In this document: piece after piece, positions 1-64,000 of the stretch | How positions within the stretch are numbered: the first letter of the stretch is position 1 | How the letters are laid out: each line of letters begins with the position of its first letter | DNA from: a virus | IMG/VR virus record: IMGVR_UViG_3300045988_159115 | Strand: one strand, 5' to 3' | Length of the DNA stretch: 64,000 nucleotides | Made by a program: the position numbers and the translations under genes | The notes under the pieces: generated by a model | The model's input: only the letters and a program-made list of their open reading frames with translations | The model's database searches: none | What the model was told of the DNA's origin: nothing

Positions 1-1
1 G

Positions 2-559
2 ATCCAGAAGATGCATTCTTCTGGTATTCTCCGGTTCAATGATAATATGAATGATATGGACTTCTTCTCGAAGTTCAAGTATACTATCAAAGGACCTCAT
101 TCCATGGGCGGAAAGAATTCCAACAACATCTCGATTCGCTACCGTGGCTCTCATCCGAGCTTCCTTGGTAATATTGACCTTTTGGTTTGTGGTAACTCTG
201 ACCCTGGTACTTCCGGTGTCTTGAGTCCGTTTGGTAAAATCAAGGGCTTCTATTTCAACGATGAGAATGAGACTGATGCGTTCCGGTTCGATTATGCAAA
301 GGATTTGGAGCGTGTCCTCACGGAAGAGAACTTTGAGTATATCAAAATCAACTGTGCTACTAAGGAGGAGTATTATGCTCTTCTGAATAAGTTGGCAGAC
401 TTTAACGAGAATGCTATTAAGATCAATGGTACGTCTCGTGAAAAGTACGAAGTTGTTGTTGAGAAAGAAGACATGACATCTGGTTCTGATTCGGATGAGA
501 AGGAAACTCAGGAAGAAGCTCCAGAGACTATTTCCGACACAACCGAAGATGATTCCTAA
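2..559 (+). CDS. Multisubunit RNA polymerase beta-subunit-like fragment (5' end outside window)
   Basis: Frame is open to the window edge. RYRGSHPSFLGNIDLLVCGNSDPGTSGVLSPF aligns with the RpoB segment [23 protein letters not shown]. The protein ends soon after in an acidic tail, so only an N-terminal part of beta is encoded. Confidence 0.6.
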   Translation: MQKMHSSGILRFNDNMNDMDFFSKFKYTIKGPHSMGGKNSNNISIRYRGSHPSFLGNIDLLVCGNSDPGTSGVLSPFGKIKGFYFNDENETDAFRFDYAKDLERVLTEENFEYIKINCATKEEYYALLNKLADFNENAIKINGTSREKYEVVVEKEDMTSGSDSDEKETQEEAPETISDTTEDDS

Positions 560-572
560 ATAGGAGGATACG

Positions 573-827
573 ATGAGAAAAATTAGTCCGACTGGACATG
601 TACAGCAAGAGGATTCTGTGATCCTGAAGTTATTGGACGACATTGTAGACTACTACAGTGATCCGAAGACTATGGGAACGATTTCTCATGCTCTCACGGA
701 GAAAATCCGGTATGTCCAGAAAAATTACGAGTCTATCATTCGAGACGATATTGACCGTATTGCACAGGATACAACGAAGCGTCGATATGACGTAGAGGAT
801 ACGGAAGAGGCCGCCAAGGATGACTAA
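573..827 (+). CDS. Hypothetical protein (84 aa)
   Basis: ATG preceded by TAGGAGG with a 7-nt spacer. No recognisable motif. Confidence 0.65.
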   Translation: MRKISPTGHVQQEDSVILKLLDDIVDYYSDPKTMGTISHALTEKIRYVQKNYESIIRDDIDRIAQDTTKRRYDVEDTEEAAKDD

Positions 828-1530
828 ACTCGTACTAGATTTTGGTAGAGTCACTCGAATCATGCGCGTGAAACTTACAGTGATCGTGGATGATGAAAGT
901 GATCCGAAGACATCTAAGTTTACGAAAGTCGTTGACAAAAGTAACTATAAAGGAGTGGAGTATCTTCGGGTAACTCCACATCCTTATGTTACTTTGGACA
1001 TCTCTGCTGGGAAGGACAAATCAGAAGACTGGAATGGAAACCTTCAGATCAATCTGAATACCATGTATAAGTATGCACTTTGTAGAAAGCTGAATAAGCT
1101 GATAAAGTGCTTTACCGAACTGGAAGATCTTTTCATGGTAGATGAGGACGGTCATCTTCACGTAAATAAAGATGAGTCGAAGAAAGCTGCTCAGGAACTG
1201 CTGACGAATAATGGTGCAATTCGAATTGCACCTGTGGTTGTCTATAAGAATACTGGAGATACTTCTTCTGGTGTGGAAGGCGCAGTTTTTATGATCAATA
1301 CGATTGATAACTATTGCACTTTTACATACACTGAACTTCAGAATTTTTATGATCTATTGGAAAATATGGACATGATGGCATATGCAATGGATCTGATCAC
1401 GATGAATCAAGTGTATTCAAAAGAGGAAACTGAAATTCCTCAAGTCAACTATTCTGAAGTGCAAAGTCCTGATACAACGAAAGCAACTCCGATTGTTAAA
1501 TCTCCGGATACAATTCCGGACCTAAGTTAA
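820..1530 (+). CDS. Hypothetical protein (236 aa)
   Basis: ATG overlaps the end of the upstream ORF (translational coupling). No motif recognised. Confidence 0.65.
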   Translation: MTKLVLDFGRVTRIMRVKLTVIVDDESDPKTSKFTKVVDKSNYKGVEYLRVTPHPYVTLDISAGKDKSEDWNGNLQINLNTMYKYALCRKLNKLIKCFTELEDLFMVDEDGHLHVNKDESKKAAQELLTNNGAIRIAPVVVYKNTGDTSSGVEGAVFMINTIDNYCTFTYTELQNFYDLLENMDMMAYAMDLITMNQVYSKEETEIPQVNYSEVQSPDTTKATPIVKSPDTIPDLS

Positions 1531-1545
1531 AAGGATGTGATACCA

Positions 1546-2094
1546 ATGAATCATAGCCTGATCAAGGCTGGAATGAAAGATAAAAGTCTTGTCTTCAAGA
1601 AGAGTGATTCGAATAAAGCAATTCGTACCGCTCTCGATATGATGGGTGAGACAAAATACATTATCATTTGCATGGAAGAAATTACAGAACTGCTGGAAGT
1701 CATCGGTGATAACATTGATGGCACTGGGTGCTATATCCACACCGTTGAAGAGATTGCTGACGTAGCATGTTGCTGTGATATTCTCCAGGTCATTTTCGAT
1801 ATAAGATCGAAGGAGCTGGCAAAGCCTGAGAAGTGCAAGAAGAAGAGAGCAAACTTGAAAGCGCATTCTCTTTTGTGCCAGTCCCATATGATCCTTTCTA
1901 AATACCTCCGTCACGCAGATCATATAGATCTGGATGATTTTAGAGAGGTTAAGATCATCCCGTGTATCAACATGATGGCAAGTGCCGTAGAAATGCTGAA
2001 GAATGCATATGGGATTAAAGATAGCGAGATTAAGAAACTGCGTGCGATCAAGCTTGATCGTATGAAGAAGCGCATTGAGAACAACGACCTGTAA
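1546..2094 (+). CDS. Hypothetical protein, possibly MazG-like NTP pyrophosphohydrolase
   Basis: The track ORF starts at GTG 1537, but ATG 1546 has AAGGA 10 nt upstream. EEITELLEVIG ... EEIADVACCCDIL resembles the paired acidic helices of MazG-type enzymes (weak). A terminator follows. Confidence 0.4.
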   Translation: MNHSLIKAGMKDKSLVFKKSDSNKAIRTALDMMGETKYIIICMEEITELLEVIGDNIDGTGCYIHTVEEIADVACCCDILQVIFDIRSKELAKPEKCKKKRANLKAHSLLCQSHMILSKYLRHADHIDLDDFREVKIIPCINMMASAVEMLKNAYGIKDSEIKKLRAIKLDRMKKRIENNDL

Positions 2095-2096
2095 GT

Positions 2097-2139
2097 AAAA
2101 GAAGAGTACCTTGAGAAATCTTGGTACTCTTCTTTTTTG
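2097..2139 (+). terminator. Rho-independent terminator
   Basis: AAAAGAAGAGTACC..GGTACTCTTCTTTTTT after stop 2094. Confidence 0.8.
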
Positions 2140-2327
2140 TAAATATGGGACAAACCTTATAGTAATCCGGATGAGGAATTTCGTTACTATCGGTGCCAAT
2201 GGTAGTAGGTTGCTCATTCGCATTTATGGTTTGATATTATCTATATCGACTACGGTTAACAGGAGCTAGTTTGGATTACCTGACTAGCTCCCGTTAACTA
2301 TCCTTATAATAGAAAGGAGATGTGGAT

Positions 2328-2423
2328 GTGATTCGAATTCTTTTTGAAGATTTGGTTTACTATGTCTGCTATGCATTTTACTTTATTCGATTTATGGTTT
2401 TTGGTATAGATGATGATTTATGA
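2328..2423 (+). CDS. Possible 31-aa hydrophobic peptide (GTG start)
   Basis: AAAGGAGA lies 7 nt upstream of the GTG. Product is MIRILFEDLVYYVCYAFYFIRFMVFGIDDDL. The ORF sits between two stem-loops and is below the track size cutoff. Confidence 0.2.
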   Translation: MIRILFEDLVYYVCYAFYFIRFMVFGIDDDL

Positions 2424-2425
2424 TT

Positions 2426-2470
2426 AAAAGGTAGCTACTCTATATTGGATTACAGAGTAGCTACCTAATT
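2426..2470 (-). terminator. Rho-independent terminator of the SbcC-like gene
   Basis: AGGTAGCTACTCT pairs with AGAGTAGCTACCT. A T-run follows on the minus strand. Confidence 0.7.
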
Positions 2471-5077
2471 TTAGCTTTTTTCGATAGGAATATAAGATGC
2501 GAGTTCTGCGTTAGAAGAAGTTCTGTTTCGAGTATCTACGATGTCAACAGGATATGCGTTAAACATGTCGTTGTGAGAGATAACGAATACCTGCTCAGCA
2601 TGAATCATATCAATTTGCATCTCCAAGACATGTAAAAACTTCTCACGATTGGATATATCGAGAGTGGCATCGATCTCATCAAGAAGCATGATATTATACT
2701 TCGAGATAGATTTGTAAGTGAGTGCAAATGAGAGTGCTAGAGAGATAAAGCTTCGCTCACCCTGAGAAGCATAAATCACATCTTTTACAGTGGTTCCTTT
2801 TGTACTATAAGGAATTCCAAATTCATCAGCCGTGATTTCAAAATCTTCCAGATGAAGATCTCCGTCATATACGACATCAAGTAGTTGATTCGCAATATCT
2901 TTGATGTCTTTTAAATATGCTTGGATGAAAATAAGAGGAATTCCTTCTCGACTAGAAAGAGCACGAGCAAGATATTCAAGATCCGTAAACTTGGAACTGA
3001 GTTCATCAAGATCTTTTTTATACCTCTTATAATTCTCGATACGGAACTCATTGTCTTGGTGAGTTTTACTCATCTTATTCTTACGGAACTGGAGATCATT
3101 GAGAACTGATGTTTTCTCACGAATCTGAAGAGATAACTGAGATGCAAGGGTAAGTTTTGATTTGAGATCATTAAATTCAGTCTCAACTTCATCCTCATGC
3201 TCCATTGCAACTACCATATCTTCATAATCAGATACGGAAGCTTCTTTTTCTGCAATCTCTCTATTGAGAGAATTGATCGTTTCTTTGACTTCATCAAGTT
3301 GTCCCATAAGAGTTGTACGAGAGTTGATGAGCTCTTCCAGTTTATTCTGGAAATACTCAATATTGCTATTTGCTTTCTTATATTGAGCAAGCATAGATTT
3401 CTGACGGTTGAGTTCTTCGAGATCAGCATCCTGAAGTTCATCATCTGTGATGAGTCCAAGCTCATGGAAGATAATATCCTTATCATAAATCCATTCCATA
3501 TTACAAATATGGGTAAGGACTGTACTCATCATGAACTGGTCTTTGATACACTCAGGCATCTTCTCAAAGATATCATGATAATCTCTCAGATATTTGAGGA
3601 CTGTCTGGATGTTATTATAGGCCATTTTTGTATAAGCCAAGAACGTCTCATCTTCAATGACCTTGTCTGGGGCTTGTGTTGCGTACTCATAGATTCTCTG
3701 ATAGAAGTCATAAACTCTGCATCCAGACGGATTCTTACAGTCAGGACCTAAGAGACCAATATCTTTGCTGATTTCAGCATAGACTTGCTCACAGAGAGAT
3801 TGCATTCGGTTCCGTTTAATTTTCTCTCTATTCTCTCTGGTATATTTCTCAATATCCGTTTTTGTGTGGAAGAAGGATACAGCTTTCTGAATTGGTCCTT
3901 TACCAAGCTCATATGTCGACAGCAGGATATCCATGCATTTATCAAGCATCTTGATAAGGTCTTCCATTTCTGCTTTAGAACATGGACGAACATATCCGGC
4001 GATTCCACTTTCTTTTGCTCTTCTCCGAATCGTTTCTCTAAGAAGCTCAATATTTGCTTCCATGTCTTTGACGTTTTGATCATCCTCAATACGAGCGATT
4101 TCACGTCTGATGGAATCAATTTCATTTGCGATAGAATCCAGTTGATTCAGAATTCCAGTTCGTGTAATGACGTTTGTATCAAGAGAAGATTTTGCTTTCA
4201 GAATAGCAATCTTAGCTTCTTCAATCATAGACTTCAGGGTGCTAATGCTAATCTTAATTTCAGATGCTCTTGCTAGTGCTTTCTGAATGTGCTTTAGTTC
4301 TTTTTCTTTCTCTTGAATCCGGTCTCTCATTGCTGGAATATCTCCACAGTCATTGAGTTGATACTGGAGAACGGAGAGTTCACTATTCACTTTCTCAATC
4401 TTTGCTGTGAGATCCTCAATTTGATGCTGCAGACTTTTTTGAGCCTTTTTGAGTTCTCCCAAATCATCCACTTGAAGTCGACGAATTAGGTCTGAAGTAT
4501 GATTGATTTGGATATTGACTTTATTCTTATCTGCCATAATTTTCTTATGGTAAGAAAGATAAATGTCAGCTTCACTGATAATCTTACCAGTGAAGTTTTT
4601 TCGTTCCTGTCTCTTCATATCAATGAAATTTGTGACATTGCTACCAAGACGAGTAAGCTTCATATAATCTTGCTCAAGTCCAAGTTCCTTTTCCACAATT
4701 TCTTTGAAAGAAGTGACATTCCCGTTTTCGTTCAATTCTACACCATTTTTCTGGATATAGCTTTTGATAATATGCTTATCACTATTTCTGGTATAGAAAT
4801 GCTGTATGACGTATAAATCGTCACAATCGGAGATATGGATTTCTTTATATCCATTTTCTCTTGGAACGATAATTGGGTTATCGCTGCGTACATCCATGTT
4901 GCCATTTGTAGGGAATGGATGTAAGCAACTTAAAATGCTAGTCTTACCAGACCCATTTGGTCCAGTAAGCAATACGACATTATTATTAGACTTACTGAAA
5001 TCAATCTCAATCGTTTCCGTATTGAATGCAGTAACGATATTGATGAAATTCGTAAGTTTTAGATACAAGATTTTCAT
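2471..5077 (-). CDS. SbcC/Rad50-family recombination/repair ATPase
   Basis: Walker A GPNGSGKTS, a long central coiled coil, signature-like SQGERSF, Walker B MLLDEIDATLD and H-loop VISHN. Confidence 0.85.
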   Translation of the reverse strand: MKILYLKLTNFINIVTAFNTETIEIDFSKSNNNVVLLTGPNGSGKTSILSCLHPFPTNGNMDVRSDNPIIVPRENGYKEIHISDCDDLYVIQHFYTRNSDKHIIKSYIQKNGVELNENGNVTSFKEIVEKELGLEQDYMKLTRLGSNVTNFIDMKRQERKNFTGKIISEADIYLSYHKKIMADKNKVNIQINHTSDLIRRLQVDDLGELKKAQKSLQHQIEDLTAKIEKVNSELSVLQYQLNDCGDIPAMRDRIQEKEKELKHIQKALARASEIKISISTLKSMIEEAKIAILKAKSSLDTNVITRTGILNQLDSIANEIDSIRREIARIEDDQNVKDMEANIELLRETIRRRAKESGIAGYVRPCSKAEMEDLIKMLDKCMDILLSTYELGKGPIQKAVSFFHTKTDIEKYTRENREKIKRNRMQSLCEQVYAEISKDIGLLGPDCKNPSGCRVYDFYQRIYEYATQAPDKVIEDETFLAYTKMAYNNIQTVLKYLRDYHDIFEKMPECIKDQFMMSTVLTHICNMEWIYDKDIIFHELGLITDDELQDADLEELNRQKSMLAQYKKANSNIEYFQNKLEELINSRTTLMGQLDEVKETINSLNREIAEKEASVSDYEDMVVAMEHEDEVETEFNDLKSKLTLASQLSLQIREKTSVLNDLQFRKNKMSKTHQDNEFRIENYKRYKKDLDELSSKFTDLEYLARALSSREGIPLIFIQAYLKDIKDIANQLLDVVYDGDLHLEDFEITADEFGIPYSTKGTTVKDVIYASQGERSFISLALSFALTYKSISKYNIMLLDEIDATLDISNREKFLHVLEMQIDMIHAEQVFVISHNDMFNAYPVDIVDTRNRTSSNAELASYIPIEKS

Positions 5078-5478
5078 AATTTCACCTTTTCTATAGTGGT
5101 TTCATATTGAATGGTTTTTAGGTGAATAACATGTTAGTAACTCCTTGACTGGATTGAACTACGAAGATGTTCTTAATCAGTATGGATTTAATAGCTATAG
5201 ATTTTTCTTTGGAACGAGTAATGTGGTTACGTCAGAAATATCTTTGATATGAAAACGGGACTTTTCATCTTCATTGTACCTCCTAAGAATATAGTGGAAA
5301 ACGTTTGCGCTCTGGTGATGTATCATAACAATTTTCGTGTATATGAACTTCCGGCGGATATGAGCATTCTTCCTTCTTGACCTCATGGTCAAAAGCTATA
5401 TAAAGTCCATCCTGTACTCCGTTGCCGATATCTCACGGATGGAAGGTGGAAGAGATATTGGGCGGTTTATATATACAA

Positions 5479-5525
5479 AGAAGACGCTATTATGTAATTG
5501 GAAAGGTTACATAATAGCGTCTTCT
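5479..5525 (-). terminator. Terminator of the RNAP-fragment operon
   Basis: A 19-bp perfect stem: AGAAGACGCTATTATGTAA pairs with TTACATAATAGCGTCTTCT. Confidence 0.7.
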
Positions 5526-5532
5526 GCTGTCG

Positions 5533-6819
5533 TTATGACAGATGATAGATTTCCTTGATGAGATTATTGATATAATCCACATTAATCTGGATGATGATTT
5601 TGTACGTGTAGTACGTACTTTGATGATGAAACTTCAGAGTGAGGGTATTAAAGTCGAATGAGTAATCCTTATCAGGAGTCATCAGACGGCCCTGCTTCCG
5701 AACTTTCATCTTGAAGAAGTCCGTTGTCGGAATTCCTCGTTCAAAGTGGAAGTTGAGAACTTTCTTCAGACTATCATTGAAGAGAGTGCTAAGATCAACT
5801 TCATCATCCATCTGTTCCAGCCTACAAGACGGAGATGCATACAAAGTCCATCCAAGAGGAAGATTCACATCATCTTCTGTCAGTACATCTGTGAAAATCG
5901 GAACGATGGTATTTCCACTATCGTCACAAGTAACGATACTATTTTCTTTGATATCGTCACTAAAGATATAGTAGAAGCCTGTCGAATAGAATTCACAGCG
6001 CATACTGAAATTGATCTTATAGGAATCACCAACTTGGTTTACCTTATCGCCTTCGTCAACATTGAAGTTTGTGATAATCGTGTCGATATTGACTGGATAG
6101 TACCGATAAAATTCTTCATGTCCAGTTGCTCCTTCCAACTTGTAAGTGATAGGAGTAACGGATGTAGAATTCAGATGCTTCAAGAACTTTGCTGTACTTC
6201 CATCTTCATCTCGCATCGGAACTTTGATCAGTTCGGAATACTTTGCAAGAAGATCAGGCGGAATATAACTTTCAAGACATGTCTGGAGATTGAAAGGAAT
6301 CTCATATCTCACTGAGTTCTTGAAGTAGTTCGCCCAGTTGATTTGCTGAATCATCGTATTGAAGATCAAGATGACATCGAAATTCAATACGCTACGATTC
6401 ATTTGATACTTAATTGCAGTACGAGAATTCCGATCCCAAATGAAATCTTGTAAATTAGTACCGCCTCGCATCATATAGAGGTCACCCTGACGCTCAATGA
6501 GAGGAGTTCCACGAAGGAATCTACTGTCATCATCCCAGTCAATACGGGGACGGATAACAAACATGGGAGGCTGCTTCTTTAAGAACTCTTTCGGAGTACT
6601 TCTCATTTGAGCATGAGCGATCTTACTATTGACATGAATTGTCTTGAAGAAATCTTTCGGAAAAAGATTGATGAGCCAATTCTGAACGAATGCTGTCACG
6701 TTTCCATAGGTATGAGCAGCTGATGTTTGCGCTTGGATGTAATGCATCGGATGCCCATAGATAAGATCATGACGCTCGTCTTCTGTCAGCTCATAGTCGT
6801 GAAGTCGTTTTGTATCCAT
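5533..6819 (-). CDS. Hypothetical protein (428 aa), last gene of the RNAP-fragment operon
   Basis: GAGGTGA SD. Follows the beta-prime fragment gene after a 31-nt gap. No polymerase motif recognised. Strong terminator downstream. Confidence 0.7.
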   Translation of the reverse strand: MDTKRLHDYELTEDERHDLIYGHPMHYIQAQTSAAHTYGNVTAFVQNWLINLFPKDFFKTIHVNSKIAHAQMRSTPKEFLKKQPPMFVIRPRIDWDDDSRFLRGTPLIERQGDLYMMRGGTNLQDFIWDRNSRTAIKYQMNRSVLNFDVILIFNTMIQQINWANYFKNSVRYEIPFNLQTCLESYIPPDLLAKYSELIKVPMRDEDGSTAKFLKHLNSTSVTPITYKLEGATGHEEFYRYYPVNIDTIITNFNVDEGDKVNQVGDSYKINFSMRCEFYSTGFYYIFSDDIKENSIVTCDDSGNTIVPIFTDVLTEDDVNLPLGWTLYASPSCRLEQMDDEVDLSTLFNDSLKKVLNFHFERGIPTTDFFKMKVRKQGRLMTPDKDYSFDFNTLTLKFHHQSTYYTYKIIIQINVDYINNLIKEIYHLS

Positions 6820-6850
6820 ACATATTCACCTCGCTTTCTAATGAGAATGA

Positions 6851-8071
6851 TTACAAGAGCATAGTATCCGGATCAATCTGATTCGATTTGATGTTAGCTG
6901 TATGGAATTTCTTCATGCCCATCTTCAGAAGCTTTGTGGAAATCTGAGGGCAACCGAGGCCAATATTCAGGTTATCCAGCTTGTAGTTCAGCTCTCCTGC
7001 ACAGATATTGCAGATATGCTTTCCCTTGCAATACATGGGGCTACGCAGTTTGATAGGCTTACCGACATACTTACCGATAATCTCAGGAGTCAAGCAGACA
7101 TACTTACCATTTTCTACGATGTACCGATACTCAAAGTCACGAGTATCTTTCGGAGTCATGATGTAGGAAATGGTCTTTTTTGTCCCGCAATCACTGCCAT
7201 GCTCATCAAGAACTTCGCCCTGCATTGCTGCCAGAAGCTGTTTTGTCAGGTAGCCAGACTCAGCAGTACCGACTGCTTTCGGGTATGCACCAGAAACGAC
7301 GGATGTGCCGAAAGAAGGAATGTCTTGCTTTGTGATACCATCCATGAAAGACGATCTGACGATTTCATATTCGCCAGTAATATTATTCATGGTAGCACCC
7401 TTATACAACATCATATTCTTGTAGTTACCGAAGTTACCACGAGCACCAGAATTATAAAGGTCCATACCGGGGTCATCTGCAAGAAGTTTCTTTGCCTCAC
7501 TGGTGAGTTCTTTCTCGATTTTCTCGGAAGTAACGATGTCACCCTCATTGAGCTTGTCATCATATTTCTTGAAAAGCTCTTCTTTTCGCTTAGCAATCTC
7601 AGGAGGGCATGCAATTGTCTTCTCACTGAAAGAAGTAGTGATAACAGAGTTCAGCTGCATTCCAAGAGTATCACGGTAATCGTAATAGTCATAGAAATCA
7701 TTGATGCTGATCTTATCATCAATCAGAGCTTTTGCAAGTTGACTTTCGATAGATTCATATTTACCCTGAGTAACAGGCTCATTCACATACCCGAGAACAC
7801 TCTGGAATCCAAAGCGTTCGATGAGGTACTTATTGAAGATGAACCTACCGACGGTTGTCTTCGTTTTCTCTTTTACGAAATACTCAGAAGGCTCCAATGT
7901 CATTTCGTCCCAAGTACTGAACTTAGATTTCTTAACTCCACTGAAAGCGTTCTGAGCATCTGTAGTATCTCCGAAGAGATAGACGAGCTTTGTGAAAGTA
8001 AGATCATCCGGTTTTAATTCCAGAAGTTCTTTCTTTTCTGCTTCTGTGATTTTTCGAGCAGGTCTAGGCAT
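6851..8071 (-). CDS. Multisubunit RNA polymerase beta-prime-like fragment (middle part, regions E-G)
   Basis: TTVGRFIFNKYL matches TTVGR. YNSGARGNFGNYKNM matches DSGARGS..QIRQL. AESGYLTKQL matches DSGYLTRRL. RSPMYCKG..ICNICAGE and GCPQISTKLLKMGMKKFHTA match [21 protein letters not shown]. There is no NADFDGD, and the ORF stops right after the FHT motif. Confidence 0.8.
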   Translation of the reverse strand: MPRPARKITEAEKKELLELKPDDLTFTKLVYLFGDTTDAQNAFSGVKKSKFSTWDEMTLEPSEYFVKEKTKTTVGRFIFNKYLIERFGFQSVLGYVNEPVTQGKYESIESQLAKALIDDKISINDFYDYYDYRDTLGMQLNSVITTSFSEKTIACPPEIAKRKEELFKKYDDKLNEGDIVTSEKIEKELTSEAKKLLADDPGMDLYNSGARGNFGNYKNMMLYKGATMNNITGEYEIVRSSFMDGITKQDIPSFGTSVVSGAYPKAVGTAESGYLTKQLLAAMQGEVLDEHGSDCGTKKTISYIMTPKDTRDFEYRYIVENGKYVCLTPEIIGKYVGKPIKLRSPMYCKGKHICNICAGELNYKLDNLNIGLGCPQISTKLLKMGMKKFHTANIKSNQIDPDTMLL

Positions 8072-8073
8072 CC

Positions 8074-8802
8074 TTAACCCTCCTCTTTCAGAGTCTTATT
8101 AATCATCAGGCCACGAGTGACCAGATCGGATTTAAGACCCATACCAAGCAGGTATACATCAACTGTATTCAGAGTAGTCTTATTCTCAGGAGAAGATTCC
8201 ATATCTTCCAGAGAGACATAACCCTTCGTATTGATTGCAGTATACATCTGCTGCTTCATAACCATATCATCGGCACGAGGGCCATTGAGTTCCTTCAACG
8301 TATCCTTCATATTCATGCTGATGAGCATGGAATTTTCAAGGTCAGATTCACGGCCATTCTTATCAGCGCCACTAACCTGACCAGTAAGAGAAGAACGTGC
8401 ATCTGCTGTGGTAGACAGACCGTTCTTCTTTGCAACCGTTTGCTGTGTACGTTTCACATGGCAGTATCCAACAGGCACTGCTTCTTTGGAAACGATGATA
8501 TTATTCTTATCCATTGTATAGTGAGGGAATGCAATTCTCTCAAACAGAGGAACGTTAAGTACCTTTGCTGCATCTTCAATATCAGGAACTTTCAGATCAA
8601 TCTGATAGTCACAGACATTCAGAATCAGATACTCGTTCGGGTTTGCAAAAAATTCTTTGAAGAATTTATCAAACTGAGCATCCGTCATGGTATCAAAGAT
8701 GGATTTGTAGTGCTTCGTATTTGCGCCGGTCTTATCAAGAGCATTGAATGTCTTATAGATAAGATCTTCCATCTTCTTTCGTTTTTGCGGAGTTAACGCC
8801 AT
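8074..8802 (-). CDS. Multisubunit RNA polymerase beta-like C-terminal fragment
   Basis: The start was moved to the ATG with AAAGGAGA 8 nt upstream. VGYCHVKRTQQTV..ARSSLTGQVSGADKNGRESDLENSML aligns with RpoB [50 protein letters not shown]. The stop lies 2 nt before the beta-prime fragment's ATG. Confidence 0.7.
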   Translation of the reverse strand: MALTPQKRKKMEDLIYKTFNALDKTGANTKHYKSIFDTMTDAQFDKFFKEFFANPNEYLILNVCDYQIDLKVPDIEDAAKVLNVPLFERIAFPHYTMDKNNIIVSKEAVPVGYCHVKRTQQTVAKKNGLSTTADARSSLTGQVSGADKNGRESDLENSMLISMNMKDTLKELNGPRADDMVMKQQMYTAINTKGYVSLEDMESSPENKTTLNTVDVYLLGMGLKSDLVTRGLMINKTLKEEG

Positions 8803-8832
8803 AACGATGTATCTCCTTTCGTTTAATGTGTA

Positions 8833-8890
8833 ATAGACTAGGCTGCTTACCATTCTGTTTTCAGGATGAAATTAAGCTGCCTAGTCTTAT
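8833..8890. other. Stem-loop in a divergent intergenic region, abutting a promoter motif
   Basis: AGACTAGGC(T)GCTTA pairs with TAAGC(T)GCCTAGTCT, giving 9+5 bp with one mismatch and a loop of about 23 nt. Confidence 0.5.
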
Positions 8891-8900
8891 TTTATAATGA

Positions 8901-8908
8901 TATATTAT
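8901..8908 (+). promoter_or_regulatory. Phage promoter-like motif TATATTAT(A)
   Basis: TTATAATGATATATTATATAGG, 68 nt before ATG 8976. Part of the 26-nt block 8884-8909 that is repeated at 14575-14600. Confidence 0.55.
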
Positions 8909-8975
8909 ATAGGTATAGAAAGTCCATAAATATAAAAAGAAAGGTTGTAAAAATACGTGGCTTATCTGAAAATAC

Positions 8976-9863
8976 ATGAAAAATAAAAGAATAGGAGTTG
9001 TAGAGACAATGCTTTCAAGAAGACGTAGTTTAGGTGGCGCATATCCTTTGGCATCACAGGACCTCGTTTCGCTCAAGAGCATCATCATCAAAAATGAAAT
9101 CACTATGGATTATATCAATTCGTGGTTTGATACTATGCTTGATGTGTTGAGTGATGCTGTGCACTATCCAGCTAGACAGATACACCTCGGCAGTATGATT
9201 TATGATATCGCCGAAAAGAGCAAAATCGAGTACGGACTTTTCAGATACTCGTATAAAGAATCCATCATAAAGTTTTCCATTAATAAAGAGGACCATGAGA
9301 TTGCATTAGATTTGTATCTCTTTGATGATGTTCTTCCGGCTGCCGCTGGATGCGATAGAAGCGTTATCCATTTCATTCTTTATAACGATACCAGTTTTCG
9401 TAATATGTGGTTTGCTGTAAAGAAAAATACATACATCTACTGGAATAGTGTCATACCCAATAAGGATGCCGGAATACCTAAAGGTGAAGTCTTTGGTATT
9501 ATCGTTCGTGAGATTGAAGACTTCTTGGCTGCGATGCTCTTTACTGTGATCCGGGGCAAGCCTATTCAGCGTGAATCCCGCACTACTTCGTTGCCTGTGA
9601 AGGAGAATACTCATAAGGAAACGAAACCACATTCTAGCCGTAACGACAATAGCCCGATTATCATTGATGCATTGGATAAAGCCACTATCCGTAGAAATAT
9701 CAACGTAAGTCGCGTTGGTGAAAAGCATCATGAAATGCGGTATCGTCATATCGTTCACGGACACTATCGTCATTATAAAGACGGTAGAACCGTTTGGGTG
9801 TCCTCCTATGTGCGGTGCAAAAACAAGGGCTCGAAGTCGGAAGTAATTGGAGGTGACGTATAA
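8976..9863 (+). CDS. Hypothetical early protein (295 aa; alternative start ATG 9009)
   Basis: First gene after promoter-like motif 8901-8908. His/Arg/Tyr-rich C-terminus. No motif recognised. Confidence 0.6.
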   Translation: MKNKRIGVVETMLSRRRSLGGAYPLASQDLVSLKSIIIKNEITMDYINSWFDTMLDVLSDAVHYPARQIHLGSMIYDIAEKSKIEYGLFRYSYKESIIKFSINKEDHEIALDLYLFDDVLPAAAGCDRSVIHFILYNDTSFRNMWFAVKKNTYIYWNSVIPNKDAGIPKGEVFGIIVREIEDFLAAMLFTVIRGKPIQRESRTTSLPVKENTHKETKPHSSRNDNSPIIIDALDKATIRRNINVSRVGEKHHEMRYRHIVHGHYRHYKDGRTVWVSSYVRCKNKGSKSEVIGGDV

Positions 9864-10207
9864 TGCAGTATTCAGGATTATGGCTGTCAAAAGAAATGGC
9901 AGAATCTTTCATCGGATATATCCATGATGGATCGGCAGTACAAACTACTCTTCCGAATGAATATATCCATATCTTTGCTCGGATCACTGAGGGAGGCAAA
10001 CTTTATTTCCGCCTTGATCCGAATGATGCCAAAAGCGGCGAATTCTATTTAACGAATGCCGCTGGCAATGTTTCATACGCTCATGCAACCATCCAAAAGA
10101 TGTATGAGGTTATCAGTGACATGTTCTACCTCACCCATGATCAGAAATACACGAGTTTGAAGACTAAGGTACGGCAGGCTGCCGAAATGAACTCGTGGTA
10201 TAGATGA
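9863..10207 (+). CDS. Hypothetical protein (114 aa)
   Basis: TAATG overlap with the upstream stop. GGAGGTGA SD. Confidence 0.65.
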   Translation: MQYSGLWLSKEMAESFIGYIHDGSAVQTTLPNEYIHIFARITEGGKLYFRLDPNDAKSGEFYLTNAAGNVSYAHATIQKMYEVISDMFYLTHDQKYTSLKTKVRQAAEMNSWYR

Positions 10208-10215
10208 TATATTAT
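10208..10215 (+). promoter_or_regulatory. Phage promoter-like motif TATATTAT(A)
   Basis: GATGATATATTATATATA directly after stop 10207 and 31 nt before ATG 10246. Confidence 0.5.
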
Positions 10216-10245
10216 ATATATATATGAAAGGAGTGAGAGCGAAAT

Positions 10246-10356
10246 ATGAAATTCCAAAATCGTATTGGAAAGAATATCATGAAGGCTTTTAAGAAAAAGC
10301 CGAGACGGTATCCTGTGAGCGCGAAAACGGTACTCGATATCATCAAAAAGAAATAA
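10246..10356 (+). CDS. Possible 36-aa very basic peptide
   Basis: GAAAGGAG SD upstream of the ATG. Product is MKFQNRIGKNIMKAFKKKPRRYPVSAKTVLDIIKKK. Lies between promoter motif 10208-10215 and the next gene. Below the track cutoff. Confidence 0.35.
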   Translation: MKFQNRIGKNIMKAFKKKPRRYPVSAKTVLDIIKKK

Positions 10357-10367
10357 GGAGAAAAAGT

Positions 10368-11051
10368 ATGAAAAAGAAAGCAATTAAGAAAATCTTCCAT
10401 GGAGAGATGGACTCCTATAAGGAGAAACTGGTTGTGCGCTTCATGTCTGAGAAGGCGACAGCTCAGGCGTACAGTTATCTTGATGATCATATCAAAGAGC
10501 TGAAGTTGACCGGCGACGATGCCGAGAAACTTCCGTGGGTAAATCGTCAGGCAGATAACCTTTGCAGTAAGGCAATGAATGAATCCATGCGTCATTCGAA
10601 TATTGCTTATGGCATTAAGATTGCTTTGGAAGGCGTTTGCGACGAATTAGCCATTGAGGTGTACGATGATTACGCGATGCTCATCGTTGACCCTGACAGC
10701 TTTGAGGTTGACCCGTTCTCGTATGTGGCTGACTGCGGGGTTTCCATTTTGGACGACCCCCTCAACAGCTTTGCTAAGCTTCGTAAGAAGTACTTAGAGC
10801 TTGCCAATAAAATCTCTAAGGCAAAGGCTGATATGGACGATGCTAAAGATGACGGTGTGGTTGCTGAGATCACTTCTGTCGACGATGAAGACACTCCTTC
10901 CAAACAGCAAAAGGCTGAGTGGCTTGACTCGTTTGAAGAGCTTATACAGAATGCCAATGCAGGGAACTCTTCTGACGCAGTTCCTGCTGAAGAATCTCCC
11001 AAAGAAGCTCCTTCGGAGGAATCTCCTGTGGAAGAGGAGTCTCATGAGTAA
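10368..11051 (+). CDS. Hypothetical protein with acidic C-terminal tail (227 aa)
   Basis: AAGGAGA SD. Terminator at 11075-11108. Confidence 0.7.
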   Translation: MKKKAIKKIFHGEMDSYKEKLVVRFMSEKATAQAYSYLDDHIKELKLTGDDAEKLPWVNRQADNLCSKAMNESMRHSNIAYGIKIALEGVCDELAIEVYDDYAMLIVDPDSFEVDPFSYVADCGVSILDDPLNSFAKLRKKYLELANKISKAKADMDDAKDDGVVAEITSVDDEDTPSKQQKAEWLDSFEELIQNANAGNSSDAVPAEESPKEAPSEESPVEEESHE

Positions 11052-11074
11052 GTAACTCACATGCATTCTTGGAA

Positions 11075-11108
11075 GGACCTAACAGCCAGTTAGGCATCCC
11101 TCTTTTTT
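11075..11108 (+). terminator. Terminator, copy 1 of a duplicated 34-nt element
   Basis: GGACCTAACAGCCAGTTAGGCATCCCTCTTTTTT. Confidence 0.7.
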
Positions 11109-11159
11109 CCATCCACACTAAATTAATTTACTTTATCACGAAAGGGAGTGAATTAATTT

Positions 11160-11354
11160 ATGAAAGAAGACAACGGGTGGATTACGCTTCTACAGATTAC
11201 AATTGGCGCATATCTGTGCTATTTTCAATACATCATGTACATGCTGATGCTCAGTCATAATGCAAATGAAACTAGAAAAGAACGCCAATTTGCTATTCGT
11301 CGGGTAATTAAAAAAATTTATATGTGGATGAAGAAGGAGTTCTGGGGAGAATGA
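11160..11354 (+). CDS. Small membrane protein (64 aa)
   Basis: AAGGGAG SD. One hydrophobic helix (WITLLQITIGAYLCYFQYIMYMLML). Confidence 0.5.
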   Translation: MKEDNGWITLLQITIGAYLCYFQYIMYMLMLSHNANETRKERQFAIRRVIKKIYMWMKKEFWGE

Positions 11355-11536
11355 GTGCGCCTAACAGCTACTATTATGATGATTATTATGACGAGTTGGA
11401 ATGGATGGATAATGCCAGCGCATTCGATTGGATCAGGTTTTATCTTGCAATCGGAATTATGATGGTCATCCTGTACCCTATTTGGGCGGTCCAAAAAGTG
11501 AAAGAACTCATCACTGGCTTATTTAAGCACAATTGA
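11351..11536 (+). CDS. Small membrane protein (61 aa)
   Basis: ATGA overlap with the upstream stop. Helix FYLAIGIMMVILYPIWAV. Confidence 0.5.
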   Translation: MSAPNSYYYDDYYDELEWMDNASAFDWIRFYLAIGIMMVILYPIWAVQKVKELITGLFKHN

Positions 11537-11585
11537 TTAAGCAAAAGGATTTCTATGATCCTGAAAATGAAAGGAGATAATAATT

Positions 11586-12578
11586 ATGGCTATGGCTATG
11601 AAGCTTCTGCTTCTGGATCCGGAGACCAATGACTACGGCAATGGCCTTACTGCGATTGAAAAGATGCGTGGTGAGATGGTTGATTTCCCTGATGAATGGG
11701 AGATTGGCATTTCCGATAAGACTGGCACATCTGCAATGCAGTCTTTCGTCATCTATAAGGGCGCTGTCTGGGATATCGTGAAGAACTACTACGACCTTGA
11801 TAATAAGGTGCGTATCTTCATGTGTATCAAGTCTAAGGAGACTTATGACGATCCGAAGTATTATGACGAGACTCATAAGAAGCCCGAGACACCTAAGCCC
11901 ATCAACCCTCCAGTTCGTGTCGATCCTACCTCTGTTTCATACAAGGCAAAGAATCTGATTGATCGTGCCATCGCTTCTGCAATGAATGGCGCTGGTAAGA
12001 ATGAGAAGGATCTTGCCGCAAAGGTATATACTGCTCTTGGTACTATTACCGAGGGCGGCCACATCGACATGGATGCGCTCACTCCCAGTGAGGCTGATGA
12101 GCAGGCAAAGATGGAAGCGTGGTCAGCTGCTGTTAAGGCTGGTAAGCACGCTGATGCTTGCAATATCACCGTCTACACCATTGATGCTGGCTCTGGCGTT
12201 GCATATGAGGTAACAGAGGCTACCCTCAACGACGTTGCTAAGAAGCAGACCGAAGAGTTTGTCGCAGATGAGATGGAGACTGCCCTCAGCGTCTGCAAGA
12301 CTGCAAAGTTCACAGTTGGTGGTAACGCTCGTGAGATGTTTGGTAAGACATACATGGGTTGGGTCGTGAATATTTCTCTTTCCGAAGTTGCTGCAAAGAC
12401 TACTGTAGAGAAGCCGAAGCCCGACTCTACTGAGACACATCAGCCTACGGAATCCACCGGTACTACAGAATCAACTGATACTGAGAAGACTCAGGCTCCT
12501 TCCGAGGACGCAAATACTGAGGCAGAGACTCAGACAGTTCCGAATCCCTACGATGAGATTCTCACTCCTGCCACCTGA
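11586..12578 (+). CDS. Hypothetical protein with T/E/S-rich tail (330 aa)
   Basis: GAAAGGAGA SD. Terminator at 12590-12641. Confidence 0.7.
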   Translation: MAMAMKLLLLDPETNDYGNGLTAIEKMRGEMVDFPDEWEIGISDKTGTSAMQSFVIYKGAVWDIVKNYYDLDNKVRIFMCIKSKETYDDPKYYDETHKKPETPKPINPPVRVDPTSVSYKAKNLIDRAIASAMNGAGKNEKDLAAKVYTALGTITEGGHIDMDALTPSEADEQAKMEAWSAAVKAGKHADACNITVYTIDAGSGVAYEVTEATLNDVAKKQTEEFVADEMETALSVCKTAKFTVGGNAREMFGKTYMGWVVNISLSEVAAKTTVEKPKPDSTETHQPTESTGTTESTDTEKTQAPSEDANTEAETQTVPNPYDEILTPAT

Positions 12579-12589
12579 TAAAGTTTAAA

Positions 12590-12641
12590 AATAAGATTAC
12601 GCTCTACTCTATATCAAAGAGACAGAGCGTAATCTTATTTC
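12590..12641 (+). terminator. Rho-independent terminator
   Basis: AATAAGATTACGCTCT pairs with AGAGCGTAATCTTATT, followed by a T-run. Confidence 0.75.
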
Positions 12642-12666
12642 TATCAAATAAAAAGGAGAATGAAAT

Positions 12667-13203
12667 ATGACTATCGAAGAAGAATTCAAACTGTATGCTG
12701 ATGATTTTTACAGACAGCATGAGTTTGTTGCTATGGACGAAGACTGCTGGGAGAAAGAGCAAGCGGTTCGTGATATCATCTGGCCGGTTCGTCAAAAGTA
12801 TGGCAGTGTAGATGATCCGGAATTATTACAGCCTTTTCATGATGAAGCTGAAGTCTGCCATATTCAGGGCATGTGGTTGCATGATGCGCCAATTCTGTGC
12901 GCAAAGGTTATTGACGATGATAGCTTCATTATCCGTCCTGATATGGAGATCATGGTTCAATGCTTTGGATCTGATATGGTGGATGACACAGAGATGAATG
13001 TCAAATATGCAACTTATGCGCATGGCCCGTATAAGGAGTTCAGGAAGCTCATTCTTGAAAGCGATGGCTTTGCTGATAAGTTCCAGTTACTCCTGCATTT
13101 TGACTGGGCACTTGGTTGCTCTATGTGCATTCCGTACGGAATGTATAGCCAGTATGATATCAGGACGGATGCGAGAGATTTTGATAAACTGACTTGTGAA
13201 TAA
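12667..13203 (+). CDS. Hypothetical protein (178 aa)
   Basis: AAAGGAGA SD. Bidirectional terminator follows. Confidence 0.7.
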   Translation: MTIEEEFKLYADDFYRQHEFVAMDEDCWEKEQAVRDIIWPVRQKYGSVDDPELLQPFHDEAEVCHIQGMWLHDAPILCAKVIDDDSFIIRPDMEIMVQCFGSDMVDDTEMNVKYATYAHGPYKEFRKLILESDGFADKFQLLLHFDWALGCSMCIPYGMYSQYDIRTDARDFDKLTCE

Positions 13204-13204
13204 G

Positions 13205-13249
13205 AAAAGAAGACTACATTGGATGGATTTCCATGTAGTCTTCTTTTTT
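13205..13249. terminator. Bidirectional terminator between convergent genes
   Basis: AAAAGAAGACTACAT pairs with ATGTAGTCTTCTTTT. Confidence 0.8.
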
Positions 13250-14486
13250 AGCTATACATCTGGATGGAGAGAATGAAATACATAAAGATTGCTTTTGTAT
13301 AGTCAACTCTTGTAGCAGAGCGACTGAACTTCCGATAAATACCAGAAGAAGTTCCCCATTTATCCAGAGTAGTTTTTATGTTAGTGACGTTCTTATCCTT
13401 TGAGTTGGTTTTCTTAAACAGCTGAAGAGCATACCCAATGAATTCTTTAGATCTGATTTCATCAGGTTCATGAGAATCAGTGTAGAGATAAAGGAAAAGA
13501 ATACTAGAAATAAATTCTTTCATAGTTTCACTTTCCTTCTCATTGATAATCAGAGAGATGTAGTTCCGAAGATCAAGCTTGGATACCTGTGCAGCGTTTG
13601 AAGCAAAATCTGCAATACGAAGGTCAACGCCATTTGTCAGCATAGACAACACGATCTTGTTGGATAGCGCCTCAACTTTATTGGTATTATTGACGTTATC
13701 CACATTGATATTATCGTCATATGCATCCACTTGCGTTGTAACGAATAGACCTTTCTTATAGTTTGTCTGATAAGCGTTTGCGATCTTCTTCAGCAAACTA
13801 TTTTGGTCATTTCGAATACGCTGGATGAATCGAATTACATCCTGGTCTGCACCACGGTTAAAATCCTTCTCATGGAATTTCCAAGAAGACTGGATTGAGT
13901 ATGTTAGCGTACCAAAGATGTGATTTGATTTCTTGATGATAAACCGATTGCTCAAATTATCAATGGTATATTGCATGATATTTGGATTCGGCTCATATCG
14001 GAAATACTTTGCGAAGATAGATGGATACACAGAAAGAGCCATTGCAATCAACGCACTATTCAGAAGTTTCGCATCTTTTGCCAGAGTTGCATAACGAATA
14101 CAGCAATAGAAGATGAAGAAAATGGGGTTATTCTTAAACAGCCTCCAGTTAGCCTTATCGTTTACCTGTTTTGTGATCTTATCAACCAAAGCAGCAACTT
14201 CTGTATCAGATATACTGAAAAGATCGAAATATTCTTGTTTGTCTTTCATAGTAAACGGAATCAGATATTGCGGTCCGGATGTTGTGAGCTTGTCGTTATT
14301 CCGGCTTACATATCTGCCAATGATATTATTGAAATTCCGTTTTCCTTGATCTGTGGAAAGGACAGCTTCAATCTTTGGGTAAAGCTCATCTTTGATAATA
14401 TACGTGAAAGAGTCATTCGATGCTTCCGAAAAATACATCGGCTCAATATCATAATTATCTTGAGCATCTTCAAAGAAGATAAACAT
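13248..14486 (-). CDS. Hypothetical protein (412 aa)
   Basis: TGGAGGT SD. Convergent with 12667..13203. No motif recognised. Confidence 0.7.
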   Translation of the reverse strand: MFIFFEDAQDNYDIEPMYFSEASNDSFTYIIKDELYPKIEAVLSTDQGKRNFNNIIGRYVSRNNDKLTTSGPQYLIPFTMKDKQEYFDLFSISDTEVAALVDKITKQVNDKANWRLFKNNPIFFIFYCCIRYATLAKDAKLLNSALIAMALSVYPSIFAKYFRYEPNPNIMQYTIDNLSNRFIIKKSNHIFGTLTYSIQSSWKFHEKDFNRGADQDVIRFIQRIRNDQNSLLKKIANAYQTNYKKGLFVTTQVDAYDDNINVDNVNNTNKVEALSNKIVLSMLTNGVDLRIADFASNAAQVSKLDLRNYISLIINEKESETMKEFISSILFLYLYTDSHEPDEIRSKEFIGYALQLFKKTNSKDKNVTNIKTTLDKWGTSSGIYRKFSRSATRVDYTKAIFMYFILSIQMYS

Positions 14487-14543
14487 GTGATTTTACCTCC
14501 ATTCTTTAATAGTTGATTTAAGCTAATGTCCTTTGGCGTAAAT

Positions 14544-14579
14544 AAGACCAGATACTATTGATTTCTAGTATCTGGTCTT
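14544..14579. other. Stem-loop in a divergent intergenic region, abutting a promoter motif
   Basis: AAGACCAGATACTA pairs with TAGTATCTGGTCTT, a perfect 14 bp. Confidence 0.6.
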
Positions 14580-14591
14580 ATTTTATAATGA

Positions 14592-14599
14592 TATATTAT
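14592..14599 (+). promoter_or_regulatory. Phage promoter-like motif TATATTAT(A)
   Basis: GTCTTATTTTATAATGATATATTATA is identical to 8884-8909. 82 nt before ATG 14681. Confidence 0.55.
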
Positions 14600-14680
14600 A
14601 CACATAAGAAGCCATAGAGGAATGGAAGCAATAACCCATCGCAGTTAAATTTTTCATAATTGAAAGGAATTCAAAATATT

Positions 14681-14878
14681 ATGACAAACGATACTGCGCA
14701 CTTCTATCCCTCTATGACCATGACACAGGCCGAGCTTATAGCTAGACTCACTTTTCCAGGAGGAGCATTTAGATATGTCTCTAAATGGGAAGCTGACGAA
14801 GCTGCGGCTCGCGGAGAGAACTTGATTTATATCAAGCCTCCAATTGAATACTCATTGCAGATTCCCAACCATCTGTAA
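14681..14878 (+). CDS. Hypothetical early protein (65 aa)
   Basis: The track start is TTG 14660; ATG 14681 was chosen instead. Downstream of promoter motif 14592-14599. Terminator follows. Confidence 0.5.
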   Translation: MTNDTAHFYPSMTMTQAELIARLTFPGGAFRYVSKWEADEAAARGENLIYIKPPIEYSLQIPNHL

Positions 14879-14889
14879 TTAGTATTAGG

Positions 14890-14932
14890 AGAAAGTTGGT
14901 TCTTATATGGCTTCTTACAACTTTCTTTTTTT
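14890..14932 (+). terminator. Rho-independent terminator
   Basis: AGAAAGTTG pairs with CAACTTTCT, followed by TTTTTT. Confidence 0.65.
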
Positions 14933-14937
14933 AATGA

Positions 14938-14945
14938 TATATTAT
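14938..14945 (+). promoter_or_regulatory. Phage promoter-like motif TATATTAT(A)
   Basis: TTAATGATATATTATAAAT just after the terminator at 14890-14932. 71 nt before ATG 15016. Confidence 0.55.
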
Positions 14946-15015
14946 AAATATGATAGGCAGGAAGGATGTGAAAAATTTATATGCCGAAATCGTTCAAATT
15001 GAAAGGAGTATAAAA

Positions 15016-15402
15016 ATGATCATTAACGGTAATCGAATTGATTTGCTGGAAGACATGCAAACTGTCATGGCAGAAAGGAAGGAGAAGGAATACTATTTCT
15101 CCTTCCATAATATCCGGCATGACATTTTCAGCACATGCTGTGACATGGAAGTCGTCACCAAATCTTCTGATGGCGAGTCTAAGGATACGTTTGGTATGAC
15201 TATTATCGGAGAGAATATCTCTGACACTGGCCGCATTGCTGAGATGTTCTATGATGCAATGCGTACGAACGAATCTTTTGGTGTTTTCACTCTCATCAAC
15301 GAGCATCCTGTTTCTGGTAAACGGATCCAGGTGAAAGAAAAAGATACCGACGGTAAAGAGAAGCAGATTACGATCATTTTCTATGTGAAAGGAGTGATTT
15401 GA
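15016..15402 (+). CDS. Hypothetical early protein (128 aa)
   Basis: ATG 15016 has GAAAGGAG upstream. ATG 14950 lies only 5 nt after the promoter motif and is unlikely to be transcribed. Confidence 0.6.
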   Translation: MIINGNRIDLLEDMQTVMAERKEKEYYFSFHNIRHDIFSTCCDMEVVTKSSDGESKDTFGMTIIGENISDTGRIAEMFYDAMRTNESFGVFTLINEHPVSGKRIQVKEKDTDGKEKQITIIFYVKGVI

Positions 15403-15404
15403 GA

Positions 15405-15794
15405 ATGAGAGTAGAACGCGAACGCAAGTCTACGAAAAACGAGCGTGGGCTAAATGACCGCTTTGTCATTGAGGATTATGATGGACTTGGGAGTTATCTC
15501 ATAATCTCTCCCGAGAAGTTTGACATAAGCCTTGACGGCTTTGTAGATGTTACTTATCAACTTCGAAATGACCGGTGTGCAGAGCATATTGCGGTGCATA
15601 TCTCGTATGATACTATCTTACATGCATCGGGCAAGATTAACGTCGCTGACATCTGCGAAGGCATTTTCTCCAATAAGGATAATATTTGCAATATTATCCA
15701 GGCGTACCCTGGCGCTTACATTCCGATCAAATTCGATGCGGACCCGTATCAGTATGGGTTTAACAGTGGCTATATGAAAAAGGAGGATTATTAA
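15405..15794 (+). CDS. Hypothetical protein (129 aa)
   Basis: ATG with GAAAGGAG 9 nt upstream. Tightly coupled to its neighbours. Confidence 0.6.
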   Translation: MRVERERKSTKNERGLNDRFVIEDYDGLGSYLIISPEKFDISLDGFVDVTYQLRNDRCAEHIAVHISYDTILHASGKINVADICEGIFSNKDNICNIIQAYPGAYIPIKFDADPYQYGFNSGYMKKEDY

Positions 15795-15795
15795 G

Positions 15796-16251
15796 ATGAT
15801 GGAATATTTTTCTGGTGAGTATTACGTAGTTAAGGGGTCTGACAAGAACTACATGTTCTACAACCATACGGCAGTTCATGATGACCGCACCGAGGAGCGT
15901 GGAGACGAGTTTTACAACACCTTCAATATGATCTACCGGGACAGTGAAGGGAAGCTTCAGGAACGAATCTTTGAAGCATCCGCTCAGCTGAGCGATAAGA
16001 AGGTTGTTGCATTCTCCTGTGACACCTTCCATTATCTCATGATTGAGATGATGAATAACCCGATGAAGCTCGGTTCCGTTGTCCGGAATCTTATCTTCGA
16101 GAAGCCGAAGTCTATCGTTCTGAACGACTTCAACCTTGAGATGCTGAAGGATGAGTGCGATTCCGATGAGGTGATTCAGGTGACGGGTCCCAATCAGGAT
16201 GACGTCATCGTTACCTTCAAGCCCATCTCTCCTACCACAAGAAAGGACTGA
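15796..16251 (+). CDS. Hypothetical protein (151 aa)
   Basis: AGGAGGA SD. ATG lies 1 nt after the upstream stop. Confidence 0.65.
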   Translation: MMEYFSGEYYVVKGSDKNYMFYNHTAVHDDRTEERGDEFYNTFNMIYRDSEGKLQERIFEASAQLSDKKVVAFSCDTFHYLMIEMMNNPMKLGSVVRNLIFEKPKSIVLNDFNLEMLKDECDSDEVIQVTGPNQDDVIVTFKPISPTTRKD

Positions 16252-16255
16252 TAAC

Positions 16256-16669
16256 GTGACCGATCATTACAAGGTTTTTGCAGATCAGATCATTGCGAAA
16301 GAAGTCTATAACGAGAGCGATGATACGGTTTATACCATCGTGCCTTGCAGCTCTGGTATGGATGCTTGTCCTGGAACTGATGGTTATTACGCAATGATCT
16401 GGCATAACGCTTCTGGCTTCTCTTCGAAGTTCTTTAAGCTCTCTGTGGTTAAGAAAGAAGAGATTGCTGACTATTGCACTGCCGATCGGATGTGTGAAGA
16501 GGTTATCACAGATACCAGGTCTCTCATTAAGCTGATTAGCAATTTGAATGCTGGCACTATGACGCAGTGTCTCGTACATCTGTCTCTTCCCTCCGAGCAT
16601 AACGGATATTTTAACGGAGCTTTTCGTCAGGAATATGACATCGTCGTTGCAATTACTCCGGTGAAATAA
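16256..16669 (+). CDS. Hypothetical protein (about 137 aa, GTG start proposed)
   Basis: GTG 16256 follows GAAAGGA and the upstream stop at 16251. The longer track ORF (16199) would overlap the upstream gene by 53 nt. Confidence 0.5.
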   Translation: MTDHYKVFADQIIAKEVYNESDDTVYTIVPCSSGMDACPGTDGYYAMIWHNASGFSSKFFKLSVVKKEEIADYCTADRMCEEVITDTRSLIKLISNLNAGTMTQCLVHLSLPSEHNGYFNGAFRQEYDIVVAITPVK

Positions 16670-16671
16670 AT

Positions 16672-16716
16672 AAAAAAGAAGGAGCCAAACCATTTTCGGT
16701 GGCTCCTTCTTTTTTG
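16672..16716. terminator. Bidirectional terminator
   Basis: AAAAAAGAAGGAGCC pairs with GGCTCCTTCTTTTTT. Confidence 0.8.
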
Positions 16717-16719
16717 TAA

Positions 16720-18204
16720 TTATGGAATGATGCTCTTTTGAAAAACACCTTTACACTTTGCTCGGAGAATTGGAAGTTTGTTGACGAGCTGTCTTTCACA
16801 AGGCTCGAACCCAATATCAATCAAATCGTAGAAGTAGGTATCGTCTGTCGGACTATACTCACGCAATCTACCAGATAATTGATTTGCGATTATTTTAGAT
16901 GAGAACGGTGTGGTATTGATAATGGATCTTAAGTCTTTGATATCAACGCCAGTACCACAGCTCTGGATCGTAGAAATAATAACGTCCACACTGGATTTAG
17001 CCATTTCATTCTCTTCTTTTTTATTCTTAGAATGAATTGTGCCAATGGTTCTTCCATCCAAAATTTCAGGGTGCTTCTTAAAGTATTCACAGATGTAATT
17101 GATATTATCAATTTTTGGTACTGTGATAAGAATTTTCCCTTTATGCTTCTTTGCTTCTTCAAATACCTGTAATAGAACTTTCATGAGAGAGTTCTTTGGA
17201 TCTTCGTCAAATGCCCACATTGCAAATAGCAGTGAACTAAATCCTTTATACGTATCACATTTCTTTTTCCAATACGAAGTTGGATTAGAACGATAAGTGA
17301 TTGGGTAATACAGGATATGCTTCCTACTTACAGCAGTAGAAGTTTCTTCCAATGCTTTATTTGACCGATAACGGTAGACAGATGCGAAGCACCGTTCATA
17401 GAGGTGGGCTTCTTGATCATCACTTCGAGTGAAGTTTGCTGTCAGATAATAGGTTCTTACAGTATCACTGAAGTAATCCACATAAATGACATTTCGGAAA
17501 CAAAGATGTGCTTCATCGTATACTTTGACTCCGATTTTCACTTCATGGAAAAACTCTTTTAAAGCGTCTTCCCCTTTATTTCGAGCATAAGTTTGAAGAG
17601 TCTGATGGTTAACGAAGTAGATATCTCCTTCGATGGAACCATCAATAATTCCATCCATCGTCCCACTACCAACGATATTGATGAGTCTATCAGGATCAAT
17701 ATCGGTTTTTTCATGGAACGTGTTAATCCATTGCTCTTTGATTTTATCCTGTGTTGTAATGATCATAGTCCTTGCTTTCATGGAAATGATTGCATTGACC
17801 ATGCAGTACGTTTTCCCAAATCCAGTTTGAAGAATCAATGCTTGCTGACTGGATACGGAAAACCCAGAATATTTCCCACTTGCAGTTAAGAAATTGATGC
17901 AGTCTTTTTGCAAATCGTCTCTTGGAGCAACCGTCATATTTGCATCTTTGAATGTGCGGTATGGATCGTGGTCATATACCATAATTGCTTTTGTATTGAA
18001 GTAATTTTCAAGATAAGCAACGTCCATACCTCTAGGAAGATACAGTTTATCGTCTTTTATCAAATAGACACCGTTTACATATCGGTGTCTCAAATTATCC
18101 CATGTACAAAATCTTTTTTCGATTTTGAATTCTTCACCTTTTTCATAGGGAGATATTTCGATGTGAGTATGAAATACACGGATTGTTTTTGTATCGTATC
18201 CCAT
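16720..18204 (-). CDS. SF2 DEAH-box helicase (UvsW / type III res-like)
   Basis: Motif I TGFGKTY, motif II YDEAH, motif III-like LTANFTR, helicase-C GTGVDI, motif VI QLSGRLRE. Confidence 0.85.
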   Translation of the reverse strand: MGYDTKTIRVFHTHIEISPYEKGEEFKIEKRFCTWDNLRHRYVNGVYLIKDDKLYLPRGMDVAYLENYFNTKAIMVYDHDPYRTFKDANMTVAPRDDLQKDCINFLTASGKYSGFSVSSQQALILQTGFGKTYCMVNAIISMKARTMIITTQDKIKEQWINTFHEKTDIDPDRLINIVGSGTMDGIIDGSIEGDIYFVNHQTLQTYARNKGEDALKEFFHEVKIGVKVYDEAHLCFRNVIYVDYFSDTVRTYYLTANFTRSDDQEAHLYERCFASVYRYRSNKALEETSTAVSRKHILYYPITYRSNPTSYWKKKCDTYKGFSSLLFAMWAFDEDPKNSLMKVLLQVFEEAKKHKGKILITVPKIDNINYICEYFKKHPEILDGRTIGTIHSKNKKEENEMAKSSVDVIISTIQSCGTGVDIKDLRSIINTTPFSSKIIANQLSGRLREYSPTDDTYFYDLIDIGFEPCERQLVNKLPILRAKCKGVFQKSIIP

Positions 18205-18390
18205 ATCCTTCTTCCCTCCTTAGAGTTTCTATGTGTATGTTTTTTTGGCAATATGATGGAATAGCAGTCGGTATCAACCCGTATACCAACTGCTATTCCA
18301 ATATACTTTTTATCTTCATTCAGCAAGGCCCAACAATTCTTCTTCGTATAGGATCTTACTTGCGTTCTGGTGGCTACTACATTAATAAAA

Positions 18391-18843
18391 TCATTTCTTT
18401 TCGAACGAATCATGCTTGAGATGATCATAACAGACATCGCGAATATGTTTGATAGCCATCTCTGCTTTACCATTCGGAATATCGTTATCAACACAGTAAG
18501 CCTCATATTTCTTGCACTGTTCGAGAATATGGTTATATTGCTCTTCAGTGTGCCGATCGTTGTTGTCTCGAATTTCACTCTCAAATTGAAAAATCTCATA
18601 TCGGTATTGAGCGACTTTAAAGTCCTGGAAATCTTTTTTCTGCTCTTCCTGAGCTTTCTTTAACGCATCCAATTCCGTTTTGAGGCCAGAGTTCATTTTG
18701 TCTCCCATCCATTTGAGAATCATTGTAATTGGGTTGAACTTAATAGGAGAAATCTCGATGATCGTGCCAGAAGCGATTAGATAGATTAGCGCCTGTCCAA
18801 TCGCTTTGGCGAGGTCACCAGAATCCATGTTGAATAAGCCCAT
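18391..18843 (-). CDS. Membrane-anchored coiled-coil protein next to the endolysin (function unknown)
   Basis: GAGGT SD. One N-terminal hydrophobic helix (AIGQALIYLIASGTII). Divergent from the endolysin gene. Confidence 0.6.
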   Translation of the reverse strand: MGLFNMDSGDLAKAIGQALIYLIASGTIIEISPIKFNPITMILKWMGDKMNSGLKTELDALKKAQEEQKKDFQDFKVAQYRYEIFQFESEIRDNNDRHTEEQYNHILEQCKKYEAYCVDNDIPNGKAEMAIKHIRDVCYDHLKHDSFEKK

Positions 18844-18979
18844 GTCGTTACCTCGCTTACAAAAGATTCAATAATGCATGAAGGTGTTACCCTGTCATGC
18901 AAGTATTATATGTCTGTTGCATGACCCCAGACCCCGTAACACATACATAATTCTGTGACGATGAAAGGAGTAATATATT

Positions 18980-19624
18980 ATGGGTAACGTAAAGACCTAT
19001 CCTCGTACACCGGATGTGAATCTTTCAAGTCATTTTGCACTGCATGAATTTGCATGTAAGGATAACGGCGTGAGCAAGACTGTCCTTGTTGATGATGAAC
19101 TGGTTCAGCGTCTTGAGACTCTTCGGAGTCGTCTTGGCGGAAAAGCCATCAATATCAATTCTGGTTATCGTTCTCCCGCTCACGATAAGGCAGTTGGCGG
19201 TTCTGGTAGGGGTTTCCATACGAGAGGCATGGCAGCTGATATCTGGGTTCAGGGCCTTACTTGTGTTCAGCTCGGCATGCTTGCAAAGGAAGTTGGCTTC
19301 CGTGGTATTGGTATGTATCATCGTAAGCCTTCTGAGCAGGTTGTCCATGTTGACACACGCCCGTCTCCGTGTAAGTGGCTTTGCCGTTCTGGTGCAAAGT
19401 ACAATTACATCCAGAACTTCATGCCTACGGTATCTCCTACTTCTCAGGGTGATACAAACAAGACTGCAACCATTATGCTTCAGTCTTGCCTTGGCATCGC
19501 TGAAGATGGGAAGTACGGTCCTGCAACAGTTGCTGCTGTTAAGAAGTTCCAGGCTGCGCATGGTCTGACTGCTGATGGTATCTGCGGTGTTATGACTTGG
19601 AAAGAAATCGGTAAGATTCGTTAA
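18980..19624 (+). CDS. Endolysin: peptidase M15-type domain plus PG_binding_1 domain
   Basis: SGYRSPAHDKAVGGSGRGFHTRGMAADI ... HVD is the zinc-peptidase M15 pattern. C-terminal DGKYGPATVAAVKKFQAAHGLTADGICG is the peptidoglycan-binding repeat. Confidence 0.85.
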   Translation: MGNVKTYPRTPDVNLSSHFALHEFACKDNGVSKTVLVDDELVQRLETLRSRLGGKAININSGYRSPAHDKAVGGSGRGFHTRGMAADIWVQGLTCVQLGMLAKEVGFRGIGMYHRKPSEQVVHVDTRPSPCKWLCRSGAKYNYIQNFMPTVSPTSQGDTNKTATIMLQSCLGIAEDGKYGPATVAAVKKFQAAHGLTADGICGVMTWKEIGKIR

Positions 19625-19633
19625 GACTACAAA

Positions 19634-19675
19634 AAAGACAACGGAAATCGTATTTGAAATCCGTTGTCTTTTTCT
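19634..19675. terminator. Bidirectional terminator
   Basis: AAAGACAACGGA pairs with TCCGTTGTCTTT. Confidence 0.8.
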
Positions 19676-20434
19676 TTACCGCATCATACTGATCCAGTAT
19701 TGGCCAGTCTCAAAAAGAATTGTATTTGGATAATCTTCCTGAGAGATACCCTCAATACCTTCCACATTAGGAGCGATAATCGTTACGTTTTTTAAATTAT
19801 TGCATGTAAGCAGTCCAACTACGTTGCCAGTATACCCAGCTCCAATGAGATACAAACTCCGAAGTTGAGTGCAACGCACAAGTCTCTCTATATTGCCATC
19901 CTTGGCTTTGTGAATATCACCATCAAGTTTCATGAAGCGGATTGTATCACTGATATCACTCATCTTGAACTTCTCAATGAAACAGTTCGGACTGACAATC
20001 AAGCTTTCAAGCCGTTCAAGATTTCCGATATACTCGGACTCCACAGTGATATGATCGAGGAGGGATAAATAGTCAATGTATTCAACATCGCCAAAGAATC
20101 CGACACAGCATGTGTCATTATTCAGTGGCTTAATTGAAAATCGAACGACATAATTCGTCCGCAAGCATTTCTTTCGGAATGCATGCATTGATTTATTGGA
20201 TTCGCCCTCATCAGACCACAGAACACAATTGCTGCTATGGTAAATGAATACTTTTGGCGGACGAAGTTTTTTATCTCCGAAGATATCATGCCGTAAGCAA
20301 ACTTCAAAATTGATTTCGTGAATGATTGCTTGATTCGGCACTTTATATCGAAGAATAAGACGCTTCATCCCTTTCACACTACGCTTCGGATTTGCATTAA
20401 GTTCTTCTATGAACTTTCTCTCACTAGCGTTCAA
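19676..20434 (-). CDS. Leucine-rich-repeat-like protein (TTG start in track)
   Basis: LVRCTQLRSLYLIGAGYTGNVVGLLTCNNLKNVTI has LxxLxLxxN-type periodicity. Apparent paralog of the upstream gene. Start codon uncertain. Confidence 0.45.
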   Translation of the reverse strand: MNASERKFIEELNANPKRSVKGMKRLILRYKVPNQAIIHEINFEVCLRHDIFGDKKLRPPKVFIYHSSNCVLWSDEGESNKSMHAFRKKCLRTNYVVRFSIKPLNNDTCCVGFFGDVEYIDYLSLLDHITVESEYIGNLERLESLIVSPNCFIEKFKMSDISDTIRFMKLDGDIHKAKDGNIERLVRCTQLRSLYLIGAGYTGNVVGLLTCNNLKNVTIIAPNVEGIEGISQEDYPNTILFETGQYWISMMR

Positions 20435-20437
20435 TTT

Positions 20438-20977
20438 TTACAGATCCTTTCCCTCGTCATATTCTACGTCTGTCAGATTCGTAAGAAATTTTATGCCATC
20501 GGAAGTATACCCAGAGATATTGGTATTCTTGATGTTGAGGAATCGTAAGAAGATGCACTTGTAAAGATCAGAGAATTTCCCGTAAACATCAGTGCAATTA
20601 ACATCCAAGTATTCCAAGGAAGTCATCATGCCAAAATCCGACAAAGGATTCGTGATGCTTGTGTTGGCTACAGTAATCTTTGTAACCCGGTTTGCTTTTG
20701 GAATATAGAGCACAGTATCTTCACCTTTCGGAAAAGAAATGACGCTTGTCTTACCATCCGTAGTCCAGATGGTATCCTGATCTACGTATCTATTTCCACG
20801 ACGCACCTTCGAAGTGATTACCTGATTGATACAGGAAGTGATATACACGGTATTCGTTTCGTGAGGGCTCTTCTCATCTTTTCTAAAGAAGAGATATAAG
20901 CCATCATCGTGCTTGGAATAGCGCACACGCAGTCTTGTCACACATTGCTTCATTCGTTTCCATAAAGTCGTCACCAT
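20438..20977 (-). CDS. Leucine-rich-repeat-like protein
   Basis: LEYLDVNCTDVYGKFSDLYKCIFLRFLNIKNTNISG..IKFLTNL. TGGAGGA SD. Downstream of promoter motif 21035-21042. Confidence 0.5.
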   Translation of the reverse strand: MVTTLWKRMKQCVTRLRVRYSKHDDGLYLFFRKDEKSPHETNTVYITSCINQVITSKVRRGNRYVDQDTIWTTDGKTSVISFPKGEDTVLYIPKANRVTKITVANTSITNPLSDFGMMTSLEYLDVNCTDVYGKFSDLYKCIFLRFLNIKNTNISGYTSDGIKFLTNLTDVEYDEGKDL

Positions 20978-21034
20978 AATAATTCCTCCAAGTTTTTATA
21001 TTCATGAGCTTCTTTTCATCTACTCACTATAATT

Positions 21035-21042
21035 ATAATATA
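21035..21042 (-). promoter_or_regulatory. Phage promoter-like motif TATATTAT(A)
   Basis: The minus strand reads TTGATTATATATTATAATTAT. 58 nt before ATG 20977. Confidence 0.5.
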
Positions 21043-21184
21043 TAATCAAAAACAATTAGGTAGAAATGTTTTCCTTCTTCCTTTCAAATTTTGGTCGGTC
21101 GAACACGCGCGGGCAAAATCATATGATCCAGACTGCTGTAACGTCTTAGATTACAGTAGTCTGGATTATGCTTTATTAGACAAG

Positions 21185-21230
21185 AAAAATCCCTATGGAA
21201 TACCAGTATAAGTATCCATAGGGATTTTTT
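21185..21230 (-). terminator. Terminator of the fibre-like gene
   Basis: AAAAATCCCTATGGA pairs with TCCATAGGGATTTTT. Confidence 0.8.
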
Positions 21231-21247
21231 ATGCTAGAGGATAAAGA

Positions 21248-22618
21248 TCACTTTTCCTCATCAGTTGATGTAGACGCTGAATCCTCAGTGGGAGGAGTCG
21301 TAGTCTCTGAAGGAGTCTCTTCCTTTACACTACCCTCTTCAGTTGAGTCAGTGGAAGGAGTCTCGACGGTTTCATCGGGCTTATTCTCAGTCTCAGTCTC
21401 CTCAGTTGATCCTGCGGCTTCAGAAGACTGATCGGTGCCAGATGCCTCAGTGGACTCACCCTTCTCGGTTGTGTCAGTGGATGCATCGGTTTCACCAGTC
21501 ACAGTATCGGTGGTTTCGCCTTCTGAAGTAGACTTATCTTCGGAGGAACCAGGATTGGTTTCATCCGTAGATTCAGGAGGAGTCACTGTACCATTATCGG
21601 TATCGGTAGTTTCACCAGATCCGGTTGTGTCAGTAGACTCACCAGGTTCGGTCGTTTCCGTACCGGTTGTCTCACCAGAGCCTTCCGTCTCAGTAGACTT
21701 ATCCGGCTCAGGTGTTTCAGTCTTAGTCTCCTCAGACTTCTTAGCAGCATCGAGTTCAGACTGGAGACGGTCGTTCTTTGCCTTCTCAGCATTGAGCTCC
21801 TCTGTGGTATCATGGAGCTGCTTCCATGCGTCAGATGCGGAAGCTTCTGCATTATCAGCACGGTTAGTTGCATTAGCCAGATCCTTTTCGGTCTCAGCCT
21901 TAGAATCTTCAGCTTCCTTCTGAGCCTTCTCAGCGGCAGCCTTAGCAGCTTCTGCCTCAGCCTGTGCCTTCATAGCATCCTCAGCATTGACTCGAGCAAT
22001 CTCAGCCTTATTCTCTGCATCGGCGATGCGATCAAACAGATCCATCAGAGCAGCAGTGACATTAGGCATGTTGTACTGATCGAGAACCGTTCGATCACCG
22101 ATCAGGCCAAGATAGTCGCTGTAGGTAAGCGGAGCGTCATATGCATCCGCAACAGACGTGTTAGGTTCAACGCCAAGCCTCTTATACAGATCAGCAATTG
22201 CACCAATGATAGTACCATCGCCGCCATAAGAATCCAGCAGAGATGCGTTGCCAATGGCATCCGCAATATTCAGACCAATCAGATCAGTATCCACAAAATC
22301 GGTGGAACCAACTGCCTGGTCTTCCATCGGACCGGTAACATTGCCATCCTTGTCAGCAACGACAAATTCGGTACCAGAACCATTCGTAGCAGTACCGTCG
22401 CTGTCATCGACACTGGCAACAGCATCATCATCGAGACTCATAGGCTGAGCAGCAGGTGCGTCACTGACAAGATTCTGAGCTGCGATTGAGCTATCCGAGA
22501 TGAAGTATGTCTTCAGAGGATTATTCTTCTCAGCAGTTGTCAGCTTGTCGTAATTTGCTTGAGTAATAACGATATTTTGTTCAGCGGTTGCAATGATCTC
22601 GTCATTAATTTTAATCAT
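21248..22618 (-). CDS. Fibre/decoration-like structural protein with coiled coil and T/E-rich tail
   Basis: AAAGGAGG SD. Central AEAEAAKAAAEKAQKEAE coiled coil. The last 160 aa or so are T/E/S/G/D low complexity. Confidence 0.5.
   Translation of the reverse strand: MIKINDEIIATAEQNIVITQANYDKLTTAEKNNPLKTYFISDSSIAAQNLVSDAPAAQPMSLDDDAVASVDDSDGTATNGSGTEFVVADKDGNVTGPMEDQAVGSTDFVDTDLIGLNIADAIGNASLLDSYGGDGTIIGAIADLYKRLGVEPNTSVADAYDAPLTYSDYLGLIGDRTVLDQYNMPNVTAALMDLFDRIADAENKAEIARVNAEDAMKAQAEAEAAKAAAEKAQKEAEDSKAETEKDLANATNRADNAEASASDAWKQLHDTTEELNAEKAKNDRLQSELDAAKKSEETKTETPEPDKSTETEGSGETTGTETTEPGESTDTTGSGETTDTDNGTVTPPESTDETNPGSSEDKSTSEGETTDTVTGETDASTDTTEKGESTEASGTDQSSEAAGSTEETETENKPDETVETPSTDSTEEGSVKEETPSETTTPPTEDSASTSTDEEK
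21251..21727 (-). repeat. Coding T/E/S/G/D low-complexity tail
   Basis: ETKTETPEPDKSTETEGSGETTGTETTEPGESTDTTGSGETTDT and onward to the C-terminus. Confidence 0.7.
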
Positions 22619-22642
22619 TTCTGTTATCCTCCTTTCTTCTCA

Positions 22643-23158
22643 TTATACCTTGACAAATACCAGCTGACCATTAATGAGAGCATCTGTAGCTACAGCGTAG
22701 GTAGAGATGTTCGTAAGGGTCAGTGCACCGGCAGCTGTACAAGAGAGTTTCAGGTTGATAACGCCCTTACTAGGAACGATTGTTGCGCTGGAATCAGTCT
22801 CTTCGACGTACATACCGCACATACCTGTTGTAAACACAACAGTGGAGGTCTCAATCTTCGGACGAATGGTAGTACCAAGCGTAGAAATTGAGACGGATGC
22901 ACCTGCTGCCAATGCTGCCTTAAGTTTAACATTGACCAGAGACAGTACAACCATCTCATGACTATTTGCATACGTGATACTACCCGAACTTGTATTGGCC
23001 AGAGTCAGAGAGCCGTTTGCAGTAGTTGTGAGCTCCTTCAATGCTGTCTGAACTGTGGTAGACGTAATGCGGGTGCCGGATGTGGCAACTGAGACATTTG
23101 ATGCCGGCAGTGTGGAACCACCAGCATATACGACGCCCGATTTTACAATCTTCGGCAT
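22643..23158 (-). CDS. Hypothetical structural protein (171 aa, T/S/A/G-rich)
   Basis: AAAGGGTGA SD. Immediately upstream of the fibre-like gene. Confidence 0.55.
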   Translation of the reverse strand: MPKIVKSGVVYAGGSTLPASNVSVATSGTRITSTTVQTALKELTTTANGSLTLANTSSGSITYANSHEMVVLSLVNVKLKAALAAGASVSISTLGTTIRPKIETSTVVFTTGMCGMYVEETDSSATIVPSKGVINLKLSCTAAGALTLTNISTYAVATDALINGQLVFVKV

Positions 23159-23238
23159 ATAGATTTATCACCCTTTCTTTAAGATTATTACCCAATATCG
23201 TTATAATAAAGGACAGATCAGGTATTAGCTATATGTTT

Positions 23239-24327
23239 TTAGACGACTATCAGGCGGTACTTGTTACCATACAGGTCTGTAGCAGTAGATGTAGAGCGGT
23301 TGATATTCATTCTAGTGTGTTCAGGAAGCGGATAATCATCAATCACGACACCATCTTTATCAACGGCTTGGAATTCATACTTATCCGGATCGTCTTCAGA
23401 AAGATCATCGTGCCAAACGACATTGATCTTTACACCACGATTTTCATATTCAAGATACTTCAGCGTTTCTTCATCACGAGATTCTTCGCCGAGAGAATCT
23501 TCAATACCATCAAACAGATCGTCATCGTTGCTTACATCAGAATAGTCCTGTGTGGAAGAAGAATCGGTAGGCGCAATATTATTACGACCCATTTCCATCA
23601 TAGTCTTCAGATAGGTAGAAGCGTAGTTCACCATATTGGCCTGCTCAGAGGTATTATTGGAGCCAAATTCTTTGCGCTCTTTGAAGTTCATATCTGCAAT
23701 AGAACGCTTTGTGGAAATAATCTTATCCACAATCTGAAGGCTCGTACCACGTGCAGTACTGATACTATTGATAAGATCGGTCGTGAATTTCCCAATACCA
23801 CGGGCACTACTCTTAGAGCTTTCCAGCTGGTCATACTTCTTTTGGAGAGAATCAACGAACTTAGCTTGCTGAAGTTGCATGTCCCTAAGCAAGGCAAGCT
23901 CAGGTTCAAACTCCTTCTTATGATTGATAGGCTGGCCATCTTTCTTTTTCTTCTTTTTGTCGCCATCGCCTTCATCATCTTCATCATAATCAAAAAGATC
24001 GTTGAAGCGCTTATTTTTCTTCTTCTTTTTCTTCTTTGCAGATTTAACGCCGAAGCTAAAGTCGACAGCTTCGTCCTGCATGGAATTCATTCCATTCAGA
24101 TAATACTGGAAGTCATCATCTTCCTGCTTAATAGCAGATTGATTGCGTTCCACCTTCTTTTTCTCAGCTTTCGCTAAGAGATCAGAAGCCAGAACGCAAT
24201 CATCTGTCCCATAATCGTCAAGATCTGCGGTAGCGTCAAGAAGGCTTTGTACTCGATTCGTTTTTACTTTACGCTTCGAGTTTACTTCGATTTCGCTCTT
24301 AGGTAGATCGTCGTAATTATACTTCAT
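23239..24327 (-). CDS. Hypothetical protein with poly-Lys tracts (362 aa)
   Basis: GAAAGGTGG SD. Contains the KKKKKKNKR and KKKKKKD runs. Confidence 0.65.
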   Translation of the reverse strand: MKYNYDDLPKSEIEVNSKRKVKTNRVQSLLDATADLDDYGTDDCVLASDLLAKAEKKKVERNQSAIKQEDDDFQYYLNGMNSMQDEAVDFSFGVKSAKKKKKKKNKRFNDLFDYDEDDEGDGDKKKKKKDGQPINHKKEFEPELALLRDMQLQQAKFVDSLQKKYDQLESSKSSARGIGKFTTDLINSISTARGTSLQIVDKIISTKRSIADMNFKERKEFGSNNTSEQANMVNYASTYLKTMMEMGRNNIAPTDSSSTQDYSDVSNDDDLFDGIEDSLGEESRDEETLKYLEYENRGVKINVVWHDDLSEDDPDKYEFQAVDKDGVVIDDYPLPEHTRMNINRSTSTATDLYGNKYRLIVV

Positions 24328-24453
24328 ATAAAGACCACCTTTCGTTGGTAATTAATGGAAAGCCTAGAAAACTTATGCATCTGTTTTTCCTATCCTTTTT
24401 CATTGGCCTTGTGACAGTTGACTAAACGAAAGACCGAAAGGAATGAAACTAAT

Positions 24454-26280
24454 ATGGTAGATACAGTGAAACCCAAAAAAGATTCTTCCATGTTGATTGA
24501 CATTCAATATGTGAAACCTAGTAAAGCAAATAACCAGCCAGATGACTATCTCTACATTATCTGGAGAGATATGGATACTGGTGAGAAGCATTTGATGATA
24601 AATAAAAACCCGGTCATTCCTATCTATTTTGAGAAGGAAGAGTATCGGGATCATGACTATTGTAAGAATTACGCTCCGATGGATCATCTCGTAGAGAAAT
24701 TTGTTCCGTATCGAGATGTGACGAAGGAGATTGCTTGTGAAGCTGGTGGCCAGTGGCTTCAGATTTACAAGGAGAATATGAGAGCCGGTCGTTATGGAGA
24801 GAATAAAAAAATTTATGCTTATCCATACACGTTCGGCTCTGATTATGACCCTATCCCTATTTATCGAGCAAAATGGCTTAATAAATTTGATAATGATAGG
24901 GTTAAAAAACTGCATAAGGGATTCCTCGATATTGAGGTTGATGGTATCGAAACTCCGGGAATGCCTTCTGCACAAGACTGTCCTGTTAATGCAGTTACTC
25001 TGATTGACGGATGGGATGGTATCGTATACACTTTCCTTTATGTCGGTAGACAGTATGAAGGAAGCGATCCTCATCGTAAAGAGATGTATGCTAATATGCA
25101 TGCTCAGCAGAAGTATATGATTACTCATACTTCTGAATTTAATCAGAAGCTCCATGAAACCTATGACGACTTCTACGGTGCTGACTTGAAGTATAAGCAA
25201 TTCTTCTATACCGATGAGAAGAAGATGCTTGTCCATTTATTCCAGCTTATCAACCAATTGAAGCTTGACTTCATTGCTGTGTGGAATATCTCCTTCGATA
25301 TGCCGTACTTAATTGAACGATTGACTCGATTGGGACTTGACCCGAAAGAAGTAATGTGCCATCCGGATTTTCCTGCTAAGGTTTGCTACTTTAAGAAGGA
25401 CGATCGAAACTTCGAAATTAAGAATAAGAATGATACGATGATTCTTAGTTCTTATACGAATTTCATCGACCAAATGGAACTGTATGCAGCAAACCGTAAA
25501 GGTGCATCCGAACTTCGTTCCTATAAGCTGAATTTCATTGCACAGAAAGAGTTGAAGGATACGAAGCTCGATTATTCTGACGAAGGTAATATTAAGACTC
25601 TTCCATATGAGAACTTCGAGATGTTTGTGACATACAACATCAAGGACGTTTTGCTTCAGTATGGTATTGAACGCCGTACTTGTGATATGGATACCTTATA
25701 TGTCTCTTCGTATAAGAATGCTACTCCGTATGCAAAGGTCTTTAAGCAAACCGTCGTTCTTCGTAACGTGCAATACGTGAACTTCTTAAGTAGAGGACTG
25801 GTTCCTGGAAATAACATCAATGTCCTCTTTGATACAAAGGCTGCACCTAAGTATGATGATGAAGGAAACTTGATTGACGAAGATGAGAGCTTCGAAGGTG
25901 CGCTCGTAGCCGATCCGACGTATAATGATAAAGTCGGTATTGACATTTACGGCCAGCCTTCCAATAATATCTTCCTCAATGCAGTTGACTTCGATATGTC
26001 TGCATTCTATCCTTCTAGCATTCGTGCCATGAATATCGACCCGTCTACGTTGATTTTCAAAATGCAGCTTGACCTTGATCAGTATGATATTTATGGCGGA
26101 GAAATTCCTCTGAATGGTATTACTTGGAAAAAATTCGTTGAAGAAGGAGAGAAAGACGGAAGCAAGGAGTTCATTGATAACTTCCAGACAGGGAACTACC
26201 ATAGCTTTGGTAGCAAATGGCTTAATATGCCTTCTGTCGATGAAGTATTCCAGCGTATGAAAGAGGAGCTTGGAGACTAA
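24454..26280 (+). CDS. Family-B DNA polymerase, N-terminal part (exonuclease domain through motif A)
   Basis: ExoI FLDIEVD, ExoII WNISFDMPYL, ExoIII YNIKDVLL, PolA motif DFDMSAFYPSS. Stops about 100 aa later without KxxxNSxYG or YGDTDS. The track start TTG 24418 was replaced by ATG 24454. Confidence 0.8.
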   Translation: MVDTVKPKKDSSMLIDIQYVKPSKANNQPDDYLYIIWRDMDTGEKHLMINKNPVIPIYFEKEEYRDHDYCKNYAPMDHLVEKFVPYRDVTKEIACEAGGQWLQIYKENMRAGRYGENKKIYAYPYTFGSDYDPIPIYRAKWLNKFDNDRVKKLHKGFLDIEVDGIETPGMPSAQDCPVNAVTLIDGWDGIVYTFLYVGRQYEGSDPHRKEMYANMHAQQKYMITHTSEFNQKLHETYDDFYGADLKYKQFFYTDEKKMLVHLFQLINQLKLDFIAVWNISFDMPYLIERLTRLGLDPKEVMCHPDFPAKVCYFKKDDRNFEIKNKNDTMILSSYTNFIDQMELYAANRKGASELRSYKLNFIAQKELKDTKLDYSDEGNIKTLPYENFEMFVTYNIKDVLLQYGIERRTCDMDTLYVSSYKNATPYAKVFKQTVVLRNVQYVNFLSRGLVPGNNINVLFDTKAAPKYDDEGNLIDEDESFEGALVADPTYNDKVGIDIYGQPSNNIFLNAVDFDMSAFYPSSIRAMNIDPSTLIFKMQLDLDQYDIYGGEIPLNGITWKKFVEEGEKDGSKEFIDNFQTGNYHSFGSKWLNMPSVDEVFQRMKEELGD

Positions 26281-27137
26281 TGGTAGATACACAGAAGAAC
26301 TATATCCAAATCATTTCAGATCTTGTCTCTGTCCCACAGGATGAGCTGACTGAGATGCTTAAGAAAGATCTTAGGAAAAAGAAAGCAACTCCTTTGATGG
26401 AAGAAATTATGAGTGCTCTCGGAGTGTCAGAAGAAGAATTGCGAGAGCAACTCAGATATGAATTCACCGGTAAGATTACCGTTCATATTCCAGAAGAAGA
26501 GATTCGTTCTCCAATTGCCAAGATGCTGTCTAAATTGATTCGTGTCATGAACGATATCTATATCTTAAAGACTGGTGATGTCATTAGTCTGGATGTAGAC
26601 TATCCGTATCACATCAAATTACAGCAGGAGATGACGGAGTCTATTTTCTCATTACTTCCTGAGATTGATGGAATCATTCATATTCCAAATGCTCGTGAAT
26701 TTAAGATGATGCTTTATCCTTCTGACAAGGAAGCGATGACTGATGGATTCGATTTTTACGAGTATAAGACAAAAGCAGTTCCAGTTATCTTGAATTCTGA
26801 AAAAGGAAAAGTCTTAGCAAGACTCAAGTATTATCAGGATTTGAGTGCTGGCTGTGATAGCTGGTATGATTTCGTTTTGGACGAATCGACGATCAATAAG
26901 ATTTTCGTGAATAACGATTATTTTGATTTCGTTCCAGAAGGAGTGGAAGGTGGTCCTTCGATTATTCTTACGAAGGAATCTTTCCCACTCATTACAGAAA
27001 AGACAGCTGATATCATAGAGTATAGCGCAAGACAATACTCTAAAGACTTATACCTAATCGTATTCAGATTCGATTGTGGTATTTTTTCAGTTCAATCGTT
27101 CAACTTCTATATCCCGATGGTTAGAAAAGATAGCTGA
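26280..27137 (+). CDS. Hypothetical protein (285 aa), not the missing polymerase half
   Basis: TAATG-coupled to the polymerase fragment. Contains no motif B or C. Confidence 0.65.
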   Translation: MVDTQKNYIQIISDLVSVPQDELTEMLKKDLRKKKATPLMEEIMSALGVSEEELREQLRYEFTGKITVHIPEEEIRSPIAKMLSKLIRVMNDIYILKTGDVISLDVDYPYHIKLQQEMTESIFSLLPEIDGIIHIPNAREFKMMLYPSDKEAMTDGFDFYEYKTKAVPVILNSEKGKVLARLKYYQDLSAGCDSWYDFVLDESTINKIFVNNDYFDFVPEGVEGGPSIILTKESFPLITEKTADIIEYSARQYSKDLYLIVFRFDCGIFSVQSFNFYIPMVRKDS

Positions 27138-27144
27138 AACTAAA

Positions 27145-27195
27145 AAATAAGAACCAAGGTTTCTCGTACTAGAGTGAACCTTGGTTCTTATTTTA
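27145..27195 (+). terminator. Rho-independent terminator
   Basis: AATAAGAACCAAGGTT pairs with AACCTTGGTTCTTATTT. Confidence 0.8.
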
Positions 27196-27245
27196 CAAAA
27201 AAGAAGGGATACCTAGCTGGTTGCTAGGTCCCTTGATCCCATGGA

Positions 27246-27851
27246 TTATTTCATAGGATCGAAGTCACGAACCAAGAATGGTACGTAGATGTTGTCTATA
27301 TTCATGAGGAGGAAATAGCAAATGCCGTCCTCGCTCATGAAATGGTGAATTTTCATGTATTCGGTGTGATCGCCATAGACATCCTGGACAGCCTTGTACT
27401 CATTAGCATACTGGATGCCGATGAGTTGGTCGCCATTGGTGGACGTAGCGAACAGATCCGCGCTCGAAATCCTCAAGTAGTTCTTTCCGGTGGAAAGCAC
27501 AGACATGAAATCATCGAACGATTCCGGAGAGAACCCGGTATAGTGCATGAGATCGTTGATGACGTCGGGGGTGAAGATAGTTTCCAGATTGAGGCCGCGA
27601 ACGAACTGTGTGAGCACAACGTTCTTATTGGGTTTGACTGTCTTGTAGATCGGGCTCTTTACGATGATGTCACCATTCAGGAGGGAAGAGCATTGCTGAT
27701 CAGCCGTATTAGCGTAGAGCAACCGATCGTATATCTCAGAATACCCTTCGTAATATTTAACAGACCCATTGACTACCGTTGCTTTGATGATGTGAAATGG
27801 ATTGTACTGTTCGGTGCGGCGCAAGGCGCTCTTGCTGATTTCATATCCCAT
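27246..27851 (-). CDS. Hypothetical protein (201 aa)
   Basis: AGGAGAAGGA SD. Downstream of promoter motif 27929-27936. Confidence 0.65.
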   Translation of the reverse strand: MGYEISKSALRRTEQYNPFHIIKATVVNGSVKYYEGYSEIYDRLLYANTADQQCSSLLNGDIIVKSPIYKTVKPNKNVVLTQFVRGLNLETIFTPDVINDLMHYTGFSPESFDDFMSVLSTGKNYLRISSADLFATSTNGDQLIGIQYANEYKAVQDVYGDHTEYMKIHHFMSEDGICYFLLMNIDNIYVPFLVRDFDPMK

Positions 27852-27928
27852 TCTGTTTTCCTTCTCCTAGTATACACTAGGCCAAAATGAATATAAGTAA
27901 ACCGATTGCTTACTTCATATTCACTATT

Positions 27929-27936
27929 ATAATATA
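27929..27936 (-). promoter_or_regulatory. Phage promoter-like motif TATATTAT(A)
   Basis: The minus strand reads AATAATTATATATTATAATAG. 78 nt before ATG 27851. Confidence 0.45.
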
Positions 27937-28072
27937 TAATTATTTTAAATGATTAACTGTTATACTCCACAGGAAATGATGCTGAAAACACTAAGGTAAG
28001 CTTAAGACAATACATATGATGCATTACGTTTTCATATCAAAAAATAGATTTGAGAGGAGTGTAGTAAGTCCT

Positions 28073-30457
28073 ATGGCCGATCATATCCACGAAGCTTCTG
28101 GATCTTCTGCGCCGCAGCTTACCAAACAGCAGGCGGGTCGAATTAACCGGACGAATCGAAACATCAGTGCAAACTTGAATGCTCTGATGGATAATCTTAG
28201 TTCGATGACATATGGTACTCAGAAGGACACGAAGATTGATTCTCTGATCACAGACTTCAATTCACTTGTTAAATCCGAAATCCATGATATCCGTTCCAGT
28301 ACAGATGGCGACAGCGTTAATTTTATCACAAGATTGATTTCTGATAATAATAAAAAGCTCGCTGGTGCATCAAAGGATCTGGAGGATATCTTTGGTACAG
28401 ATGAAGGTCAGATTCAAGCTTTATTCAACGAGCAGTATAAGAATCGTTTGATTAAGCAAGCTGACCTTCACGAAGTTGCTTCTCAGTTGGTTGAACTGAA
28501 GCAAGCTATTACAGTTACTCGAGATGCCATCATCTCGGCTGATATTGTCGATGGCACCATGTCTCGTACTCTTTCCGTTGAGAATGATTCCATGTCCACA
28601 GATGGTGAGGATTATATCCCTATCATTGAATCTGTGGAAAAGAAATTTGGCCTTCAAAAGAAGATTAAGGAATTTATTATTCCTCGTTCTCTGGAGTATG
28701 GCGAATATTATGTGTATGCTGTTCCTTACTCTAAAATCTTTGAAGACTTTTCTAAAGAAAAGAGCAAAGGAAAGTATAACGCATACAACGAAGCAGCAGG
28801 TCATACTCTGTATGAGTGCTACATGGAAGGGACGAAAGATAAGAAGTTCGATAAGACTGATCTTTATAAGTCCGTCATGGAGTCTGCACAGAGCTGTCCT
28901 GACTTTGAAGATCTTCTTCGTCGAAGTGATATGTCCAAGGGTGATGCCCAGAAGCAGATGTCTGCTGAGCTGAAATCCTATATGGAGAATATCACCATTT
29001 GCAACGAGTCTATTCCTCTCTGTGTACTTGAGGAAGGTGTTGACACCTATCGTCAATACTATCAGGAGTTCGTTGAAAAGACTATCACTGAAGATAAGAA
29101 GTCTCCTGCTTTCACATTTGCCTCGGTCATGAAGAATATTGATTCTGGCGTTCATGGTTATGAAACCAATGGAGCGCTGAATCGGCAGGCTAATAAGAAG
29201 GTTGGCGAGAAATTCAATAATATTCAGGATTGCTATGTCCGTTTGATTTCTCCGTTGAATCTTCTTCCTATCAAGATCTCTGACGAAATCATTGGCTACT
29301 ACTATGTGCAAGAAGATGATATTACTCCTCTTGCAGGTATTCTGACTTCTACGATGTATTACGACAAGTATGATATGAATCATGGCGAGCGTAATATCAT
29401 TGATATCATTGCTGGAGCTATTGTCAAGTCGTTCGACAAGAAATTCCTCAACAGCAATATGAAGTTTAAGAAGCTCATTGTAGAAGCGCTGAATTACTAC
29501 AAGCTGAATAATAAGCGGCTTCGTTTCCAGTTTATCCCGAAGGAATACATCGTTCCGTTTAAGATCAATACAGATGAGCATGGCAATGGCGTCTCAATCA
29601 TTGAGGATTCCCTTTTCTATGCAAAGCTGTATCTGATGCTCTTGCTCTTTAAGATTCTTTCTATCGTTACGAATAGTAATGATACGAAGGTGAACTACAT
29701 TCGTCAATCTGGCATTGATAAGAATGTGGCAAATAAGATTCAAGAGATTGCTCGTAAGAAGCAGGAACGTAAGATTACCATGGCAGATATGTTCTCGTAT
29801 ACTACTCTGATCAATAAGATTGGTCAGGGTAACGAGATGTACGTGCCTACTGGTAAGGGTAATGAGCGTGGCATCGAAACAGAGATTCTTTCTGGTCAAG
29901 ATGTCCAGATCAATGGCGATCTGATGGATATGCTGAAGAAAGCATACATCTCTGGCACTGGTGTTCCTGACGTTCTGCTCAACTACTATAATGAAGCTGA
30001 TTTTGCTAAGACTTTGGAGCTTGCAAATAACCGTTTCCAGGGTCGTGTCATTTCGTTCCAGCTTGATTATAATGAGCAGATCACTCAGCTGTATCGGCAG
30101 ATTTGTAAGTATGCTACGAATATTCCGGAGCCAGTCATTGATTCCCTCCAGTTTAATTTCGTACAGCCGAAGTCTGCAAATAGTAATATTACCAATGATC
30201 TTCTAAATAACCATAATACTCTGGTTGAGTTTTTGACTGGTCTTTATTATGGTCAAGACTTTGCAGATGATCCTAAGAAGGCGGCACAGGTGTCTGTCTT
30301 CAAGAAGAACCTTGCAAAAGATCGTTTGGCAATGCTTAACTTCGATCATATCGAAGAGATTTTCCAGAAATCTAATATCGAAGGTATGAAAGATCCTCTG
30401 AATCCTGAGAATCAGGATGTTGGCGATATGGATACCGGAGACGAGAATAACCAGTAA
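28073..30457 (+). CDS. Large virion-associated protein (portal candidate by position)
   Basis: ATG 28073 has GAGAGGAG upstream. 794 aa. Convergent with the tube/sheath genes, echoing the T4 order terminase-sheath-tube-portal. No motif verified. Confidence 0.3.
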   Translation: MADHIHEASGSSAPQLTKQQAGRINRTNRNISANLNALMDNLSSMTYGTQKDTKIDSLITDFNSLVKSEIHDIRSSTDGDSVNFITRLISDNNKKLAGASKDLEDIFGTDEGQIQALFNEQYKNRLIKQADLHEVASQLVELKQAITVTRDAIISADIVDGTMSRTLSVENDSMSTDGEDYIPIIESVEKKFGLQKKIKEFIIPRSLEYGEYYVYAVPYSKIFEDFSKEKSKGKYNAYNEAAGHTLYECYMEGTKDKKFDKTDLYKSVMESAQSCPDFEDLLRRSDMSKGDAQKQMSAELKSYMENITICNESIPLCVLEEGVDTYRQYYQEFVEKTITEDKKSPAFTFASVMKNIDSGVHGYETNGALNRQANKKVGEKFNNIQDCYVRLISPLNLLPIKISDEIIGYYYVQEDDITPLAGILTSTMYYDKYDMNHGERNIIDIIAGAIVKSFDKKFLNSNMKFKKLIVEALNYYKLNNKRLRFQFIPKEYIVPFKINTDEHGNGVSIIEDSLFYAKLYLMLLLFKILSIVTNSNDTKVNYIRQSGIDKNVANKIQEIARKKQERKITMADMFSYTTLINKIGQGNEMYVPTGKGNERGIETEILSGQDVQINGDLMDMLKKAYISGTGVPDVLLNYYNEADFAKTLELANNRFQGRVISFQLDYNEQITQLYRQICKYATNIPEPVIDSLQFNFVQPKSANSNITNDLLNNHNTLVEFLTGLYYGQDFADDPKKAAQVSVFKKNLAKDRLAMLNFDHIEEIFQKSNIEGMKDPLNPENQDVGDMDTGDENNQ

Positions 30458-30460
30458 AAA

Positions 30461-30510
30461 GAACCTAGCAGGTATAAGATATATTTCAATCTTATACCTG
30501 CTAGGTTTTA
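30461..30510 (+). terminator. Rho-independent terminator
   Basis: AACCTAGCAGGTATAAGAT pairs with ATCTTATACCTGCTAGGTT, a perfect 19 bp. Confidence 0.8.
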
Positions 30511-30518
30511 TATATTAT
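30511..30518 (+). promoter_or_regulatory. Orphan copy of the TATATTAT(A) motif
   Basis: GGTTTTATATATTATAAAAGG lies 3 nt after the terminator at 30461-30510. There is no co-oriented gene downstream, and a transcript would be antisense to the tube gene. Confidence 0.35.
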
Positions 30519-30588
30519 AAAAGGAGAAAATCGTAGATGACTATCGAATAGTCACCATGAGATTTATGTCCAAGCCTAATGGTAACTA

Positions 30589-31458
30589 TTAGGTCACAAT
30601 GAAGGTACCCTTCTGGCGAGAAGACTTCTTCACCAGCTTGCCGGTGTTCAGGTCGTAGTAAGTACCATTATCACCAGCGGGATACAGCTGATCATCGGTA
30701 AAGCCGCTGTTGAAGTTCAGAGAGTTCATCAGGGCATTGTGCTTGATCAGCAGCTGCTTTGCCTTCTCATTGATCTGCGGGCTCATATAACGAGTTGCGG
30801 TGAACTGGACGTCCATCTCAACCAGGTTATGCTCGCCAGACTGATAATTGAACTGCTCGAACTGGATGTTCTTCGGGAAGCAGTTAGCAAACAGAGCAGC
30901 ATACTCAACCTTCTTACCAGTCTGGTCGGTTGCAACGTAGATGAACTCGGCAGTCTGGTTAGCCTGGCAAACAGGCAGGTTGTAGTTCACATCGTTCGGG
31001 GTGTCATCACAGTAGTAGTGAGACAGACCGGACTGAAGATCGGAAACACCATTGACCCAGTACTGAATAACCTCACGCATCAGAGAGCCTGAGAATTCAT
31101 AGACCTTGATGGTCAGGTCGGCTGCGGTATCGGATGCGATCGAGGGGATCTCAACCTTCTTACCGGAGTAGCCGCCAGCCATCTCATTGGTCTGGACGTC
31201 GATGTTGTCCATACCAGTAATGGCAGTGTTTGCGTACTCAAGCACGTGCTTGAACTTACGCATCTTATCGGGGATCTTGTTGTTGACAAAGATCGGGGTA
31301 CGAATCATGAAGATTCGACCAAAACCTGTCTTCAGGGGGTCATACTGAAGCAGGGAATCACGAGTAACATTCAGACCACCAAGAAACAGAGCATAGTCGG
31401 TGATGTTTTCCATGTTATGGTTATGAATGTTAGTCTGGAAAGTCGTAGCATTAGCCAT
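30589..31458 (-). CDS. Tail tube protein (T4 gp19-like)
   Basis: GFGRIFMIRTPIF resembles the gp19-family N-terminal motif. Directly follows the sheath-like gene. Strong codon bias and AAAGGAG SD. Confidence 0.5.
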   Translation of the reverse strand: MANATTFQTNIHNHNMENITDYALFLGGLNVTRDSLLQYDPLKTGFGRIFMIRTPIFVNNKIPDKMRKFKHVLEYANTAITGMDNIDVQTNEMAGGYSGKKVEIPSIASDTAADLTIKVYEFSGSLMREVIQYWVNGVSDLQSGLSHYYCDDTPNDVNYNLPVCQANQTAEFIYVATDQTGKKVEYAALFANCFPKNIQFEQFNYQSGEHNLVEMDVQFTATRYMSPQINEKAKQLLIKHNALMNSLNFNSGFTDDQLYPAGDNGTYYDLNTGKLVKKSSRQKGTFIVT

Positions 31459-31486
31459 ACTACTTCACGCTCCTTTCTTAGTTTTA

Positions 31487-33475
31487 TTATGCAGTGAAGT
31501 TACGCTTATTCACATCAATCTCGATGATCACGCGCTTCATCAGGTTACGGAACTGCACAGAAACGTAGCAATGGACGATGGAACGCTCAGCCTCCCACTC
31601 GTTAGCATCAAAGATGATGCTCAGAGTGTCCAGACGAGAACCAATCCAGCTTGCGAACTTAGCATTTTCAGACTCAGAGAAGCGAGCACGATCCTCAGAA
31701 GAAGTGAAGTCGTACAGAGAATTCCAGCAGTCACGCTCAAGCTGCTTCTTCAGAGCAAACAGCGTGTTCATGTTATTCTCTTCCATCAGATCGGAATTCT
31801 CAGGCTGTGCAGTATTCTGAGCTGCACGCTGATAAGTATTCTCGTCGATGGTCTCGAAGTAATTGAAACGGTTATTGTACAGAATCTCCTTGAACTCGTA
31901 GGACAGATCATCCACAGCGGGCTCCAGAGAATTCTTGATATGGCCAGACAGCTGGCAACGAGACTTGACAAACGGCACCCAAGAACCGTAGTTCTTATAG
32001 TGCTTTGCCAGGCTCTGTGCATAGAAGTAGGTCACAGTGACCTCGCACTTCTTATTGGTGCCAGGATCCTTCGTGGTATAGTGCTGGAACTCCTTAACCA
32101 GGTTACGAGTGTTGAACACTGCGTACTGATTGATGATCTCGCCCGGGACGAGCTTCGTCTCCTTATCCTTTTCGGAACCTGCTGTCTGAATCGCCAGCAT
32201 CTTAGACTTGGTAGTCTCAGTGCCAGCGTCGATGTAAGCAAGGCAGCTCTCACGAGTATTGACCATTTCAGCCAGGATTTCCTTAGCCTCGAAGGGATAG
32301 TCAGCGTCGAGAATAGCATCACAGGGAGTACGACGATCAGACAGAATCGTATTGTCGTAAACACCAGAGAATGCATTCACGTAGCACTTAGTAGTTGCCT
32401 TAGCAACCGTATCCTCATCACCAGCGAAAGCACCATCGTCGCCACCCATCAGGGCAACACCCTGCAGACGGTCGACATTGATGTCCTCAGTACCCTCAGC
32501 CTCAGAGATGATCTCGATGCTGTCGATCTTACCCATAGAGCCGGTCTCACCAACCTGATGGCCAGTGAAGATATCGAACTCATCTGCGGAATCAATCGGG
32601 CAGACACTACCCACGCCTTCCAGGAACTTCTTGTACTCGTCAAAGACGGCCTCGACGTTCTCATCGAAGACATGGATGTTCATCATAACAGCACCCTTCT
32701 CCTGATCATCGAGGATATCGTTGATCAGAGTCAGGCTCTTGTACTGAGTAGAGGACACCAGACCACCAACGTAGGTAGCATCAACATTGAAGGAATCTGC
32801 AGTGTTGATGGTCTCGAAGGTGTACATCATGATGCCGTAGTCCTTCTCGTACTGCAGGTTACGGGTGATGCGCCAACGGTAGTTGTTACCATAGACACCA
32901 CGACCGGACATGCAGAAGGTTGCGATCGGGACCTGCTTCCAATTGAGACCAGTCTTCTCGTCCTGCACAGAATCCTTCACCAGGGTAGAGGCAGTCTTGT
33001 TGAGGTACTCAATGAAAGACTTTGTAGAAGAATTGACAGCTGCTGAGCCAGAAGCAACCTCGCCAAGGCCAGTCTTATCGAGATACTGAGAAGAATAGCG
33101 GATCTGCATCTTCTTCTCACCCTCGTCAAAACGATACTGCATCACCAGAATGCTGTTAGCATTCATTGCATCATCGGGCATAACACGCATACTGTAAACA
33201 GTTGCGGAGCCAGATGAAAGCATAGCGAGAGGCATCATCAGAGGCTGACCATACTTTGCGTAATTGGAATTACCATAAGTAGCAAGGAAGTCCTTAAGGT
33301 TATCCTTCACGAGAAGTACATTGTCGGGGCCCATACCAGAACGGAACACGCAGATGAACTTGTAGTTGTTATCTACGGCTGTACTAGCGGCGTCTTCAAA
33401 CTGCGTATAATCATTGATATAAGTTTCTACATGAGAGTGCAGATACTTAGGCACGATTTGCGTGGCTTGGGGCAT
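31487..33475 (-). CDS. Tail sheath candidate (662 aa)
   Basis: The track start is TTG 33484, but ATG 33475 lies 9 nt after AAAGGAG. The size and the sheath-then-tube order fit, as does the very strong G/C-ending codon bias (high expression). No sheath motif verified. Confidence 0.45.
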   Translation of the reverse strand: MPQATQIVPKYLHSHVETYINDYTQFEDAASTAVDNNYKFICVFRSGMGPDNVLLVKDNLKDFLATYGNSNYAKYGQPLMMPLAMLSSGSATVYSMRVMPDDAMNANSILVMQYRFDEGEKKMQIRYSSQYLDKTGLGEVASGSAAVNSSTKSFIEYLNKTASTLVKDSVQDEKTGLNWKQVPIATFCMSGRGVYGNNYRWRITRNLQYEKDYGIMMYTFETINTADSFNVDATYVGGLVSSTQYKSLTLINDILDDQEKGAVMMNIHVFDENVEAVFDEYKKFLEGVGSVCPIDSADEFDIFTGHQVGETGSMGKIDSIEIISEAEGTEDINVDRLQGVALMGGDDGAFAGDEDTVAKATTKCYVNAFSGVYDNTILSDRRTPCDAILDADYPFEAKEILAEMVNTRESCLAYIDAGTETTKSKMLAIQTAGSEKDKETKLVPGEIINQYAVFNTRNLVKEFQHYTTKDPGTNKKCEVTVTYFYAQSLAKHYKNYGSWVPFVKSRCQLSGHIKNSLEPAVDDLSYEFKEILYNNRFNYFETIDENTYQRAAQNTAQPENSDLMEENNMNTLFALKKQLERDCWNSLYDFTSSEDRARFSESENAKFASWIGSRLDTLSIIFDANEWEAERSIVHCYVSVQFRNLMKRVIIEIDVNKRNFTA

Positions 33476-33520
33476 ATCGCTCAACTCCTTTTCTTGAATA
33501 TTTAATCATTCAGATTAGAT

Positions 33521-33534
33521 AAATGTAACGGAAA
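33521..33534 (-). promoter_or_regulatory. Shared upstream motif TTTCCGTTACATTT (late-promoter candidate)
   Basis: Lies 28 nt upstream of the SD of the sheath candidate. A near-identical 14-mer lies upstream of the capsid candidate. Confidence 0.25.
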
Positions 33535-33575
33535 GCAAGGGATTGCCTATGCTTTTCGTAGCAAAGCTGTAAGCT

Positions 33576-34301
33576 TCAAAACTTAATAATCTGTTCCACC
33601 GGCGAGATAGTCTCCTGTGTATGATTTCTAGAACGATTCAGGGATGCTGTGATCATGCTATCCATATCCTCATATGTCAGTGCGGTAAACGTGGAGTTAT
33701 ACTGGCAAATCTGACGAATTGAAGCTGTCGCATAATCATAATCACCCGCAGTATCAGCAACCATAGAGAATTTCTGACTAAGGTCATTCGGATTACGGTT
33801 CATTGTTGCGAGAACCAGTTCCAGATAACAGGAAGGGACACCGAAGTAAACTCCATTTAACGCCATATTCTTTCGCCACATCAGAAGAAGCTGAGAATAT
33901 GGTATGACGGACGGAAGATTACCACCAGTGATATATTTCAGATAAGCCTTCGCATATTCTTCTTCTTGGAAGATAGCAGAAGACATGACTTTTGCACCCT
34001 TTAGGTATTTGATAACCTTACAAGGTTGAGTCTTTCCATCTGATAAAGTTACATCACGTGTTTCGGAATCGTATACATTGATGGTGATCATGGTAGGAAG
34101 ATTCATGGTTCGCATGGCAGTCATCTTACCATTACCATCAAATACGCCGACATTAAAAATGCCGAGAGTCTTGATTGTTTCGTTATTATCTTCTGCGAAA
34201 CTATTTACTTTCGACGCATCAAAAAAATACATCGGAATATAAAATTCGCAGTAAGGAGCATCCAAATAAATATTGGTTCCATCACTACGGAATACACCCA
34301 T
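33576..34301 (-). CDS. Hypothetical structural-module protein (241 aa)
   Basis: GAAAGGAGA SD. Lies between the 571-aa protein and the sheath candidate. Confidence 0.6.
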   Translation of the reverse strand: MGVFRSDGTNIYLDAPYCEFYIPMYFFDASKVNSFAEDNNETIKTLGIFNVGVFDGNGKMTAMRTMNLPTMITINVYDSETRDVTLSDGKTQPCKVIKYLKGAKVMSSAIFQEEEYAKAYLKYITGGNLPSVIPYSQLLLMWRKNMALNGVYFGVPSCYLELVLATMNRNPNDLSQKFSMVADTAGDYDYATASIRQICQYNSTFTALTYEDMDSMITASLNRSRNHTQETISPVEQIIKF

Positions 34302-34329
34302 TGGTAAGTTTCTCTCCTTTCGGCAAAAT

Positions 34330-34375
34330 AGGACTAATAGAAGACATGGAAAATATCTAGTCTTCTATTAGTCCT
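34330..34375 (-). terminator. Rho-independent terminator
   Basis: AGGACTAATAGAAGAC pairs with GTCTTCTATTAGTCCT, 16 bp. Confidence 0.7.
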
Positions 34376-34403
34376 TTGTTTTTAGGTCATATTTGTACTG
34401 GGA

Positions 34404-36119
34404 TTAGTCTTCGTCAGTCTTGACGAAATCTTCCAGTTCCCAGCACTTCAGTTCATTGGTTGCTGCAACGATATAGCCAGTCTTAAACTGCTTCTTTGTA
34501 GCAGAGCCAGAAGATGCAAGCTGGAGAACAGTCACAACGCCGACGTTATCTTCGACGAGATGACCGTCGCGTGAATCATAGAAAGAATACTCACCGTGAG
34601 TATTGGGGATGTAAAGATCACCGTAGCTGTCTGCATAGACGCGGACACCAGTCAGATCTCGATTGGGGTTGACAGACGGATCACGAACTGTAACGATCAT
34701 GGGAGCATCATCACCATCGGTAGAAGTTTCCTCTTCGTCGACCTTTTCAACAGGAGTCTCCTCAACGACGTCCTCTGCATCAGCAGTAACGTCATCAATA
34801 TCGACGGGCTCAGGAATATCCTCGGAAGTTGTCTCCACAGGAGCGGATTCTTCGGCCGGCTGAACTTCCTCCTCATTATGAGTATTATCGCCGAGATCAA
34901 TCTCCTCAATGGAGTCAATCAGAGGCTCGCCTGTAGTAACCTCGCTCTTGACATCGTCAATGAGATCATTCAGAGCATCTTCATCGGCCTTCTTCTGGTC
35001 AGCAATTACCTGATCCAGATGCTTCTTCAGATCAGGAAGCTCCATCTTCACGACGTCATCAGTCAGATGACCACCATGAGCAACGATGGAATCACACAGA
35101 GCCTGACGGAACTGTGCTTCAGTCTCCTGACGCTGAGCAACACGTGCAGGATGGAGAGGAGATGCAACATTCTTTTCCTTCATGATATCAATGAAGGGCA
35201 TGAAGTTATCATCGGTCTTCTTGATGAATTCGATGAATTCAGCTTCTTCCTCAGGAGTAGAGAAACGATGATAAACCAGATTGTGAATCTGGACAAGAAT
35301 TGCCTGGCAGAACAGATTATCTTCCTTACGGGTAGTATCTGCATAAGAGATGAAACGCTCGACCAGGAAGAAGAAAATTCCGTTCAGAGGATAATACTCT
35401 TCGGGGAGGAACATCTCCTCCAGATTCACAAACATCTTGTAAATCTGCTGAGTATAGCCAAGACGCTTGAAGCGAACATCGAACTTCTTCTTGATCAGAG
35501 AACTACGCTTTGCATCGAAGTAAGTATTGATAATGTTCTTGACCTCAGAGTTGCCAAACTTATAGATGCGATCGGTCAGGAAAGAGAAATCCTCACGCTT
35601 CTTGAGGGTATTCAGAATCTTCTGAACACGCTCCTTCTCGACCGGATCGGTTTCCTCATCACACTTCTTCTGAAGTTCTGCGATGCTATCCTTACGACGC
35701 TTTGCGCTGTTTGCAGAGTCATAAGTCTTCTCTGCAATACTCTTCATCTCTTCCATCAGGCCATCACGCTCTTTCACAGCGTCATTGTACTTCTGAATGG
35801 TATCCTGAAGAGAAGTGAAAATGGAAATGCAGTACTCGGTGAAATTCATAGTCTTAGTCTTCTCGTCCGAGTTCTCACGAGAGGCTTCGATGTCGCTGTG
35901 CTTACTCTTGGTAAACGCAACGATCTTATCCACGCCATCTGCGGAAAGATTCTTCACATCCTCAGCAGTCATTTTGCCAAGGACATCACGCAGACGGTCA
36001 CCAAAGCCAAACTGCTTAATGCTGTCACGAATGGTCTCATCAAAGGTCTTGATGGTATCATTCATCATGCCAATGTACTGACGGGCTTCATCCATAGTAG
36101 ATTTTACTGATTTAGACAT
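34404..36119 (-). CDS. Hypothetical abundant protein with acidic linker (571 aa)
   Basis: Start moved to ATG 36119 (AAAGGA SD). Strong codon bias. Acidic E/D/V/P linker before a C-terminal beta-type domain. Confidence 0.6.
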   Translation of the reverse strand: MSKSVKSTMDEARQYIGMMNDTIKTFDETIRDSIKQFGFGDRLRDVLGKMTAEDVKNLSADGVDKIVAFTKSKHSDIEASRENSDEKTKTMNFTEYCISIFTSLQDTIQKYNDAVKERDGLMEEMKSIAEKTYDSANSAKRRKDSIAELQKKCDEETDPVEKERVQKILNTLKKREDFSFLTDRIYKFGNSEVKNIINTYFDAKRSSLIKKKFDVRFKRLGYTQQIYKMFVNLEEMFLPEEYYPLNGIFFFLVERFISYADTTRKEDNLFCQAILVQIHNLVYHRFSTPEEEAEFIEFIKKTDDNFMPFIDIMKEKNVASPLHPARVAQRQETEAQFRQALCDSIVAHGGHLTDDVVKMELPDLKKHLDQVIADQKKADEDALNDLIDDVKSEVTTGEPLIDSIEEIDLGDNTHNEEEVQPAEESAPVETTSEDIPEPVDIDDVTADAEDVVEETPVEKVDEEETSTDGDDAPMIVTVRDPSVNPNRDLTGVRVYADSYGDLYIPNTHGEYSFYDSRDGHLVEDNVGVVTVLQLASSGSATKKQFKTGYIVAATNELKCWELEDFVKTDED

Positions 36120-36481
36120 TTGCTGATTTCCTTTCTTTGGTAAGTTACCATAGTTAATAGCTTGTGCTTCGTATGATATAATAAAATACCTATAGCAAAA
36201 CACTTGTGTAAATTGAGCATGGATATGTGGACTTGTATTACACATCGCTTAACAGTGAACGTCTCCCCAAAACGAAATCATCAAGGATTCCTTTTTTCTG
36301 CTACATTCGTTTGCACCATTTTTCCTCCATATGAATATTCCTTAAGTGTATCAGTTGACGCAGTGATTTCATTCCAGAAGGTCTTTTCTCAGGGTTTCGG
36401 CATTTGTTGTTTCATGATTTTCCGCCTTGGTGACACTTCGACTTGTTCACTCGTGTAATATCATATCATGCTCAGTTTAAT

Positions 36482-36522
36482 TAAGACACCGACTACTTGT
36501 TGATTGAGTAGTCGGTGTCTTA
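36482..36522 (-). terminator. Terminator of the terminase gene
   Basis: TAAGACACCGACTACT pairs with AGTAGTCGGTGTCTTA, 16 bp. Confidence 0.75.
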
Positions 36523-36529
36523 TTAGTCG

Positions 36530-38731
36530 TTAGAATCCGTTAAGGAAATCAAAAGAAGAAAGAGAATTAGAAGAAGGTTGGTCTTGGCCTACTCCCATCC
36601 CATTCATCTCATCGAAGAAACTCATGTCGATGCTACGATCGTCATAAATTTCTTCAAGCTGTTCATCTTGAGATTTATCAAGAGTTGGATTTTCAACGAG
36701 ACCCTTTCTATGAAGCTCAAGGGATTCTCTCTGAGATTTAATCAATGCTTGGCGCATAATCTCAGCATAATCATTCTCTTTACGGACTCTTTCCTGCTTC
36801 TTCATAGCCTGAATAGTTTCAGCAGGAAGGATGCCAGAATTCTCAATATCTTCCACAGAACGCTTGAGACCTTGATTTTGGTTATCAATGTCCTTGGCAC
36901 CTTTCACGATTCCGAAAGCAGTAAGATTATTTCCATGATACCACACATACATACCGATGAGGTAAGACATTATAGAGTCATCGTGGAAGGTAGGGCCAGC
37001 CTCGATCTTTCCTGATCTAGTTTGAACTAGATGTGCAATATCTTCAGTGATGTTCTTTGTAACGAAGTCATCTTTGAATTCTGCCATGCGGCGGAAAAGG
37101 ATAGCAAACATGTCTTCACGAGATTGATTATTCGTATAGACGCCGTAATGCTTCTTTTGATCACCCTGACGCTTCAGCATGCTAACCACGTTAGATTCAT
37201 CTGCAAGATTTTCTTCGACCAGATCCTTATTCTTATCAAAATAGAGATTGGATCGAATGGGAGAATTCAGCAAATGATCAATGATACCATCACCGACGGA
37301 GTTTCTCTCGATGATAATACATGCTCTTGGAATATGCTGCTGAACCAATTCCATGATGAGCTTTTCAAACATCGTCTCGCCGATATATGGACATTTGAAT
37401 TCTGCATCAGGTCTCACAGTATAGGGGTTGATGATAGTGATGGCATTAGAGTCTCCATTGGTACCAGTAGAGCAGTCGATGCTGACAAGGTATGGTGTGA
37501 GACGTTCAAGCTTTCTATAGATATCGAAACGGAAATGCTCCAAGATATACATCTCATCAATGACAGGCTGAATCATAGAAGAGATATATTCGATATCTTC
37601 CTGATCGAACGGAGAATCAGAACTACCACGAATTCTCTGAAGAAGAATCTCACGCTTGACAACGATAGGATTCTGAATCTTATTGTACATATTCCGAAGC
37701 CACTCGTCAGTTAGACCAAGCTGCTTGTAGGAATACTCTACGTAAACGATTCCGTTACCACCGTTATTCTTTACGTACTGGAGAAGTTCATTATTCTCAT
37801 CATTTGTCGGATCATATCGCATATCATACATATGCTCAGTCCATTTCGTTGTATGAGAAAGAATCTCCTGTGCTTCTTGTCCCATGGAGGTATCCAAGTC
37901 ACCTGGAGTACAAGAGAAGGCCCGGCAATAGATCGCTCCGTTTTTCTTAGCGTTTCGAGATGCAGTTTCAAAGGTTGACACTGAGTTCTCGATAATCGTT
38001 TTGATATATGGAGTAAACTCAGGCTCGTCGAAATGCAGAATAGGAGAAGTAAGACCACGAGCCAGAGACAGTGCGGATTCGTAAGATGTTGCCTTTGGCT
38101 TGATGATGATTCTGTTCTTTGTGATAGGGTGCTTCATAGAAGTAGCATTGCGAGTTGCTTTTGTGATTTTCACCTTACCACTCTGATCGTCTTCTTCCAG
38201 AATCTGATCGAAACGAAGATACTCAGGAAGACAATCAATGATATCTTTCAGACGTTGCAAGTTTTCCTTTGCGTTACTACTATCTTTATTAACGAAAATA
38301 AAGGTAGAGTTATTGGTACCGAAAGAATATGCCCATGATAGAAGACAGAGAAAAGAAATTGTCTTGCCTTGCTGACGAGGAAGACATAACCAGGAATCAA
38401 CACCATGCAAAGTTAACCACGTCTGTGCAATATTGCCACGATTGGCTTTGAACGGAACACCGACACCACCTTGATCAGGAATACGACAGACTTCTCGGAG
38501 ATAATACCATGGATTACGAGTACACTCCATCATGATTCGAGAGATTTGATCTCGAGTCAGATTTTCATTGTATGGATCGACTCCAACCAGAGTATAGTCC
38601 ACAATTTCCAGCATGAAATAGTAATTGTGGATTCCAAGTTGCTTCAAATCTTTTGCAACTTGAAGGAAACTCTTATTGGTTGTGCCCGTATCATAGTATT
38701 TATTTCCGATTCGTTTAATACGACTTGCCAA
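36530..38731 (-). CDS. terL: Terminase large subunit
   Basis: Walker A LPRQQGKT (compare T4 gp17 SRQLGKT), Walker B ILHFDEPEF, and nuclease-type IDCSTGTNGDSNA. TTG start lies 7 nt after GGAGGTGA. Confidence 0.85.
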   Translation of the reverse strand: MASRIKRIGNKYYDTGTTNKSFLQVAKDLKQLGIHNYYFMLEIVDYTLVGVDPYNENLTRDQISRIMMECTRNPWYYLREVCRIPDQGGVGVPFKANRGNIAQTWLTLHGVDSWLCLPRQQGKTISFLCLLSWAYSFGTNNSTFIFVNKDSSNAKENLQRLKDIIDCLPEYLRFDQILEEDDQSGKVKITKATRNATSMKHPITKNRIIIKPKATSYESALSLARGLTSPILHFDEPEFTPYIKTIIENSVSTFETASRNAKKNGAIYCRAFSCTPGDLDTSMGQEAQEILSHTTKWTEHMYDMRYDPTNDENNELLQYVKNNGGNGIVYVEYSYKQLGLTDEWLRNMYNKIQNPIVVKREILLQRIRGSSDSPFDQEDIEYISSMIQPVIDEMYILEHFRFDIYRKLERLTPYLVSIDCSTGTNGDSNAITIINPYTVRPDAEFKCPYIGETMFEKLIMELVQQHIPRACIIIERNSVGDGIIDHLLNSPIRSNLYFDKNKDLVEENLADESNVVSMLKRQGDQKKHYGVYTNNQSREDMFAILFRRMAEFKDDFVTKNITEDIAHLVQTRSGKIEAGPTFHDDSIMSYLIGMYVWYHGNNLTAFGIVKGAKDIDNQNQGLKRSVEDIENSGILPAETIQAMKKQERVRKENDYAEIMRQALIKSQRESLELHRKGLVENPTLDKSQDEQLEEIYDDRSIDMSFFDEMNGMGVGQDQPSSNSLSSFDFLNGF

Positions 38732-38779
38732 TTGATAATCACCTCCTAATGATTATCAATACGTCTAATCTGTAAAATA

Positions 38780-38818
38780 GAAGATAGTAATGAGTATGAA
38801 AAACCCATTACTATCTTC
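38780..38818. other. Stem-loop in a divergent intergenic region upstream of a promoter motif
   Basis: GAAGATAGTAATG pairs with CATTACTATCTTC, a perfect 13 bp. Confidence 0.6.
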
Positions 38819-38854
38819 TTCTATTTGATCTATAATCAATACTGATTATAGTTA

Positions 38855-38862
38855 TATATTAT
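38855..38862 (+). promoter_or_regulatory. Phage promoter-like motif TATATTAT(A)
   Basis: TAGTTATATATTATATATG, 55 nt before ATG 38917. Confidence 0.5.
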
Positions 38863-38916
38863 ATATGTGAGCGCAATTAGGATGATGGCTGTAATGTGAA
38901 AAGGAGGTATACTTAT

Positions 38917-39096
38917 ATGCATATAAGTTACAACCCTTTAACAGCGCTCACATATAAGGCTCTGAATCCTGGAATTTGGGTAGACTCAACCTCTCCCATT
39001 GAATGGATTCAGAATGATTCTCAGTATACTATTAGCGTCCGAAAGACCGTTGACGTTACTGAGGATCCGGCTACCGTCACCGTTATTGACGGATAA
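38917..39096 (+). CDS. Hypothetical small protein (59 aa)
   Basis: AAAGGAGG SD. Downstream of promoter motif 38855-38862. Terminator follows. Confidence 0.55.
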   Translation: MHISYNPLTALTYKALNPGIWVDSTSPIEWIQNDSQYTISVRKTVDVTEDPATVTVIDG

Positions 39097-39102
39097 CTAA
39101 AC

Positions 39103-39157
39103 AAAGGTTAGGACGAGCCAGTCAGAAATCGGCGATGACTCCTAACCTTTCTTTTTT
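39103..39157. terminator. Bidirectional terminator
   Basis: AAAGGTTAGGA pairs with TCCTAACCTTT, followed by TTTTTT. Confidence 0.7.
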
Positions 39158-39170
39158 GTAGTCGTGATTA

Positions 39171-40418
39171 TTAACCTTCATAACCGGTAGGATACTGAAT
39201 GTTAATGCCGTACTTCACTTCAGGAAGTTTCTTATTGATTGCTGCAAGACGATAGTTATCCAGAGTCTCACGCATCTTAACGAGAGTATCTCTGGTGTGA
39301 GGAATCACATAATTCGGATTCTTGCTATCAATCAGAGCAATGTAATAGTCGATCACATCGAGCTTTGAGTAAATATATGAGACGACCATGATCTTATCAT
39401 CATTCGTCTTAATATTATTCACCTCAAGACCGATATAATCAATTTCCATTGGATCAATTTTTTTCATACGATGAATTCTACCGGGAATGGTGAATTCATT
39501 ATAGTTGGAAGCCTCTTCCACGATATGATCCAGAGTATCGTGGATATAGTTGTAATGCTTCTGACTCTGAGCATGAGCATTCTTATGAAGGAATGACTCT
39601 CCAATAAATCTCTGAGTAAGAGCATCGAGAGCCTCTCGAGTGATACGACTCGGAGTATGAGCAATCATCGTCATATAGTTCTTCCGAACGATATGATCCT
39701 GACGCTTCATTAGGTTATTGACAGTATCAACTGAGAATCCCATCAGAGTTGCCATCTCTTCATCAGGAGTAATATCAGAAGAACCGACAAAGCCAATGAT
39801 CTTATCAATAGCAGAATTCAGATAAGTACCATAACCACAGGCGATGCTGTACTTATCTGCACGGATTTCACGCTTCAGACTTTCCTCATGACGATTAAAT
39901 GCACCAGCATTCAGAATAGGAATACTGATTGCTTTTGCAAAGAGAGAATTCTGAGTAACTGCCTTAGACACACGATCCGCAGTCGCCATCTGCATCTTCA
40001 GAACTTTGCACATCCGCATAGGAGTAGCAGAATCTTCTACAGCATGACCTACTTCGTGGAGAATCAGAGCAGTCAGCTCTTTCTCGCTAAGGCCGCATTT
40101 ATCAGAGAGAATCCGATCGTCAATTTCAATGACCCAAGCGCCACTCTTCTTCCAGATACTTACAATCTCAGCATCAGGTTTCTGCTTGATGATTGCATCT
40201 ACGAGAAGGTCAACGGTTTTCGGATCAGGATAGATGCTCATAACGTCACAAGCGTCACTCATCTTTTTCGGATGAGTCACTTCCACTGTAACATTTGCGC
40301 CGAGAAGACTTTTAATAGCATCACCAATCTTCCCAGCAGAGCGAAGATCGCTACTACTGTCTTTCAGACCAGAGAAACCATTTTCGATGTCAAGTAAAGC
40401 ATCGTTATTGATCTTCAT
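39171..40418 (-). CDS. Putative Zn-metallopeptidase (HExxH)
   Basis: LILHEVGHAVED contains HExxH. Start moved to ATG 40418 (AAAGGAAAG SD). Confidence 0.5.
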   Translation of the reverse strand: MKINNDALLDIENGFSGLKDSSSDLRSAGKIGDAIKSLLGANVTVEVTHPKKMSDACDVMSIYPDPKTVDLLVDAIIKQKPDAEIVSIWKKSGAWVIEIDDRILSDKCGLSEKELTALILHEVGHAVEDSATPMRMCKVLKMQMATADRVSKAVTQNSLFAKAISIPILNAGAFNRHEESLKREIRADKYSIACGYGTYLNSAIDKIIGFVGSSDITPDEEMATLMGFSVDTVNNLMKRQDHIVRKNYMTMIAHTPSRITREALDALTQRFIGESFLHKNAHAQSQKHYNYIHDTLDHIVEEASNYNEFTIPGRIHRMKKIDPMEIDYIGLEVNNIKTNDDKIMVVSYIYSKLDVIDYYIALIDSKNPNYVIPHTRDTLVKMRETLDNYRLAAINKKLPEVKYGINIQYPTGYEG

Positions 40419-40485
40419 GGTGATCACTTTCCTTTCTTTTAATAATAGGATTGCTACGATTAGTGTATTGTCATTAGGGTAAAAC

Positions 40486-40521
40486 AACGGATATCTTACC
40501 GAAATTGATAAGATATCCGTT
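40486..40521 (-). terminator. Rho-independent terminator
   Basis: AACGGATATCTTA pairs with TAAGATATCCGTT. Confidence 0.7.
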
Positions 40522-40527
40522 TATAGT

Positions 40528-41079
40528 TTACAGCAGTTCGAGCTCGATGGTATCGTCGTCGACAACAGTGACCTTGGAATACTTAAGAGCGTCGATGCGA
40601 GCATTGGTATCATCGACACGATCGTCGACGGCATCAATCTTCGCAGTAGCATCATTGAACTTCAGGTCAAGCTGTGCCTTATTATACAGATCATCCAGCT
40701 TCGTCATGAATGCATCGGTAAAGTCGTTAGCAGACAGGCCCTTGCCTTCCACCTTATCAACCTTACCACCAGCAATTTCCTTCAGAGCCTTATACTCATC
40801 CTGGTGGGTAGAGATATACTGGCTGATTTCAAGCAGTGTATCGTAGGCTTCAGGAGCGTCGTGAACAAGGTTGTTGAACTTGCTCTCGAGCTCTGTCAGC
40901 TTACTACCATCACCCTTGGATTCAACCGCGGCCTTCAGGTTCTTGAGTTCGTCAGTAAGTGTCACGTCGTCCATGGTGTAGACAACGTCGGTAACCGTCT
41001 TGAACATCAGGTCATAGACGATGTTACCGATCTTCTTCTTAAAGACAGCACTCTTCATATTCAGAATAGGATCAGCCAT
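40528..41079 (-). CDS. Tail-fibre-like protein
   Basis: APEAYDTLLEISQYI ... KVDKVEGKGLSANDFT matches the widespread phage tail-fibre repeat (ApexLDTLxEla ... GKGLS.NDFT). Confidence 0.55.
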   Translation of the reverse strand: MADPILNMKSAVFKKKIGNIVYDLMFKTVTDVVYTMDDVTLTDELKNLKAAVESKGDGSKLTELESKFNNLVHDAPEAYDTLLEISQYISTHQDEYKALKEIAGGKVDKVEGKGLSANDFTDAFMTKLDDLYNKAQLDLKFNDATAKIDAVDDRVDDTNARIDALKYSKVTVVDDDTIELELL

Positions 41080-41144
41080 AGTTAAGAGATCACCCTTTCT
41101 TTAGACTAATAATAGTATTCGCGAGTACCATTAGTCATTTGTTT

Positions 41145-41342
41145 TTAGGAGCCCTCATGGATCAATTTTATCGCTGAATAAATACAAAAAATAGCAAGAG
41201 CCAATACTGCAAGAATGCAGTACCAACCAAATTTACAGAGTTTAAAAATGTTGCAACTGCTAATCATAACAACGAGTGCTGCGATACTAGCAATTGCAAC
41301 GATTGTGTACATAAATAACCATCCACCATAATTCTTATTCAT
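41145..41342 (-). CDS. Small membrane protein (65 aa, 2 helices)
   Basis: GGAGGA SD. Two hydrophobic helices. Confidence 0.6.
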   Translation of the reverse strand: MNKNYGGWLFMYTIVAIASIAALVVMISSCNIFKLCKFGWYCILAVLALAIFCIYSAIKLIHEGS

Positions 41343-41443
41343 TTTTCTATGATCCTCCGTCTTCTTGTGATTAATTTGGTGTTTTCATCTCAATGAGAAG
41401 AAAAAAGCAGAGCCAACTTTTTAGGTTGGATGCTTTTTCTTTT

Positions 41444-41734
41444 TCAGCGAGAGAGATTCTCGCTGAACTTCTTGTACTGCTCCTTGGTGGTATTACCAAG
41501 GGAGCCAATCTTTGCGATGACCGCAATGTCAGCGACCATCACAAAGATGTTGATGATGTAGAGCATGGTGCTCCAGAACGTAATGTCGTTCAGACTCTGC
41601 TCAATACCAAGAGCAAAGCCATCGCGCATTGCGTACATCACGAAGTTAGAGAACGGGCTGATCGTGATAGCTGCGCAAACGATAACGATTGCAGTGGTGA
41701 TCTTTTTCAGATTCAGAAATTCATTGTAAGTCAT
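41444..41734 (-). CDS. Small membrane protein (96 aa)
   Basis: AAAGGAGA SD. Hydrophobic segments AIVIVCAAITISPF and MLYIINIFVMVADIAVIA. Confidence 0.6.
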   Translation of the reverse strand: MTYNEFLNLKKITTAIVIVCAAITISPFSNFVMYAMRDGFALGIEQSLNDITFWSTMLYIINIFVMVADIAVIAKIGSLGNTTKEQYKKFSENLSR

Positions 41735-41775
41735 GGTATTTTTCTCCTTTTGTTTTTAACGACGTGTGTGTTTTC

Positions 41776-41955
41776 TTACAGCAGAGTCTCCATAAGGTCG
41801 AGAGACTCTGCAATCATCCTTTTGCCGAACTCAGCACTGTGGAGCTCAAGCTTGAGGCAAGCGATTTCAATTTCGTCATCACTTGCTTCAATCTTTGCCT
41901 TGATGTCATCTACCTCCTTACAGGCTTCGATGTACATCTGTCTGATTTCATCCAT
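41776..41955 (-). CDS. Small soluble coiled-coil protein (59 aa)
   Basis: AAGGAGG SD. Product begins MDEIRQMYIEACKEVDDIKAKIEASDDEIEIACLKLE. Just below the track cutoff. Confidence 0.5.
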   Translation of the reverse strand: MDEIRQMYIEACKEVDDIKAKIEASDDEIEIACLKLELHSAEFGKRMIAESLDLMETLL

Positions 41956-41973
41956 CTTACGTCCTCCTTGAAA

Positions 41974-42204
41974 TCAGTGAAGCTGCACATAGTAGCAGGC
42001 AAAGAATACCATCATGCCTGCGCACAATGCGATAGCGCCACAAGTCGAAGCCTCCTGGCTGCTCCATCCATAATTCATGATGGAGATGGTTCCGGCGATG
42101 AGCATCAAGATCATGACGATCGAACCAAGCAGTGCGACCAGGCCCATGATATTACGGACGACGACTTCAGAATTGGCAGCGAAATTGTTGACGAGAGTAA
42201 GCAT
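41974..42204 (-). CDS. Small membrane protein (76 aa, 2 helices)
   Basis: TAGGAGGT SD. First gene after promoter motif 42285-42292. Confidence 0.6.
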   Translation of the reverse strand: MLTLVNNFAANSEVVVRNIMGLVALLGSIVMILMLIAGTISIMNYGWSSQEASTCGAIALCAGMMVFFACYYVQLH

Positions 42205-42284
42205 AATATTTACCTCCTATGCTTTTACCGTTCGGATCATAGAAATTGAAATATTTTTCTAGATCCTTTATTTTCTTCACCAGT

Positions 42285-42292
42285 ATAATATA
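42285..42292 (-). promoter_or_regulatory. Phage promoter-like motif TATATTAT(A)
   Basis: The minus strand reads AATAATGATATATTATACTG. 81 nt before ATG 42204 and 30 nt after the capsid-candidate terminator. Confidence 0.55.
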
Positions 42293-42323
42293 TCATTATT
42301 CTAGAAGAATATACGGATAAAAG

Positions 42324-42366
42324 AAGAACCCGCTAGACCACATAATCGTGAATCTAGCGGGTTCTT
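42324..42366 (-). terminator. Terminator of the capsid-candidate gene
   Basis: AAGAACCCGCTAGA pairs with TCTAGCGGGTTCTT. Confidence 0.75.
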
Positions 42367-42427
42367 TATACTACACCCTTAGGAGGTTTTCATATGAAAA
42401 ACAACGTAGTGAAGTTTTGATCAAGAA

Positions 42428-44167
42428 TTACTTGTCCAGAATGAACGGAGTATTCTTGAAGCTCATGCTGCCCTGGATACCCTGGATGGTGCAGGTCGTG
42501 TTACGAGTGGTGCCCATCAGGTAGGTCATAGAACCACCAGGCAGAGTAGAAGAACGGTAACCACTGTTCTGAGCAGTCAGAATGTGAGTGGTGTACTTGT
42601 AGTGCTTGAAAGTGAACTGAGAATCGTTCAGAGGATAGGGGATGAAGCGCAGCTTACGAGTATCGCGGTTGCTGTACTTGTAGGTAGAGACAACCTGGAT
42701 CTTCATGCCAGCAGCGTTCATGATGCCGTAGCTGTAGTTAGCCTTGACGCCACCAACGGAATCGCCAGACTTAACAACCCAGTTGACCTCAGGATCAAGC
42801 AGGCTGATGTAGCGGGGGTTACCGTAGACGACGAAGGTCATATCCTCGATCTTTGCAGAATCGCAGATGTCGATGACAAAGCGATCAATCCAGAACTTCA
42901 GCATCTTCTGGATGTACTCAGACTGCAGTGCGACGGTCTGGGTCTTGGAATCGCAGTCGAACTCCTGCTCACGAATGAACGGATTGAAGCCCAGAGGATC
43001 AAGCTCAACGCCCTTGTACTTGTCGTACTGCTCATCCAGATACTTCAGAATCTGGGAGTCCTCCATCTGGACCAGAATGTCAGACAGATCGTTGTAGGTC
43101 AGCTTGTACAGATCCATATCCATCAGAGCCTTGGTGTCCTCCAGCTCCTCCAGAGAATACGGAACATCCACACGGAAGCCGTCCTCGATCTTCCATTCGT
43201 GCTCCTCACGGGTACGATCCCAAGTGACAGTACGCTCGTTGGCCTCATTGCTCAGATAGCCACCGAACTTGACACTGTTGACCTTACCAGCAGCAGAAGA
43301 CAGGCAGACATTATTGGTCAGGAAGTCGACGGTACCAGTGATAACATCGACGATGTTACCATCAGCGTCCTTGATCTGGCCGCCCAGCCAGGTGCCATCG
43401 GACATGTTGATTCGCATCTCCAGAGGAACGTCCTTAGCACCGTCGTCGAATGTGACGTTAGCAGAGACGATTTTCAGATCGAAAGTGATGTGCTCACGGG
43501 TAGGATCAGTAGAATCGGTAAGCTTAGCAGGGATGTTGTAGTTGAAGCATGCGCCATTCTTGATATCGACAGCGGTATCCTTGATGGGCAGGCCCTTACC
43601 TGCATTATAGATCTCCATGAACTCATCCTTGAAGAAGCACTGGGGATACTCCCAACGCTTGCCGGTCTTGGGATCGACGACCCAACGGCGCTCGATATGC
43701 TTCTTGATGACGGGGCTCTTGGTGACCTCAGTCTGGATGATATCCTTAGTAGCCAGAGCCAGGTTCTGCTTGATCAGGACAGGGAAGTCCACAGTCTTGA
43801 TGGGCAGCAGCTGGCCGACGCGGGTGGACTCCTGGATCATATCTGCAACGCAGTTGTCCAGCAGAGCCTCGGTCTGCTCATACAGAGTGGCGTAACGGGT
43901 ACCATCAGCACGATCGGCCATAGCATCGCAGTCATCCTTCAGCTGAGACAGCAGGGTCTCCTTGTAGGACTCATAGATGGGCTGATTCTGAATAATGGTG
44001 TTGACGTCGAGCATCGGGTCGATGTTCTTCTCCATCAGGTTATGATAAGCCTGCTCGAAGACGGCATCGAAAGTATTCTTGGAGGAACCAGCGGAGAAGC
44101 CACCGATAGTCGGAGTCTCAACGAAGTTCTTCGAAGATTCGGTCAGAAAACTCAGATGATTATTCAT
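42428..44167 (-). CDS. Major virion protein (major capsid candidate, 579 aa)
   Basis: AAAGGAG SD. Extreme G/C-ending codon bias comparable to the sheath candidate. Preceded by a scaffold-like acidic protein. HK97 fold not verifiable by eye. Confidence 0.4.
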   Translation of the reverse strand: MNNHLSFLTESSKNFVETPTIGGFSAGSSKNTFDAVFEQAYHNLMEKNIDPMLDVNTIIQNQPIYESYKETLLSQLKDDCDAMADRADGTRYATLYEQTEALLDNCVADMIQESTRVGQLLPIKTVDFPVLIKQNLALATKDIIQTEVTKSPVIKKHIERRWVVDPKTGKRWEYPQCFFKDEFMEIYNAGKGLPIKDTAVDIKNGACFNYNIPAKLTDSTDPTREHITFDLKIVSANVTFDDGAKDVPLEMRINMSDGTWLGGQIKDADGNIVDVITGTVDFLTNNVCLSSAAGKVNSVKFGGYLSNEANERTVTWDRTREEHEWKIEDGFRVDVPYSLEELEDTKALMDMDLYKLTYNDLSDILVQMEDSQILKYLDEQYDKYKGVELDPLGFNPFIREQEFDCDSKTQTVALQSEYIQKMLKFWIDRFVIDICDSAKIEDMTFVVYGNPRYISLLDPEVNWVVKSGDSVGGVKANYSYGIMNAAGMKIQVVSTYKYSNRDTRKLRFIPYPLNDSQFTFKHYKYTTHILTAQNSGYRSSTLPGGSMTYLMGTTRNTTCTIQGIQGSMSFKNTPFILDK

Positions 44168-44206
44168 TGCGAATTCGCTCCTTTTCTTAATTATTAAGAA
44201 TTACTC

Positions 44207-44220
44207 AAATGTAACAGAAA
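44207..44220 (-). promoter_or_regulatory. Shared upstream motif TTTCTGTTACATTT (late-promoter candidate)
   Basis: Lies 21 nt upstream of the SD of the capsid candidate. Matches 33521-33534 at 13 of 14 positions. Confidence 0.25.
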
Positions 44221-44242
44221 TCCATTACGAAATTGGAGTATT

Positions 44243-45121
44243 TTAGCACCAATCATTAGGATACTGTTTTAACTCAATCCTGTTGTTCCTAAGTAATTCA
44301 AGGTTGAGTTTTGCAATAGCAAGTGCATTTTCCATGTAGATCAGTAATTCCACATAGGAAGATTTTTGGAATCGCACCATCATAAAATCATAAAGATTAT
44401 CATGGAGCGTACTGAAATTACCTGTGACTCTCTTGATGACTGCATTCTGTGTAGGATCGTCTTTCACGATATCTCTAAGCTTTTCATTGATATTTTCAAT
44501 TACTTCGTAAAGATGCGTAAAGCGACCATACATATGATACTTACGAAGAGCCTCTCCTTTAGAGTCGCCGTTATCATTATAGCCGGAGGAAGACTTATTC
44601 CCAGAATCGGAAGAAGCATCATCAGGATTATCGTCATCAGCACCATCGGAACCATAATCCGTAGGCCCATCAGAATCATCCCCAGTGTCGCCTTCGTCGC
44701 CTGAATCAGAAGCCCCGCCATCGTCAGCAGTATCATCATTGGAATCATCGCCGTCATCCGCTCCATAATCTGTTGCAGTATCGTCATCAGATGCATCGTC
44801 TCCAGAATCGTTATTGTCATCAGCTGCTGGAGTCTGGTCGTCACCAGTATCATCGGTGTCATCCAGAGTATTATCCTCAGCACCGTAGTCAGTGGGGCCA
44901 TCTCCATCATCAGTTGTATCATTTGCAGTTTGTGCCGCAGGAGTATCGGACGGAGTATCGTCGTCAGCACCATAATCGGTATTACCACGATTCGTTGTAG
45001 GGCGGCCGCCAATTCTCCTAGGACGCTGTTCTTCGCTCACAGTAGTTTTCTCGTCGTCACCGGGAGCTTCAAACATGTATTGGTTAAAGAAAGACCTTTG
45101 ACGAGGAATTTTCTCAATCAA
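44243..45121 (-). CDS. Acidic repeat protein (scaffold candidate, TTG start)
   Basis: GGAGG lies 9 nt before the TTG, which overlaps the upstream stop (TTGA). Four TDYG(A/S)(D/E)D repeats sit in a D/T/G-rich region, followed by a helical C-terminus. Confidence 0.45.
   Translation of the reverse strand: MIEKIPRQRSFFNQYMFEAPGDDEKTTVSEEQRPRRIGGRPTTNRGNTDYGADDDTPSDTPAAQTANDTTDDGDGPTDYGAEDNTLDDTDDTGDDQTPAADDNNDSGDDASDDDTATDYGADDGDDSNDDTADDGGASDSGDEGDTGDDSDGPTDYGSDGADDDNPDDASSDSGNKSSSGYNDNGDSKGEALRKYHMYGRFTHLYEVIENINEKLRDIVKDDPTQNAVIKRVTGNFSTLHDNLYDFMMVRFQKSSYVELLIYMENALAIAKLNLELLRNNRIELKQYPNDWC
44620..44985 (-). repeat. Coding acidic repeat region with four TDYG(A/S)(D/E)D units
   Basis: NTDYGADDD, PTDYGAEDN, ATDYGADDG and PTDYGSDGA, embedded in D/T/G/S-rich spacers. 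Confidence 0.7.
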
Positions 45122-45372
45122 CGGAGTTTACCTCCTTTCTTTCGTACTCGTCTCAAATGTTTTTCGACGCAGTAGCAATTAAACTCGTGGATTAAATCAA
45201 AGATTGGCTCAAAGATCGCCTCTTTGATACACAGATAACATGCTCCACATATATCCATAAATGCTGGAAGCAAAATGATAAAGAGAGCAATGATACAGAT
45301 GCCAAGAACCAAAAAGATGATTGCTACGCCAGAAAGTTCATCTCTTGTCATATCAGAACATGTCCTTTCCAT
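45118..45372 (-). CDS. Small membrane protein (84 aa)
   Basis: Two hydrophobic helices. Overlaps both neighbouring genes. Confidence 0.55.
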   Translation of the reverse strand: MERTCSDMTRDELSGVAIIFLVLGICIIALFIILLPAFMDICGACYLCIKEAIFEPIFDLIHEFNCYCVEKHLRRVRKKGGKLR

Positions 45373-45652
45373 CAATGAATCGTAATAAAATATCTATCGG
45401 AAGAAAAACCAATCTACTCATACCAGCAATTAAGGTGCAGATCCAGTAGATTGGATTCTTCCAATGATTTGCGAGTTTTGGAATCGCTTCATTGACTTGA
45501 GCGACAGAATGATCAAATAATACCTTTAAGAAAAATTTATCAAAAATGGATATGATAGTTGTAGGCATGAGTGCAATCCACCAGAAATAAGCCATTCCTT
45601 TAATGTACCATTCCATATTAGGTTTGATCATAAGTCTCGCAAAGTAAAACAT
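45353..45652 (-). CDS. Small membrane protein (99 aa)
   Basis: AAGGAGA SD. Hydrophobic segments. Confidence 0.55.
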   Translation of the reverse strand: MFYFARLMIKPNMEWYIKGMAYFWWIALMPTTIISIFDKFFLKVLFDHSVAQVNEAIPKLANHWKNPIYWICTLIAGMSRLVFLPIDILLRFIDGKDMF

Positions 45653-45674
45653 AATCTTTCTCCTTATTTTATAC

Positions 45675-45791
45675 TTAAATACTCTTGCTTGCCTTCTTTA
45701 AAATGGCACGATAGCAATTGGGAATTGCATGGTAAATGACCCAATCAAGAATAAAGCAAACGAGAGTAGCCTCAAGCACGTGTGAAATCAT
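45675..45791 (-). CDS. Possible 38-aa membrane peptide
   Basis: AGGAGA lies 12 nt upstream of the ATG. Product is MISHVLEATLVCFILDWVIYHAIPNCYRAILKKASKSI. Below the track cutoff. Confidence 0.3.
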   Translation of the reverse strand: MISHVLEATLVCFILDWVIYHAIPNCYRAILKKASKSI

Positions 45792-45817
45792 AAAGGTCTT
45801 ATTTCTCCTATATCGTA

Positions 45818-47860
45818 TTAGACGTAATTGGAATTTGCAGAAATGCGGACGATCTCAGCATCCAGCTTATCCTTAATACGCATCATACGATACTTTTCGT
45901 TACGCATCTTCGGATCGCCAGACATATCTTCGATCTTTGCATTGACGACGGTCTTTTCTGCCTGAAGCTCACGGACTAACTCATTGCGGATACGAATATC
46001 CTTCTCATGAGAAAGCTTATGAGCGATAATCAGTACGATATTGAGAAGAGGATTGATTGCAAAAGCAATACCATGCTCGATAGCAATCTTCAGTGCACGG
46101 AATACCTTCTTCCGACTACCGGGCTTAATGATGTATTCCTTACGCCGGTCATCATCCATCTCTTCCCAGCTATCAATCTGCTTTTTAATCATTCCATTGA
46201 TGCCACTAGGAATTTTACCAGTAGCTTTTGCTGCATTCTTAGCATCAATGCTAGTACGTTTGATCTTGGAAAGATGCTTATGGAATTTTGCATTTGCATC
46301 CAGAGCCTTATTTTGGATTCTCTGGAAGAAAGGACGCTTTTGAGGCTTTTCAACTTCAATAGGCTTTGCCGAAACGTCTTCATCAGAAGACTTAGCGTCA
46401 GAAGTGGCATTGCCAGACTTATTGTCTTTTTCGTCTTCATCCTCTGACGCTTCGTTAAAATTGAAGTCGGAAATATCCATATTAGCATACTTTGCAGTTT
46501 GACGTGCCTTTGCAGCATCGCGATCAGCAGCTCGCTGATCATCAGACTTATTAGAAGATGAAGTATCAGGAGTATCCTCATCTTCATCATCTGTACCATC
46601 TTCATCGTCCTGGGAATCGAGAGTCTGATCGTCTTTCTTAATCTCAGAAGCCTTTGTGGGACGATACATCGGAAGTTCACCAGTTGTCTGAGCAACGACA
46701 CGAGAGGCATCGCCATTAGACTTGAAGTATGATTCATAAGCAACCTGATACTCAGAATCAATCTTTTCAGACAGATCCTTCAGCATACCAACCTGCTCAT
46801 TGATATCAGTGGGAATCTTTTTAATGGAAGAAGACTCAATGCAGAGCTGCTCCACAATCGGATCCCAGTTGGAAGTAGATTCAGCTGTGACACCGTAGAT
46901 AGCATCCATCGCGAGGAAACTTTCGTTCATAGCAACGATTGCCTTCTCGCACATCAGGTTATGCATCTTCTCAACGGATTCACTCTCGTCGTAGATGCTA
47001 CGATTTTCCAGATCATCAAAGATCTGATTTACGCTATTCTCACCTGTGGAAACCATCAGGTCATCAACAGTGTGGGATTCCATCAGTGCTGAACTAATGA
47101 AGTCAGACTGATCTTCCTTGGCAAGACCCTTCAGAAGAGTACGGAGATTCATATTACCGAGAGAATTGACCTTCTCAGAAATATAGGAATCTCGCATCAT
47201 GCGCTTAACCACGTTCGTAGTGTATGCATTCAGCTGATACTGCTTCGGAGTCTTCGGCTCAGCAACAATTGCTTCCTCAGTAAGATAGCGATAGAGAGAA
47301 CTACCATTCTTCTCAGGATTTGTGACGCCGAGTGTAATTGCATCAATCAGACGCAGACCCTTTGTCTTCTTAGAGAAGATGGGATTCTCACAACTTTCTT
47401 CAATGACGCCGTCATAACGATTAAAGCCGACATTGTAGAAAGTGTCATTTGCGTGAGTATTATCATGGAAAGTCTCATACATCATACGAGTATTCTCAGT
47501 AGATGTCATCTTTCTTTCCATGGTATTCATCAGATCAGTGTACTCAGTGATCATCGACATGCTCATCTTATCCTTATGAGCTTCGAAATACTTCTTCACC
47601 TTGTAATACTCTTCACTGATTCGTTCGTAGGGAATGACGCAACTTTCCATAAGGTCTTTATAGAAAGAGCATCCGCGCATCGGCTCCGTAAAGATATACT
47701 CAGACCCATCTAGAAGATCGGTCAGTGTCATTTCGCTGTAAAAGCTTTCATATTCGATCGCGTTATACTTGGTATAGTCCCGCTTCAGCATTTCAAACTC
47801 TGCATGAAGTGCCTTCACAGGAGTACCGGTTAAGATCTTTTCTTTATTGAGTTCGATCAT
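45818..47860 (-). CDS. Hypothetical large protein (680 aa), probably virion-associated
   Basis: AAAGGGGA SD. Acidic central region. No motif recognised. Confidence 0.65.
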   Translation of the reverse strand: MIELNKEKILTGTPVKALHAEFEMLKRDYTKYNAIEYESFYSEMTLTDLLDGSEYIFTEPMRGCSFYKDLMESCVIPYERISEEYYKVKKYFEAHKDKMSMSMITEYTDLMNTMERKMTSTENTRMMYETFHDNTHANDTFYNVGFNRYDGVIEESCENPIFSKKTKGLRLIDAITLGVTNPEKNGSSLYRYLTEEAIVAEPKTPKQYQLNAYTTNVVKRMMRDSYISEKVNSLGNMNLRTLLKGLAKEDQSDFISSALMESHTVDDLMVSTGENSVNQIFDDLENRSIYDESESVEKMHNLMCEKAIVAMNESFLAMDAIYGVTAESTSNWDPIVEQLCIESSSIKKIPTDINEQVGMLKDLSEKIDSEYQVAYESYFKSNGDASRVVAQTTGELPMYRPTKASEIKKDDQTLDSQDDEDGTDDEDEDTPDTSSSNKSDDQRAADRDAAKARQTAKYANMDISDFNFNEASEDEDEKDNKSGNATSDAKSSDEDVSAKPIEVEKPQKRPFFQRIQNKALDANAKFHKHLSKIKRTSIDAKNAAKATGKIPSGINGMIKKQIDSWEEMDDDRRKEYIIKPGSRKKVFRALKIAIEHGIAFAINPLLNIVLIIAHKLSHEKDIRIRNELVRELQAEKTVVNAKIEDMSGDPKMRNEKYRMMRIKDKLDAEIVRISANSNYV

Positions 47861-47985
47861 TTATGGTTATCCCCTTTCATGATAATAATACTAAGTCTTT
47901 AGTATGATTAGCTATTTGTTTTCAGAGGGGTTTCTTAGGAAAGCACAATGAATTAACGATTTTATTCAAAGAAAGGAGAAACGTA

Positions 47986-48477
47986 ATGAGTAGTAAACTG
48001 GAAGAAGCTTTTATGGAAGCTTACAAAGAAAATCTGATTCCAGCCGATATGGTAATGGAAGCATTTGATGGAATTAAAGCAGCAATCCATAACCATAAAG
48101 AAGAGAAAGCTGCAAATAAATCTGGTAATGATCCGAAACTTGCGGATAAGATTTATAAGAAGCTTTCTCCTTATCTTCCGAGCAATTGGAAGAAATTTTC
48201 TATTAGCGTAGCAGATCATAAGGAAGACCCAAATAAATATGGCGTTCTTATGATGATTACAGACAGCACTGGCAAAACCAGTGATTGGACAAAACTGAAA
48301 TGTGCTGACCGTCCTGAGGCGACTCGTGCTATGATGAACTGTGCCAATCTTCTGCAGAAGCATCAGAAAGGATTTGATGGTACTTCATTTGAATGCAGTG
48401 GAGTTTCTCTCACATTTACGCAAGAGTCTGGAGTTCGTCAGTATAAGTTTTCTTATAAGAAAAAGAAGTCAGAATAA
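47986..48477 (+). CDS. Hypothetical protein (163 aa)
   Basis: GAAAGGAGA SD. Terminator at 48484-48528. Confidence 0.7.
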   Translation: MSSKLEEAFMEAYKENLIPADMVMEAFDGIKAAIHNHKEEKAANKSGNDPKLADKIYKKLSPYLPSNWKKFSISVADHKEDPNKYGVLMMITDSTGKTSDWTKLKCADRPEATRAMMNCANLLQKHQKGFDGTSFECSGVSLTFTQESGVRQYKFSYKKKKSE

Positions 48478-48483
48478 AAAATA

Positions 48484-48528
48484 AAAAAAAGATAGTAACC
48501 AATTTGCATTTGAGTTACTATCTTTTTT
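48484..48528. terminator. Bidirectional terminator
   Basis: A-run, then GATAGTAAC pairing with GTTACTATC, then a T-run. Serves the 47986 gene on the plus strand and the ORF-less unit on the minus strand. Confidence 0.75.
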
Positions 48529-48721
48529 GCTTCCAAAGAGAAGTGATTGAACTGATCCAGGCATAACACTTGTGTTCCATCCTCACCTCATCACTACTGT
48601 GAGAGGTATGAGCCGCGATATACTCTTTTCTTTTCCTTCATCATTATTAATGAAGGCAGCACCACGCCTATCATGAACACGTCGGTTTAACCCGGAAGTT
48701 CAATCACTTCTCTTTGGAAGC
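48529..48721 (-). ncRNA. Candidate structured ncRNA (or MITE-like inverted-repeat element)
   Basis: A perfect 25-bp inverted repeat (48529-48553 / 48697-48721) encloses about 143 nt with internal hairpins such as CCTTCAT..ATGAAGG. No SD-led ORF. On the minus strand it lies between promoter motif 48767-48774 and the terminator at 48484-48528. Confidence 0.4.
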
Positions 48722-48766
48722 GAATTAATTATAAGTACTTATGATACTTACTATTTATTCACATAT

Positions 48767-48774
48767 ATAATATA
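48767..48774 (-). promoter_or_regulatory. Phage promoter-like motif TATATTAT(A) driving an ORF-less unit
   Basis: The minus strand reads TATAATGATATATTATATATG. Lies between the terminator at 48806-48840 and the inverted-repeat element at 48529-48721. Confidence 0.5.
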
Positions 48775-48805
48775 TCATTATAATTTAAGGCTTTATCGTT
48801 AAAAT

Positions 48806-48840
48806 ACCACGGATGTACTCCGAAGAAATACATCCGTGGT
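48806..48840 (-). terminator. Rho-independent terminator
   Basis: ACCACGGATGTA pairs with TACATCCGTGGT. ATTTTAA follows on the minus strand. Confidence 0.7.
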
Positions 48841-48938
48841 TATACACAGAAACGCTTTGATAACAAAATGTTTAGATAAAATCCATTATAAGCGAATAAA
48901 GTAAGTATATTAATCTAGTCCGTTATACTAGAAGAATA

Positions 48939-49241
48939 TCAAGTCTGTAAAGTCCAAGTTGCAGTGCTTAGATCGGTAATCGTTGACGCACATCGTCTTA
49001 TTAATGTTTTATTACGATCGTCGGCGATAAAAATCTGGAAAGCCGTACCGTCGGTGTTAGTAAAACACGCTCCATTTCCGACGCCAAAATTCTTATTAAG
49101 CTCATTATCTTTAGGCAGCCAAGTGTAACACCATCCTTTTGGTAGATCCGTAAGAGAATCATTTGGACATACGTTTGGATAATTATCAATATTCAATTTT
49201 ATGTCTTCATTTGAAGTTCTAAGCATAACCGATTTACTCAT
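48939..49241 (-). CDS. Hypothetical protein (100 aa)
   Basis: ATG 49241 has CGAGG upstream. The track start 49274 abuts the palindrome. AT-rich cassette gene. Confidence 0.5.
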   Translation of the reverse strand: MSKSVMLRTSNEDIKLNIDNYPNVCPNDSLTDLPKGWCYTWLPKDNELNKNFGVGNGACFTNTDGTAFQIFIADDRNKTLIRRCASTITDLSTATWTLQT

Positions 49242-49275
49242 TTTTTGATACCTCGGGCTTAGTACCTTCATCATC

Positions 49276-49304
49276 CTAACATATAATCAAAGATTATATG
49301 TTAG
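49276..49304. promoter_or_regulatory. Perfect 13-3-13 palindrome CTAACATATAATC AAA GATTATATGTTAG (operator candidate)
   Basis: Read directly from the sequence. Contains TATAAT. Sits 35 nt upstream of ATG 49241 on the minus strand. Confidence 0.5.
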
Positions 49305-49495
49305 CAAAAACGAGCCCAAAACTATTCAAATCAGGTAGTTTTGGGCTCGTTACTGCGGCTCTTTTGCCTAGCAAGAATTCAGACAAAATGAATTCAAATG
49401 CTAGGCGTGTAGCGATAGTTATGATGATAAAATATTGTTAGTTTCGTTCAATAAAGAACGTAGCTACGTTGAATAATATTCGTTGCCGAATATTA

Positions 49496-49524
49496 CTAAC
49501 ATATAAGCTTTGCTTATATGTTAG
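49496..49524. promoter_or_regulatory. Perfect 13-3-13 palindrome CTAACATATAAGC TTT GCTTATATGTTAG (operator candidate)
   Basis: Read directly from the sequence. Mirror copy of 49276-49304, and both are followed outward by GGATG. Sits 29 nt upstream of ATG 49553. Confidence 0.5.
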
Positions 49525-49552
49525 GATGGTGCATGCTATGGAGGTTTATTCC

Positions 49553-49951
49553 ATGAGCATTGCAACTGGTGATAAAAAAATTAGCTTGAGAGTAGGCGGA
49601 AAGGACCTAGCTCTAAACGATGGATTTCCATTATCAAATCCAGAAGATTTTAAGCATACACAACTTGAATCTAGAATAACTGATAGTTTATATGATAATG
49701 AAAAAACTCAATATCGACCAACATTTTCTACAAACGAGCTACATGATAATTTACTTGAATTTGAAAATTCACGGACTAACGTAATATGCGGCGTTGGTAT
49801 CGGAACAAGCGGAACCAATCACGGTATTTATAGTTCGTCTTGTCAAAGAGACTGCCCGAATGATGGTTGGCTTATACGAGCAACAGATACTGGATCAGTA
49901 TACATCTACGGAAAACTTATCAGAGATTCAAAAGGTAATTGGTATATATAA
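49553..49951 (+). CDS. Hypothetical protein (132 aa)
   Basis: ATG 49553 lies 8 nt after GGAGG. The track start is TTG 49469. Terminator follows. Confidence 0.55.
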   Translation: MSIATGDKKISLRVGGKDLALNDGFPLSNPEDFKHTQLESRITDSLYDNEKTQYRPTFSTNELHDNLLEFENSRTNVICGVGIGTSGTNHGIYSSSCQRDCPNDGWLIRATDTGSVYIYGKLIRDSKGNWYI

Positions 49952-49953
49952 TA

Positions 49954-50004
49954 AAAAGAAGCTACCTGCATTTCTTAATTGGATTTGCAGGTAGCTTCTT
50001 TTTT
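49954..50004. terminator. Bidirectional terminator
   Basis: AAAAGAAGCTACCTGCA pairs with TGCAGGTAGCTTCTTTT. Confidence 0.8.
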
Positions 50005-50542
50005 ACTCTTTGATCTGTTCGAGGGGCTTCACGTTATCGTTGATGTAGGTTGCAAACCGATAATTGAGACCAGTCTTTTCATCATGACGATAATTCGGGA
50101 AGGTATCAATCATCATCCACCAATTCTTTTTCTGATGCAGATTCGGGAAGAATGCATCTGCATCAGGGGCTTCTTTATCAATGTAGGTCACATATGCTGT
50201 GCTACAATAGTCAATGAGTTCGTTATATAAACTATCTCCTCCAATCAGGTATACTTCCTCAGGAGGGTACATAGAAATGAGATCTTTTAATTCTTCCATG
50301 GTATTCACAATGATTGCATCTTTGGAATCCACATGGTAGTTTTTATCGTGAGTCAAAATGATATTGACTCGTTTTGCAAGAGGCTTCTTGAACGGGAAAG
50401 ATTCAAAGGTCTTTCGACCCATTACAACAACGTGTCCCATTGTCAACTCTTTGAATCTAGCCATGTCATCCTTGATGTGGAAAAGAAGCTTATTATTCTT
50501 GCCAATTCCCCAGTTATTACTGACGGCAACAATAGCTCGCAT
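50003..50542 (-). CDS. folA: Dihydrofolate reductase
   Basis: MRAIVAVSNNWGIGKNNKLLFHIKDDMARFKELTMGHVVVMGRKTFESF is the classical DHFR N-terminus. Start taken at the internal ATG with a GAAGGA SD. Confidence 0.85.
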   Translation of the reverse strand: MRAIVAVSNNWGIGKNNKLLFHIKDDMARFKELTMGHVVVMGRKTFESFPFKKPLAKRVNIILTHDKNYHVDSKDAIIVNTMEELKDLISMYPPEEVYLIGGDSLYNELIDYCSTAYVTYIDKEAPDADAFFPNLHQKKNWWMMIDTFPNYRHDEKTGLNYRFATYINDNVKPLEQIKE

Positions 50543-50617
50543 TGGTATCACCAGTCCTTCCATTTTAATAGATAATTTCTAGGGGTCACTTAGCTAAGTG
50601 TCTGAGTTGATATAAAT

Positions 50618-50657
50618 AAGAAGACTAGACGAGGAAAAATCCTTATCTAGTCTTCTT
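50618..50657. other. Stem-loop in the divergent region between DHFR and the small ORF
   Basis: AAGAAGACTAGA pairs with TCTAGTCTTCTT, a perfect 12 bp. Confidence 0.55.
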
Positions 50658-50684
50658 TTCGTATCTCCTCTAGTTTCAGTTATA

Positions 50685-50693
50685 TGTTATAAT
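50685..50693 (+). promoter_or_regulatory. Host-type extended -10 (TGTTATAAT)
   Basis: Lies 29 nt upstream of ATG 50722. No good -35 element was seen. Confidence 0.3.
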
Positions 50694-50721
50694 GGCATAT
50701 AAAGAAAAGGAGGTGATACTC

Positions 50722-50871
50722 ATGCATACATTTTTCAATGATGCATTTGCAGCGGCATATGCTGCGTGCACAGGGAAGATGCTTGTTCTCGAACCGGAGA
50801 ACTCGACAGATGCTACCATCAATTACGATAGTAGTGCTACGTCGGAACCTATCCGGATCCTGAATAGGTAA
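50722..50871 (+). CDS. Possible small protein (49 aa)
   Basis: Strong AAAGGAGGTG SD 7 nt before the ATG. Preceded by TGTTATAAT and followed by the terminator at 50884-50931. Below the track cutoff. Confidence 0.45.
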   Translation: MHTFFNDAFAAAYAACTGKMLVLEPENSTDATINYDSSATSEPIRILNR

Positions 50872-50883
50872 CCCGACACCCAG

Positions 50884-50931
50884 GAAAGAAAGACTAGGTC
50901 TAGAACCACTGGATCTAGTCTTTCTTTTTTG
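50884..50931. terminator. Bidirectional terminator
   Basis: AAAGAAAGACTAG pairs with CTAGTCTTTCTTT, followed by a T-run. Confidence 0.75.
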
Positions 50932-50945
50932 TTAGTATGTGTATT

Positions 50946-51395
50946 TTAATATAAGCCGCGATCAAATTTAAACCATTTCCAGTAATCTCGCGGTCTTTCT
51001 TTTTTGATAAAATCGTTTACGTGTTTTTTGAAGATATCGTAGTATGCAAAGTCAATCACATAGTCTTTGAATTGAGTGACCATCTCAATGCTAATAAGAT
51101 CGGACGGCTGTGCAATCAGATAGCAATTTTGCAGCTCATTATCCTCTTTCATAGAAGCAACCAATCCATGGATAGCAGGAAGCAATACAATTTTTCCTTT
51201 GAGATTGCACAGGTTGAGAGCTGTCGCCGCCATTGCATAATATTTTCCATCTTTATATGAGTTAAGCCATTCCGTGTGCTGGAGCATACAAATTCGTTTG
51301 TCTACATCTTTTTGAAGCTCGGGAAGATAGTTACGGAAGCATTCTGGATCTTCTTGCTTCTCATAACTATAGAAGATGATCATTCCATGTTCCAT
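50946..51395 (-). CDS. Hypothetical protein (149 aa)
   Basis: TAAATG junction with the upstream kinase-like gene. Confidence 0.65.
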   Translation of the reverse strand: MEHGMIIFYSYEKQEDPECFRNYLPELQKDVDKRICMLQHTEWLNSYKDGKYYAMAATALNLCNLKGKIVLLPAIHGLVASMKEDNELQNCYLIAQPSDLISIEMVTQFKDYVIDFAYYDIFKKHVNDFIKKERPRDYWKWFKFDRGLY

Positions 51396-51917
51396 TTAGT
51401 ACACAGCCTTTCTTTCAAAACCGTTAATGATGTCCTTCATATTATAGCAGTCAGTAGTTTCGATTCGATAATATCCCTGATACAGTCCTTGCTTAACTTC
51501 TTCTTCGATAGATCCAACGTCTTCATCATAGTGATCTCGTACTCGTTCATAAGCTTTCCTATTTTTCAGAATACTCACCGACTTATAACGATTATACGTA
51601 CGATCAATCCAATGAGATTTCATCTCAGGACTCAATGCCGGATAGATAATGAAAAGATCGTCGAACATCTGAAGATTCTGTCTCAGATAAATGAGTTTTC
51701 TTCTGACGTCAATGTGACTGGATACGAATACTACAAATCCCTGGCTCTCGAGGTCCAGTGCTGCATTGCAGTATGAAGTGATCCAATTCGGATCAGTTTT
51801 CTCAAAATTGGATGATTCGAAGTCAACCACGATTGGTCTTGTGATGGTGTCTCCAGTTACTTTCTGATAGTGCTGATATTGAGACTTTCCGACTGCCGGG
51901 AATCCGATGATAATCAT
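51396..51917 (-). CDS. P-loop NTPase, possible (d)NMP kinase
   Basis: N-terminal Walker A IIIGFPAVGKS. AGGAGGA SD. Lies in the nucleotide-metabolism neighbourhood. Confidence 0.45.
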   Translation of the reverse strand: MIIIGFPAVGKSQYQHYQKVTGDTITRPIVVDFESSNFEKTDPNWITSYCNAALDLESQGFVVFVSSHIDVRRKLIYLRQNLQMFDDLFIIYPALSPEMKSHWIDRTYNRYKSVSILKNRKAYERVRDHYDEDVGSIEEEVKQGLYQGYYRIETTDCYNMKDIINGFERKAVY

Positions 51918-51993
51918 ATTTATTTCCTCCTGTGGATAATATTTTTGCTGGTTTCAGAATTGTCACTGGCCGTATATCTTAGAATTCTGATTA

Positions 51994-52001
51994 TATATTA
52001 T
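51994..52001 (+). promoter_or_regulatory. Phage promoter-like motif TATATTAT(A)
   Basis: CTGATTATATATTATAATGC, 70 nt before ATG 52071. Confidence 0.5.
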
Positions 52002-52070
52002 AATGCTGAAGAATAAGAAGGAGAAGAAGAGTAGCCTTCATGGATTAGTTTCTAAAAGGAGGAAACTACT

Positions 52071-52360
52071 ATGATGTGTTCTTACACTGTAAAATATCAT
52101 GATTATGCAACGGTGCCTATTGGTGAAGTTGCAAGTCCTGATTCCTATGGAACCATTCAAGAGTACGTGAGCTGGGAGGGCGCCAGCACGGCCATCGTCA
52201 ATGAAGCGGCCAACTTCATGAATGAGCTTGACTATGCTCACATTGACAGGATCAAAAAACCTTCATCACTGTAAAGTACTATGAAGGAAAGATCGACCGC
52301 TACCGTCGGTTCTACTTCGAAAACTGCGATGACGGTGATGTGGATGATATGGAAGATTAA
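52071..52360 (+). CDS. Hypothetical protein, apparently needs a -1 frameshift at A6 run 52254-52259 (zero-frame stop at 52274)
   Basis: The zero frame gives 67 aa and leaves a 100-nt gap. The -1 frame is open only from 52247 to 52360, has no start of its own, and ends just before the next SD. The fused tail FITVKYYEGKIDRYRRFYFENCDD resembles CIKINYEQDKPVQKSQFFVVTDC in the downstream paralog. Confidence 0.4.
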
Positions 52361-52378
52361 TATAAGGAGGAAACTACT

Positions 52379-52648
52379 ATGGATGCTTATTACAGTCTCA
52401 TGGCTGCAACCGATACGTACGATCGGGCAGCTAATAAGTCCGTTAACGGTAAGTTTACTGTCATTACCGAATCCGATTCTTACCAGGAAACTTATACGCG
52501 GCTTATCAAAGAAGCCGCAAACTTTCTCGCTACGCATGCTGGTAGCGTGGTTGGGGTCATGATGGAGAACTGTATCAAAATCAATTACGAACAGGATAAA
52601 CCTGTTCAAAAGTCTCAGTTCTTTGTGGTGACTGATTGTATGCCGTAA
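52379..52648 (+). CDS. Hypothetical protein (89 aa), paralog of 52071 gene
   Basis: Has the same 17-nt SD region AGGAGGAAACTACTATG as at 52055-52073. Shares the EAANF motif. Confidence 0.6.
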   Translation: MDAYYSLMAATDTYDRAANKSVNGKFTVITESDSYQETYTRLIKEAANFLATHAGSVVGVMMENCIKINYEQDKPVQKSQFFVVTDCMP

Positions 52649-52657
52649 TGGAAAGAG

Positions 52658-52692
52658 GGACCTAACAGCCAGTTAGGTATCCCTTCTTTTTT
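52658..52692 (+). terminator. Terminator, copy 2 of the duplicated element
   Basis: GGACCTAACAGCCAGTTAGGTATCCCTTCTTTTTT. Confidence 0.7.
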
Positions 52693-52765
52693 GTCTTTAT
52701 AGTAGATAATCCATTCAACTTGGTATTAACCTTATTTTTCTTTGGATCATAGAAATGGAGAGAGA

Positions 52766-52978
52766 ATGATGCGGTATCCCGGACAATCATGTGACCCTTT
52801 TGTGAATCTTGTTTGCTATCTCTATGAAGAATTAGATCATCTGGTGCGGAAATCTGTTTTTAAGTTTTGCCTTTGGAATGCAAAACGGAAGAATGATGCT
52901 AAGAAGATGAGTTACTATCAGAGCAAGATAGAGATTGCAGATAGAGTTCATAAAATGATGAAACGTTTTTATTCGTAA
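52766..52978 (+). CDS. Hypothetical protein (70 aa)
   Basis: The track start is TTG 52742. ATG 52766 follows GGAGAG. Confidence 0.45.
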   Translation: MMRYPGQSCDPFVNLVCYLYEELDHLVRKSVFKFCLWNAKRKNDAKKMSYYQSKIEIADRVHKMMKRFYS

Positions 52979-52990
52979 AGGAGGAATATT

Positions 52991-53704
52991 ATGCCGATTC
53001 TTACCAAATCACAAGAAGCAGGTTTCATGGATTTCTGTGATAAAATGCGGAATCCGGAAGCAATGGATCAAGTTACATATCATGAAATCGTTTATCCTTT
53101 TAACATGAATATGTGTATCCAGATGTTCCGTGACAATAATCCATTCTTTAATATCTATCCAAGCTATTCGTTTGGCGAAGATACGATTTGTGCGTATCTG
53201 GCATTTGCCGCTTGCACGGATTCTGAATTTGATCTGTGCATTATGGCAAATACTGATAAAGACTACAATCGAATTCTCAATAAGGTATATTACTTCGTAA
53301 AGAAGTCTCGGTTCTCGCTGATCACAAAGCTTCTTGCATGTTCTCGTCTTGCTAAGAAGTTTTATATTGGGAATGCACGATATGTGTATATTGCCCAGTA
53401 TGAGAGAACCTTTGATCCCGACGACAACTGTTTTGTTGGATGGGTTCATCCGAGGGTAACTGGCGGTACGATTGATGAGAATCGTCCTCATGCATATGGA
53501 ACGCATGTCATCAAGAGCAGAATGCATGATATGAGAACTCATACCATTATTTCTGGTAAAGATGCGTATGATGTTCTTAAGACTCAGATTGGTAGCTATC
53601 TCATGTACTATAACGTGATTGATGCTGATCTGGATTCTTGTAAGGAAGATACTCACAAAACCGCTGGAGAATATTTTAAGAACAGGGAGAAAAATAATGA
53701 GTAA
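52991..53704 (+). CDS. Hypothetical protein (237 aa) translationally coupled to the ThyA-like gene
   Basis: AAAGGAGGA SD. Its 3' end overlaps the ThyA-like start by 8 nt. Confidence 0.65.
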   Translation: MPILTKSQEAGFMDFCDKMRNPEAMDQVTYHEIVYPFNMNMCIQMFRDNNPFFNIYPSYSFGEDTICAYLAFAACTDSEFDLCIMANTDKDYNRILNKVYYFVKKSRFSLITKLLACSRLAKKFYIGNARYVYIAQYERTFDPDDNCFVGWVHPRVTGGTIDENRPHAYGTHVIKSRMHDMRTHTIISGKDAYDVLKTQIGSYLMYYNVIDADLDSCKEDTHKTAGEYFKNREKNNE

Positions 53705-54626
53705 AGCAGATGTTATTTTCAAGGACAATGTAGAGCAGATCCTTTGCATGGGAAATTATGAAGATCATTCTCTTCGTTGGTATCCGACTCGAGCAATGTG
53801 GGCGGATACGAAACTTACTGCTTGCACTGCAAAAGCATTCGGTATCGTGAATGAGTATGATCTTCGGGAAGAGTTCCCTGCAATCACTTTCCGAAAGACT
53901 GGTCTGAAGTCTTGCATGGATGAGATTCTTTGGATCTATCAGAAGAAGAGCAATAACATCCATGATCTGAAATCTCATATCTGGGATTCTTGGGCAGATG
54001 CTTCTGGTTCCATTGGTAAGGCATATGGCTATCAGATTGGTCAGAAGTATAAGCACCATAAAGCCCATATGGATATCAACGGATGCTATCCGGATGGAAC
54101 TGTTTTTGCAAAGAATGGCAATCCTTATGTGATGCTGGATCAGATGGATGCTGTGCTGTATGATCTTCAGCACGATCCTTGGTCCCGTCGTATCATGACA
54201 AATACGTACTGCTTCGAGGACCTTTCTGAGATGGGTCTGTATCCTTGTGCATATTCTACTACGTGGAATGTGACCAAGGAAGACGGTTATGAGAAGCCGG
54301 TTCTGAATCTGCTTTTGAATCAGAGAAGCAATGACTATATGGTTGCAAACAACTGGAATACTGCACAGTACGCAATCCTCTTAATGATGGTTGCACAGGT
54401 ATGTGACATGGTTCCTGGTCGTTTGACTCATGTCATTGCAGATGCCCACATCTATGATCGTCATCGTGAGATGATTGAGAGTATGATTCGTCGTCCGATG
54501 TATCCTGCTCCGAAGGTTAGTCTGGATCCTTCCATTAAAGATTTCTACAAGTTCACTACAGATAGCCTGATTGTGGAAAATTATCAGGCTGGTGAGCAAA
54601 TCAAAAATATCCCTGTAGCTGTATAA
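53697..54626 (+). CDS. thyA: Thymidylate synthase family enzyme (ThyA or dUMP hydroxymethylase)
   Basis: FPAITFRKTGLKSCMDEILWIYQKKSN..IWDSWA, SRRIMT, YPCAYS (catalytic Cys), NQRSNDYMVANNWNTAQYA (Asn as in dUMP-specific enzymes), ADAHIYDRH. Confidence 0.8.
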   Translation: MSKADVIFKDNVEQILCMGNYEDHSLRWYPTRAMWADTKLTACTAKAFGIVNEYDLREEFPAITFRKTGLKSCMDEILWIYQKKSNNIHDLKSHIWDSWADASGSIGKAYGYQIGQKYKHHKAHMDINGCYPDGTVFAKNGNPYVMLDQMDAVLYDLQHDPWSRRIMTNTYCFEDLSEMGLYPCAYSTTWNVTKEDGYEKPVLNLLLNQRSNDYMVANNWNTAQYAILLMMVAQVCDMVPGRLTHVIADAHIYDRHREMIESMIRRPMYPAPKVSLDPSIKDFYKFTTDSLIVENYQAGEQIKNIPVAV

Positions 54627-54635
54627 CTACAAAAA

Positions 54636-54682
54636 AGAAGACTATGCACTTGATATATGAATCATTGTGCATAGTCTTCTTA
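54636..54682. terminator. Bidirectional terminator
   Basis: AGAAGACTATGCAC pairs with GTGCATAGTCTTCT. Confidence 0.8.
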
Positions 54683-54690
54683 GCATTCAT

Positions 54691-55617
54691 TTACAGAACG
54701 CGAAGGATATTGACAGGATGCTCGTAGTCGATTTTGTCGGCATCGACTCCCTCATTAAAGGATTCGATGAGAAGGGTGACCTCTTTATCGTTCTTATCAA
54801 AGAACCGGATGAAGTTCTGAGTGTAACTCTTACCAGTACTTGCGATAGTCACTGCTTCGTTGTACTGCATCAGTCCACTCACGTTCCAGATAGAGAAAGC
54901 ATCTATCACTTCTTTTAAAGTATAGAAATGATAGCAGCCGAGTCTGGAATAGCGCTCAGGATCAATGTGGCCATATGCTGTCCGCATCATCTTGTTATCA
55001 CTGATCTGGCTTTTATTCAGTTCCAGCTGGAGCATGATGCGCTGCTGACCACCAGTGATTAAGTACATGCAGTGAAGGATATCAACGGGCTTCAGGACCG
55101 TATGAATGATGCCAGGCATCAGAGTAGGTTCCTCTTTATCCATCGGATCAATGACGAACGGGGATAGCGGATGAATCTTATACTCCGTACGGTCTTCACT
55201 TACTTCTTCACTGGTGATAAGAATATCACCGATGAGAAATTCGGGTTTCACAGACACATAATCCATGAGGTCATTGAAGGTTTTGAAATGATCGCCACCA
55301 GCAAAGATCATGTACGGCTTCCGAGATTCAGCCACGGATTCATAATCATCTGTGATATAGAAGAAGTTCAGGAAAGCAATCGCCTCTTCGAAGCTTCCGA
55401 AACTCAAGTCGATGATTCGTCTGCAGATGTCATCAGCGATGCCAGATTGTACAGCGCTCATATCATTCGTGTGGTGATCAACGATCTTCCCATCGTGCCT
55501 GAGATAATACTTGGAGACTCCGGGAATCTTATAATATACAAAGTCTCCATAGCCGCTTTTACCAACAAAGAATTCGCATTCTTGATTGGTAATTTTTTCT
55601 TTCATAAATTCGTCCAT
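54691..55617 (-). CDS. Hypothetical protein (308 aa)
   Basis: ATG 55617 lies 8 nt after GAGGTG. The track start is GTG 55632. Confidence 0.6.
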   Translation of the reverse strand: MDEFMKEKITNQECEFFVGKSGYGDFVYYKIPGVSKYYLRHDGKIVDHHTNDMSAVQSGIADDICRRIIDLSFGSFEEAIAFLNFFYITDDYESVAESRKPYMIFAGGDHFKTFNDLMDYVSVKPEFLIGDILITSEEVSEDRTEYKIHPLSPFVIDPMDKEEPTLMPGIIHTVLKPVDILHCMYLITGGQQRIMLQLELNKSQISDNKMMRTAYGHIDPERYSRLGCYHFYTLKEVIDAFSIWNVSGLMQYNEAVTIASTGKSYTQNFIRFFDKNDKEVTLLIESFNEGVDADKIDYEHPVNILRVL

Positions 55618-55628
55618 AGCATCACACC

Positions 55629-56558
55629 TCACTCATTGAAGAGACCAAAACGATTCTGGAGCATGTCGGGATCGAGCTGATGGGGCTCATAAAGATCAAT
55701 GAAGGTACGATCGGTGTACCAAGAAGGAATATAGCCGAACACCATGAAGTCATCAACAAAGTCTTTGTCTTTGGAGACAGTAACACGGAGGACGCTGACG
55801 CTGCAATCTTCATCGGAAGTCTTCGTGATATTCTCTTTATATGTCATCGTACTGGTCACGAGTCCTTTTTCGGAAGCGATGAAAGCCTGCTCCGCATTCA
55901 TGACTGCTGCCATATCTTCGAATTGATAATCAGCAAGCCAGAAAATGTGATCAGCATCAATGATGTGCTTCACAGTATCGGTCATCGGAACCGATTCTTT
56001 GCTGCCCTTCACATGAGAATATTTGATGACGTCCTGAACCATAACAGCTGTGCTGGAATTCTCATCAGGATTGAGATATTGGGGATAGACGATGATACTG
56101 TCGGTGATTTCCTTGTAATCACCAGAGAACGGATGATCAGGAATGAAGTCTTCATGCAGATATTCGTTGCCCTTGTCATAGATTTCAAACTTAGTCAAAG
56201 GCACAGGAGTATAGAGATCACGCTTATCCTCATCTGCATGGCCCACGTTCTTAAGGAGAATCACCTTTTCGGATTCTGGGTACTTGACGTTGATAATGTG
56301 AGCATAGAGCTCATTGGAATCCGAAAGCCCAGGCTCAACCATATAGGTCATATTGTCGTTTGTATCCGGATAGATGTTGAATGCTTCGAAGAATGCTCGT
56401 GCTTCGAGCTCATCCTTGAAATAGAGATCGAGAAGATCTTTGATGGGCTCATCAGGGTTGCTGGCCTCATAGATATAATCACCTTTAATGATGTAATTCT
56501 CTGCACCATTAATGACGATTTGACCATCCTTCTCGATAAAGCAATTCGGGTTTCTCAT
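55629..56558 (-). CDS. Hypothetical protein (309 aa)
   Basis: TAGGAGGT SD. Downstream of promoter motif 56615-56622. Confidence 0.65.
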   Translation of the reverse strand: MRNPNCFIEKDGQIVINGAENYIIKGDYIYEASNPDEPIKDLLDLYFKDELEARAFFEAFNIYPDTNDNMTYMVEPGLSDSNELYAHIINVKYPESEKVILLKNVGHADEDKRDLYTPVPLTKFEIYDKGNEYLHEDFIPDHPFSGDYKEITDSIIVYPQYLNPDENSSTAVMVQDVIKYSHVKGSKESVPMTDTVKHIIDADHIFWLADYQFEDMAAVMNAEQAFIASEKGLVTSTMTYKENITKTSDEDCSVSVLRVTVSKDKDFVDDFMVFGYIPSWYTDRTFIDLYEPHQLDPDMLQNRFGLFNE

Positions 56559-56614
56559 ACTTTAACCTCCTAAATTTTTTGATAGCTACTCGAGTTTCGC
56601 TATCATTCTATTAT

Positions 56615-56622
56615 ATAATATA
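56615..56622 (-). promoter_or_regulatory. Phage promoter-like motif TATATTAT(A)
   Basis: The minus strand reads CAGTTATATATTATATAATAG. Abuts the terminator at 56624-56672 and lies 57 nt before ATG 56558. Confidence 0.55.
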
Positions 56623-56623
56623 T

Positions 56624-56672
56624 AACTGAGATAGCAGAAGAAAAATTTTAGAATCTTCGTACTATCTCAGTT
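56624..56672 (-). terminator. Rho-independent terminator
   Basis: AACTGAGATAG pairs with CTATCTCAGTT. Confidence 0.65.
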
Positions 56673-56682
56673 ATGATATTCA

Positions 56683-57912
56683 TCAAACAAAAATTGCGTT
56701 ATTCCTAGAATCAATAAAGCGAGTGTGATAAATCATAGTACCTGTGTGAGGAATCCTCTCAACCAGAACCATATAGTTCCATACGATATGCTTCTTATAG
56801 TTGGATACCACCCAGATAGCGTTCCGAATATGTCGAGGATCCTCATCAGGATATTCTGTATCATGAAGAGAGGATTCGATTACGTCATAGTCTTCTCCAA
56901 GATATTCTTTTACGACAGCCTTGAACGTCTCGAAGCTGGAGAATGGATACTGGGTAATAGAAATTTCCTCAGAGTATTCTTTGTTGGAAACCTCTGTACC
57001 GACAGGAATATCATCGCCATACACATCTTTAATCTGATAAATATTATGCCATTTATCAGAAACGATATTTGTGATAGGATCAAGGACCCTGTGCTTCTTC
57101 GGAATAACACTCTTTGCGATAGGATACTTTGTCTCGCAGATGGGATAGGTGTGATACAGTTCCCCATCACTCATCACGTAAATACCAGTAACGGTGAACG
57201 GCGTGTATTTGCAGAATCCATCAAATGCACCAGTGAAGAGATTTGTGGATTCATTGACGTTGATCGCTCGGCAATTGTGACCGTTAAAGAGATAATTATC
57301 GTTCCTTAACTTTGATGTGCTACGTCCGACGAGAAAACAAATTACTTTTGCAGCATTCTCATATGATGTGAATGTCATCTGATGAATGGAATCAATGAAT
57401 CTCCATGAACCACTCTTGGACACTCGGAAGATATCGTTTGCACCAAAGGAGCAATAATATCCATCGGTATTTCCGTTGATAAGGATTCCTTTTCGATGAG
57501 GTTTCGTTCCCTCAATATCGGTATCCCTTCGCATGAACATGATGAAGTATCCGCTTCGATCATCCCCAATAATATGAGCAGTGAATTCAAGATCACCGTC
57601 TTCATATAGATAGTGCCCTTTCTCGACACTAAAAAAGTCATGTGGATTTCGATCTGTTCTTAATTCACTTGCGAAATGAACAGCAAACCGACGAATTGCA
57701 AGATCACATTCGTCTTTTGATTCGAATATCATATCCTCAAAAGGATTATATTCTGTGATAGGATTCTCGAGATCAGGTTTTTCATCATTACCGGATTCTT
57801 CACTGAATCCGTCTTCTTTGTATTGAAGAGATAAGATATTTCCCCAATTATCTCGTTTAAATTTCAAATGCGGGGTTACTGGTTCCAATATAATCTTTTC
57901 TTCAGCAACCAT
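56683..57912 (-). CDS. Hypothetical protein (409 aa)
   Basis: TAGGAGGT SD. Terminator at 56624-56672. Confidence 0.65.
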   Translation of the reverse strand: MVAEEKIILEPVTPHLKFKRDNWGNILSLQYKEDGFSEESGNDEKPDLENPITEYNPFEDMIFESKDECDLAIRRFAVHFASELRTDRNPHDFFSVEKGHYLYEDGDLEFTAHIIGDDRSGYFIMFMRRDTDIEGTKPHRKGILINGNTDGYYCSFGANDIFRVSKSGSWRFIDSIHQMTFTSYENAAKVICFLVGRSTSKLRNDNYLFNGHNCRAINVNESTNLFTGAFDGFCKYTPFTVTGIYVMSDGELYHTYPICETKYPIAKSVIPKKHRVLDPITNIVSDKWHNIYQIKDVYGDDIPVGTEVSNKEYSEEISITQYPFSSFETFKAVVKEYLGEDYDVIESSLHDTEYPDEDPRHIRNAIWVVSNYKKHIVWNYMVLVERIPHTGTMIYHTRFIDSRNNAIFV

Positions 57913-57937
57913 TATTTTTTACCTCCTATTTGGAAAA

Positions 57938-57945
57938 ATAATATA
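57938..57945 (-). promoter_or_regulatory. Degenerate copy of the motif (TATATTATT)
   Basis: The minus strand reads CTTATTTATATTATTTTTCC. Only 26 nt before ATG 57912, and it deviates from the consensus flanks. Confidence 0.3.
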
Positions 57946-58036
57946 AATAAGTGTCGGTTGTCAAATAATAAGCGAGAGCTTTATACAAACGACAAGTTAG
58001 TAATGCTTTATTTTAATACTGAAAGGAGTTATACTC

Positions 58037-59371
58037 ATGGATTATGTATCTATGAAGATGTCAATCTATGAAAACTATGCAAATGGTAAGCTGACACAGG
58101 AAAACGCTCGTCAGCTGATTGGCGTCTTGAATAGTAACTACGGCAACACCCTCGTACAAGAGATGGTGGACGCTGAGAATGAGTTTATGATGAACAGCGT
58201 CCACGCCGCATATGAAAGTTCTGGCGTAGACGCTCTTTATGAAGCAAGTGAAACATTTGGCCAGAAGGTTGCTAAGATCTGGGAAAATTTCAAGAAGTGG
58301 ATCAAAGGTATCATTGATGCCATTCTTGGTCGTAAGAAGGAAGTTCCTGATAATTCTAAGGTGACTGTGAAGAAGGGCCTTCCGAAAGCAATGGATGATC
58401 TTCTTACACAGGTAAAGAAGCTTAAGAGCGCAAAGGGTACTGTTGCAATTGGCGCAGCAGTTGCCGGTGTTATTGGAGCGACAGCTGTTGTTAAGAAGCT
58501 GAAAGGCAAGCCTTCTAAAGGCGACGCTACTGAAGAGATTAATGCAGCAGCGTTAGCTAATAAAGCAGAAGACGTTGCTAAAAATGCAGCAGACCCGCCT
58601 AAAGTTGAAACTCCGCCTGCTGCTCCTCAAGGCCAATCTTCGGAACAAAAAAAAACAACCGATCCGAAGTCTGGAGAAGATCAGGTAACGCCTTCTAAGA
58701 TCATTAGTTCTGTTACAGGCGCAGCAAATGTTGCTGACGACGTTAGTAAACAGGCCACCGCATCTTCTCCTGAGCATACTGAAAGCTCAACTGATCTTAA
58801 GAAGCTTTTTGTTAAATTTAATAAAAATGGTGGTCTTTACGATCTAGATGATGATGCAAAATATCTTGGGAGGCTGAGCTATAGTGCTCTAAAGACATAT
58901 GCTGACTATGATCCTGAAAACAAGATATATTGTAATAAAACCAGAAAGACCGCCCAAAACATTATTGATGGCTACATACGTAATTGCGGTGGTGAACCTT
59001 ATACAAACCCTATAAACGATTATCGCAAAGAGTATCATGACATTCTTTATCAAGAATATCCGGATACTCCTGAAGGTGACGAAAAGCTTCGTTCAGATCT
59101 CGTTGGCCGTAATGGAAAAATAATGTCAATTATGAAAGATTTGGAGGCTAGGTATAATAAAGTAAATTCTCAGGTTAGTGAGCGTAATCTGGAGAACTAC
59201 AAGCGCCTCTACATACCAGACTGGTCCACACAAGCTGCTACTGCTACTGCTGGAGTTTATGTTAACTGCCGAGATCTTGTATTCCATATTAGTGGATTCT
59301 GGTATGCTCTTGAAGGTAGATGCCACAAAACACCCTACAATGCGAATGGAATTTATTTTATAAAAAAATAA
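58037..59371 (+). CDS. Hypothetical protein (444 aa), paralog A
   Basis: AAAGGAG SD. N-terminal SIYENYANGKLTQENARQLI and QKVAKIWENFKKWIKG match the next gene. Confidence 0.65.
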   Translation: MDYVSMKMSIYENYANGKLTQENARQLIGVLNSNYGNTLVQEMVDAENEFMMNSVHAAYESSGVDALYEASETFGQKVAKIWENFKKWIKGIIDAILGRKKEVPDNSKVTVKKGLPKAMDDLLTQVKKLKSAKGTVAIGAAVAGVIGATAVVKKLKGKPSKGDATEEINAAALANKAEDVAKNAADPPKVETPPAAPQGQSSEQKKTTDPKSGEDQVTPSKIISSVTGAANVADDVSKQATASSPEHTESSTDLKKLFVKFNKNGGLYDLDDDAKYLGRLSYSALKTYADYDPENKIYCNKTRKTAQNIIDGYIRNCGGEPYTNPINDYRKEYHDILYQEYPDTPEGDEKLRSDLVGRNGKIMSIMKDLEARYNKVNSQVSERNLENYKRLYIPDWSTQAATATAGVYVNCRDLVFHISGFWYALEGRCHKTPYNANGIYFIKK

Positions 59372-59394
59372 AAAACGAAAGGAATGTGATCTAA

Positions 59395-60639
59395 ATGAAT
59401 ACTGATCTCAGGTTATTCATTTATGAGCAGTATGGAAATGGTCAAATTGATCGTGATACTGCTCGTGCACTTATTTCCAGAATTTCTGGACCCGAATATT
59501 ACGAGCGAGCATATCTGAATGCAATGGCTGAAATTGATACAGCCGAATCTGCATTCATGGAATCTGCTCTTGACTATGCGAACGGATATGCTGACCAGTT
59601 TACCTTTGAGGCTCAAGCGGAAACTCTTAGTCAGAAGATCGGCAATGCTTGGAAAACCTTTAAGAAGTGGGTTTCTGAGATGTGGGATAAGCTTCTTAAA
59701 TTCCTTGGTATTCGTAAGACTGAGGACGATAAAATCGGAATGGAAAAGAAGCATTTTGATCTTCTTGGTACAATTGATAAGGGACTCAAGAGTGCTTTGT
59801 CTCATATCACAAAGAACGATAAAGACTTTAAGAAAGTCAGTGATGATAAGAAAGGCGAGATTGAGTCCACTCTTGATGATAATCCTGGCTTCATTGAACT
59901 TCTCAAGATCGCCGCTCTCATTGGCGCCGTCAAGTTTACTTCTTATAAAAAGAAGAAAAAGAACTTAAGAGATATCGGCCACGATATTGTGTGGGTCACA
60001 CGTGATAAGATCTACAGCACGTGCGATTCGATCAAGGATACTGTAGATAAACTTCTTGTCACAGCAGATAGCTGGGATGGTAAGTTTGCATCAAAGCTGT
60101 CTACAGTTCTTCATAAAATTCTTGGTTGGATTTCAAAGCTTCCCTCGGCATTTACTATCCCTGAGGAAGTCGTTAATGGCGACGAATTTAAGGGTATTAC
60201 CGACGCAAAGAAGTTTGCTACTCTTATCAATGCATCCAATAAGAGTGATAATATCAGTAGTCTTGATTTTGCGAATCATTATAGCATTAATACAAGTATG
60301 AACAGTATCATTGATATGGTCATTGCTTCTATCAAACGGGATACAACCTTTAAGGAAGCAGACAAGATGGTGGAGCTCACTCGCAGATATGCGCGACTTG
60401 ATATTTTCTCAAGAGGATTTGAAGCAAGTTCTATGGATCGTGATGTCAATGAGCACATCAATGGTAAGGGAATTCCGGATGAGTCTGCTATCAAACAAGC
60501 GATGTATTTGCTTGATTGTAATTTCTGTAAGAAGCGCTACAATCAGGTGAAACATCTGTATCAGCGTGTTGCTGAGAATGGTGGTAAGTTTGCAGAAGAT
60601 CCTACTAAGAACAAAGACGCAGACGAATCAAAGTCTTAA
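59395..60639 (+). CDS. Hypothetical protein (414 aa), paralog B
   Basis: GAAAGGA SD. Contains FIYEQYGNGQIDRDTARALI and QKIGNAWKTFKKWVSE. Confidence 0.65.
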   Translation: MNTDLRLFIYEQYGNGQIDRDTARALISRISGPEYYERAYLNAMAEIDTAESAFMESALDYANGYADQFTFEAQAETLSQKIGNAWKTFKKWVSEMWDKLLKFLGIRKTEDDKIGMEKKHFDLLGTIDKGLKSALSHITKNDKDFKKVSDDKKGEIESTLDDNPGFIELLKIAALIGAVKFTSYKKKKKNLRDIGHDIVWVTRDKIYSTCDSIKDTVDKLLVTADSWDGKFASKLSTVLHKILGWISKLPSAFTIPEEVVNGDEFKGITDAKKFATLINASNKSDNISSLDFANHYSINTSMNSIIDMVIASIKRDTTFKEADKMVELTRRYARLDIFSRGFEASSMDRDVNEHINGKGIPDESAIKQAMYLLDCNFCKKRYNQVKHLYQRVAENGGKFAEDPTKNKDADESKS

Positions 60640-60650
60640 CTATGCATAAA

Positions 60651-60697
60651 AAGAATCTGGATATGATAGACGATTATGTTATCATATCCAGATTCTT
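60651..60697. terminator. Bidirectional terminator ending the radical-SAM operon
   Basis: AAGAATCTGGATATGATA pairs with TATCATATCCAGATTCTT, 18 bp. Confidence 0.8.
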
Positions 60698-60700
60698 TAT

Positions 60701-62038
60701 TTATTCTTTTGCGAAAGCTTCCTTTTCAAGAGCGAAAAGGTTGTCAGCTTCTTCTTTGCCGACGAATTCTACCGTTTCATCATACGGAAGATAGATTTTC
60801 TTTGCAGGCATATCATGGAGCTTCAAATGCCGCTGGTTGTAGTAATAGCAAATTGCTAAAACCCGTCCCTTATGAGCATTACAGATATTGGTTGATCTCT
60901 TGTTTGGAGTGCCATACATCTCATAGTTATCACCAGAGCACCATGCGCACCCACCGGCAACAGGACAAGTTAAACACTTTTCAGGTGATTGACTTGTCTT
61001 AGTGATTGCCTCAAGTTCATTCTTCAAAGCAATCGTTCTTTCGGTATTATAGATACCATTAAAGCAATCACCAATACACATCTTCTCTGCAAGTTTATTT
61101 CCTACAGAGATAGGTGCATATCGAAGACAAGGATAGCATTTACCATCTGGTGCAAACATGAGCATTTTACCTGTTCCACCACACCAGTTATTATCGTTAT
61201 CGGACGGCTCACCGGTATCTTCACCATCAAGAATTGATACGAAAGTATCATCTCCGATATCAATGAGAATATCAGCAAGCTTCTTTAACTCGAAATAAAT
61301 ATCCCGAGCATCCGAAATCGTGTATACCGGCTCAAACGCATAGTTACACATGATATCGACACAACCAAGATCATGCATGAACTTTACGCTCTGTGAAAGA
61401 TACTTCGTTGAACCGGGAGTGAACGTCATCTTTGTTCCAGTGACACCATAACGATCACGGATATTGATAAAAGCTTTCAGTGCTTTTTCAAATGAACCAT
61501 TTCCGTACTGGTCAATACGGTATTTATCATGAAGTTCCTGAATACCATCAATCGAAACTGACGGAGAGATAATCTCATGATACTTCTCCATAAGATGCTG
61601 GGTCTCTGGAGTAAACCAGAGCTGGCCATTTGTTGCGAACGATACACGGCTGAATTCAATCAGTTCAGTATATCCACGTCGTGCTGCGGTGATCATGAAA
61701 TAGTCAATGATCTCTTCCATTAACTTTGCTTCCAAAAGAGGCTCGCCTCCAATGAAATCAAAAATAATGGCTTTTGTATCATGGCTGATCACCATATTCG
61801 GATCATTCTTCTCATACATGTCAAGCACAGCATCGACGCATTTCTTTGCTGTATAAATGCTCATAGAACCATCACACTTATTGTGCTCATAGCAATAAGA
61901 GCATCTTAAATTACATTGGTTGGTGACTTGAAATGTCACCGATCTTGCGATAGGTCCTTTTGCAGATTTTCTATATCTGCTATAAAGTCGAGAGATAACG
62001 TCGTGATAACCGACGTCATGCCGTCTTACTCCTGCCAT
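60701..62038 (-). CDS. Radical SAM enzyme with C-terminal SPASM-type domain (anSME / peptide-maturase family)
   Basis: CNLRCSYCY (CxxxCxxC), GGEPLL, then CGGTGKMLMFAPDGKCYPC and CLTCPVAGGCAWCSG...NICNAH auxiliary-cluster cysteines. GAGGTGA SD. Start overlaps the upstream gene by 13 nt. Confidence 0.8.
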   Translation of the reverse strand: MAGVRRHDVGYHDVISRLYSRYRKSAKGPIARSVTFQVTNQCNLRCSYCYEHNKCDGSMSIYTAKKCVDAVLDMYEKNDPNMVISHDTKAIIFDFIGGEPLLEAKLMEEIIDYFMITAARRGYTELIEFSRVSFATNGQLWFTPETQHLMEKYHEIISPSVSIDGIQELHDKYRIDQYGNGSFEKALKAFINIRDRYGVTGTKMTFTPGSTKYLSQSVKFMHDLGCVDIMCNYAFEPVYTISDARDIYFELKKLADILIDIGDDTFVSILDGEDTGEPSDNDNNWCGGTGKMLMFAPDGKCYPCLRYAPISVGNKLAEKMCIGDCFNGIYNTERTIALKNELEAITKTSQSPEKCLTCPVAGGCAWCSGDNYEMYGTPNKRSTNICNAHKGRVLAICYYYNQRHLKLHDMPAKKIYLPYDETVEFVGKEEADNLFALEKEAFAKE

Positions 62039-62328
62039 GTGAATGTCACCTCATCAGTGATAAAATCAAAGTTTGCCATCATATCATGCGGACGATTGGG
62101 GAAGTACTTCCCAATTACCTCACTCTGAACGAGATTAAAATCAATATCTGCTTTATAGAAGTCATTTTTGACAGCTTCTAAGACTTCTTTCGCATCTGAA
62201 TTATTTGCACCATTCAGCTGACGAGTGAGAATATTGATTAAATTCTCCATGGCTTTTCGAGTATAAAAACGGCTCTCCACAGCTGTCATTTCTTCAGCTG
62301 GGATCTCGACCATCATCTTCTTTTCCAT
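62026..62328 (-). CDS. Hypothetical 100-aa protein in the radical-SAM operon
   Basis: ATG with a GAGGA SD. Overlaps the upstream gene by 35 nt and the rSAM start by 13 nt. Confidence 0.6.
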   Translation of the reverse strand: MEKKMMVEIPAEEMTAVESRFYTRKAMENLINILTRQLNGANNSDAKEVLEAVKNDFYKADIDFNLVQSEVIGKYFPNRPHDMMANFDFITDEVTFTWQE

Positions 62329-62944
62329 AGCAAATCCTCAAACTTATGCCGTCGTAGTGAATCGTTTTCAGCTCTTCGAACTGATCGCGTAATTCAATAC
62401 TACGCTCAAGGCATTTTACAAAATATGTGAAATTGAAATAGTCGTCTTCACTCTCTGTATTTAACGTGAACTGAAGACGAACGACAACAGCAGAGCAAAT
62501 GATGTATTGAGCCCATACGATTTCTCGAATCGTAGGTTCGATCTCCAAGAATTTTTCAATGGGAGTATCATCATTCACGATGAGTTTTGAATAGTGGACA
62601 TCGAAGCAGAAAGAATAGATTGCGAGAGCATAACTATACATCTGCTTTTCGATATCAGTCAGATCAATTGTATCAAGCACCTCATTAATGACGTCAATTG
62701 CGTGAGTACAAATCTGAAGATGCTTTGAAAAATCTTCGCAAAGTCCTTTATTCTTGAAAATCGTAAAGTAACAAAGGACGTTGAAAAATCTCGGAGTTTT
62801 CTGATCAGGAGGGCAAAAGCGATCAAGCTCTTCCTTAAATTCTTCTTTTGTGAATTCTTGATCTGTCACAAGAGCTAAAAGGCATTTGTGCACAGCATAG
62901 GTTAAATTATATTTGTCCATTCGAGGAATAATTCGTTCTTCCAT
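62294..62944 (-). CDS. Hypothetical 216-aa helical protein in the radical-SAM operon
   Basis: GGAGGTG SD. Begins 19 nt after the stop of the Cys-rich gene. Confidence 0.65.
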   Translation of the reverse strand: MEERIIPRMDKYNLTYAVHKCLLALVTDQEFTKEEFKEELDRFCPPDQKTPRFFNVLCYFTIFKNKGLCEDFSKHLQICTHAIDVINEVLDTIDLTDIEKQMYSYALAIYSFCFDVHYSKLIVNDDTPIEKFLEIEPTIREIVWAQYIICSAVVVRLQFTLNTESEDDYFNFTYFVKCLERSIELRDQFEELKTIHYDGISLRICYGKEDDGRDPS

Positions 62945-62963
62945 GTGCTAACACCTCCACTCC

Positions 62964-63653
62964 TTAAAACTTAATGTTGCCACAGAAGTTATCGCAGTCA
63001 TTACTGCAAGCAGCTTCATCATTGCAATGAACGGAACAGGTGCCAGAGCAGTCACTGTCCCAGCATTGACTGGAGCAAGTGGTACCGCAACTGTCACAAC
63101 CATTACAGTCACCATCGCAACCGAAGCAGCCACCAGAACAGCTGTTTGAGCACACACCACCGCACGAACCAGAGCACGAACCAGAGCAAGTATTCTTACA
63201 TGTATTATTGCATGTACCAGAGCAGCTTCCGCTACACGTGTTTGTACAGTTACCTGTACACGTGCCTTTGCAGTTCGTATAGCATCCAGAGCTACAGAGA
63301 CCGCTACAAGACGACTTGCAGCCGGTATCTGAACTTGTAACACCTTTACTTGAAAGCGTTGCTACTTTACTTGCAGCGGTTGTTAAAGTACTTGCAGTTA
63401 CTTTCGCGCCATTACCAGGAGTAATCCTGCTACCAGTAACAGCATCGAGAGGCTGCGTAATCTTTATGATGTGCTCCTGAAGAATCTTGCCACCAGTAGC
63501 AGGATTCGTAGAGTAGTTATAATTTGATCCATTGTAACCGCTCATACTACCAGTACTTCTAGAATTACTCCGGCGATTGATTTCATTCTTCACCAGATTT
63601 TTCAAAGAGGTGAAGTCCGACGCCGTAATTTTATTTCCTTTACCTGCGCTCAT
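62964..63653 (-). CDS. Cys-ladder protein: Cys-free N-terminal domain (111 aa) plus 29-Cys C-terminal region
   Basis: AAAGGGGTGA SD. Residues 112-225 hold 29 Cys. The first 17 are spaced exactly C-x3-C, with S/G/T/N between them. The protein ends in GNIKF. Confidence 0.75.
   Translation of the reverse strand: MSAGKGNKITASDFTSLKNLVKNEINRRSNSRSTGSMSGYNGSNYNYSTNPATGGKILQEHIIKITQPLDAVTGSRITPGNGAKVTASTLTTAASKVATLSSKGVTSSDTGCKSSCSGLCSSGCYTNCKGTCTGNCTNTCSGSCSGTCNNTCKNTCSGSCSGSCGGVCSNSCSGGCFGCDGDCNGCDSCGTTCSSQCWDSDCSGTCSVHCNDEAACSNDCDNFCGNIKF
62967..63320 (-). repeat. Coding cysteine ladder (29 Cys, mostly C-x3-C)
   Basis: Counted from the translation. At the DNA level only one 12-nt tandem duplication (CSGSCSGSC) is obvious. 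Confidence 0.8.
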
Positions 63654-63657
63654 AATA

Positions 63658-64000
63658 TCACCCCTTTACCCGAATCTTTACACGACGAATATCTGTCCGA
63701 TTGTCGTCTTCCACAACATATCCAACAACGCGCTTATGCGGAATACTCTCATCATCGGTAGCAATACCAACACCGGGAATATCAGACACAATGATGGTAT
63801 CACCACGATGCACAGGACCAGTTACTTTACACATAACACGTCCTGCAAGGGATACCGGAATGAAATTGATAAGGTTCTTTTTCACATAATCTTCCCCATC
63901 ACCTGCTTTATCACCACCGATAAGCATGGCATACTCATCGGAATGAACACCAGCAACAATTTTACTTGTTGCAGTTGCTTTGATGTAAGATTCATGATCA
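63658..64000 (-). CDS. C-terminal part of a fibre/spike-like protein (5' end outside window), possible peptidase-G2/IMC-like domain
   Basis: Frame is open to the window edge. IPVSLAGRVMCKVTGPVHRGDTIIVSDIPGVGIATDD...VGYVVED resembles the VGLLGK..VRDDGTC..G.....GIAT...GYRV pattern as I recall it. Confidence 0.35.
   Translation of the reverse strand, partial: DHESYIKATATSKIVAGVHSDEYAMLIGGDKAGDGEDYVKKNLINFIPVSLAGRVMCKVTGPVHRGDTIIVSDIPGVGIATDDESIPHKRVVGYVVEDDNRTDIRRVKIRVKG

What the first reader, a model, noticed from the sequence alone, without database searches (positions are those of the whole stretch)
48484..48774. ORF-less transcription unit with a perfect 25-bp closing stem: structured ncRNA or MITE
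Read on the minus strand, the layout is as follows:
- the terminator of the upstream gene (48806-48840);
- a full-consensus promoter motif (48767-48774, TAATGATATATTATAT);
- about 45 nt of leader;
- an element whose ends, 48697-48721 and 48529-48553, are perfect reverse complements (GCTTCCAAAGAGAAGTGATTGAACT-type arms);
- about 143 nt of enclosed sequence with further hairpins (CCTTCAT..ATGAAGG and ACCTC..GAGGT);
- a terminator with a T-run (48528-48484).

No ORF with a ribosome-binding site fits. The longest ATG ORF is 25 codons and has no SD.

A 25-bp RNA duplex would be an RNase III substrate, so the inner RNA may be excised. Alternatively the arms are terminal inverted repeats of a miniature mobile element. 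I see no target-site duplication.

I could not match it to any RNA family from memory. It is not a tRNA, tmRNA or hammerhead.
Basis: seen in the sequence. Interest (0 to 1): 0.72.

Follow-up and report, generated by a model that had tools for sequence, protein, structure and literature searches.

The report
Early structured noncoding RNA of gut jumbo phage
This is a real, protein-free gene for a tightly folded RNA of about 280 bases, probably made in the first minutes of infection by a giant phage of the human gut. It matches no known RNA family, and its function is still unknown.

Summary
A perfect 25-bp inverted repeat (48697-48721 / 48529-48553) encloses 143 nt. It lies between a phage promoter and a hairpin-plus-T-run terminator.

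- **Phage and promoter.** The window comes from an uncultured ~260-kb human-gut jumbo phage distantly related to Bacillus AR9/PBS1 and Staphylococcus MarsHill. The promoter fits their virion-RNA-polymerase early consensus (TATATTAT-6N-G), which puts +1 at G48760.
- **Transcript.** The predicted ~280-nt minus-strand RNA has three parts: a 39-nt 5' hairpin, a 193-nt domain (25+7-bp stem closing a three-way junction) and the terminator.
- **Evidence for a functional RNA.** In 36 distinct variants from gut metagenomes, 99.2% of pair cells stay paired. Two pairs show compensatory changes. G·U variants outnumber A·C variants 27 to 12 positions, and neutral sites nearby show no such bias.
- **Conservation.** The promoter, outer stem, P3 and an A-rich internal loop are about as conserved as codon positions 1-2. 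Hairpin loops vary about as much as, or more than, third codon positions.
- **Rejected.** Every small ORF is broken by indels, stop codons or frameshifts. No second copy was found in the scans of viral contigs or of 185,579 reference genomes, so it is not a MITE. Rfam gives no match.

The function is inferred, not shown: probably a stable, trans-acting, protein-binding early RNA.

The parts
48806..48840 (-). Terminator-like hairpin of the upstream cassette gene (111-aa ORF 48939-49274). This is context, not part of the conserved unit.
   Evidence: It has a perfect 12-bp stem. This flank is replaced by unrelated sequence in other strains, and conservation starts only at the promoter.
48765..48783 (-). 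Early (virion RNA polymerase type) promoter TTATAATGATATATTATAT. The core TATATTAT lies at 48774-48767.
   Evidence: It matches the AR9 early consensus AAATATATATTAT-(6N)-G+1 (PMC5312081) and the MarsHill TATATTAT motif. Eleven intergenic copies of ATATATTAT lie in the window, most 50-150 nt upstream of ORFs, each with a purine at the +1 position. Nucleotide diversity is 0.010, against 0.093 at neighbouring third codon positions.
48760..48760 (-). Predicted transcription start (G, 6 nt after TATATTAT).
   Evidence: Inferred from the AR9 rule TATATTAT-(6N)-G+1 applied to the sequence. It has not been shown experimentally.
48722..48760 (-). 5' leader hairpin (15 pairs) that starts at +1 and abuts the long stem with no linker.
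   Evidence: It appears in the MFE and consensus folds. All cells are paired in 36 variants, and the only variation is to G·U at 3 pairs. The loop is variable (pi 0.22).
48697..48721 (-). P1, 5' arm of the 25-bp closing stem (GCUUCCAAAGAGAAGUGAUUGAACU).
   Evidence: Located. The outer 15 bp are almost invariant (pi 0.007). The inner 10 bp vary at the neutral rate (pi 0.10) but stay paired, through one G-C<->A-U compensatory pair and several G·U pairs.
48529..48553 (-). P1, 3' arm of the closing stem.
   Evidence: Same evidence as for the 5' arm.
48690..48696 (-). P1 extension, 5' strand (UCCGGGU). It pairs with 48556-48562 after a 2-nt bulge (48554-48555) and includes G·U pairs.
   Evidence: Seen. 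The G·U pairs make this helix strand-specific.
48556..48562 (-). P1 extension, 3' strand (GCCUGGA).
   Evidence: Seen.
48563..48689 (-). Core: a three-way junction. P2 is 48675-48680 / 48572-48577. P3 is 48660-48669 / 48611-48620, with three invariant G·U pairs. The P4 hairpin is 48635-48656. The A-rich internal loop is 48621-48634. P5 is 48578-48610, where CAUACCUC pairs with GAGGAUG.
   Evidence: The helices come from the consensus fold and helix table. Diversity is 0.014 for P3, 0.004 for the A-rich loop and 0.000 for GAGGAUG, but 0.07-0.16 for the P4 and P5 hairpin tips. One compensatory pair, C-G<->U-A, lies in P4.
48518..48580 (-). Non-conserved 20-codon ORF (MEHKCYAWISSITSLWKQKR) inside the 3' half. 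It is not a gene.
   Evidence: Codon 8 is a stop in 3 of 36 variants (both TAG and TGA). The C-terminus is frameshifted to 42-47 aa in 11 of 36 variants by A-run length changes.
48484..48528 (.). Bidirectional intrinsic terminator: an A6 + 9-bp + 3-bp hairpin, flanked by a U-rich run that continues to about 48471 on the minus strand.
   Evidence: Seen. Paired positions have pi 0.018. The loop is variable and even inverted in some strains. The stop codon of the convergent 163-aa gene lies 7 nt away.

Best explanation
The region is a stand-alone gene for a highly structured noncoding RNA of about 280 nt.

**The phage.** It belongs to an uncultured ~260-kb human-gut jumbo phage, a distant relative of Bacillus AR9/PBS1 and Staphylococcus MarsHill.

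**Shown by sequence and comparison:**
- The unit reads on the minus strand.
- It begins at a consensus copy of the phage's recurring TATATTAT-6N-purine promoter.
- It ends at a bidirectional intrinsic terminator.
- It encodes no protein.
- Its secondary structure is maintained by selection at the RNA level.

**Inferred from AR9 biology:** the promoter is the early class read by the injected virion RNA polymerase. The RNA would therefore be made within minutes of infection, without any new protein synthesis.

**Inferred from the anatomy:**
- Both ends are locked in hairpins. A 5' hairpin starts at +1 and a terminator hairpin sits at the 3' end. The 25+7-bp stem clamps the core. The molecule should therefore be long-lived, given the 5'-end-dependent RNA decay typical of Bacillota.
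- The constrained parts are the outer 15 bp of the stem, helix P3 with its invariant G·U pairs, the 14-15-nt purine-rich internal loop, and the junction.
- The hairpin loops vary about as much as, or more than, third codon positions.
- This pattern fits an RNA that works in trans by binding a protein (or another macromolecule) at the junction/A-rich loop. The outer stem would serve as a sequence-specific double-stranded recognition or processing site, for example for RNase III.

The most likely role is in early host take-over or counter-defence. The target is unknown.
For: **Real structure**
- The IR is perfect over 25 bp and unique in the window.
- The fold has z = -12.6.

**Promoter class**
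- The sequence matches AR9 AAATATATATTAT-(6N)-G+1 and MarsHill TATATTAT.
- The motif recurs upstream of ORFs in the window with a purine at the +1 position.
- Promoter pi is 0.010, against 0.093 at neutral sites.
- The phage carries a split RNAP beta subunit gene (PHROG hit). Its closest cultured relatives by major capsid protein are MarsHill-like and AR9/PBS1 phages.
- AR9 RNA polymerases stop at predicted intrinsic terminators.

**RNA-level selection on the minus strand**
- Across 36 distinct variants, 99.2% of pair cells are paired, against 37-50% when the partners are slid.
- Two pairs show G·U intermediates and full compensation.
- 27 pair positions carry G·U variants (98 cells, up to 14 of 36 sequences). 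12 carry A·C variants (16 cells, never more than 3 of 36). Binomial p = 0.024; Mann-Whitney p = 0.044.
- The same transition classes are balanced 31:30 at third codon positions of the neighbouring gene.
- The minus strand folds more stably than the plus strand in 36 of 36 variants, by 12.4 kcal/mol on average.

**Non-coding**
- 1-nt indels occur inside the core.
- The only SD-preceded ORF shows nonsense and frameshift variants.

**Always present**
- Every assembly that carries the neighbouring gene and enough flank has the unit. This includes strains in which DHFR directly abuts it.

**Constraint map:**
Against: - No transcript data were available, so the promoter, TSS, termination and stability are all predictions.
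- All 36 variants belong to one phage species (88-100% identical). Only two pairs show true covariation. The site-level contrast with neutral sites is weak on its own (Fisher p = 0.096).
- Overall constraint on the domain is moderate (pi 0.052, against 0.093 at neutral sites).
- A relative with 60% identity in the flanking 680-aa protein has no such unit at the syntenic position. The RNA is therefore young or dispensable at that evolutionary distance.
- No partner protein was identified. The neighbouring ORFan gave a poor model and no fold match.
- The trans-acting, protein-binding role and any RNase III step are inference only.
- Near-invariance of both outer arms could also reflect a DNA-level site.
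Confidence: 0.55

Rival explanations
1. Cis-acting RNA element. The structured transcript would modify the transcribing polymerase or act as an attenuator (as the put RNAs of HK022 or the Bacillus EAR element do). Read-through past the terminator would then be regulated. It would produce antisense RNA across the convergent 163-aa gene and possibly reach the 680-aa gene on the same strand.
For: - The element lies immediately downstream of a strong promoter and immediately upstream of a terminator.
- The next genes on the minus strand (680 aa, then head genes) lie beyond the convergent gene.
- The promoter and terminator are the most conserved parts.
Against: - The 680-aa gene has its own late-type motif, AACA-6N-TA.
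- Read-through would have to cross 500 nt antisense to a conserved gene.
- The terminator is strong and shared with the convergent gene.
- Known put and EAR RNAs are much smaller or have different architectures, and Rfam gives no match.
Confidence: 0.1
2. DNA-level element. The two 25-bp arms would be paired binding sites, or a cruciform, for a phage DNA-binding, recombination or replication protein. Alternatively they mark the fixed boundary of the hypervariable cassette region. On this reading, the RNA fold is a by-product.
For: - The outer 15 bp of both arms are nearly invariant (pi 0.007).
- The unit sits exactly at the edge of a region whose gene content differs between strains.
- Inverted repeats in this phage do recombine: the terminator loop is flipped in some strains.
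Against: - Variation in the stems is biased to G·U (minus-strand sense) and against A·C. A DNA duplex or cruciform would not distinguish these two.
- Inner helices with obligatory G·U pairs are conserved.
- The minus strand is more stable in 36 of 36 variants.
- A dedicated, conserved promoter points into the element.
- The 143-nt core is never found inverted, although the arms would allow it.
Confidence: 0.07
3. mRNA for a 20-aa peptide (MEHKCYAWISSITSLWKQKR). Its SD and AUG would be sequestered by the fold, like a type I toxin mRNA activated by processing.
For: - GAGGUGAGG-AUG is invariant and paired with CAUACCUC.
- Long-range 5'-3' pairing of this kind resembles hok/aapA1-type inert toxin mRNAs (general knowledge).
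Against: - Codon 8 is a stop in 3 of 36 variants, arising by two different mutations.
- The C-terminus is frameshifted to 42-47 aa in 11 of 36 variants.
- The peptide has no membrane-spanning hydrophobic stretch.
- Substitution density in the 3' arm equals that in the non-coding 5' arm, and all changes are explained by G·U tolerance.
- No antisense promoter is evident.
Confidence: 0.03
4. Miniature inverted-repeat transposable element (Correia/MITE-like) that happens to sit between a promoter and a terminator.
For: It has 25-28-bp terminal inverted repeats and a total length of about 195 bp, which is MITE-like.
Against: - No second copy appears in the window even at 3 mismatches.
- An exact-match scan of IMG/VR viral contigs found only this locus.
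- A 22-nt arm pattern with one degenerate position, scanned across 185,579 reference genomes, gave one hit: a single chance match inside an Empedobacter gene, with no partner arm.
- There is no target-site duplication.
- The position is fixed in every strain.
- The interior is under RNA-structure selection.
Confidence: 0.02
5. Template or primer RNA of a retron-like reverse transcriptase encoded elsewhere in the phage (msr-msd-like, with the arms acting as a1/a2).
For: - Long inverted repeats close a hairpin-rich RNA.
- MarsHill-like relatives encode a retron-like RT.
Against: - No RT or other partner was found among about 50 proteins of the 64-kb window.
- The unit has its own terminator and is not followed by a gene.
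- Retron ncRNAs are co-transcribed with their RT (general knowledge).
- About 200 kb of the genome could not be inspected.
Confidence: 0.03

Closest known systems
Early transcription units of AR9/PBS1- and MarsHill-type jumbo phages (virion RNA polymerase promoters)
   Same: - The promoter sequence matches TATATTAT-(6N)-purine.
- The motif recurs upstream of many genes.
- Units end at intrinsic terminators.
- A late-type ACA-6N-TA motif lies upstream of structural genes.
   Different: - The AR9 paper does not mention any noncoding or small RNA; its early promoters are described as lying upstream of genes. This unit encodes no protein.
- Relatedness is remote, with major capsid protein identity of 23-24%.
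phi29-family packaging RNA (pRNA, Rfam RF00044)
   Same: - It is an RNA of a phage infecting Bacillota.
- It is roughly 170-200 nt long.
- It is made from an early promoter.
- A helix formed by the 5' and 3' ends closes a three-way-junction core.
   Different: - Rfam gives no match even at E <= 10.
- This phage has a conventional large terminase.
- The stem is a much longer perfect duplex, and no loop-loop complementarity was noted.
- The resemblance is in shape only.
Adenovirus VA RNA I / EBV EBERs (viral structured decoy RNAs)
   Same: - They are abundant, ORF-less viral RNAs of about 160-170 nt.
- A terminal stem formed by the two ends surrounds a conserved central domain.
- They act by binding host double-strand-RNA-binding proteins.
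- This is the closest functional analogy for the proposed mode of action.
   Different: - They are eukaryotic viral RNAs made by Pol III, with no sequence or family relationship to this RNA.
- No bacterial target is known for the phage RNA. The analogy is a hypothesis, not a finding.
RNase III processing hairpins in phage early RNAs (T7 R0.3-R1.3; Bacillus phage SP82)
   Same: It is an early phage transcript containing more than two helical turns of duplex RNA, which is the minimal RNase III substrate (general knowledge).
   Different: - Those sites lie between genes of polycistronic mRNAs and are about 60 nt long, with internal loops.
- Here the duplex closes a 143-nt conserved core in a unit with no genes.
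- Cleavage has not been tested.
Correia/NEMIS and other bacterial MITEs
   Same: It has terminal inverted repeats of about 26 bp, is 100-200 bp long, is transcribed, and can form an RNase III-sensitive hairpin.
   Different: It has no other detected copy, no target-site duplication and a fixed position.
Uncharacterised ncRNAs reported from jumbo phages (phiKZ, PA5oct)
   Same: They are ORF-less transcripts of jumbo phages with unknown roles.
   Different: - No sequence relationship was detected: blastn against 50,697 phage genomes found nothing.
- Those phages infect Pseudomonas and use different promoters.

Membership tests
Any curated RNA family (Rfam 15: 6S, Y RNA/YrlA, pRNA, tmRNA, RNase P, SRP, ribozymes, riboswitches, HEARO, ROOL/GOLLD etc.) | Score at or above the family's gathering threshold with the covariance model. 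| tested here: not met
   There are 0 matches at gathering score in the whole 64-kb window. With E <= 10 on 48300-49000, only chance-level hits to snoRNA, miRNA or terminator-like models appear, all far below threshold. ARAGORN finds no tRNA or tmRNA.
AR9-type early (virion RNAP) transcription unit | Promoter matching (A)ATATATATTAT-(6N)-G/A(+1). | tested here: met
   The sequence reads GATATATTAT-ATATGT-G, with +1 at 48760. The motif recurs upstream of ORFs.
AR9-type early (virion RNAP) transcription unit | Transcript appears early and independently of protein synthesis. | not testable with these tools
   No expression data are available for this uncultured phage.
MITE / Correia-like element | Terminal inverted repeats. 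| tested here: met
   The arms are 25 bp perfect, or 28 nt at 96%.
MITE / Correia-like element | Multiple dispersed copies. | tested here: not met
   No second copy appears in the window or in exact-match scans of IMG/VR. A scan of metagenome contigs with a core-helix pattern (not the arms) found only this phage. An arm scan of 185,579 genomes gave no true copy.
MITE / Correia-like element | Target-site duplication flanking the repeats. | tested here: not met
   The flanks AATTAATTC| and |AAAAAAGAT share no duplication.
Type I toxin mRNA / small-protein gene | Conserved intact small ORF (usually hydrophobic) with a ribosome-binding site. | tested here: not met
   An SD-like GAGG and an AUG are present. 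However, the ORF has stop codons in 3 of 36 variants and frameshifted tails in 11 of 36, and it has no transmembrane-length hydrophobic segment.
Retron ncRNA (msr-msd) | Adjacent, co-transcribed reverse transcriptase. | tested here: not met
   The unit ends in its own terminator and the next gene is convergent. No RT domain was found in about 50 window proteins. The rest of the genome was not seen.
Retron ncRNA (msr-msd) | a1/a2 inverted repeats pairing the 5' and 3' ends. | tested here: met
   The stem of 25+7 bp meets this only superficially. It is far longer than typical a1/a2.
6S RNA | Rod with irregular closing and internal stems around a large open central bubble that mimics an open promoter. 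| tested here: not met
   The 6S models give no hit. The closing stem is a perfect A-form duplex, and the centre is a three-way junction, not a bubble.
RNase III substrate | At least ~20 bp of uninterrupted double-stranded RNA. | tested here: met
   The predicted RNA contains a 25-bp perfect helix plus a 7-bp extension.
RNase III substrate | Staggered cleavage with 2-nt 3' overhangs in vivo or in vitro. | not testable with these tools
   This requires an enzyme assay or RNA end mapping.
Structured functional ncRNA (generic) | Base pairs maintained by compensatory or wobble changes beyond what controls give. | tested here: met
   99.2% of cells are paired, against 37-50% when slid. Two compensatory pairs are present. 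The G·U to A·C ratio is 27:12 positions, against 31:30 for the same transitions at neutral sites. Caveat: the alignment covers a single species.

The most novel reading that the evidence does not exclude
The RNA is an RNA-based host-takeover or counter-defence factor, made by the injected virion polymerase before any phage protein exists. On this reading it is a bacterial-virus counterpart of adenovirus VA RNA. Its invariant duplex and A-rich junction would trap a host RNA-binding enzyme or immune sensor, such as RNase III, an RNA-sensing CBASS cyclase, or another double-strand-RNA or structured-RNA binder. That would protect the first phage transcripts.
Probability: 0.15. Interest if true: 0.8.

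Novelty: new member of a known kind. Interest (0 to 1): 0.45.

Why it matters
- **A gap in jumbo-phage biology.** These phages carry their own transcription machinery, yet almost nothing is known about noncoding RNAs they make. The 2026 review consulted here says only that phiKZ expresses ncRNAs of unknown role. The AR9 transcriptome paper mentions none.
- **What this locus offers.** It is a clean candidate: a dedicated early promoter, no ORF, and structure kept by selection. It is present in every strain sampled, from gut metagenomes of several cohorts (Hadza, Nepal and others).
- **If it acts in trans.** Acting during the protein-free first minutes of infection, it would be an RNA-only early effector. 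That class of phage weapon is so far known mainly from RNA anti-CRISPRs and antitoxin mimics.
- **Practical value.** It gives a defined 193-nt domain, with mapped constrained and free positions, for biochemical pull-downs.
- **Limits.** The host is unknown, the RNA is confined to one phage species, and the function is not established.

Tried and rejected
1. **Rfam.** Gathering mode on the whole window and E <= 10 on the locus found nothing meaningful. ARAGORN found nothing.
2. **Phage genome search.** blastn of the locus against 50,697 phage genomes gave no match.
3. **Search for distant homologues.**
   - Exact and gapped patterns of the arms and of helix P3 were scanned in IMG/VR. The P3 pattern was also scanned in metagenome contigs, and one arm pattern in 185,579 reference genomes.
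   - Only the same phage species turned up, plus three chance hits that the covariance model rejected.
4. **Synteny route.** The neighbouring 163-aa protein is an ORFan. The 680-aa neighbour led to one 60%-identity relative (L028), whose syntenic region has no such unit.
5. **Covariance model R1.** It found no paralogue in the window.
6. **Complementary targets.** A search for sequences complementary to the conserved loops found none in the window.
7. **Coding hypotheses.** The 28-aa GTG ORF is broken by 1-nt indels. The 20-aa SD-preceded ORF is broken by stops and frameshifts.
8. **Partner proteins.** Pfam and PHROG scans of about 50 window proteins found no RT, Ro60, RNase III, Cas or Hfq-like protein.
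9. **Neighbouring ORFan structure.** The AlphaFold model was poor (pLDDT 56.6). Foldseek against PDB and BFVD gave no hit at E <= 0.001. A source's name for it, 'signal recognition particle GTPase', is unsupported.
10. **Mutation bias.** This was considered as an explanation for the G·U excess and rejected, because neutral sites show 31:30.
11. **Recalled resemblances set aside as coincidental.**
    - Hairpin-ribozyme AGAGAAGU: here the sequence is fully paired.
    - Box C RUGAUGA: here it lies inside canonical helices.
    - CsrA or Hfq motifs.
    - CRISPR-repeat mimicry: no arm match in the reference genomes.
Full report
**1. The observation**

Read on the minus strand, the window shows the following features in order:
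- a perfect 12-bp hairpin at 48806-48840;
- the string TAATGATATATTATAT at 48780-48765;
- a perfect 25-bp inverted repeat, 48721-48697 with 48553-48529 (28 nt at 96%), enclosing 143 nt;
- a hairpin at 48528-48485 with 15-nt perfect arms, flanked by an A-run and a T-run.

The arm sequence occurs nowhere else in the 64-kb window, even with three mismatches, and none of 100 shuffles produced a match. The stretch 48760-48480 folds at -118.1 kcal/mol, against -57.8 +/- 4.8 for shuffles (z = -12.6).

**2. The genome**

PHROG and Pfam hits identify the following proteins:
- a split multisubunit RNA polymerase beta subunit;
- major head protein, tail sheath, tail tube and large terminase;
- an SbcC-like nuclease, DNA polymerase and helicase;
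- DHFR and thymidylate synthase.

Near-identical contigs are 250-265 kb long and come from human gut metagenomes, including Hadza and Nepal cohorts. By major capsid protein, the closest cultured phages are the Staphylococcus MarsHill-like and Bacillus AR9/PBS1 jumbo phages, at only 23-24% identity. Ribosome-binding sites of the AAAGGAGG type fit a Bacillota host. That host assignment is an inference.

**3. The promoter**

AR9 early promoters, read by the injected virion RNA polymerase, have the consensus AAATATATATTAT-(6N)-G+1 (PMC5312081). The same TATATTAT core was found upstream of 29 MarsHill genes. The window reads GATATATTAT-ATATGT-G, which places +1 at G48760.

Eleven intergenic copies of ATATATTAT occur in the window. 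Most lie 50-150 nt upstream of an ORF, and each has a purine at the +1 position. The copy at 48760 has no ORF before its terminator. Structural genes and the neighbouring 680-aa gene instead carry an ACA-6N-TA motif like the AR9 late consensus. In AR9, transcription stops strongly at predicted intrinsic terminators. That this unit is expressed early is therefore a well-founded inference, not a measurement.

**4. The RNA**

From +1 the transcript consists of the following parts:
- a 39-nt hairpin (48760-48722) that begins at the first nucleotide;
- with no linker, the 25-bp stem P1, extended by 7 bp after a 2-nt bulge;
- a three-way junction formed by P2 (6 bp), P3 (9 bp, with three G·U pairs) and P5;
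- P3 carries a 14-15-nt purine-rich internal loop and the P4 hairpin;
- in P5, CAUACCUC pairs with GAGGAUG;
- the terminator hairpin and a U-run.

**5. Related sequences and selection**

The neighbouring 163-aa protein is an ORFan. Its cluster is nevertheless seen in hundreds of assemblies. From these I collected 36 distinct versions of the unit, 88-100% identical. Every locus with enough flank has the unit, including strains where DHFR directly abuts it.

Pairing across the 102 pairs of the named structure:
- 99.2% of 3,670 cells are standard pairs, against 37-50% when the partners are slid by 1-3 columns.
- Two pairs show full compensation with G·U intermediates: G-C<->A-U in P1 (10 sequences) and C-G<->U-A in P4 (8 sequences).
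- G·U variants (in the minus-strand sense) occur at 27 pair positions and reach 14 of 36 sequences.
- A·C variants occur at 12 positions and never exceed 3 of 36 sequences (binomial p = 0.024; Mann-Whitney p = 0.044).
- The same two transition classes are balanced, 31:30, at third codon positions of the adjacent gene. Mutation bias is therefore not the cause.
- The direct site-level comparison with those neutral sites is only suggestive (Fisher p = 0.096).
- The minus strand folds more stably than the plus strand in all 36 variants, by 12.4 kcal/mol on average.

These results favour selection on a minus-strand RNA. They argue against a plus-strand RNA or a DNA cruciform.

**6. Constraint map**

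Nucleotide diversity by region:

| Region | pi |
|---|---|
| Neighbouring gene, codon position 3 (neutral reference) | 0.093 |
| Neighbouring gene, codon positions 1 / 2 | 0.010 / 0.005 |
| Promoter | 0.010 |
| Terminator stem | 0.018 |
| Outer 15 bp of P1 | 0.007 |
| Inner 10 bp of P1 (still paired) | 0.102 |
| P3 | 0.014 |
| A-rich internal loop | 0.004 |
| GAGGAUG | 0.000 |
| Loops of the leader, P4, P5 and terminator hairpins | 0.07-0.22 |

The functional centre therefore appears to be the junction, P3 and the A-rich loop, together with the base of the long stem. The hairpin loops are not constrained.

**7. Not coding**

One-nucleotide indels inside the core break every longer frame on both strands. 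The only ORF with an SD-like sequence is MEHKCYAWISSITSLWKQKR. It has a stop at codon 8 in 3 of 36 variants, arising from two different mutations. Its tail is frameshifted to 42-47 aa in 11 of 36 variants.

**8. Not a MITE, not a known family**

No second copy was found (exact-match scans; only the window was searched with mismatches):
- none in the window;
- none in IMG/VR;
- none in metagenome contigs, scanned with the P3 pattern only;
- none in 185,579 reference genomes, where the single 22-nt hit lies inside an Empedobacter coding repeat with no partner arm.

There is no target-site duplication. Rfam gives nothing. A relative with 60% identity in the flanking 680-aa protein lacks the unit at the syntenic position. 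The RNA is therefore lineage-specific.

**9. How it most likely works**

Shown:
- It is a conserved, promoter-to-terminator, ORF-less unit.
- Its minus-strand secondary structure is maintained by selection.

Inferred from AR9 biology:
- It is transcribed early by the virion polymerase.

Inferred from the anatomy and from general knowledge of RNA decay in Bacillota:
- The 5' hairpin at +1 and the 3' terminator hairpin make the RNA stable.
- The sequence-invariant outer stem is a specific double-stranded recognition or processing site, with RNase III as the obvious candidate.
- The conserved junction and A-rich loop form a binding surface for a protein or another macromolecule, so the RNA would act in trans during host take-over.

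I put about 0.85 on 'functional minus-strand ncRNA gene'. I put about 0.55 on the fuller statement (trans-acting, protein-binding early RNA). I put about 0.15 on a decoy or anti-defence role specifically.

The rivals are listed with their evidence in the Rival explanations section. They are a cis-acting antitermination or attenuation element, a DNA-level site, a small-peptide mRNA, a MITE and a retron-like template.

**10. Verdict**

This is a genuine, previously undescribed phage ncRNA. It is a new member of the poorly explored class of jumbo-phage noncoding RNAs. Interest is moderate: the evidence for a functional RNA is good, but the function, host and expression are unknown, and the RNA is confined to one phage species.

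Noticed in passing
window 48841-50002 (between the RNA unit and DHFR), compared with L001, L007-L016, L035-L056: This interval is hypervariable between strains of the same phage. The cassettes differ: 111+160 aa here; 82+171 aa, 101+133 aa, 125+354 aa, 232 aa or 170 aa elsewhere; and none at all in L040 and L047. Conservation resumes exactly at the early promoter of the RNA unit. This is reminiscent of promoter/terminator-mediated cassette shuffling in T4-type phages.
   Followed up: partly
window 48500-48513 (terminator loop); L007, L024, L045 in alignment A4 columns 284-298: In three variants the loop of the bidirectional terminator is the reverse complement of the usual loop (CCAATTTGTATTTGAG versus CTCAAATACAAATTGG). 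The segment has therefore flipped between the hairpin arms. The 143-nt core between the 25-bp arms is never flipped.
   Followed up: partly
L017-L024 and L055-L059 (region corresponding to window 47986-48477): Some strains carry a tandem duplication of the 163-aa ORFan gene (163/162 aa followed by a 161-aa copy). The copy next to the RNA unit is the 161-aa one.
   Followed up: no
window 47986-48477 (+): Some sources name the 163-aa ORFan 'signal recognition particle GTPase'. Nothing supports this: there is no Pfam or PHROG hit, the AlphaFold model has pLDDT 56.6, and Foldseek finds no hit at E <= 0.001.
   Followed up: yes
window about 47905-47925 (-), and upstream of 44167 (-) and 33484 (-): A motif (A)ACA-6N-TA, like the AR9 late-promoter consensus, lies upstream of the 680-aa gene (AACAAATAGCTA), the major head gene (TACATTTGAGTA) and the tail sheath gene (TACATTTATCTA).
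   Followed up: partly
window 38849-39097 (+): A second perfect early-promoter copy (ATATATTAT-ATATGT-G) drives a 59-aa ORF (38918-39097) with a strong SD. The ORF is just too short for the default ORF listing. This unit is a small protein gene, not a second ncRNA.
   Followed up: yes
window 50003-50563 (-) and 53622-54626 (+): The phage encodes DHFR and thymidylate synthase. This suggests thymine-containing DNA, unlike its distant relatives AR9 and PBS1, which use uracil.
   Followed up: no
window 48635-48656 and 48591-48606 (-): The P4 and P5 hairpins resemble each other (CCUUCAUYA..UGAUGAAGG and CCUCUCAC..GUGAUGAGG). This suggests an internal duplication or two similar binding sites. Both contain RUGAUGA strings, but these lie inside ordinary helices.
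   Followed up: no
L028 4188-5304: The 60%-identity relative has three tandem paralogous cassette genes ending in ..IAIGKWK / ..IAIGWWK, the same C-terminal motif as the 82-aa cassette gene of L001. Each is interrupted near its start by an A9-A11 homopolymer. These could be frameshifts, phase variation or assembly errors.
   Followed up: no

Follow-up and report, generated by a model that had tools for sequence, protein, structure and literature searches.

The window, by which we mean the whole 64,000-nucleotide stretch of DNA that was analysed, belongs to a large gut phage and also carries tail sheath, major head and terminase genes. Five genes follow one another at its end on the minus strand: a fibre-like gene (63658..64000), a 229-aa protein that we call the ladder protein (62964-63653), a predicted all-helical protein of 216 aa (p216; 62294..62944), a putative accessory protein of 100 aa (p100; 62026..62328) and a predicted radical SAM/SPASM maturase of 445 aa (rSAM; 60701..62038). 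Read in that order, neighbours are separated by gaps of 4 and 19 nt and then overlap by 35 and 13 nt. The fibre-like reading frame ends at 63658 and stays open in translation through to the window end. An earlier note on this DNA had described five minus-strand ORFs with these gaps and overlaps and one common terminator. The ORF list and folding bore out the whole layout, though not the fifth gene as a complete one: the window end cuts it, leaving only the C-terminal ~113 residues.

The hairpin (~60651-60697) is long, perfectly paired and A/U-rich, and a U-run comes after it. Its folding energy is -26.5 kcal/mol (z = -7.4), and 0 of 200 shuffles folded as well; a simple terminator scan missed it. 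Convergent genes lie on either side, and we take it, from sequence and folding, to be a predicted bidirectional intrinsic terminator shared by the cassette and the plus-strand genes. A promoter scan within the cassette returned a single promoter-like match above its minimum (10/12, 62289-62260), which falls within the p100 gene. We conclude from the two short gaps, the two overlaps and the single terminator that the cassette is transcriptionally welded to the tail-fibre-like gene.

The radical SAM enzyme, p100 and p216

When the rSAM protein was searched against NCBIfam, its best match was TIGR04115 ("radical SAM peptide maturase, CXXX-repeat target family"), at 294.2 bits (E 1.7e-87). The score does not reach the curated cutoff of 350 bits, and the alignment covers enzyme residues 31-399, SPASM part included, and model positions 1-359 of 359. 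Because the match already starts at residue 31, no N-terminal RRE domain is evident. TIGR04115 led the next-best model by 150 bits, followed by the maturases PapB (NF047865; 144.5 bits, cutoff 340), CcpM, QhpD (TIGR03906; 81 bits, cutoff 453) and SCIFF (TIGR03974; 69.7 bits, cutoff 425). Pfam gave Radical_SAM at E 2.7e-10 and SPASM at E 0.005, the latter under its gathering score. The CX3CX2C cluster motif is C42/C46/C49 (CNLRCSYCY), IGGEPLL is present, and the seven-Cys SPASM motif reads C286-x12-G-x4-C304, C355-x2-C358-x5-C364-x2-C367 and C386; all of these are invariant in an alignment (A3) of relatives out to gp163 of Salmonella phage SPN3US. TIGR04115 scores of relatives run from 619 bits in a canonical Bacteroidales locus (L130) through 312 for a Faecalibacterium prophage enzyme to 126 for SPN3US gp163. 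The exact enzyme sequence was already in NR as DAY74437.1, automatically named "radical SAM peptide maturase, CXXX-repeat target family". We conclude that the enzyme is, as judged from its sequence, of the radical SAM/SPASM peptide-maturase type, in a predicted sister group divergent from TIGR04115.

The earlier note had picked out the CxxxCxxC, GGEPLL and C-terminal Cys signatures and had read them as the architecture of a radical SAM plus SPASM peptide maturase. Both points held, with peptide maturases rather than NrdG- or QueE-like enzymes heading the search. It had also likened the enzyme to anSME and to sactipeptide and ranthipeptide maturases. The maturase likeness stands, through TIGR04115 and PapB, but the anSME identity was rejected: its model (TIGR03942) scored 59.8 bits against a cutoff of 349, there is no sulfatase, and no CxPxR motif occurs within the ladder sequence.

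The curated CXXX-repeat radical SAM peptide modification system comprises NCBIfam/TIGRFAMs families TIGR04114 to TIGR04119. p100 weakly matched TIGR04116 ("CXXX repeat peptide modification system protein", an accessory family of ~90 aa) over model positions 3-88 of 90, with 20.6 bits (E 3.7e-4) against a cutoff of 50; the canonical member in L130 scores 88 bits. A jackhmmer search started from p100 reached 124 loci, Bacteroidales systems among them. On this weak match, p100 is a putative, distant TIGR04116-like accessory protein. Its neighbour p216 has no Pfam, NCBIfam or PHROG match. It occurs in 88 loci, every time between the ladder gene and p100, and is confined to the phage and Faecalibacterium-prophage clade. 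AF2 models it as all-alpha (pLDDT 62.5, pTM 0.61), and a comparison of this model with PDB folds gave nothing significant (best E 0.56, TM <=0.34). None of the five window proteins matched TIGR04119 ("CXXX repeat peptide maturase"), in whose corresponding slot p216 sits, possibly as a scaffold or chaperone.

The Cys-ladder protein

The ladder protein falls into two parts, as the earlier note had claimed: 111 residues free of Cys, the first Cys being residue 112, and a tail in which 29 Cys crowd into the last 118 residues. This tail, the CXXX-repeat ladder and presumed substrate region (62964..63320), is 25% Cys, set among small residues. Its repeat consensus is C-[ST]-G-[STG], and the protein ends on a short hydrophobic stretch, GNIKF. 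Exactly 4 residues span 23 of the 28 Cys-to-Cys intervals, 16 of them consecutively; in 100,000 shuffles of the already Cys-rich tail, the longest such run was 6. The first units, GCKSSCSGLC, are invariant across the family. Since the underlying DNA carries only 12-nt repeats, short and in 2-3 copies, the Cys periodicity is held at the protein level. TIGR04117 matched the ladder at E 0.013 (15.6 bits, cutoff 50), weakly because the model also spans a different N-terminus. AF2 gave the ladder no confident fold alone (pLDDT ~31).

The N-terminal domain of ~110 aa (63324..63653) begins MSAGKGNKITASDF, in which an RR motif is absent. Its best-conserved segment is DFTxLKNLVKxEINRRSN (alignments A1 and A4), and a weak AF2 model gives it three helices (pLDDT 55-75). 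The ORF list, Pfam and NCBIfam show neither a signal peptide on the phage ladder proteins nor a transporter or leader protease in the cassette. Among 1.84 billion representatives, a search with the N-domain returned 151 clusters at 50% identity. A ladder follows the N-domain in 89-90 of the 98 representatives of at least 140 aa, and the N-domain is C-terminal to the ladder in L114, L118, L124 and L144. Among close phage relatives the number of Cys per ladder ranges from 13 to 63; elsewhere it reaches 144. The exact window ladder sequence had no match in a collection of 15 billion proteins. We propose that the N-domain is a docking or recognition domain for the enzyme.

Conservation and tail context

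Is the pairing of the two genes peculiar to this phage? An rSAM gene lies beside a same-strand ladder ORF in 150 of 166 loci (159 of them fetched via rSAM; L005 and L006 are one SPN3US region), as the earlier note's idea of co-conservation in relatives had called for. We conclude that rSAM and ladder form a conserved gene pair, accompanied by the TIGR04116-like p100 and the clade-specific p216. We counted 367 relatives in IMG/VR and, among GTDB species representatives, 218; proteins of the Faecalibacterium prophage cassette occur on at least 1000 contigs. The strict order of fibC fibre, ladder, p216, p100 and rSAM is kept in ~85 phage or prophage (viral and Faecalibacterium) loci and also in contig MT835573, 55% identical. 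The enzyme co-occurs with the ladder over three substrate architectures and is not tied to one fibre type; some loci (L105, L111) hold extra ladder-only ORFs.

The domain named fibC above lies in the C-terminal part of the fibre-like gene (...VHSDEYAMLIGGD...IPVSLAGRV...RVKIRVKG). Of the 112 loci that have the ladder N-domain, 90 conserve it as the C-terminal end of the gene immediately preceding the ladder gene, and no locus lacking the N-domain has it. Where the gene order is altered (L114), the fibC fibre is still adjacent. In a locus of the window's own lineage (L018), as in contig pairs, two copies of the full five-gene set stand head to head and differ in their fibres; one fibC gene there (5266-6384) gives a full-length relative of 372 aa. 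The fibre gene itself has no significant Pfam or PHROG match, its weak matches being Peptidase_G2 IMC and an R2-pyocin tail fibre (both E 0.028). Neighbouring genes match PHROG tail-fibre families (L018 4772-5254 at 2e-20). In P2-like Firmicutes prophages the cassette comes directly after Baseplate_J, Tail_P2_I and a tail fibre, and in L001 and L134 it lies inside the tail module. From this context and the weak matches, the upstream gene appears to be tail-fibre-like; the fibre setting suggested by the earlier note is upheld and conserved.

Two cultured jumbo phages carry the same pairing. In SPN3US, ladder ORFs that the annotation lacks have gp168-gp167 (virion/tail genes) on one side and gp164/gp163 (rSAM genes) on the other, and in Erwinia phage phiEaH2 such unannotated ORFs lie between virion or tail genes and its rSAM genes. 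The SPN3US tail protein gp168 resembles phiKZ gp131, a protein of the baseplate periphery; the same study characterised SPN3US amber mutants and does not mention gp163-gp167 (PMC5105663). In both phages the ladder ORFs are annotated out of frame, so a proteomic search of the annotated SPN3US proteins would lack the ladder homologues. The system is directly testable in these phages.

Possible function of the cassette

The window cassette resembles the curated CXXX system in its full-length TIGR04115-type enzyme, its small, putatively TIGR04116-like protein and its C-x-x-x repeats, which contain many Ser, Thr and Gly. Its Cys spacing agrees with that of bona fide members: in every group, 82-89% of intervals equal 4. 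In the canonical locus L130, TIGR04115, TIGR04119 (233 bits), TIGR04116 and the CXXX peptides are followed by TatC (154 bits). The canonical bacterial peptides are ~100 aa long and bear twin-arginine signals (SRRxFFK-type in L126, L130 and L151), whereas the window substrate has 229 aa, a folded-looking N-domain, no Tat signal and no TatC nearby. The window scores also lie under both curated cutoffs (294 vs 350; 20.6 vs 50), an unrelated 216-aa helical protein takes the place of the TIGR04119 partner, and the cassette sits within a phage tail-fibre operon. The earlier note knew of no phage structural protein described as matured by such an enzyme. The enzyme-ladder pairing is already captured by the curated families and the NR name, but we found the phage tail-fibre setting described nowhere.

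A literature search found no publication on the chemistry of the CXXX-repeat family, which is to our knowledge uncharacterised; thioether formation by the window enzyme is therefore an analogy. The radical SAM/SPASM enzymes of the PapB/freyrasin and SCIFF (CteB, Tte1186) systems form several thioethers from Cys sulfur to side-chain carbon in substrates whose Cys motif repeats (CX3D for freyrasin). For the window enzyme, only TIGR04115 outscores the PapB model. Unlike in freyrasin, the window ladder has Cys, not Asp/Glu, at i+4, with few acidic residues in its first 17 units, and the window substrate is several times larger than those of PapB and SCIFF. The earlier note's statement that SPASM substrates are short peptides or sulfatases leaves out QhpD, a radical SAM/SPASM enzyme that puts several intramolecular thioethers into a structural subunit of a larger assembly: QhpC, the 82-aa gamma-subunit of the periplasmic quinohemoprotein amine dehydrogenase, with three cross-links. 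The window ladder has up to 29 repeat units, and its relatives up to 144, in a viral tail context; the genes around the window enzyme are phage tail genes, not a qhp operon.

We favour, with a probability of about 0.6, the reading of the cassette as a variant of the CXXX-repeat radical SAM peptide-modification system that belongs to the phage tail module and works as follows. During late expression, in the cytoplasm, the enzyme would dock on the conserved helical domain, with p100 and/or p216 as adaptor or chaperone. It would begin at the invariant first units and proceed along the ladder, abstracting an H atom from a neighbouring residue and joining that carbon to the Cys sulfur, by analogy with PapB, the SCIFF maturases and QhpD. 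Up to ~29 short thioether rings would make the ladder rigid, protease- and reduction-resistant and variable in length, with no need for oxidative disulfide formation. The modified ladder would then join the tail fibre, where it would be a distal subunit, a decorating one or an assembly factor bound to the fibre, its gene taking the slot of tail-fibre-assembly (P2 G / tfa-type) genes in P2-like phages. An enzyme-substrate pair is the best reading of the two genes, and the ladder is probably, by analogy, multiply thioether-cross-linked and fibre-associated. The earlier note had offered two readings, a crosslinked or otherwise Cys-modified virion component and a phage-made Cys-rich effector; either may be right. 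Family assignment, co-conservation, the canonical core, tail context, duplication and the single transcription unit all count for this tail-module reading, as do the near-constant coupling of N-domain to ladder and the low ladder pLDDT. Against it we count the unreached TIGR04115 and TIGR04116 cutoffs, the absence of TIGR04119, the weak fibre matches and N-domain model, the lack of a PDB fold for p216, and the position itself, since the region downstream of tail-fibre genes is a classic site of accessory "moron" genes. More tentatively, at somewhat worse than even odds, the ladder may be a true tail-fibre component of the virion that owes its fold to dozens of thioethers installed by the radical SAM enzyme and whose length tunes host recognition or fibre reach.

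Perhaps the modified ladder is instead absent from the finished particle and serves the adjacent fibre as a chaperone or template in folding or trimerisation? The model would be the fibre helpers of the P2 G, Mu U and T4 gp38/gp57A type. Like P2 G, Mu U/U' and T4 gp38, the ladder gene follows directly on the fibre in P2-like modules; the ladder is co-inherited with its own fibre, down to the duplication in L018, and fibC tracks the N-domain. T2/T6-type gp38 adhesins also carry Gly-rich motifs of small residues in repeats. Yet Pfam and PHROG searches found no similarity between the ladder protein and tail-fibre assembly/adhesin (Tfa) families, and we know of no radical SAM enzyme or Cys repeat in the P2, Mu or T4 systems. 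A ladder length that varies so widely, with 13 to 144 Cys across relatives, would be odd for a chaperone, and an energetically costly multi-step maturation seems excessive for a transient helper; we consider this role unlikely.

We give still less credence to the idea of a moron-like, accessory RiPP locus that has simply settled in the tail region and whose product, released by lysis or from lysogens, is a bacteriocin, signal, metal binder or anti-defence effector. Tail-fibre-adjacent regions often host morons, extra ladder-only ORFs exist, and the canonical CXXX peptides are exported products, as their twin-arginine signals and adjacent TatC indicate. The phage ladders, by contrast, come without signal peptide, transporter or leader protease. 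The cassette lies 4 nt from the fibre gene, shares one terminator with it and has one internal promoter-like match; it is internal to tail modules (L001, L134), occurs in both jumbo phages, SPN3US and phiEaH2, and accompanies each fibre paralogue. There is, finally, a slim chance that the ladder is metal- or cluster-binding (metallothionein-like) or disulfide-stacked, and that the enzyme performs another modification (Cys to formylglycine, methylation or epimerisation) or targets the fibre. The high Cys content among small residues, the failure of AF2 to fold the ladder and the Tat signals of bacterial homologues, typical of cofactor-loaded or pre-folded proteins, would fit. The nearest characterised relatives of the enzyme, by contrast, form thioethers (PapB, QhpD and SCIFF at 144, 81 and 70 bits; anSME at 60), and the enzyme tracks the ladder, not a single fibre type.

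The known targets of radical SAM/SPASM maturases are small secreted peptides, sulfatases and the subunit of one enzyme. With a phage version that is conserved, duplicated and linked to tail fibres, this chemistry would reach into virus architecture, and the biochemically unexplored CXXX-repeat family would gain a biological role. Cys-ladder genes are also mis-called, as the two jumbo phages and the absence of the window ladder from 15 billion proteins illustrate. If the ladder is indeed a stapled virion component, it would be the first viral structural protein "stapled" by an enzyme and a redox-independent stand-in for disulfide ladders, buildable in the reducing cytoplasm. With 13 rungs to more than 60 among close relatives, its length would then give evolution a way to adjust host recognition or fibre reach. 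Such a component would be present both in very common Faecalibacterium prophages of the human gut and in the genetic model phage SPN3US.

The cassette and its enzyme

An ORF check recovered five minus-strand ORFs between 60701 and the window end, as an earlier note had claimed: a fibre-like gene ending at 63658, then the genes for a 229-aa cysteine-ladder protein (62964-63653), p216 (62294-62944), p100 (62026-62328) and a 445-aa radical SAM/SPASM enzyme (60701-62038), separated by gaps of 4 nt and 19 nt and overlaps of 35 nt and 13 nt. The fibre-like ORF is cut off by the window end, which leaves just its final ~113 codons inside. The shared terminator that the note had proposed is a long A/U-rich hairpin at ~60651-60697 with a U-run after it (-26.5 kcal/mol, z = -7.4); a generic terminator scan missed it. 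The hairpin separates the cassette from two convergent plus-strand genes, and the cassette and fibre gene form one transcription unit. The convergent genes are tandem paralogues, 58037-59371 (+, 444 aa) and 59395-60639 (+, 414 aa), whose N-termini resemble each other (IYENYANGKLTQENARQLI and IYEQYGNGQIDRDTARALI); neither product had a PHROG match. Genes for terminase, major head, tail sheath and SbcC-like proteins mark the window as derived from a myovirus. When 20 kb of it were compared with GenBank phages by Megablast, no match was found.

The 445-aa protein carries the expected CNLRCSYCY and IGGEPLL motifs and seven further cysteines in a SPASM arrangement. Both motifs and all seven SPASM cysteines stay unchanged across an alignment extending to gp163 of Salmonella phage SPN3US. 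In Pfam, Radical_SAM matched at E 2.7e-10 and SPASM only at E 0.005. The best NCBIfam model was TIGR04115, named 'radical SAM peptide maturase, CXXX-repeat target family' (NCBIfam), matched over its full length at 294 bits (E 1.7e-87), which is 150 bits ahead of any other model and below the curated cutoff of 350 bits. Next came PapB (144 bits), CcpM, QhpD, HxsB and the SCIFF maturase. Model scores ruled out an anSME (60 bits vs 294 for TIGR04115) and likewise an NrdG/QueE-type enzyme. NR contains an identical enzyme sequence, DAY74437.1 (from contigs of roughly 262 kb), titled 'MAG TPA: radical SAM peptide maturase, CXXX-repeat target family [Caudoviricetes sp.]', and IMG/VR contigs of 255-259 kb are 98% identical to the window over the enzyme. 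Since the family is known and the gene has been auto-annotated, this does not amount to an entirely new kind of system.

The ladder protein and its partners

The first cysteine of the 229-aa protein is residue 112, and the protein has 29 cysteines in all from there on, in agreement with the earlier reading. The step from one cysteine to the next is exactly four residues in 23 of the 28 intervals, 16 of them consecutive; in 100,000 shuffles of the already Cys-rich tail, the longest spacing-4 run never exceeded 6. Because the DNA has only short 12-nt repeats, this periodicity is kept at the protein level. The protein matched TIGR04117, a CXXX substrate model, weakly (E 0.013), and had no significant Pfam or PHROG match. 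In all locus groups, spacing 4 makes up 81-89% of Cys intervals, with the unit C-[ST]-G-[STG]. Ladders hold 13 to 63 Cys among cassette phages and 95 and 144 elsewhere: a truncated Clostridia ORF has at least 95 (L101 4207-5391), and a 650-aa protein of a Tenericutes MAG has ~144-145 (L121 5177-7129).

The Cys-free N-domain of ~110 aa that precedes the ladder is strongly conserved in alignments (DFTxLKNLVKxEINRRSN, EHIxKIT, then the invariant first rungs GCKSSCSGLC). It forms only 151 clusters among 1.84 billion representatives, and a ladder follows it in 89-90 of the 98 representatives of at least 140 aa. N-domain proteins lacking a ladder were mostly spurious low-complexity matches or probable frameshifted gene calls. 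We conclude that the N-domain exceeds a short leader peptide. AF2 on the ladder protein (36-sequence alignment) gave a mean pLDDT of 46, ~31 in the ladder region, and predicted only three helices in the N-domain (pLDDT 55-75). Searching PDB sequences with profiles built from the ladder and fibre alignments returned chance-level matches only.

Other architectures were seen. The order is permuted, ladder first and then this same conserved helical domain (DFxxLKxxIxxExxRR), in genes downstream of the enzyme in L114 (9733-10710), L118 (9151-9894), L124 (9136-9903) and L144 (1826-2521). Two prophage cassettes have a second, ladder-only ORF without N-domain (L105 6722-7309, 44 Cys; L111 6859-7647, 64 Cys) directly following a protein that joins the N-domain to a short ladder. 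The representative P0257 has the rare arrangement of a ~110-aa beta-rich insert between N-domain and ladder. Another, P0193 (L170 180-854), fuses the N-domain to a tail-fibre-like 'LSSNDFTDEAKAKLDGI' repeat and lacks a ladder; it comes from a 1.7-kb contig and is untrustworthy. A 131-aa alternative-frame ORF (62948-63343, minus) overlaps the window's ladder repeat. The window's exact ladder sequence was absent from a 15-billion-protein collection in which its three neighbours were present. Gene callers probably mis-call Cys-ladder genes.

p100 matched TIGR04116, 'CXXX repeat peptide modification system protein', at E 3.7e-4. By window-seeded jackhmmer it was present in 124 loci, including Bacteroidales, and p216 was limited to a closer clade. 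Close-relative searches yielded only 3 sequences for p216 and 7 for p100, too shallow for good models. The AF2 model of p216 (pLDDT 62.5) found nothing significant in the PDB by Foldseek (best E 0.56), only helical-repeat, TPR and 14-3-3-like scaffolds. Neither p216 nor the fibre fragment had a significant Pfam or PHROG match. fibC, the conserved C-terminal domain of the fibre gene, is weakly similar to the Peptidase_G2 intramolecular-chaperone domain (E 0.028), and a GGTG-type stretch of the fibre weakly resembles the R2-pyocin fibre.

Conservation and tail context

Are enzyme and ladder inherited together? Loci were fetched by alignment to the enzyme (80 of 367 viral and 80 of 218 genomic confirmed relatives), and a ladder ORF was counted if it lay beside the enzyme on the same strand and had 8 or more Cys at spacings of 1-5 residues. 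Such an ORF was present in 150 of 166 loci, which shows that the two genes are co-conserved. Of these 166, 159 were obtained through the enzyme, and two (L005 and L006) cover one SPN3US region. In a survey with jackhmmer profiles seeded from the window proteins, the order fibC fibre, ladder, p216, p100, enzyme held in all viral loci with enough flank and in Faecalibacterium prophages, ~85 in all. The human-gut phage contig MT835573.1 has the same five-gene order and a 55% identical enzyme. In a Brevibacillus locus (L114) the order changes to fibre, enzyme, ladder, with the fibC fibre remaining next to the set.

Genes next to the cassette in L001 and L018 gave PHROG tail-fibre matches with E-values as low as 2e-20. 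In L018, a 98%-identical relative of the window, a second, divergent cassette (1-4708) occupies the stretch just beyond window position 64000. It encodes a different, 391-aa fibre, a 286-aa ladder with 44 Cys, a 193-aa p216-like protein, a 99-aa p100-like protein and a 465-aa radical SAM enzyme. The contig pairs L007/L017 and L008/L021 are consistent with this two-cassette arrangement. The L018 ladder paralogues are near-identical over their first ~20 residues and diverged over the remainder. In Firmicutes prophages, Baseplate_J, Tail_P2_I and tail fibre (Phage_tail_fib, Phage_fiber_2) genes precede the cassette, and on the F. prausnitzii strain 2 chromosome (NZ_CP186691.1, prophage at about 2,319,231-2,336,523) it lies inside the prophage tail module, with candidate lysis genes, judged by sequence inspection only, further downstream.

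Many 75-140 kb gut-phage contigs share an in-frame TAG inside the ladder N-domain (L057, position 6583; L061, L062, L065, L068, L069, L071-L075) or p216 (L081, L083, L085, position 7467). At both sites it aligns with a conserved Trp (TGG) of close relatives, which suggests that TAG is suppressed or recoded in these phages. A radical SAM enzyme and a short ladder are also encoded by Phass-1, which belongs to the 'code 15 clade' and carries Sup-CTA tRNAs.

Among cultured phages, the enzymes of SPN3US and Erwinia phage phiEaH2 are 27-29% identical to the window's. SPN3US has three tandem ORFs (130, 134 and 68 aa) between gp167, a 'virion structural protein', and the radical SAM genes gp164/gp163; each of these ORFs has a ~50-aa N-terminus and then a CxxxC/CxxC ladder. 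They lie on the minus strand of JN641803.1 at 143828-144220, 143413-143817 and 143191-143397 (3094-3486, 3497-3901 and 3917-4123 in L005, its reverse complement) and are unannotated or mis-annotated: gp166 (RefSeq gp100), as called in GenBank and RefSeq alike, covers the second in the wrong frame. The tandem phiEaH2 ORFs (L168 3090-3482 and 3422-3892) are likewise unannotated or mis-annotated. The ladder frame is supported because the first 63 aligned residues, comprising leader and start of ladder, are 76% identical (94% positives) across the two genera. Just upstream, SPN3US gp168 is a tail protein resembling phiKZ gp131, a protein of the baseplate periphery (PMC5105663). Campylobacter phage CP21, whose radical SAM enzyme is distant (25% identity), lacks a ladder ORF, and its clade represents a different system.

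Relation to canonical CXXX systems and proposed function

Canonical CXXX loci of Bacteroidales and Acidobacteria (L130 2930-11582; L126 7128-11529; L151 6572-10426) encode several ~100-aa precursors that bear twin-arginine (SRRxFFK) signals. The Bacteroidales locus L130 scored 619 bits for TIGR04115, 233 for TIGR04119 ('CXXX repeat peptide maturase'), 88 for TIGR04116 and 154 for TatC, and has six such substrates, their signals followed by ladders. TatC was confirmed by model in L130 only; an ORF like it follows the L126 cluster, and none was seen in L151. Twin-arginine precursors together with TatC imply cytoplasmic maturation and then Tat export. Like these loci, the window has an enzyme of this type, the repeat and, probably, the small accessory protein. 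It lacks TIGR04119 and an export signal, adds p216 and the ~110-aa N-domain, and scores below the curated cutoffs. We conclude that the cassette is a divergent phage variant of the CXXX system, not a strict member.

The comparisons establish a conserved enzyme-ladder gene pair, its family relationship, its residence in tail modules and its co-duplication with fibre paralogues. For its function, we propose that the enzyme would dock on the ladder N-domain, aided by p100 and perhaps p216, and would start at the invariant first rungs. By analogy with its nearest characterised relatives, it may install many Cys-S to carbon thioethers. The product would be a rigid, reduction-insensitive element of variable length that associates with the fibre.

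Perhaps the cassette is instead a moron-like insertion encoding a released RiPP or effector? It has no signal peptide, transporter or protease, it is tightly coupled to the fibre gene and internal in tail modules, and the system is present in jumbo phages, all of which argue, though not decisively, against release. Alternatively, the ladder protein could be a fibre-assembly factor outside the virion; in P2-like phages, tail-fibre-assembly genes take the slot after Baseplate_J, Tail_P2_I and fibre. The ladder could also be a metal-binding module, in which case the chemistry would differ from the thioether formation that we propose.

A literature search, beyond whose reach the original TIGRFAMs paper lay, found no paper tying together CXXX repeats, radical SAM enzymes and phage fibres. 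This tail-fibre-linked phage architecture with a full-size substrate appears to be undescribed. It is widespread, and SPN3US offers a direct test of it.

Follow-up and report, generated by a model that had tools for sequence, protein, structure and literature searches.

A cysteine ladder encoded next to a tail-fibre gene

We analysed a 64,000-nt stretch of viral DNA (the window) that comes from a human gut phage, a jumbo myovirus. At the end of this stretch, the minus strand carries the last part of a gene related to tail fibres followed by a gene for a cysteine-rich protein, here called the target. Genes for an accessory protein (p216), a small partner (p100) and a radical SAM (rSAM) maturase follow the target in that order, tightly packed and overlapping (Table 1).

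Table 1. Positions of the cassette genes and of the parts of the target in the window
Feature	Position	Strand	Basis or remark
445-aa radical SAM/SPASM maturase	60701..62038	-	Best match TIGR04115 rSAM_Cxxx_rpt
p100, 100-aa small partner, distantly TIGR04116-like	62026..62328	-	NCBIfam model match
p216, 216-aa all-alpha accessory protein, no family assigned	62294..62944	-	AF2
Target gene, 229-aa CXXX-repeat protein, predicted rSAM substrate	62964..63653	-	ATG start; stop codon counted in
Looser Cys-rich tail, aa 177-229, 12 further Cys at spacings of 3-6	62967..63125	-	Translation
Strict C-x3 ladder, aa 112-176, 17 Cys	63126..63320	-	Translation, homologue alignment
N-terminal domain, aa 1-111, Cys-free, three predicted helices	63321..63653	-	AF2, conservation
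Upstream gene, 3′ end, last 113 aa of the product	63658..64000	-	Runs off the end of the window and of the contig

The target contains 29 cysteines. A first-pass annotation of the sequence had described 17 consecutive cysteines exactly four residues apart, and translation confirms them at residues 112, 116 and every fourth position up to 176. The span that it gave for the cysteine-rich region (62967-63320) runs exactly from the first Cys codon through the last sense codon. Within the strict run the cysteines are separated by S, G, T, N and K, as it had also reported, with one L, one Y and one V besides. The spacing then loosens as described, with cysteines at residues 179, 183, 186, 189, 193, 197, 202, 206, 210, 216, 220 and 224, so that the inter-Cys gaps along the protein read sixteen times 4, then 3, 4, 3, 3, 4, 4, 5, 4, 4, 6, 4 and 4. 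Acidic residues are commoner in this tail, which ends in DNFCGNIKF. When the C-terminal half was shuffled 100,000 times, the longest C-x3 run to arise by chance was 8, seen once, against 17 in the real protein.

The Cys register is maintained at the protein level

The target DNA is not a simple tandem repeat, in agreement with the first-pass annotation. It holds a single exact 12-nt duplication (TGCTCTGGTTCG, present twice), Tandem Repeats Finder returns just three local 12-nt arrays, all short, with 1.9-2.8 copies, and the Cys codons are a mixture of 18 TGC and 11 TGT. We compared the gene with its orthologues in two closely related loci (L007 and L010). Eleven of the 29 Cys codons have changed synonymously and none non-synonymously, whereas the 89 non-Cys codons of the core carry 12-15 non-synonymous changes. 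In a third locus (L008) the orthologue is longer by 8 aa, an in-register insertion equal to two repeat units. Together these observations show that the periodicity is maintained through protein-level selection and does not stem from a recent DNA repeat, as had been supposed from the single sequence.

The same holds across the family. We found 524 target homologues, and the repeat is retained in more than 500 homologue clusters, with C-[ST]-G-[SGT] as the consensus unit and 84% of inter-Cys gaps equal to 4. Cysteine makes up 24.5% of the core, with small polar residues between, and family-wide Asp accounts for 4-7% of residues at each x position of the C-x3 unit. The head of the ladder, C-KSS-C-SGL-C-SSG-C-Y, is nearly invariant, C112, C116, G118, C120 and C124 being among the invariant positions. 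Homologues without the Cys periodicity had been named beforehand as the observation that would overturn a functional reading; the relatives retain it, and the register persists down to about 35% identity.

A folded N-terminal domain precedes a region predicted to be disordered

AF2 models residues 1-110 of the target at a pLDDT of about 90, with helices at 11-27, 59-73 and 87-102. Residues 111-229 are modelled at a pLDDT below 50, and the Cys region is predicted to be disordered before modification. Conserved positions of the N-domain are K18, E24, R27, R28, G35, S36, Y40, Y45, Y47, P51, E60, H61, K64, P68 and A71. A profile of the domain finds 522 cluster representatives, almost always with the domain at the N-terminus. 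Some family members carry extra domains of 100-175 aa, either fused to the N-domain or inserted in it. The extra domains of four such proteins (P0228, P0266, P0260 and P0170) receive no Pfam assignment; our impression is that they are candidate carbohydrate-binding jelly-rolls.

Searching the PDB with the target model gives no fold match (best E=2.9), and BFVD returns only uncharacterised homologues. The suggestion that the Cys-free N-terminus is a folded or fibre-associated domain is supported by the confident model and by the position of the gene directly downstream of a tail-fibre gene. The further claim that it is not a RiPP leader is less secure, as a folded N-domain may still have a leader-like recognition role.

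The maturase and its partner resemble a catalogued CXXX-repeat system

The CXXX-repeat rSAM target system is already catalogued (NCBIfam TIGR04114-04117; Pfam PF27846). In NCBIfam, TIGR04114 describes the target, TIGR04115 the rSAM maturase, TIGR04116 an associated protein and TIGR04117 the Syntrophobotulus-type targets. The window target matches TIGR04117 at E=0.013 and 15.6 bits (cut-off 50) and has no match to TIGR04114 at E<=0.01. Among 41 members of the target family, TIGR04117 matches 21 and TIGR04114 matches 15, and homologues that are 78-89% identical carry the precomputed PF27846 assignment 'tSAM_targ_Cxxx_rpt'.

The best match of the maturase is TIGR04115, aligned over model positions 1-359 of 359 (E=1.7e-87; 294 bits, where the curated cut-off is 350), and the same model is matched by 22 of 22 diverse cassette maturases, at best with E=1.3e-189. 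Judged by these scores, the window maturase is a divergent branch of TIGR04115 and not a strict equivalog. The next family is PapB (E=4e-42; 144.5 bits with NF047865, cut-off 340), followed by matches to the CcpM, QhpD (E=7e-23) and SCIFF families. PapB, CcpM, QhpD and SCIFF maturases are all thioether-forming enzymes. Weaker matches include the anaerobic sulfatase maturase, cyclophane-forming enzymes and the Cys-every-fifth family (CefB). Pfam places Radical_SAM above its cut-off and SPASM weakly. Across 83 full-length homologues, C42, C46 and C49 of the CX3CX2C motif and the SPASM cysteines 286, 304, 355, 358, 364, 367 and 386 are 100% conserved. The maturase adjoins the target in all 71 loci with enough flank.

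An rSAM protein of SPN3US-type jumbo phages, 27% identical and encoded near tail-chaperone-like genes, was also considered. It has no Cys-rich neighbour, and we therefore regard it as part of a different system.

The small partner p100 aligns end to end with TIGR04116, the 'CXXX repeat peptide modification system protein' (E=3.7e-4, 20.6 bits, cut-off 50), a model matched by only two of 28 p100 homologues at E<=0.01. It is present in 69 of the 71 loci, and it is fused to the rSAM enzyme in three (L064, L068 and L084) and to a target in one protein (P0275). Position, size and these fusions are consistent with the role of a TIGR04116-type partner. A p100 profile has no match among PDB sequences.

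The accessory protein p216 has no match in Pfam, PHROG or NCBIfam, and only 19 relatives were found in databases, profile search included. AF2 predicts a helical protein (mean pLDDT 72). The model has no significant match in the PDB, only insignificant ARM/14-3-3-like ones, and a p216 profile against PDB sequences gives only a chance-level match (E=0.026).

The cassette is tied to one type of tail fibre

The upstream product ends in a conserved C-domain, '..YIKAT..VAGVHSDEYAMLIGG..IPVSLAGRV..GD.I..S..PG.G..', common to tail-fibre proteins of related loci. Proteins that end in this domain have N-terminal parts matching phrog_7037 (E=7e-37) and, weakly, the Pfam Phage_tail_fib N-terminal family. 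The C-domain itself has a weak match to Peptidase_G2/IMC (best E=1e-4, below cut-off). Summed matches to polyubiquitin among PDB sequences were rejected as spurious because each domain had an i-Evalue of about 100.

In 50 of the 71 loci with enough flank this C-domain precedes the target, and the remaining loci have another fibre-like gene directly upstream. Although placed between target and p100, p216 co-varies with the fibre type: both are present in 49 loci, the fibre domain alone in one and neither in 21. The cassette goes with one fibre C-terminal domain, whereas the fibres differ in their N-terminal parts. The closest relative (L009) has fibre plus cassette twice, in divergent copies; the upstream protein there shares the C-terminal domain only and has no tail-fibre family match. 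The start codon of the target lies 3-6 nt past the fibre stop in 37 of the 50 loci (4 nt in the window), which suggests co-translation of fibre and target. Readthrough of the fibre stop codon was discarded as an explanation, since fibre and target are in phase in only about 13 of 63 loci, a smaller share than the third that chance would give.

Cassettes occur in gut phages of 31-61% GC, among them jumbo phages of roughly 260 kb, and in Faecalibacterium prophages. We found the target gene in no cultured phage, and so in none with virion proteomics. In small phages the cassette sits between the tail-fibre and the holin/endolysin genes; this position is also a classic site of cargo ('moron') genes, a point against a fibre role. 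Comparison of 87 loci revealed no further conserved cassette gene, and searches of Pfam, PHROG and NCBIfam with the five cassette genes gave no match to any protease, exporter or immunity family.

A thioether-stapled protein as the proposed product

We propose that the target is a CXXX-repeat rSAM substrate, probably thioether-stapled and likely kept whole as a fibre-associated component, a reading that we favour with moderate confidence. Several structures had been offered for the ladder when only the sequence was at hand. The thioether ladder gains support because the operon encodes an rSAM enzyme whose best match is TIGR04115 and whose next matches are thioether-forming maturases; the metal-thiolate cluster, the disulfide ladder and the beta-solenoid found no support. 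By analogy with these enzymes, the maturase probably introduces numerous thioether cross-links into the Cys region.

The target would be synthesised in the cytoplasm of an anaerobic host. Judging from the gene fusions, the N-domain and the head of the repeat, TG-C-xSS-C-SGL-C, may dock it to the maturase by way of p100. The rSAM/SPASM enzyme would then proceed along the C-[ST]-G-[SGT] region, itself unstructured, and turn many of the target's 29 thiols into thioethers to neighbouring residues within the same molecule, of the sactionine or ranthionine type if the nearest characterised relatives are a guide. The expected product, a covalent ladder composed of small rings, should withstand both proteases and changes in redox state. 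This product, N-domain included, would be retained whole as a tip, cap or adhesin-like partner of the tail fibre.

The intact, fibre-associated role is the least certain step of the explanation. The spacing of 3-6 nt, the linkage to one fibre domain, the joint duplication in L009 and the lack of a recognised protease or exporter suggest that the product is kept whole. A folded N-domain, together with the tail-fibre adjacency and again the lack of a recognised protease or exporter, favours a fibre-associated protein over a released peptide. It is conceivable, more tentatively, that phages of strict anaerobes have recruited RiPP-type machinery and harden a part of the virion with a thioether ladder. 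Up to several dozen thioether rings on a fibre-associated protein would then replace disulfides in the reducing, protease-rich gut and resist both reduction and proteolysis.

Alternative readings of the cassette

The cassette could instead encode a phage-borne RiPP, in which a host or unlinked protease removes a 110-aa leader and a poly-thioether peptide is freed as a bacteriocin, a signal or an anti-competitor, upon lysis or from lysogens. A precursor with a small partner and an rSAM/SPASM enzyme is RiPP-type machinery, the Cys region lacks order in the AF2 model, as a core peptide would, the family is found in prophages, and the short precursor of one bacterial-type relative (L002) consists of a twin-arginine-like leader and, after it, these repeats. 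The tail-fibre adjacency would then reflect nothing but the usual cargo-gene site, such as the one before holin and endolysin in small phages. We nevertheless consider this unlikely. The cassette genes match no protease, exporter or immunity family, and the cassette holds no other conserved gene in the 87 loci. The target start follows the fibre stop by a few nucleotides in most loci, the cassette follows one fibre C-terminal domain across varying fibre N-termini and was duplicated along with a second fibre, and it occurs in jumbo phages. The N-domain, finally, is a conserved fold of 110 aa that sometimes bears extra domains.

Another possibility is that the enzyme performs different rSAM chemistry, such as formylglycine formation as in anSME, epimerisation, methylation or carbon-carbon cross-linking, or that it modifies only a few cysteines and leaves the others as free thiols. 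SPASM enzymes catalyse many reactions, and both the anaerobic sulfatase maturase and cyclophane-forming enzymes are among the weaker matches. In addition, the strict run (aa 112-176) contains no Asp or Glu, the acceptor residues of PapB, and its i+4 position is always Cys, which speaks against PapB-like chemistry. This reading appears improbable to us, for every one of the strongest relatives with a characterised activity forms thioethers and the Cys register is the sole strictly selected feature of the substrate.

The cysteines might also remain unmodified, as a metallothionein-like array, an Fe-S or metal-thiolate assembly or a disulfide ladder, with the rSAM enzyme acting elsewhere. A core made up of nearly one-quarter Cys with small polar residues between would suit such an array. 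The invariable adjacency of the rSAM gene and the fusion of the partner to enzyme or target argue against it, and the target has no metallothionein or metal-binding match in Pfam. The identified hosts are strict anaerobes, in which a reducing cytoplasm, together with a reducing gut lumen, disfavours disulfides. We regard this array as very unlikely.

A drifting, functionless low-complexity tail, which the simple composition and the low AF2 confidence of the Cys region might suggest, deserves practically no credit and is rejected, being already refuted by the conservation data: Cys codons change synonymously only, the insertion in a close relative comprises a whole number of units, the register survives in homologues only about 35% identical, and more than 500 cluster representatives match the profile of the N-domain.

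Relation to known systems

Full-text searches with the family names, the accessions, and rSAM combined with phage or tail fibre returned no experiments on the target family, which, as far as we found, has been defined by comparative genomics only. The window locus shares with the CXXX-repeat system a Cys-x3 target, a partner of about 90-100 aa and an rSAM/SPASM enzyme. It differs in that target, p100 and maturase all score below the curated cut-offs, in the folded 110-aa N-domain that stands in place of a short leader, and in the additional 216-aa helical gene and the coupling to a tail-fibre gene.

Among characterised enzymes, PapB produces freyrasin with six C-x3-D rings, where a short regular Cys period yields a row of small thioether rings. 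PapB is the second-best enzyme family for the window maturase, and its substrate likewise has Cys at a short regular period. However, the maturase fails the PapB equivalog cut-off, the residue at i+4 is the next Cys in place of Asp, the substrate is 229 aa long and contains 29 Cys, and genes for leader processing are absent. QhpD installs several Cys thioether bridges in QhpC, which stays in a larger assembly; QhpC, the gamma subunit of quinohemoprotein amine dehydrogenase, is an enzyme subunit with three bridges and no repeat. This resembles the proposed stapling of a retained protein by an rSAM/SPASM enzyme with no peptide released, although the sequence relation is distant. The SCIFF/CteB, CcpM and CefB systems also pair Cys-rich precursors with SPASM maturases but differ in Cys spacing and precursor architecture, and we know of none of them from a phage tail module.

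On the phage side, the target resembles the Tfa/gpG/U chaperones and the T2/S16-type gp38 adhesins in being encoded immediately downstream of a fibre gene with probable translational coupling, and in having a Gly/Ser-rich, repetitive C-terminal region; like them, it evolves fast and is co-inherited with the distal domain of the fibre. No likeness to these proteins was detected in sequence (Pfam, PHROG) or in fold (PDB), and neither the N-domain nor p216 matches a known fibre, chaperone or adhesin fold. To our knowledge, no Tfa/gpG/U or gp38-type protein needs an rSAM enzyme or carries a Cys ladder. The classical traits of a released RiPP are also missing from the cassette, as the precursor is not short and genes for a leader peptidase, exporter or immunity protein were not found in it.

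The occurrence of the CXXX-repeat system in phages of the gut and in Faecalibacterium prophages, mostly at 3-6 nt past a tail-fibre gene, appears from our searches to be undescribed, and we know of no earlier radical-SAM cross-linking of a phage structural protein. If the structural reading is true, it would represent a new viral means of stabilising extracellular parts under anoxic, reducing conditions and would give peptide engineering a natural scaffold built from many small thioether rings in succession. Hardening of the virion, if true, would be the first biological role assigned to the CXXX-repeat system as far as we know. A released peptide, if that reading is true, would mean that phages of the human gut encode a large class of natural products as yet untapped. 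In each case a family that has so far been a database prediction becomes approachable, as more than 500 relatives show where it is abundant, and cultivable F. prausnitzii lysogens are at hand for the concrete hypothesis, suggested by the setting, of a thioether-stapled, fibre-associated protein.

Genomic setting of the cysteine-ladder cassette

The window is the final 64 kb of a 259,889-bp contig from a human-gut metagenome, which has near-identical viral counterparts of 255-259 kb in IMG/VR. Given the contig's genes for tail sheath, large terminase, major head protein, helicase and SbcC-like nuclease, we assign the source phage to the jumbo myoviruses. The genes for the cysteine-ladder protein (hereafter the target), p216, p100 and the radical SAM/SPASM maturase are packed or overlapping on the minus strand. 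Below, L-numbers denote compared loci and P-numbers database proteins of the target family.

Features of the window, with their positions and strands
Feature	Position	Strand	Remark
ORF running off the contig end	ends at 63658	-	
Target gene	62964..63653	-	229-aa ORF product
Strict run, C112 to C176	63126..63320	-	
Alternative open frame	62948-63343	-	in Cys-repeat DNA
Alternative open frame	63079-63282	+	in Cys-repeat DNA
Alternative open frame	63146-63340	+	in Cys-repeat DNA
p216	62944-62294	-	216 aa
p100	62328-62026	-	100 aa
Radical SAM/SPASM enzyme	62038-60701	-	445 aa
First tandem gene	58037-59371	+	444 aa
Second tandem gene	59395-60639	+	414 aa
Thymidylate synthase gene	53619-54626	+	PF00303 in contig gene table

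The cysteine ladder is maintained at the protein level

All 29 cysteines of the target lie within its C-terminal half. The first-pass annotation had described a strict C-x3-C periodicity at 62967-63320, an interval that correctly starts at the first cysteine codon and ends at the last sense codon. We confirm a constant spacing of exactly four residues for the first 17 cysteines; cysteines 18-29 follow at spacings of 3, 4, 3, 3, 4, 4, 5, 4, 4, 6, 4 and 4, and the protein ends in DNFCGNIKF. Shuffling the C-terminal half 100,000 times gave no C-x3 run longer than 8, so the strict register is not due to chance.

Repetition in the underlying DNA is limited to three short arrays of a 12-nt unit (1.9-2.8 copies each) and a single exact 12-nt duplication, and the cysteine codons TGC and TGT are intermixed. 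Relative to loci L007 and L010, the 29 cysteine codons carry 11 synonymous and 0 non-synonymous changes, whereas the 89 non-cysteine core codons show 27-30 synonymous and 12-15 non-synonymous changes against close orthologues. Since cysteine codons change only synonymously, the periodicity is under purifying selection acting on the protein, which bears out the earlier suggestion that it is held at that level. The target of L008 has gained eight residues, exactly two repeat units.

The Cys-repeat DNA is also open in further frames; one same-strand ORF, for example, spans 131 aa. The region is handled badly by gene callers and assemblies, and public protein sets include frameshifted or wrong-frame family members whose tails are rich in V, L and R (P0140, P0176 and P0192).

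A divergent member of the CXXX-repeat system

The maturase fits NCBIfam TIGR04115 best ('radical SAM peptide maturase, CXXX-repeat target family', E=1.7e-87); the match spans the whole model and, at 294 bits, stays under the curated threshold of 350. PapB (E=4e-42), CcpM and QhpD rank after it, and SCIFF maturases occur among the matches of the wider cassette family's enzymes. TIGR04115 was matched by 22/22 diverse cassette maturases tested (best 1.3e-189), and all of 83 maturase homologues keep the CX3CX2C motif and the seven SPASM cysteines. The alignment of p100 to TIGR04116 ('CXXX repeat peptide modification system protein') is end-to-end and weak (E=3.7e-4), with 2/28 p100 homologues reaching E<=0.01. 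The target itself matches TIGR04117 at E=0.013; across the family this model is matched by 21/41 members and TIGR04114 ('tSAM_targ_Cxxx') by 15/41, and a precomputed Pfam tag, PF27846 ('tSAM_targ_Cxxx_rpt'), is attached to target homologues of 78-89% identity. Together, the TIGR04115, TIGR04116, TIGR04117 and PF27846 matches identify the locus, at the level of sequence profiles, as a divergent member of the CXXX-repeat radical SAM system, which was already defined by comparative genomics and would work alike. We found no paper on the chemistry or function of this system.

The target was matched by 524 sequences in a search of 5.8 billion proteins, and a profile of its Cys-free N-domain (residues 1-111) by 522 cluster representatives among 1.84 billion. 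The N-domain is almost always N-terminal and is followed by cysteine repeats in 104 of the 142 representatives listed, the others being nearly all contig-end fragments or frameshifted calls. Among 40 diverse members with 17 to 33 cysteines per protein, 84% of inter-cysteine gaps are 4 and 13% are 3, and the repeat unit reads C-[ST]-G-[SGT] in consensus. Hardly any variation is seen in the repeat head, TG-C-xSS-C-SGL-C-xxG-C, or at K18, E24, R27, R28, G35, S36, Y40, Y45, Y47, P51, E60, H61 and K64 of the N-domain. AlphaFold2 models the N-domain as three helices (pLDDT about 90) and residues 111-229 at pLDDT <50; the target model had no match in the PDB.

Some family members depart from this architecture. 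P0228 and P0170 bear N-terminal extensions of 135-175 aa, P0260 and P0266 have insertions of 100-130 aa between the N-domain helices, and in P0202 the first half of the N-domain leads into a fibre-like C-terminus that lacks Cys; no Pfam family is assigned to any of these extra domains. L002 (MT837480.1, 2222-3957) has a 174-aa CXXX-repeat precursor of bacterial type immediately before a 402-aa maturase, and no p100. Because the precursor's leader is an ordinary short one with a twin-arginine-like signal (SRREFFK) in place of the phage N-domain, the repeat module can follow quite different N-terminal parts.

The cassette is coupled to tail fibre genes

Using profiles from the window proteins, we compared 87 viral or metagenomic and seven bacterial-genome loci. 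Locus GC spans 31-61%. The hosts identified from the bacterial genomes are Faecalibacterium, with a complete F. prausnitzii chromosome among them, and one other Bacillota MAG. In the 71 loci whose flanks are long enough, the radical SAM gene is present in 71, p100 in 69, the C-terminal domain of the upstream fibre (fibre C-domain) together with p216 in 49, the C-domain alone in one, and neither in 21. The target is invariably linked to a complete CXXX-repeat-family SPASM enzyme and a small partner. This partner can be fused to the enzyme, with p100 at its N-terminus and the gene order fibre, fusion, target (L064:4329-6005, L068, L084:4326-5999), or to the C-terminus of a target (P0275, profile E 5e-9).

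The C-domain sits on tail fibres whose N-terminal parts differ (phrog_7037, E=7e-37; tail-collar N-terminal domain), and it has a weak likeness, under cut-off, to the Peptidase_G2 intramolecular-chaperone domain. The fibre stop lies 3-6 nt before the target ATG in 37 of 50 loci, and 4 nt before it in the window. Loci without the C-domain have a different fibre-like gene, ending '...LKYYNGSAWV...', directly upstream, and several carry holin- and endolysin-like genes after the cassette.

Distant relatives of the maturase (27% identity) occur in Salmonella phage SPN3US (NC_027402.1, 135500-146000); in SPN3US-like jumbo phages they form an adjacent pair, with a DUF4376 protein and a gene annotated as tail assembly chaperone nearby and no Cys-rich neighbour.

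In the 148-kb contig L009, which has a cassette of about 90% identity to that of the window, fibre and cassette are present in two divergent copies; an inverted repeat of 490 bp at the fibre C-domain is common to both (86% identity; L009:3078-3565 and 5569-6053). The second target (L009:2273-3139, minus strand) is much longer and has many more cysteines and a larger share of spacings of 3, indicating large copy-number variation between paralogues in one genome. Five independent assemblies from this group of phages (L005, L006, L007, L008 and L010; 76 kb and 255-262 kb) all end inside the fibre gene, 260-380 nt upstream of the target. The inverted repeat probably breaks these assemblies, and a second cassette is therefore likely to lie just past the window's end, beyond the ORF at 63658-64000, in the source genome.

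Proposed modification and role of the target

By analogy with the nearest characterized enzyme families, the maturase would form thioethers from cysteine sulfurs to carbon atoms of neighbouring residues, repeatedly along a Cys region that is unstructured at the outset. Fusions and conservation suggest that p100 acts as a bridge between the enzyme and the target's N-domain and repeat head. The first-pass reading of the ladder as a metal-thiolate cluster, a disulfide or thioether ladder, or a beta-solenoid-like rung is supported in part, the thioether option being the one carried into this scheme. The presumed row of small rings resembles PapB/freyrasin. The locus falls outside PapB on score and acceptor pattern: with Asp and Glu absent from the strict run, the PapB rule (C-x3-D) is inapplicable. 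The closest precedent is QhpD/QhpC, with radical SAM thioether bridges within a protein that stays part of an assembly.

From its context, the whole product may be retained and act with the tail fibre, a tentative proposal whose likelihood reaches even at best. A fibre-linked role is favoured by the 3-6-nt coupling, by co-inheritance of the cassette with one fibre C-domain while fibre N-terminal parts vary, by p216 following fibre type yet sitting inside the cassette, by duplication of a second fibre together with the cassette, by occurrence in jumbo phages, by the extra domains on some N-domains, and by a cassette in which no protease or exporter was recognized. The strongest objection is that cargo genes, too, classically occupy the position behind the tail fibre; this and the ordinary short leader of the bacterial-type relative would suit a released peptide, which we consider unlikely. 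The target matches tail-fibre chaperones and gp38-type adhesins in gene position, but not in sequence or fold.

The Cys-repeat feature belongs to an already known, experimentally untouched family; we found no earlier description of its systematic coupling to phage tail fibres or of the folded N-domain. This biological setting in phages suggests a testable hypothesis for the CXXX-repeat family.

Two tandem genes converge on the cassette, and the pair is kept, with variations, in relatives L006 and L007. Their products had no family match; on visual inspection the N-termini of the two products appear similar (..IYENYANGKLTQENARQLIGVL.. and ..IYEQYGNGQIDRDTARALISRI..), pointing to paralogous genes. 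About 8 kb from the cassette lies a thymidylate synthase gene, an ordinary nucleotide-metabolism gene of jumbo phages.
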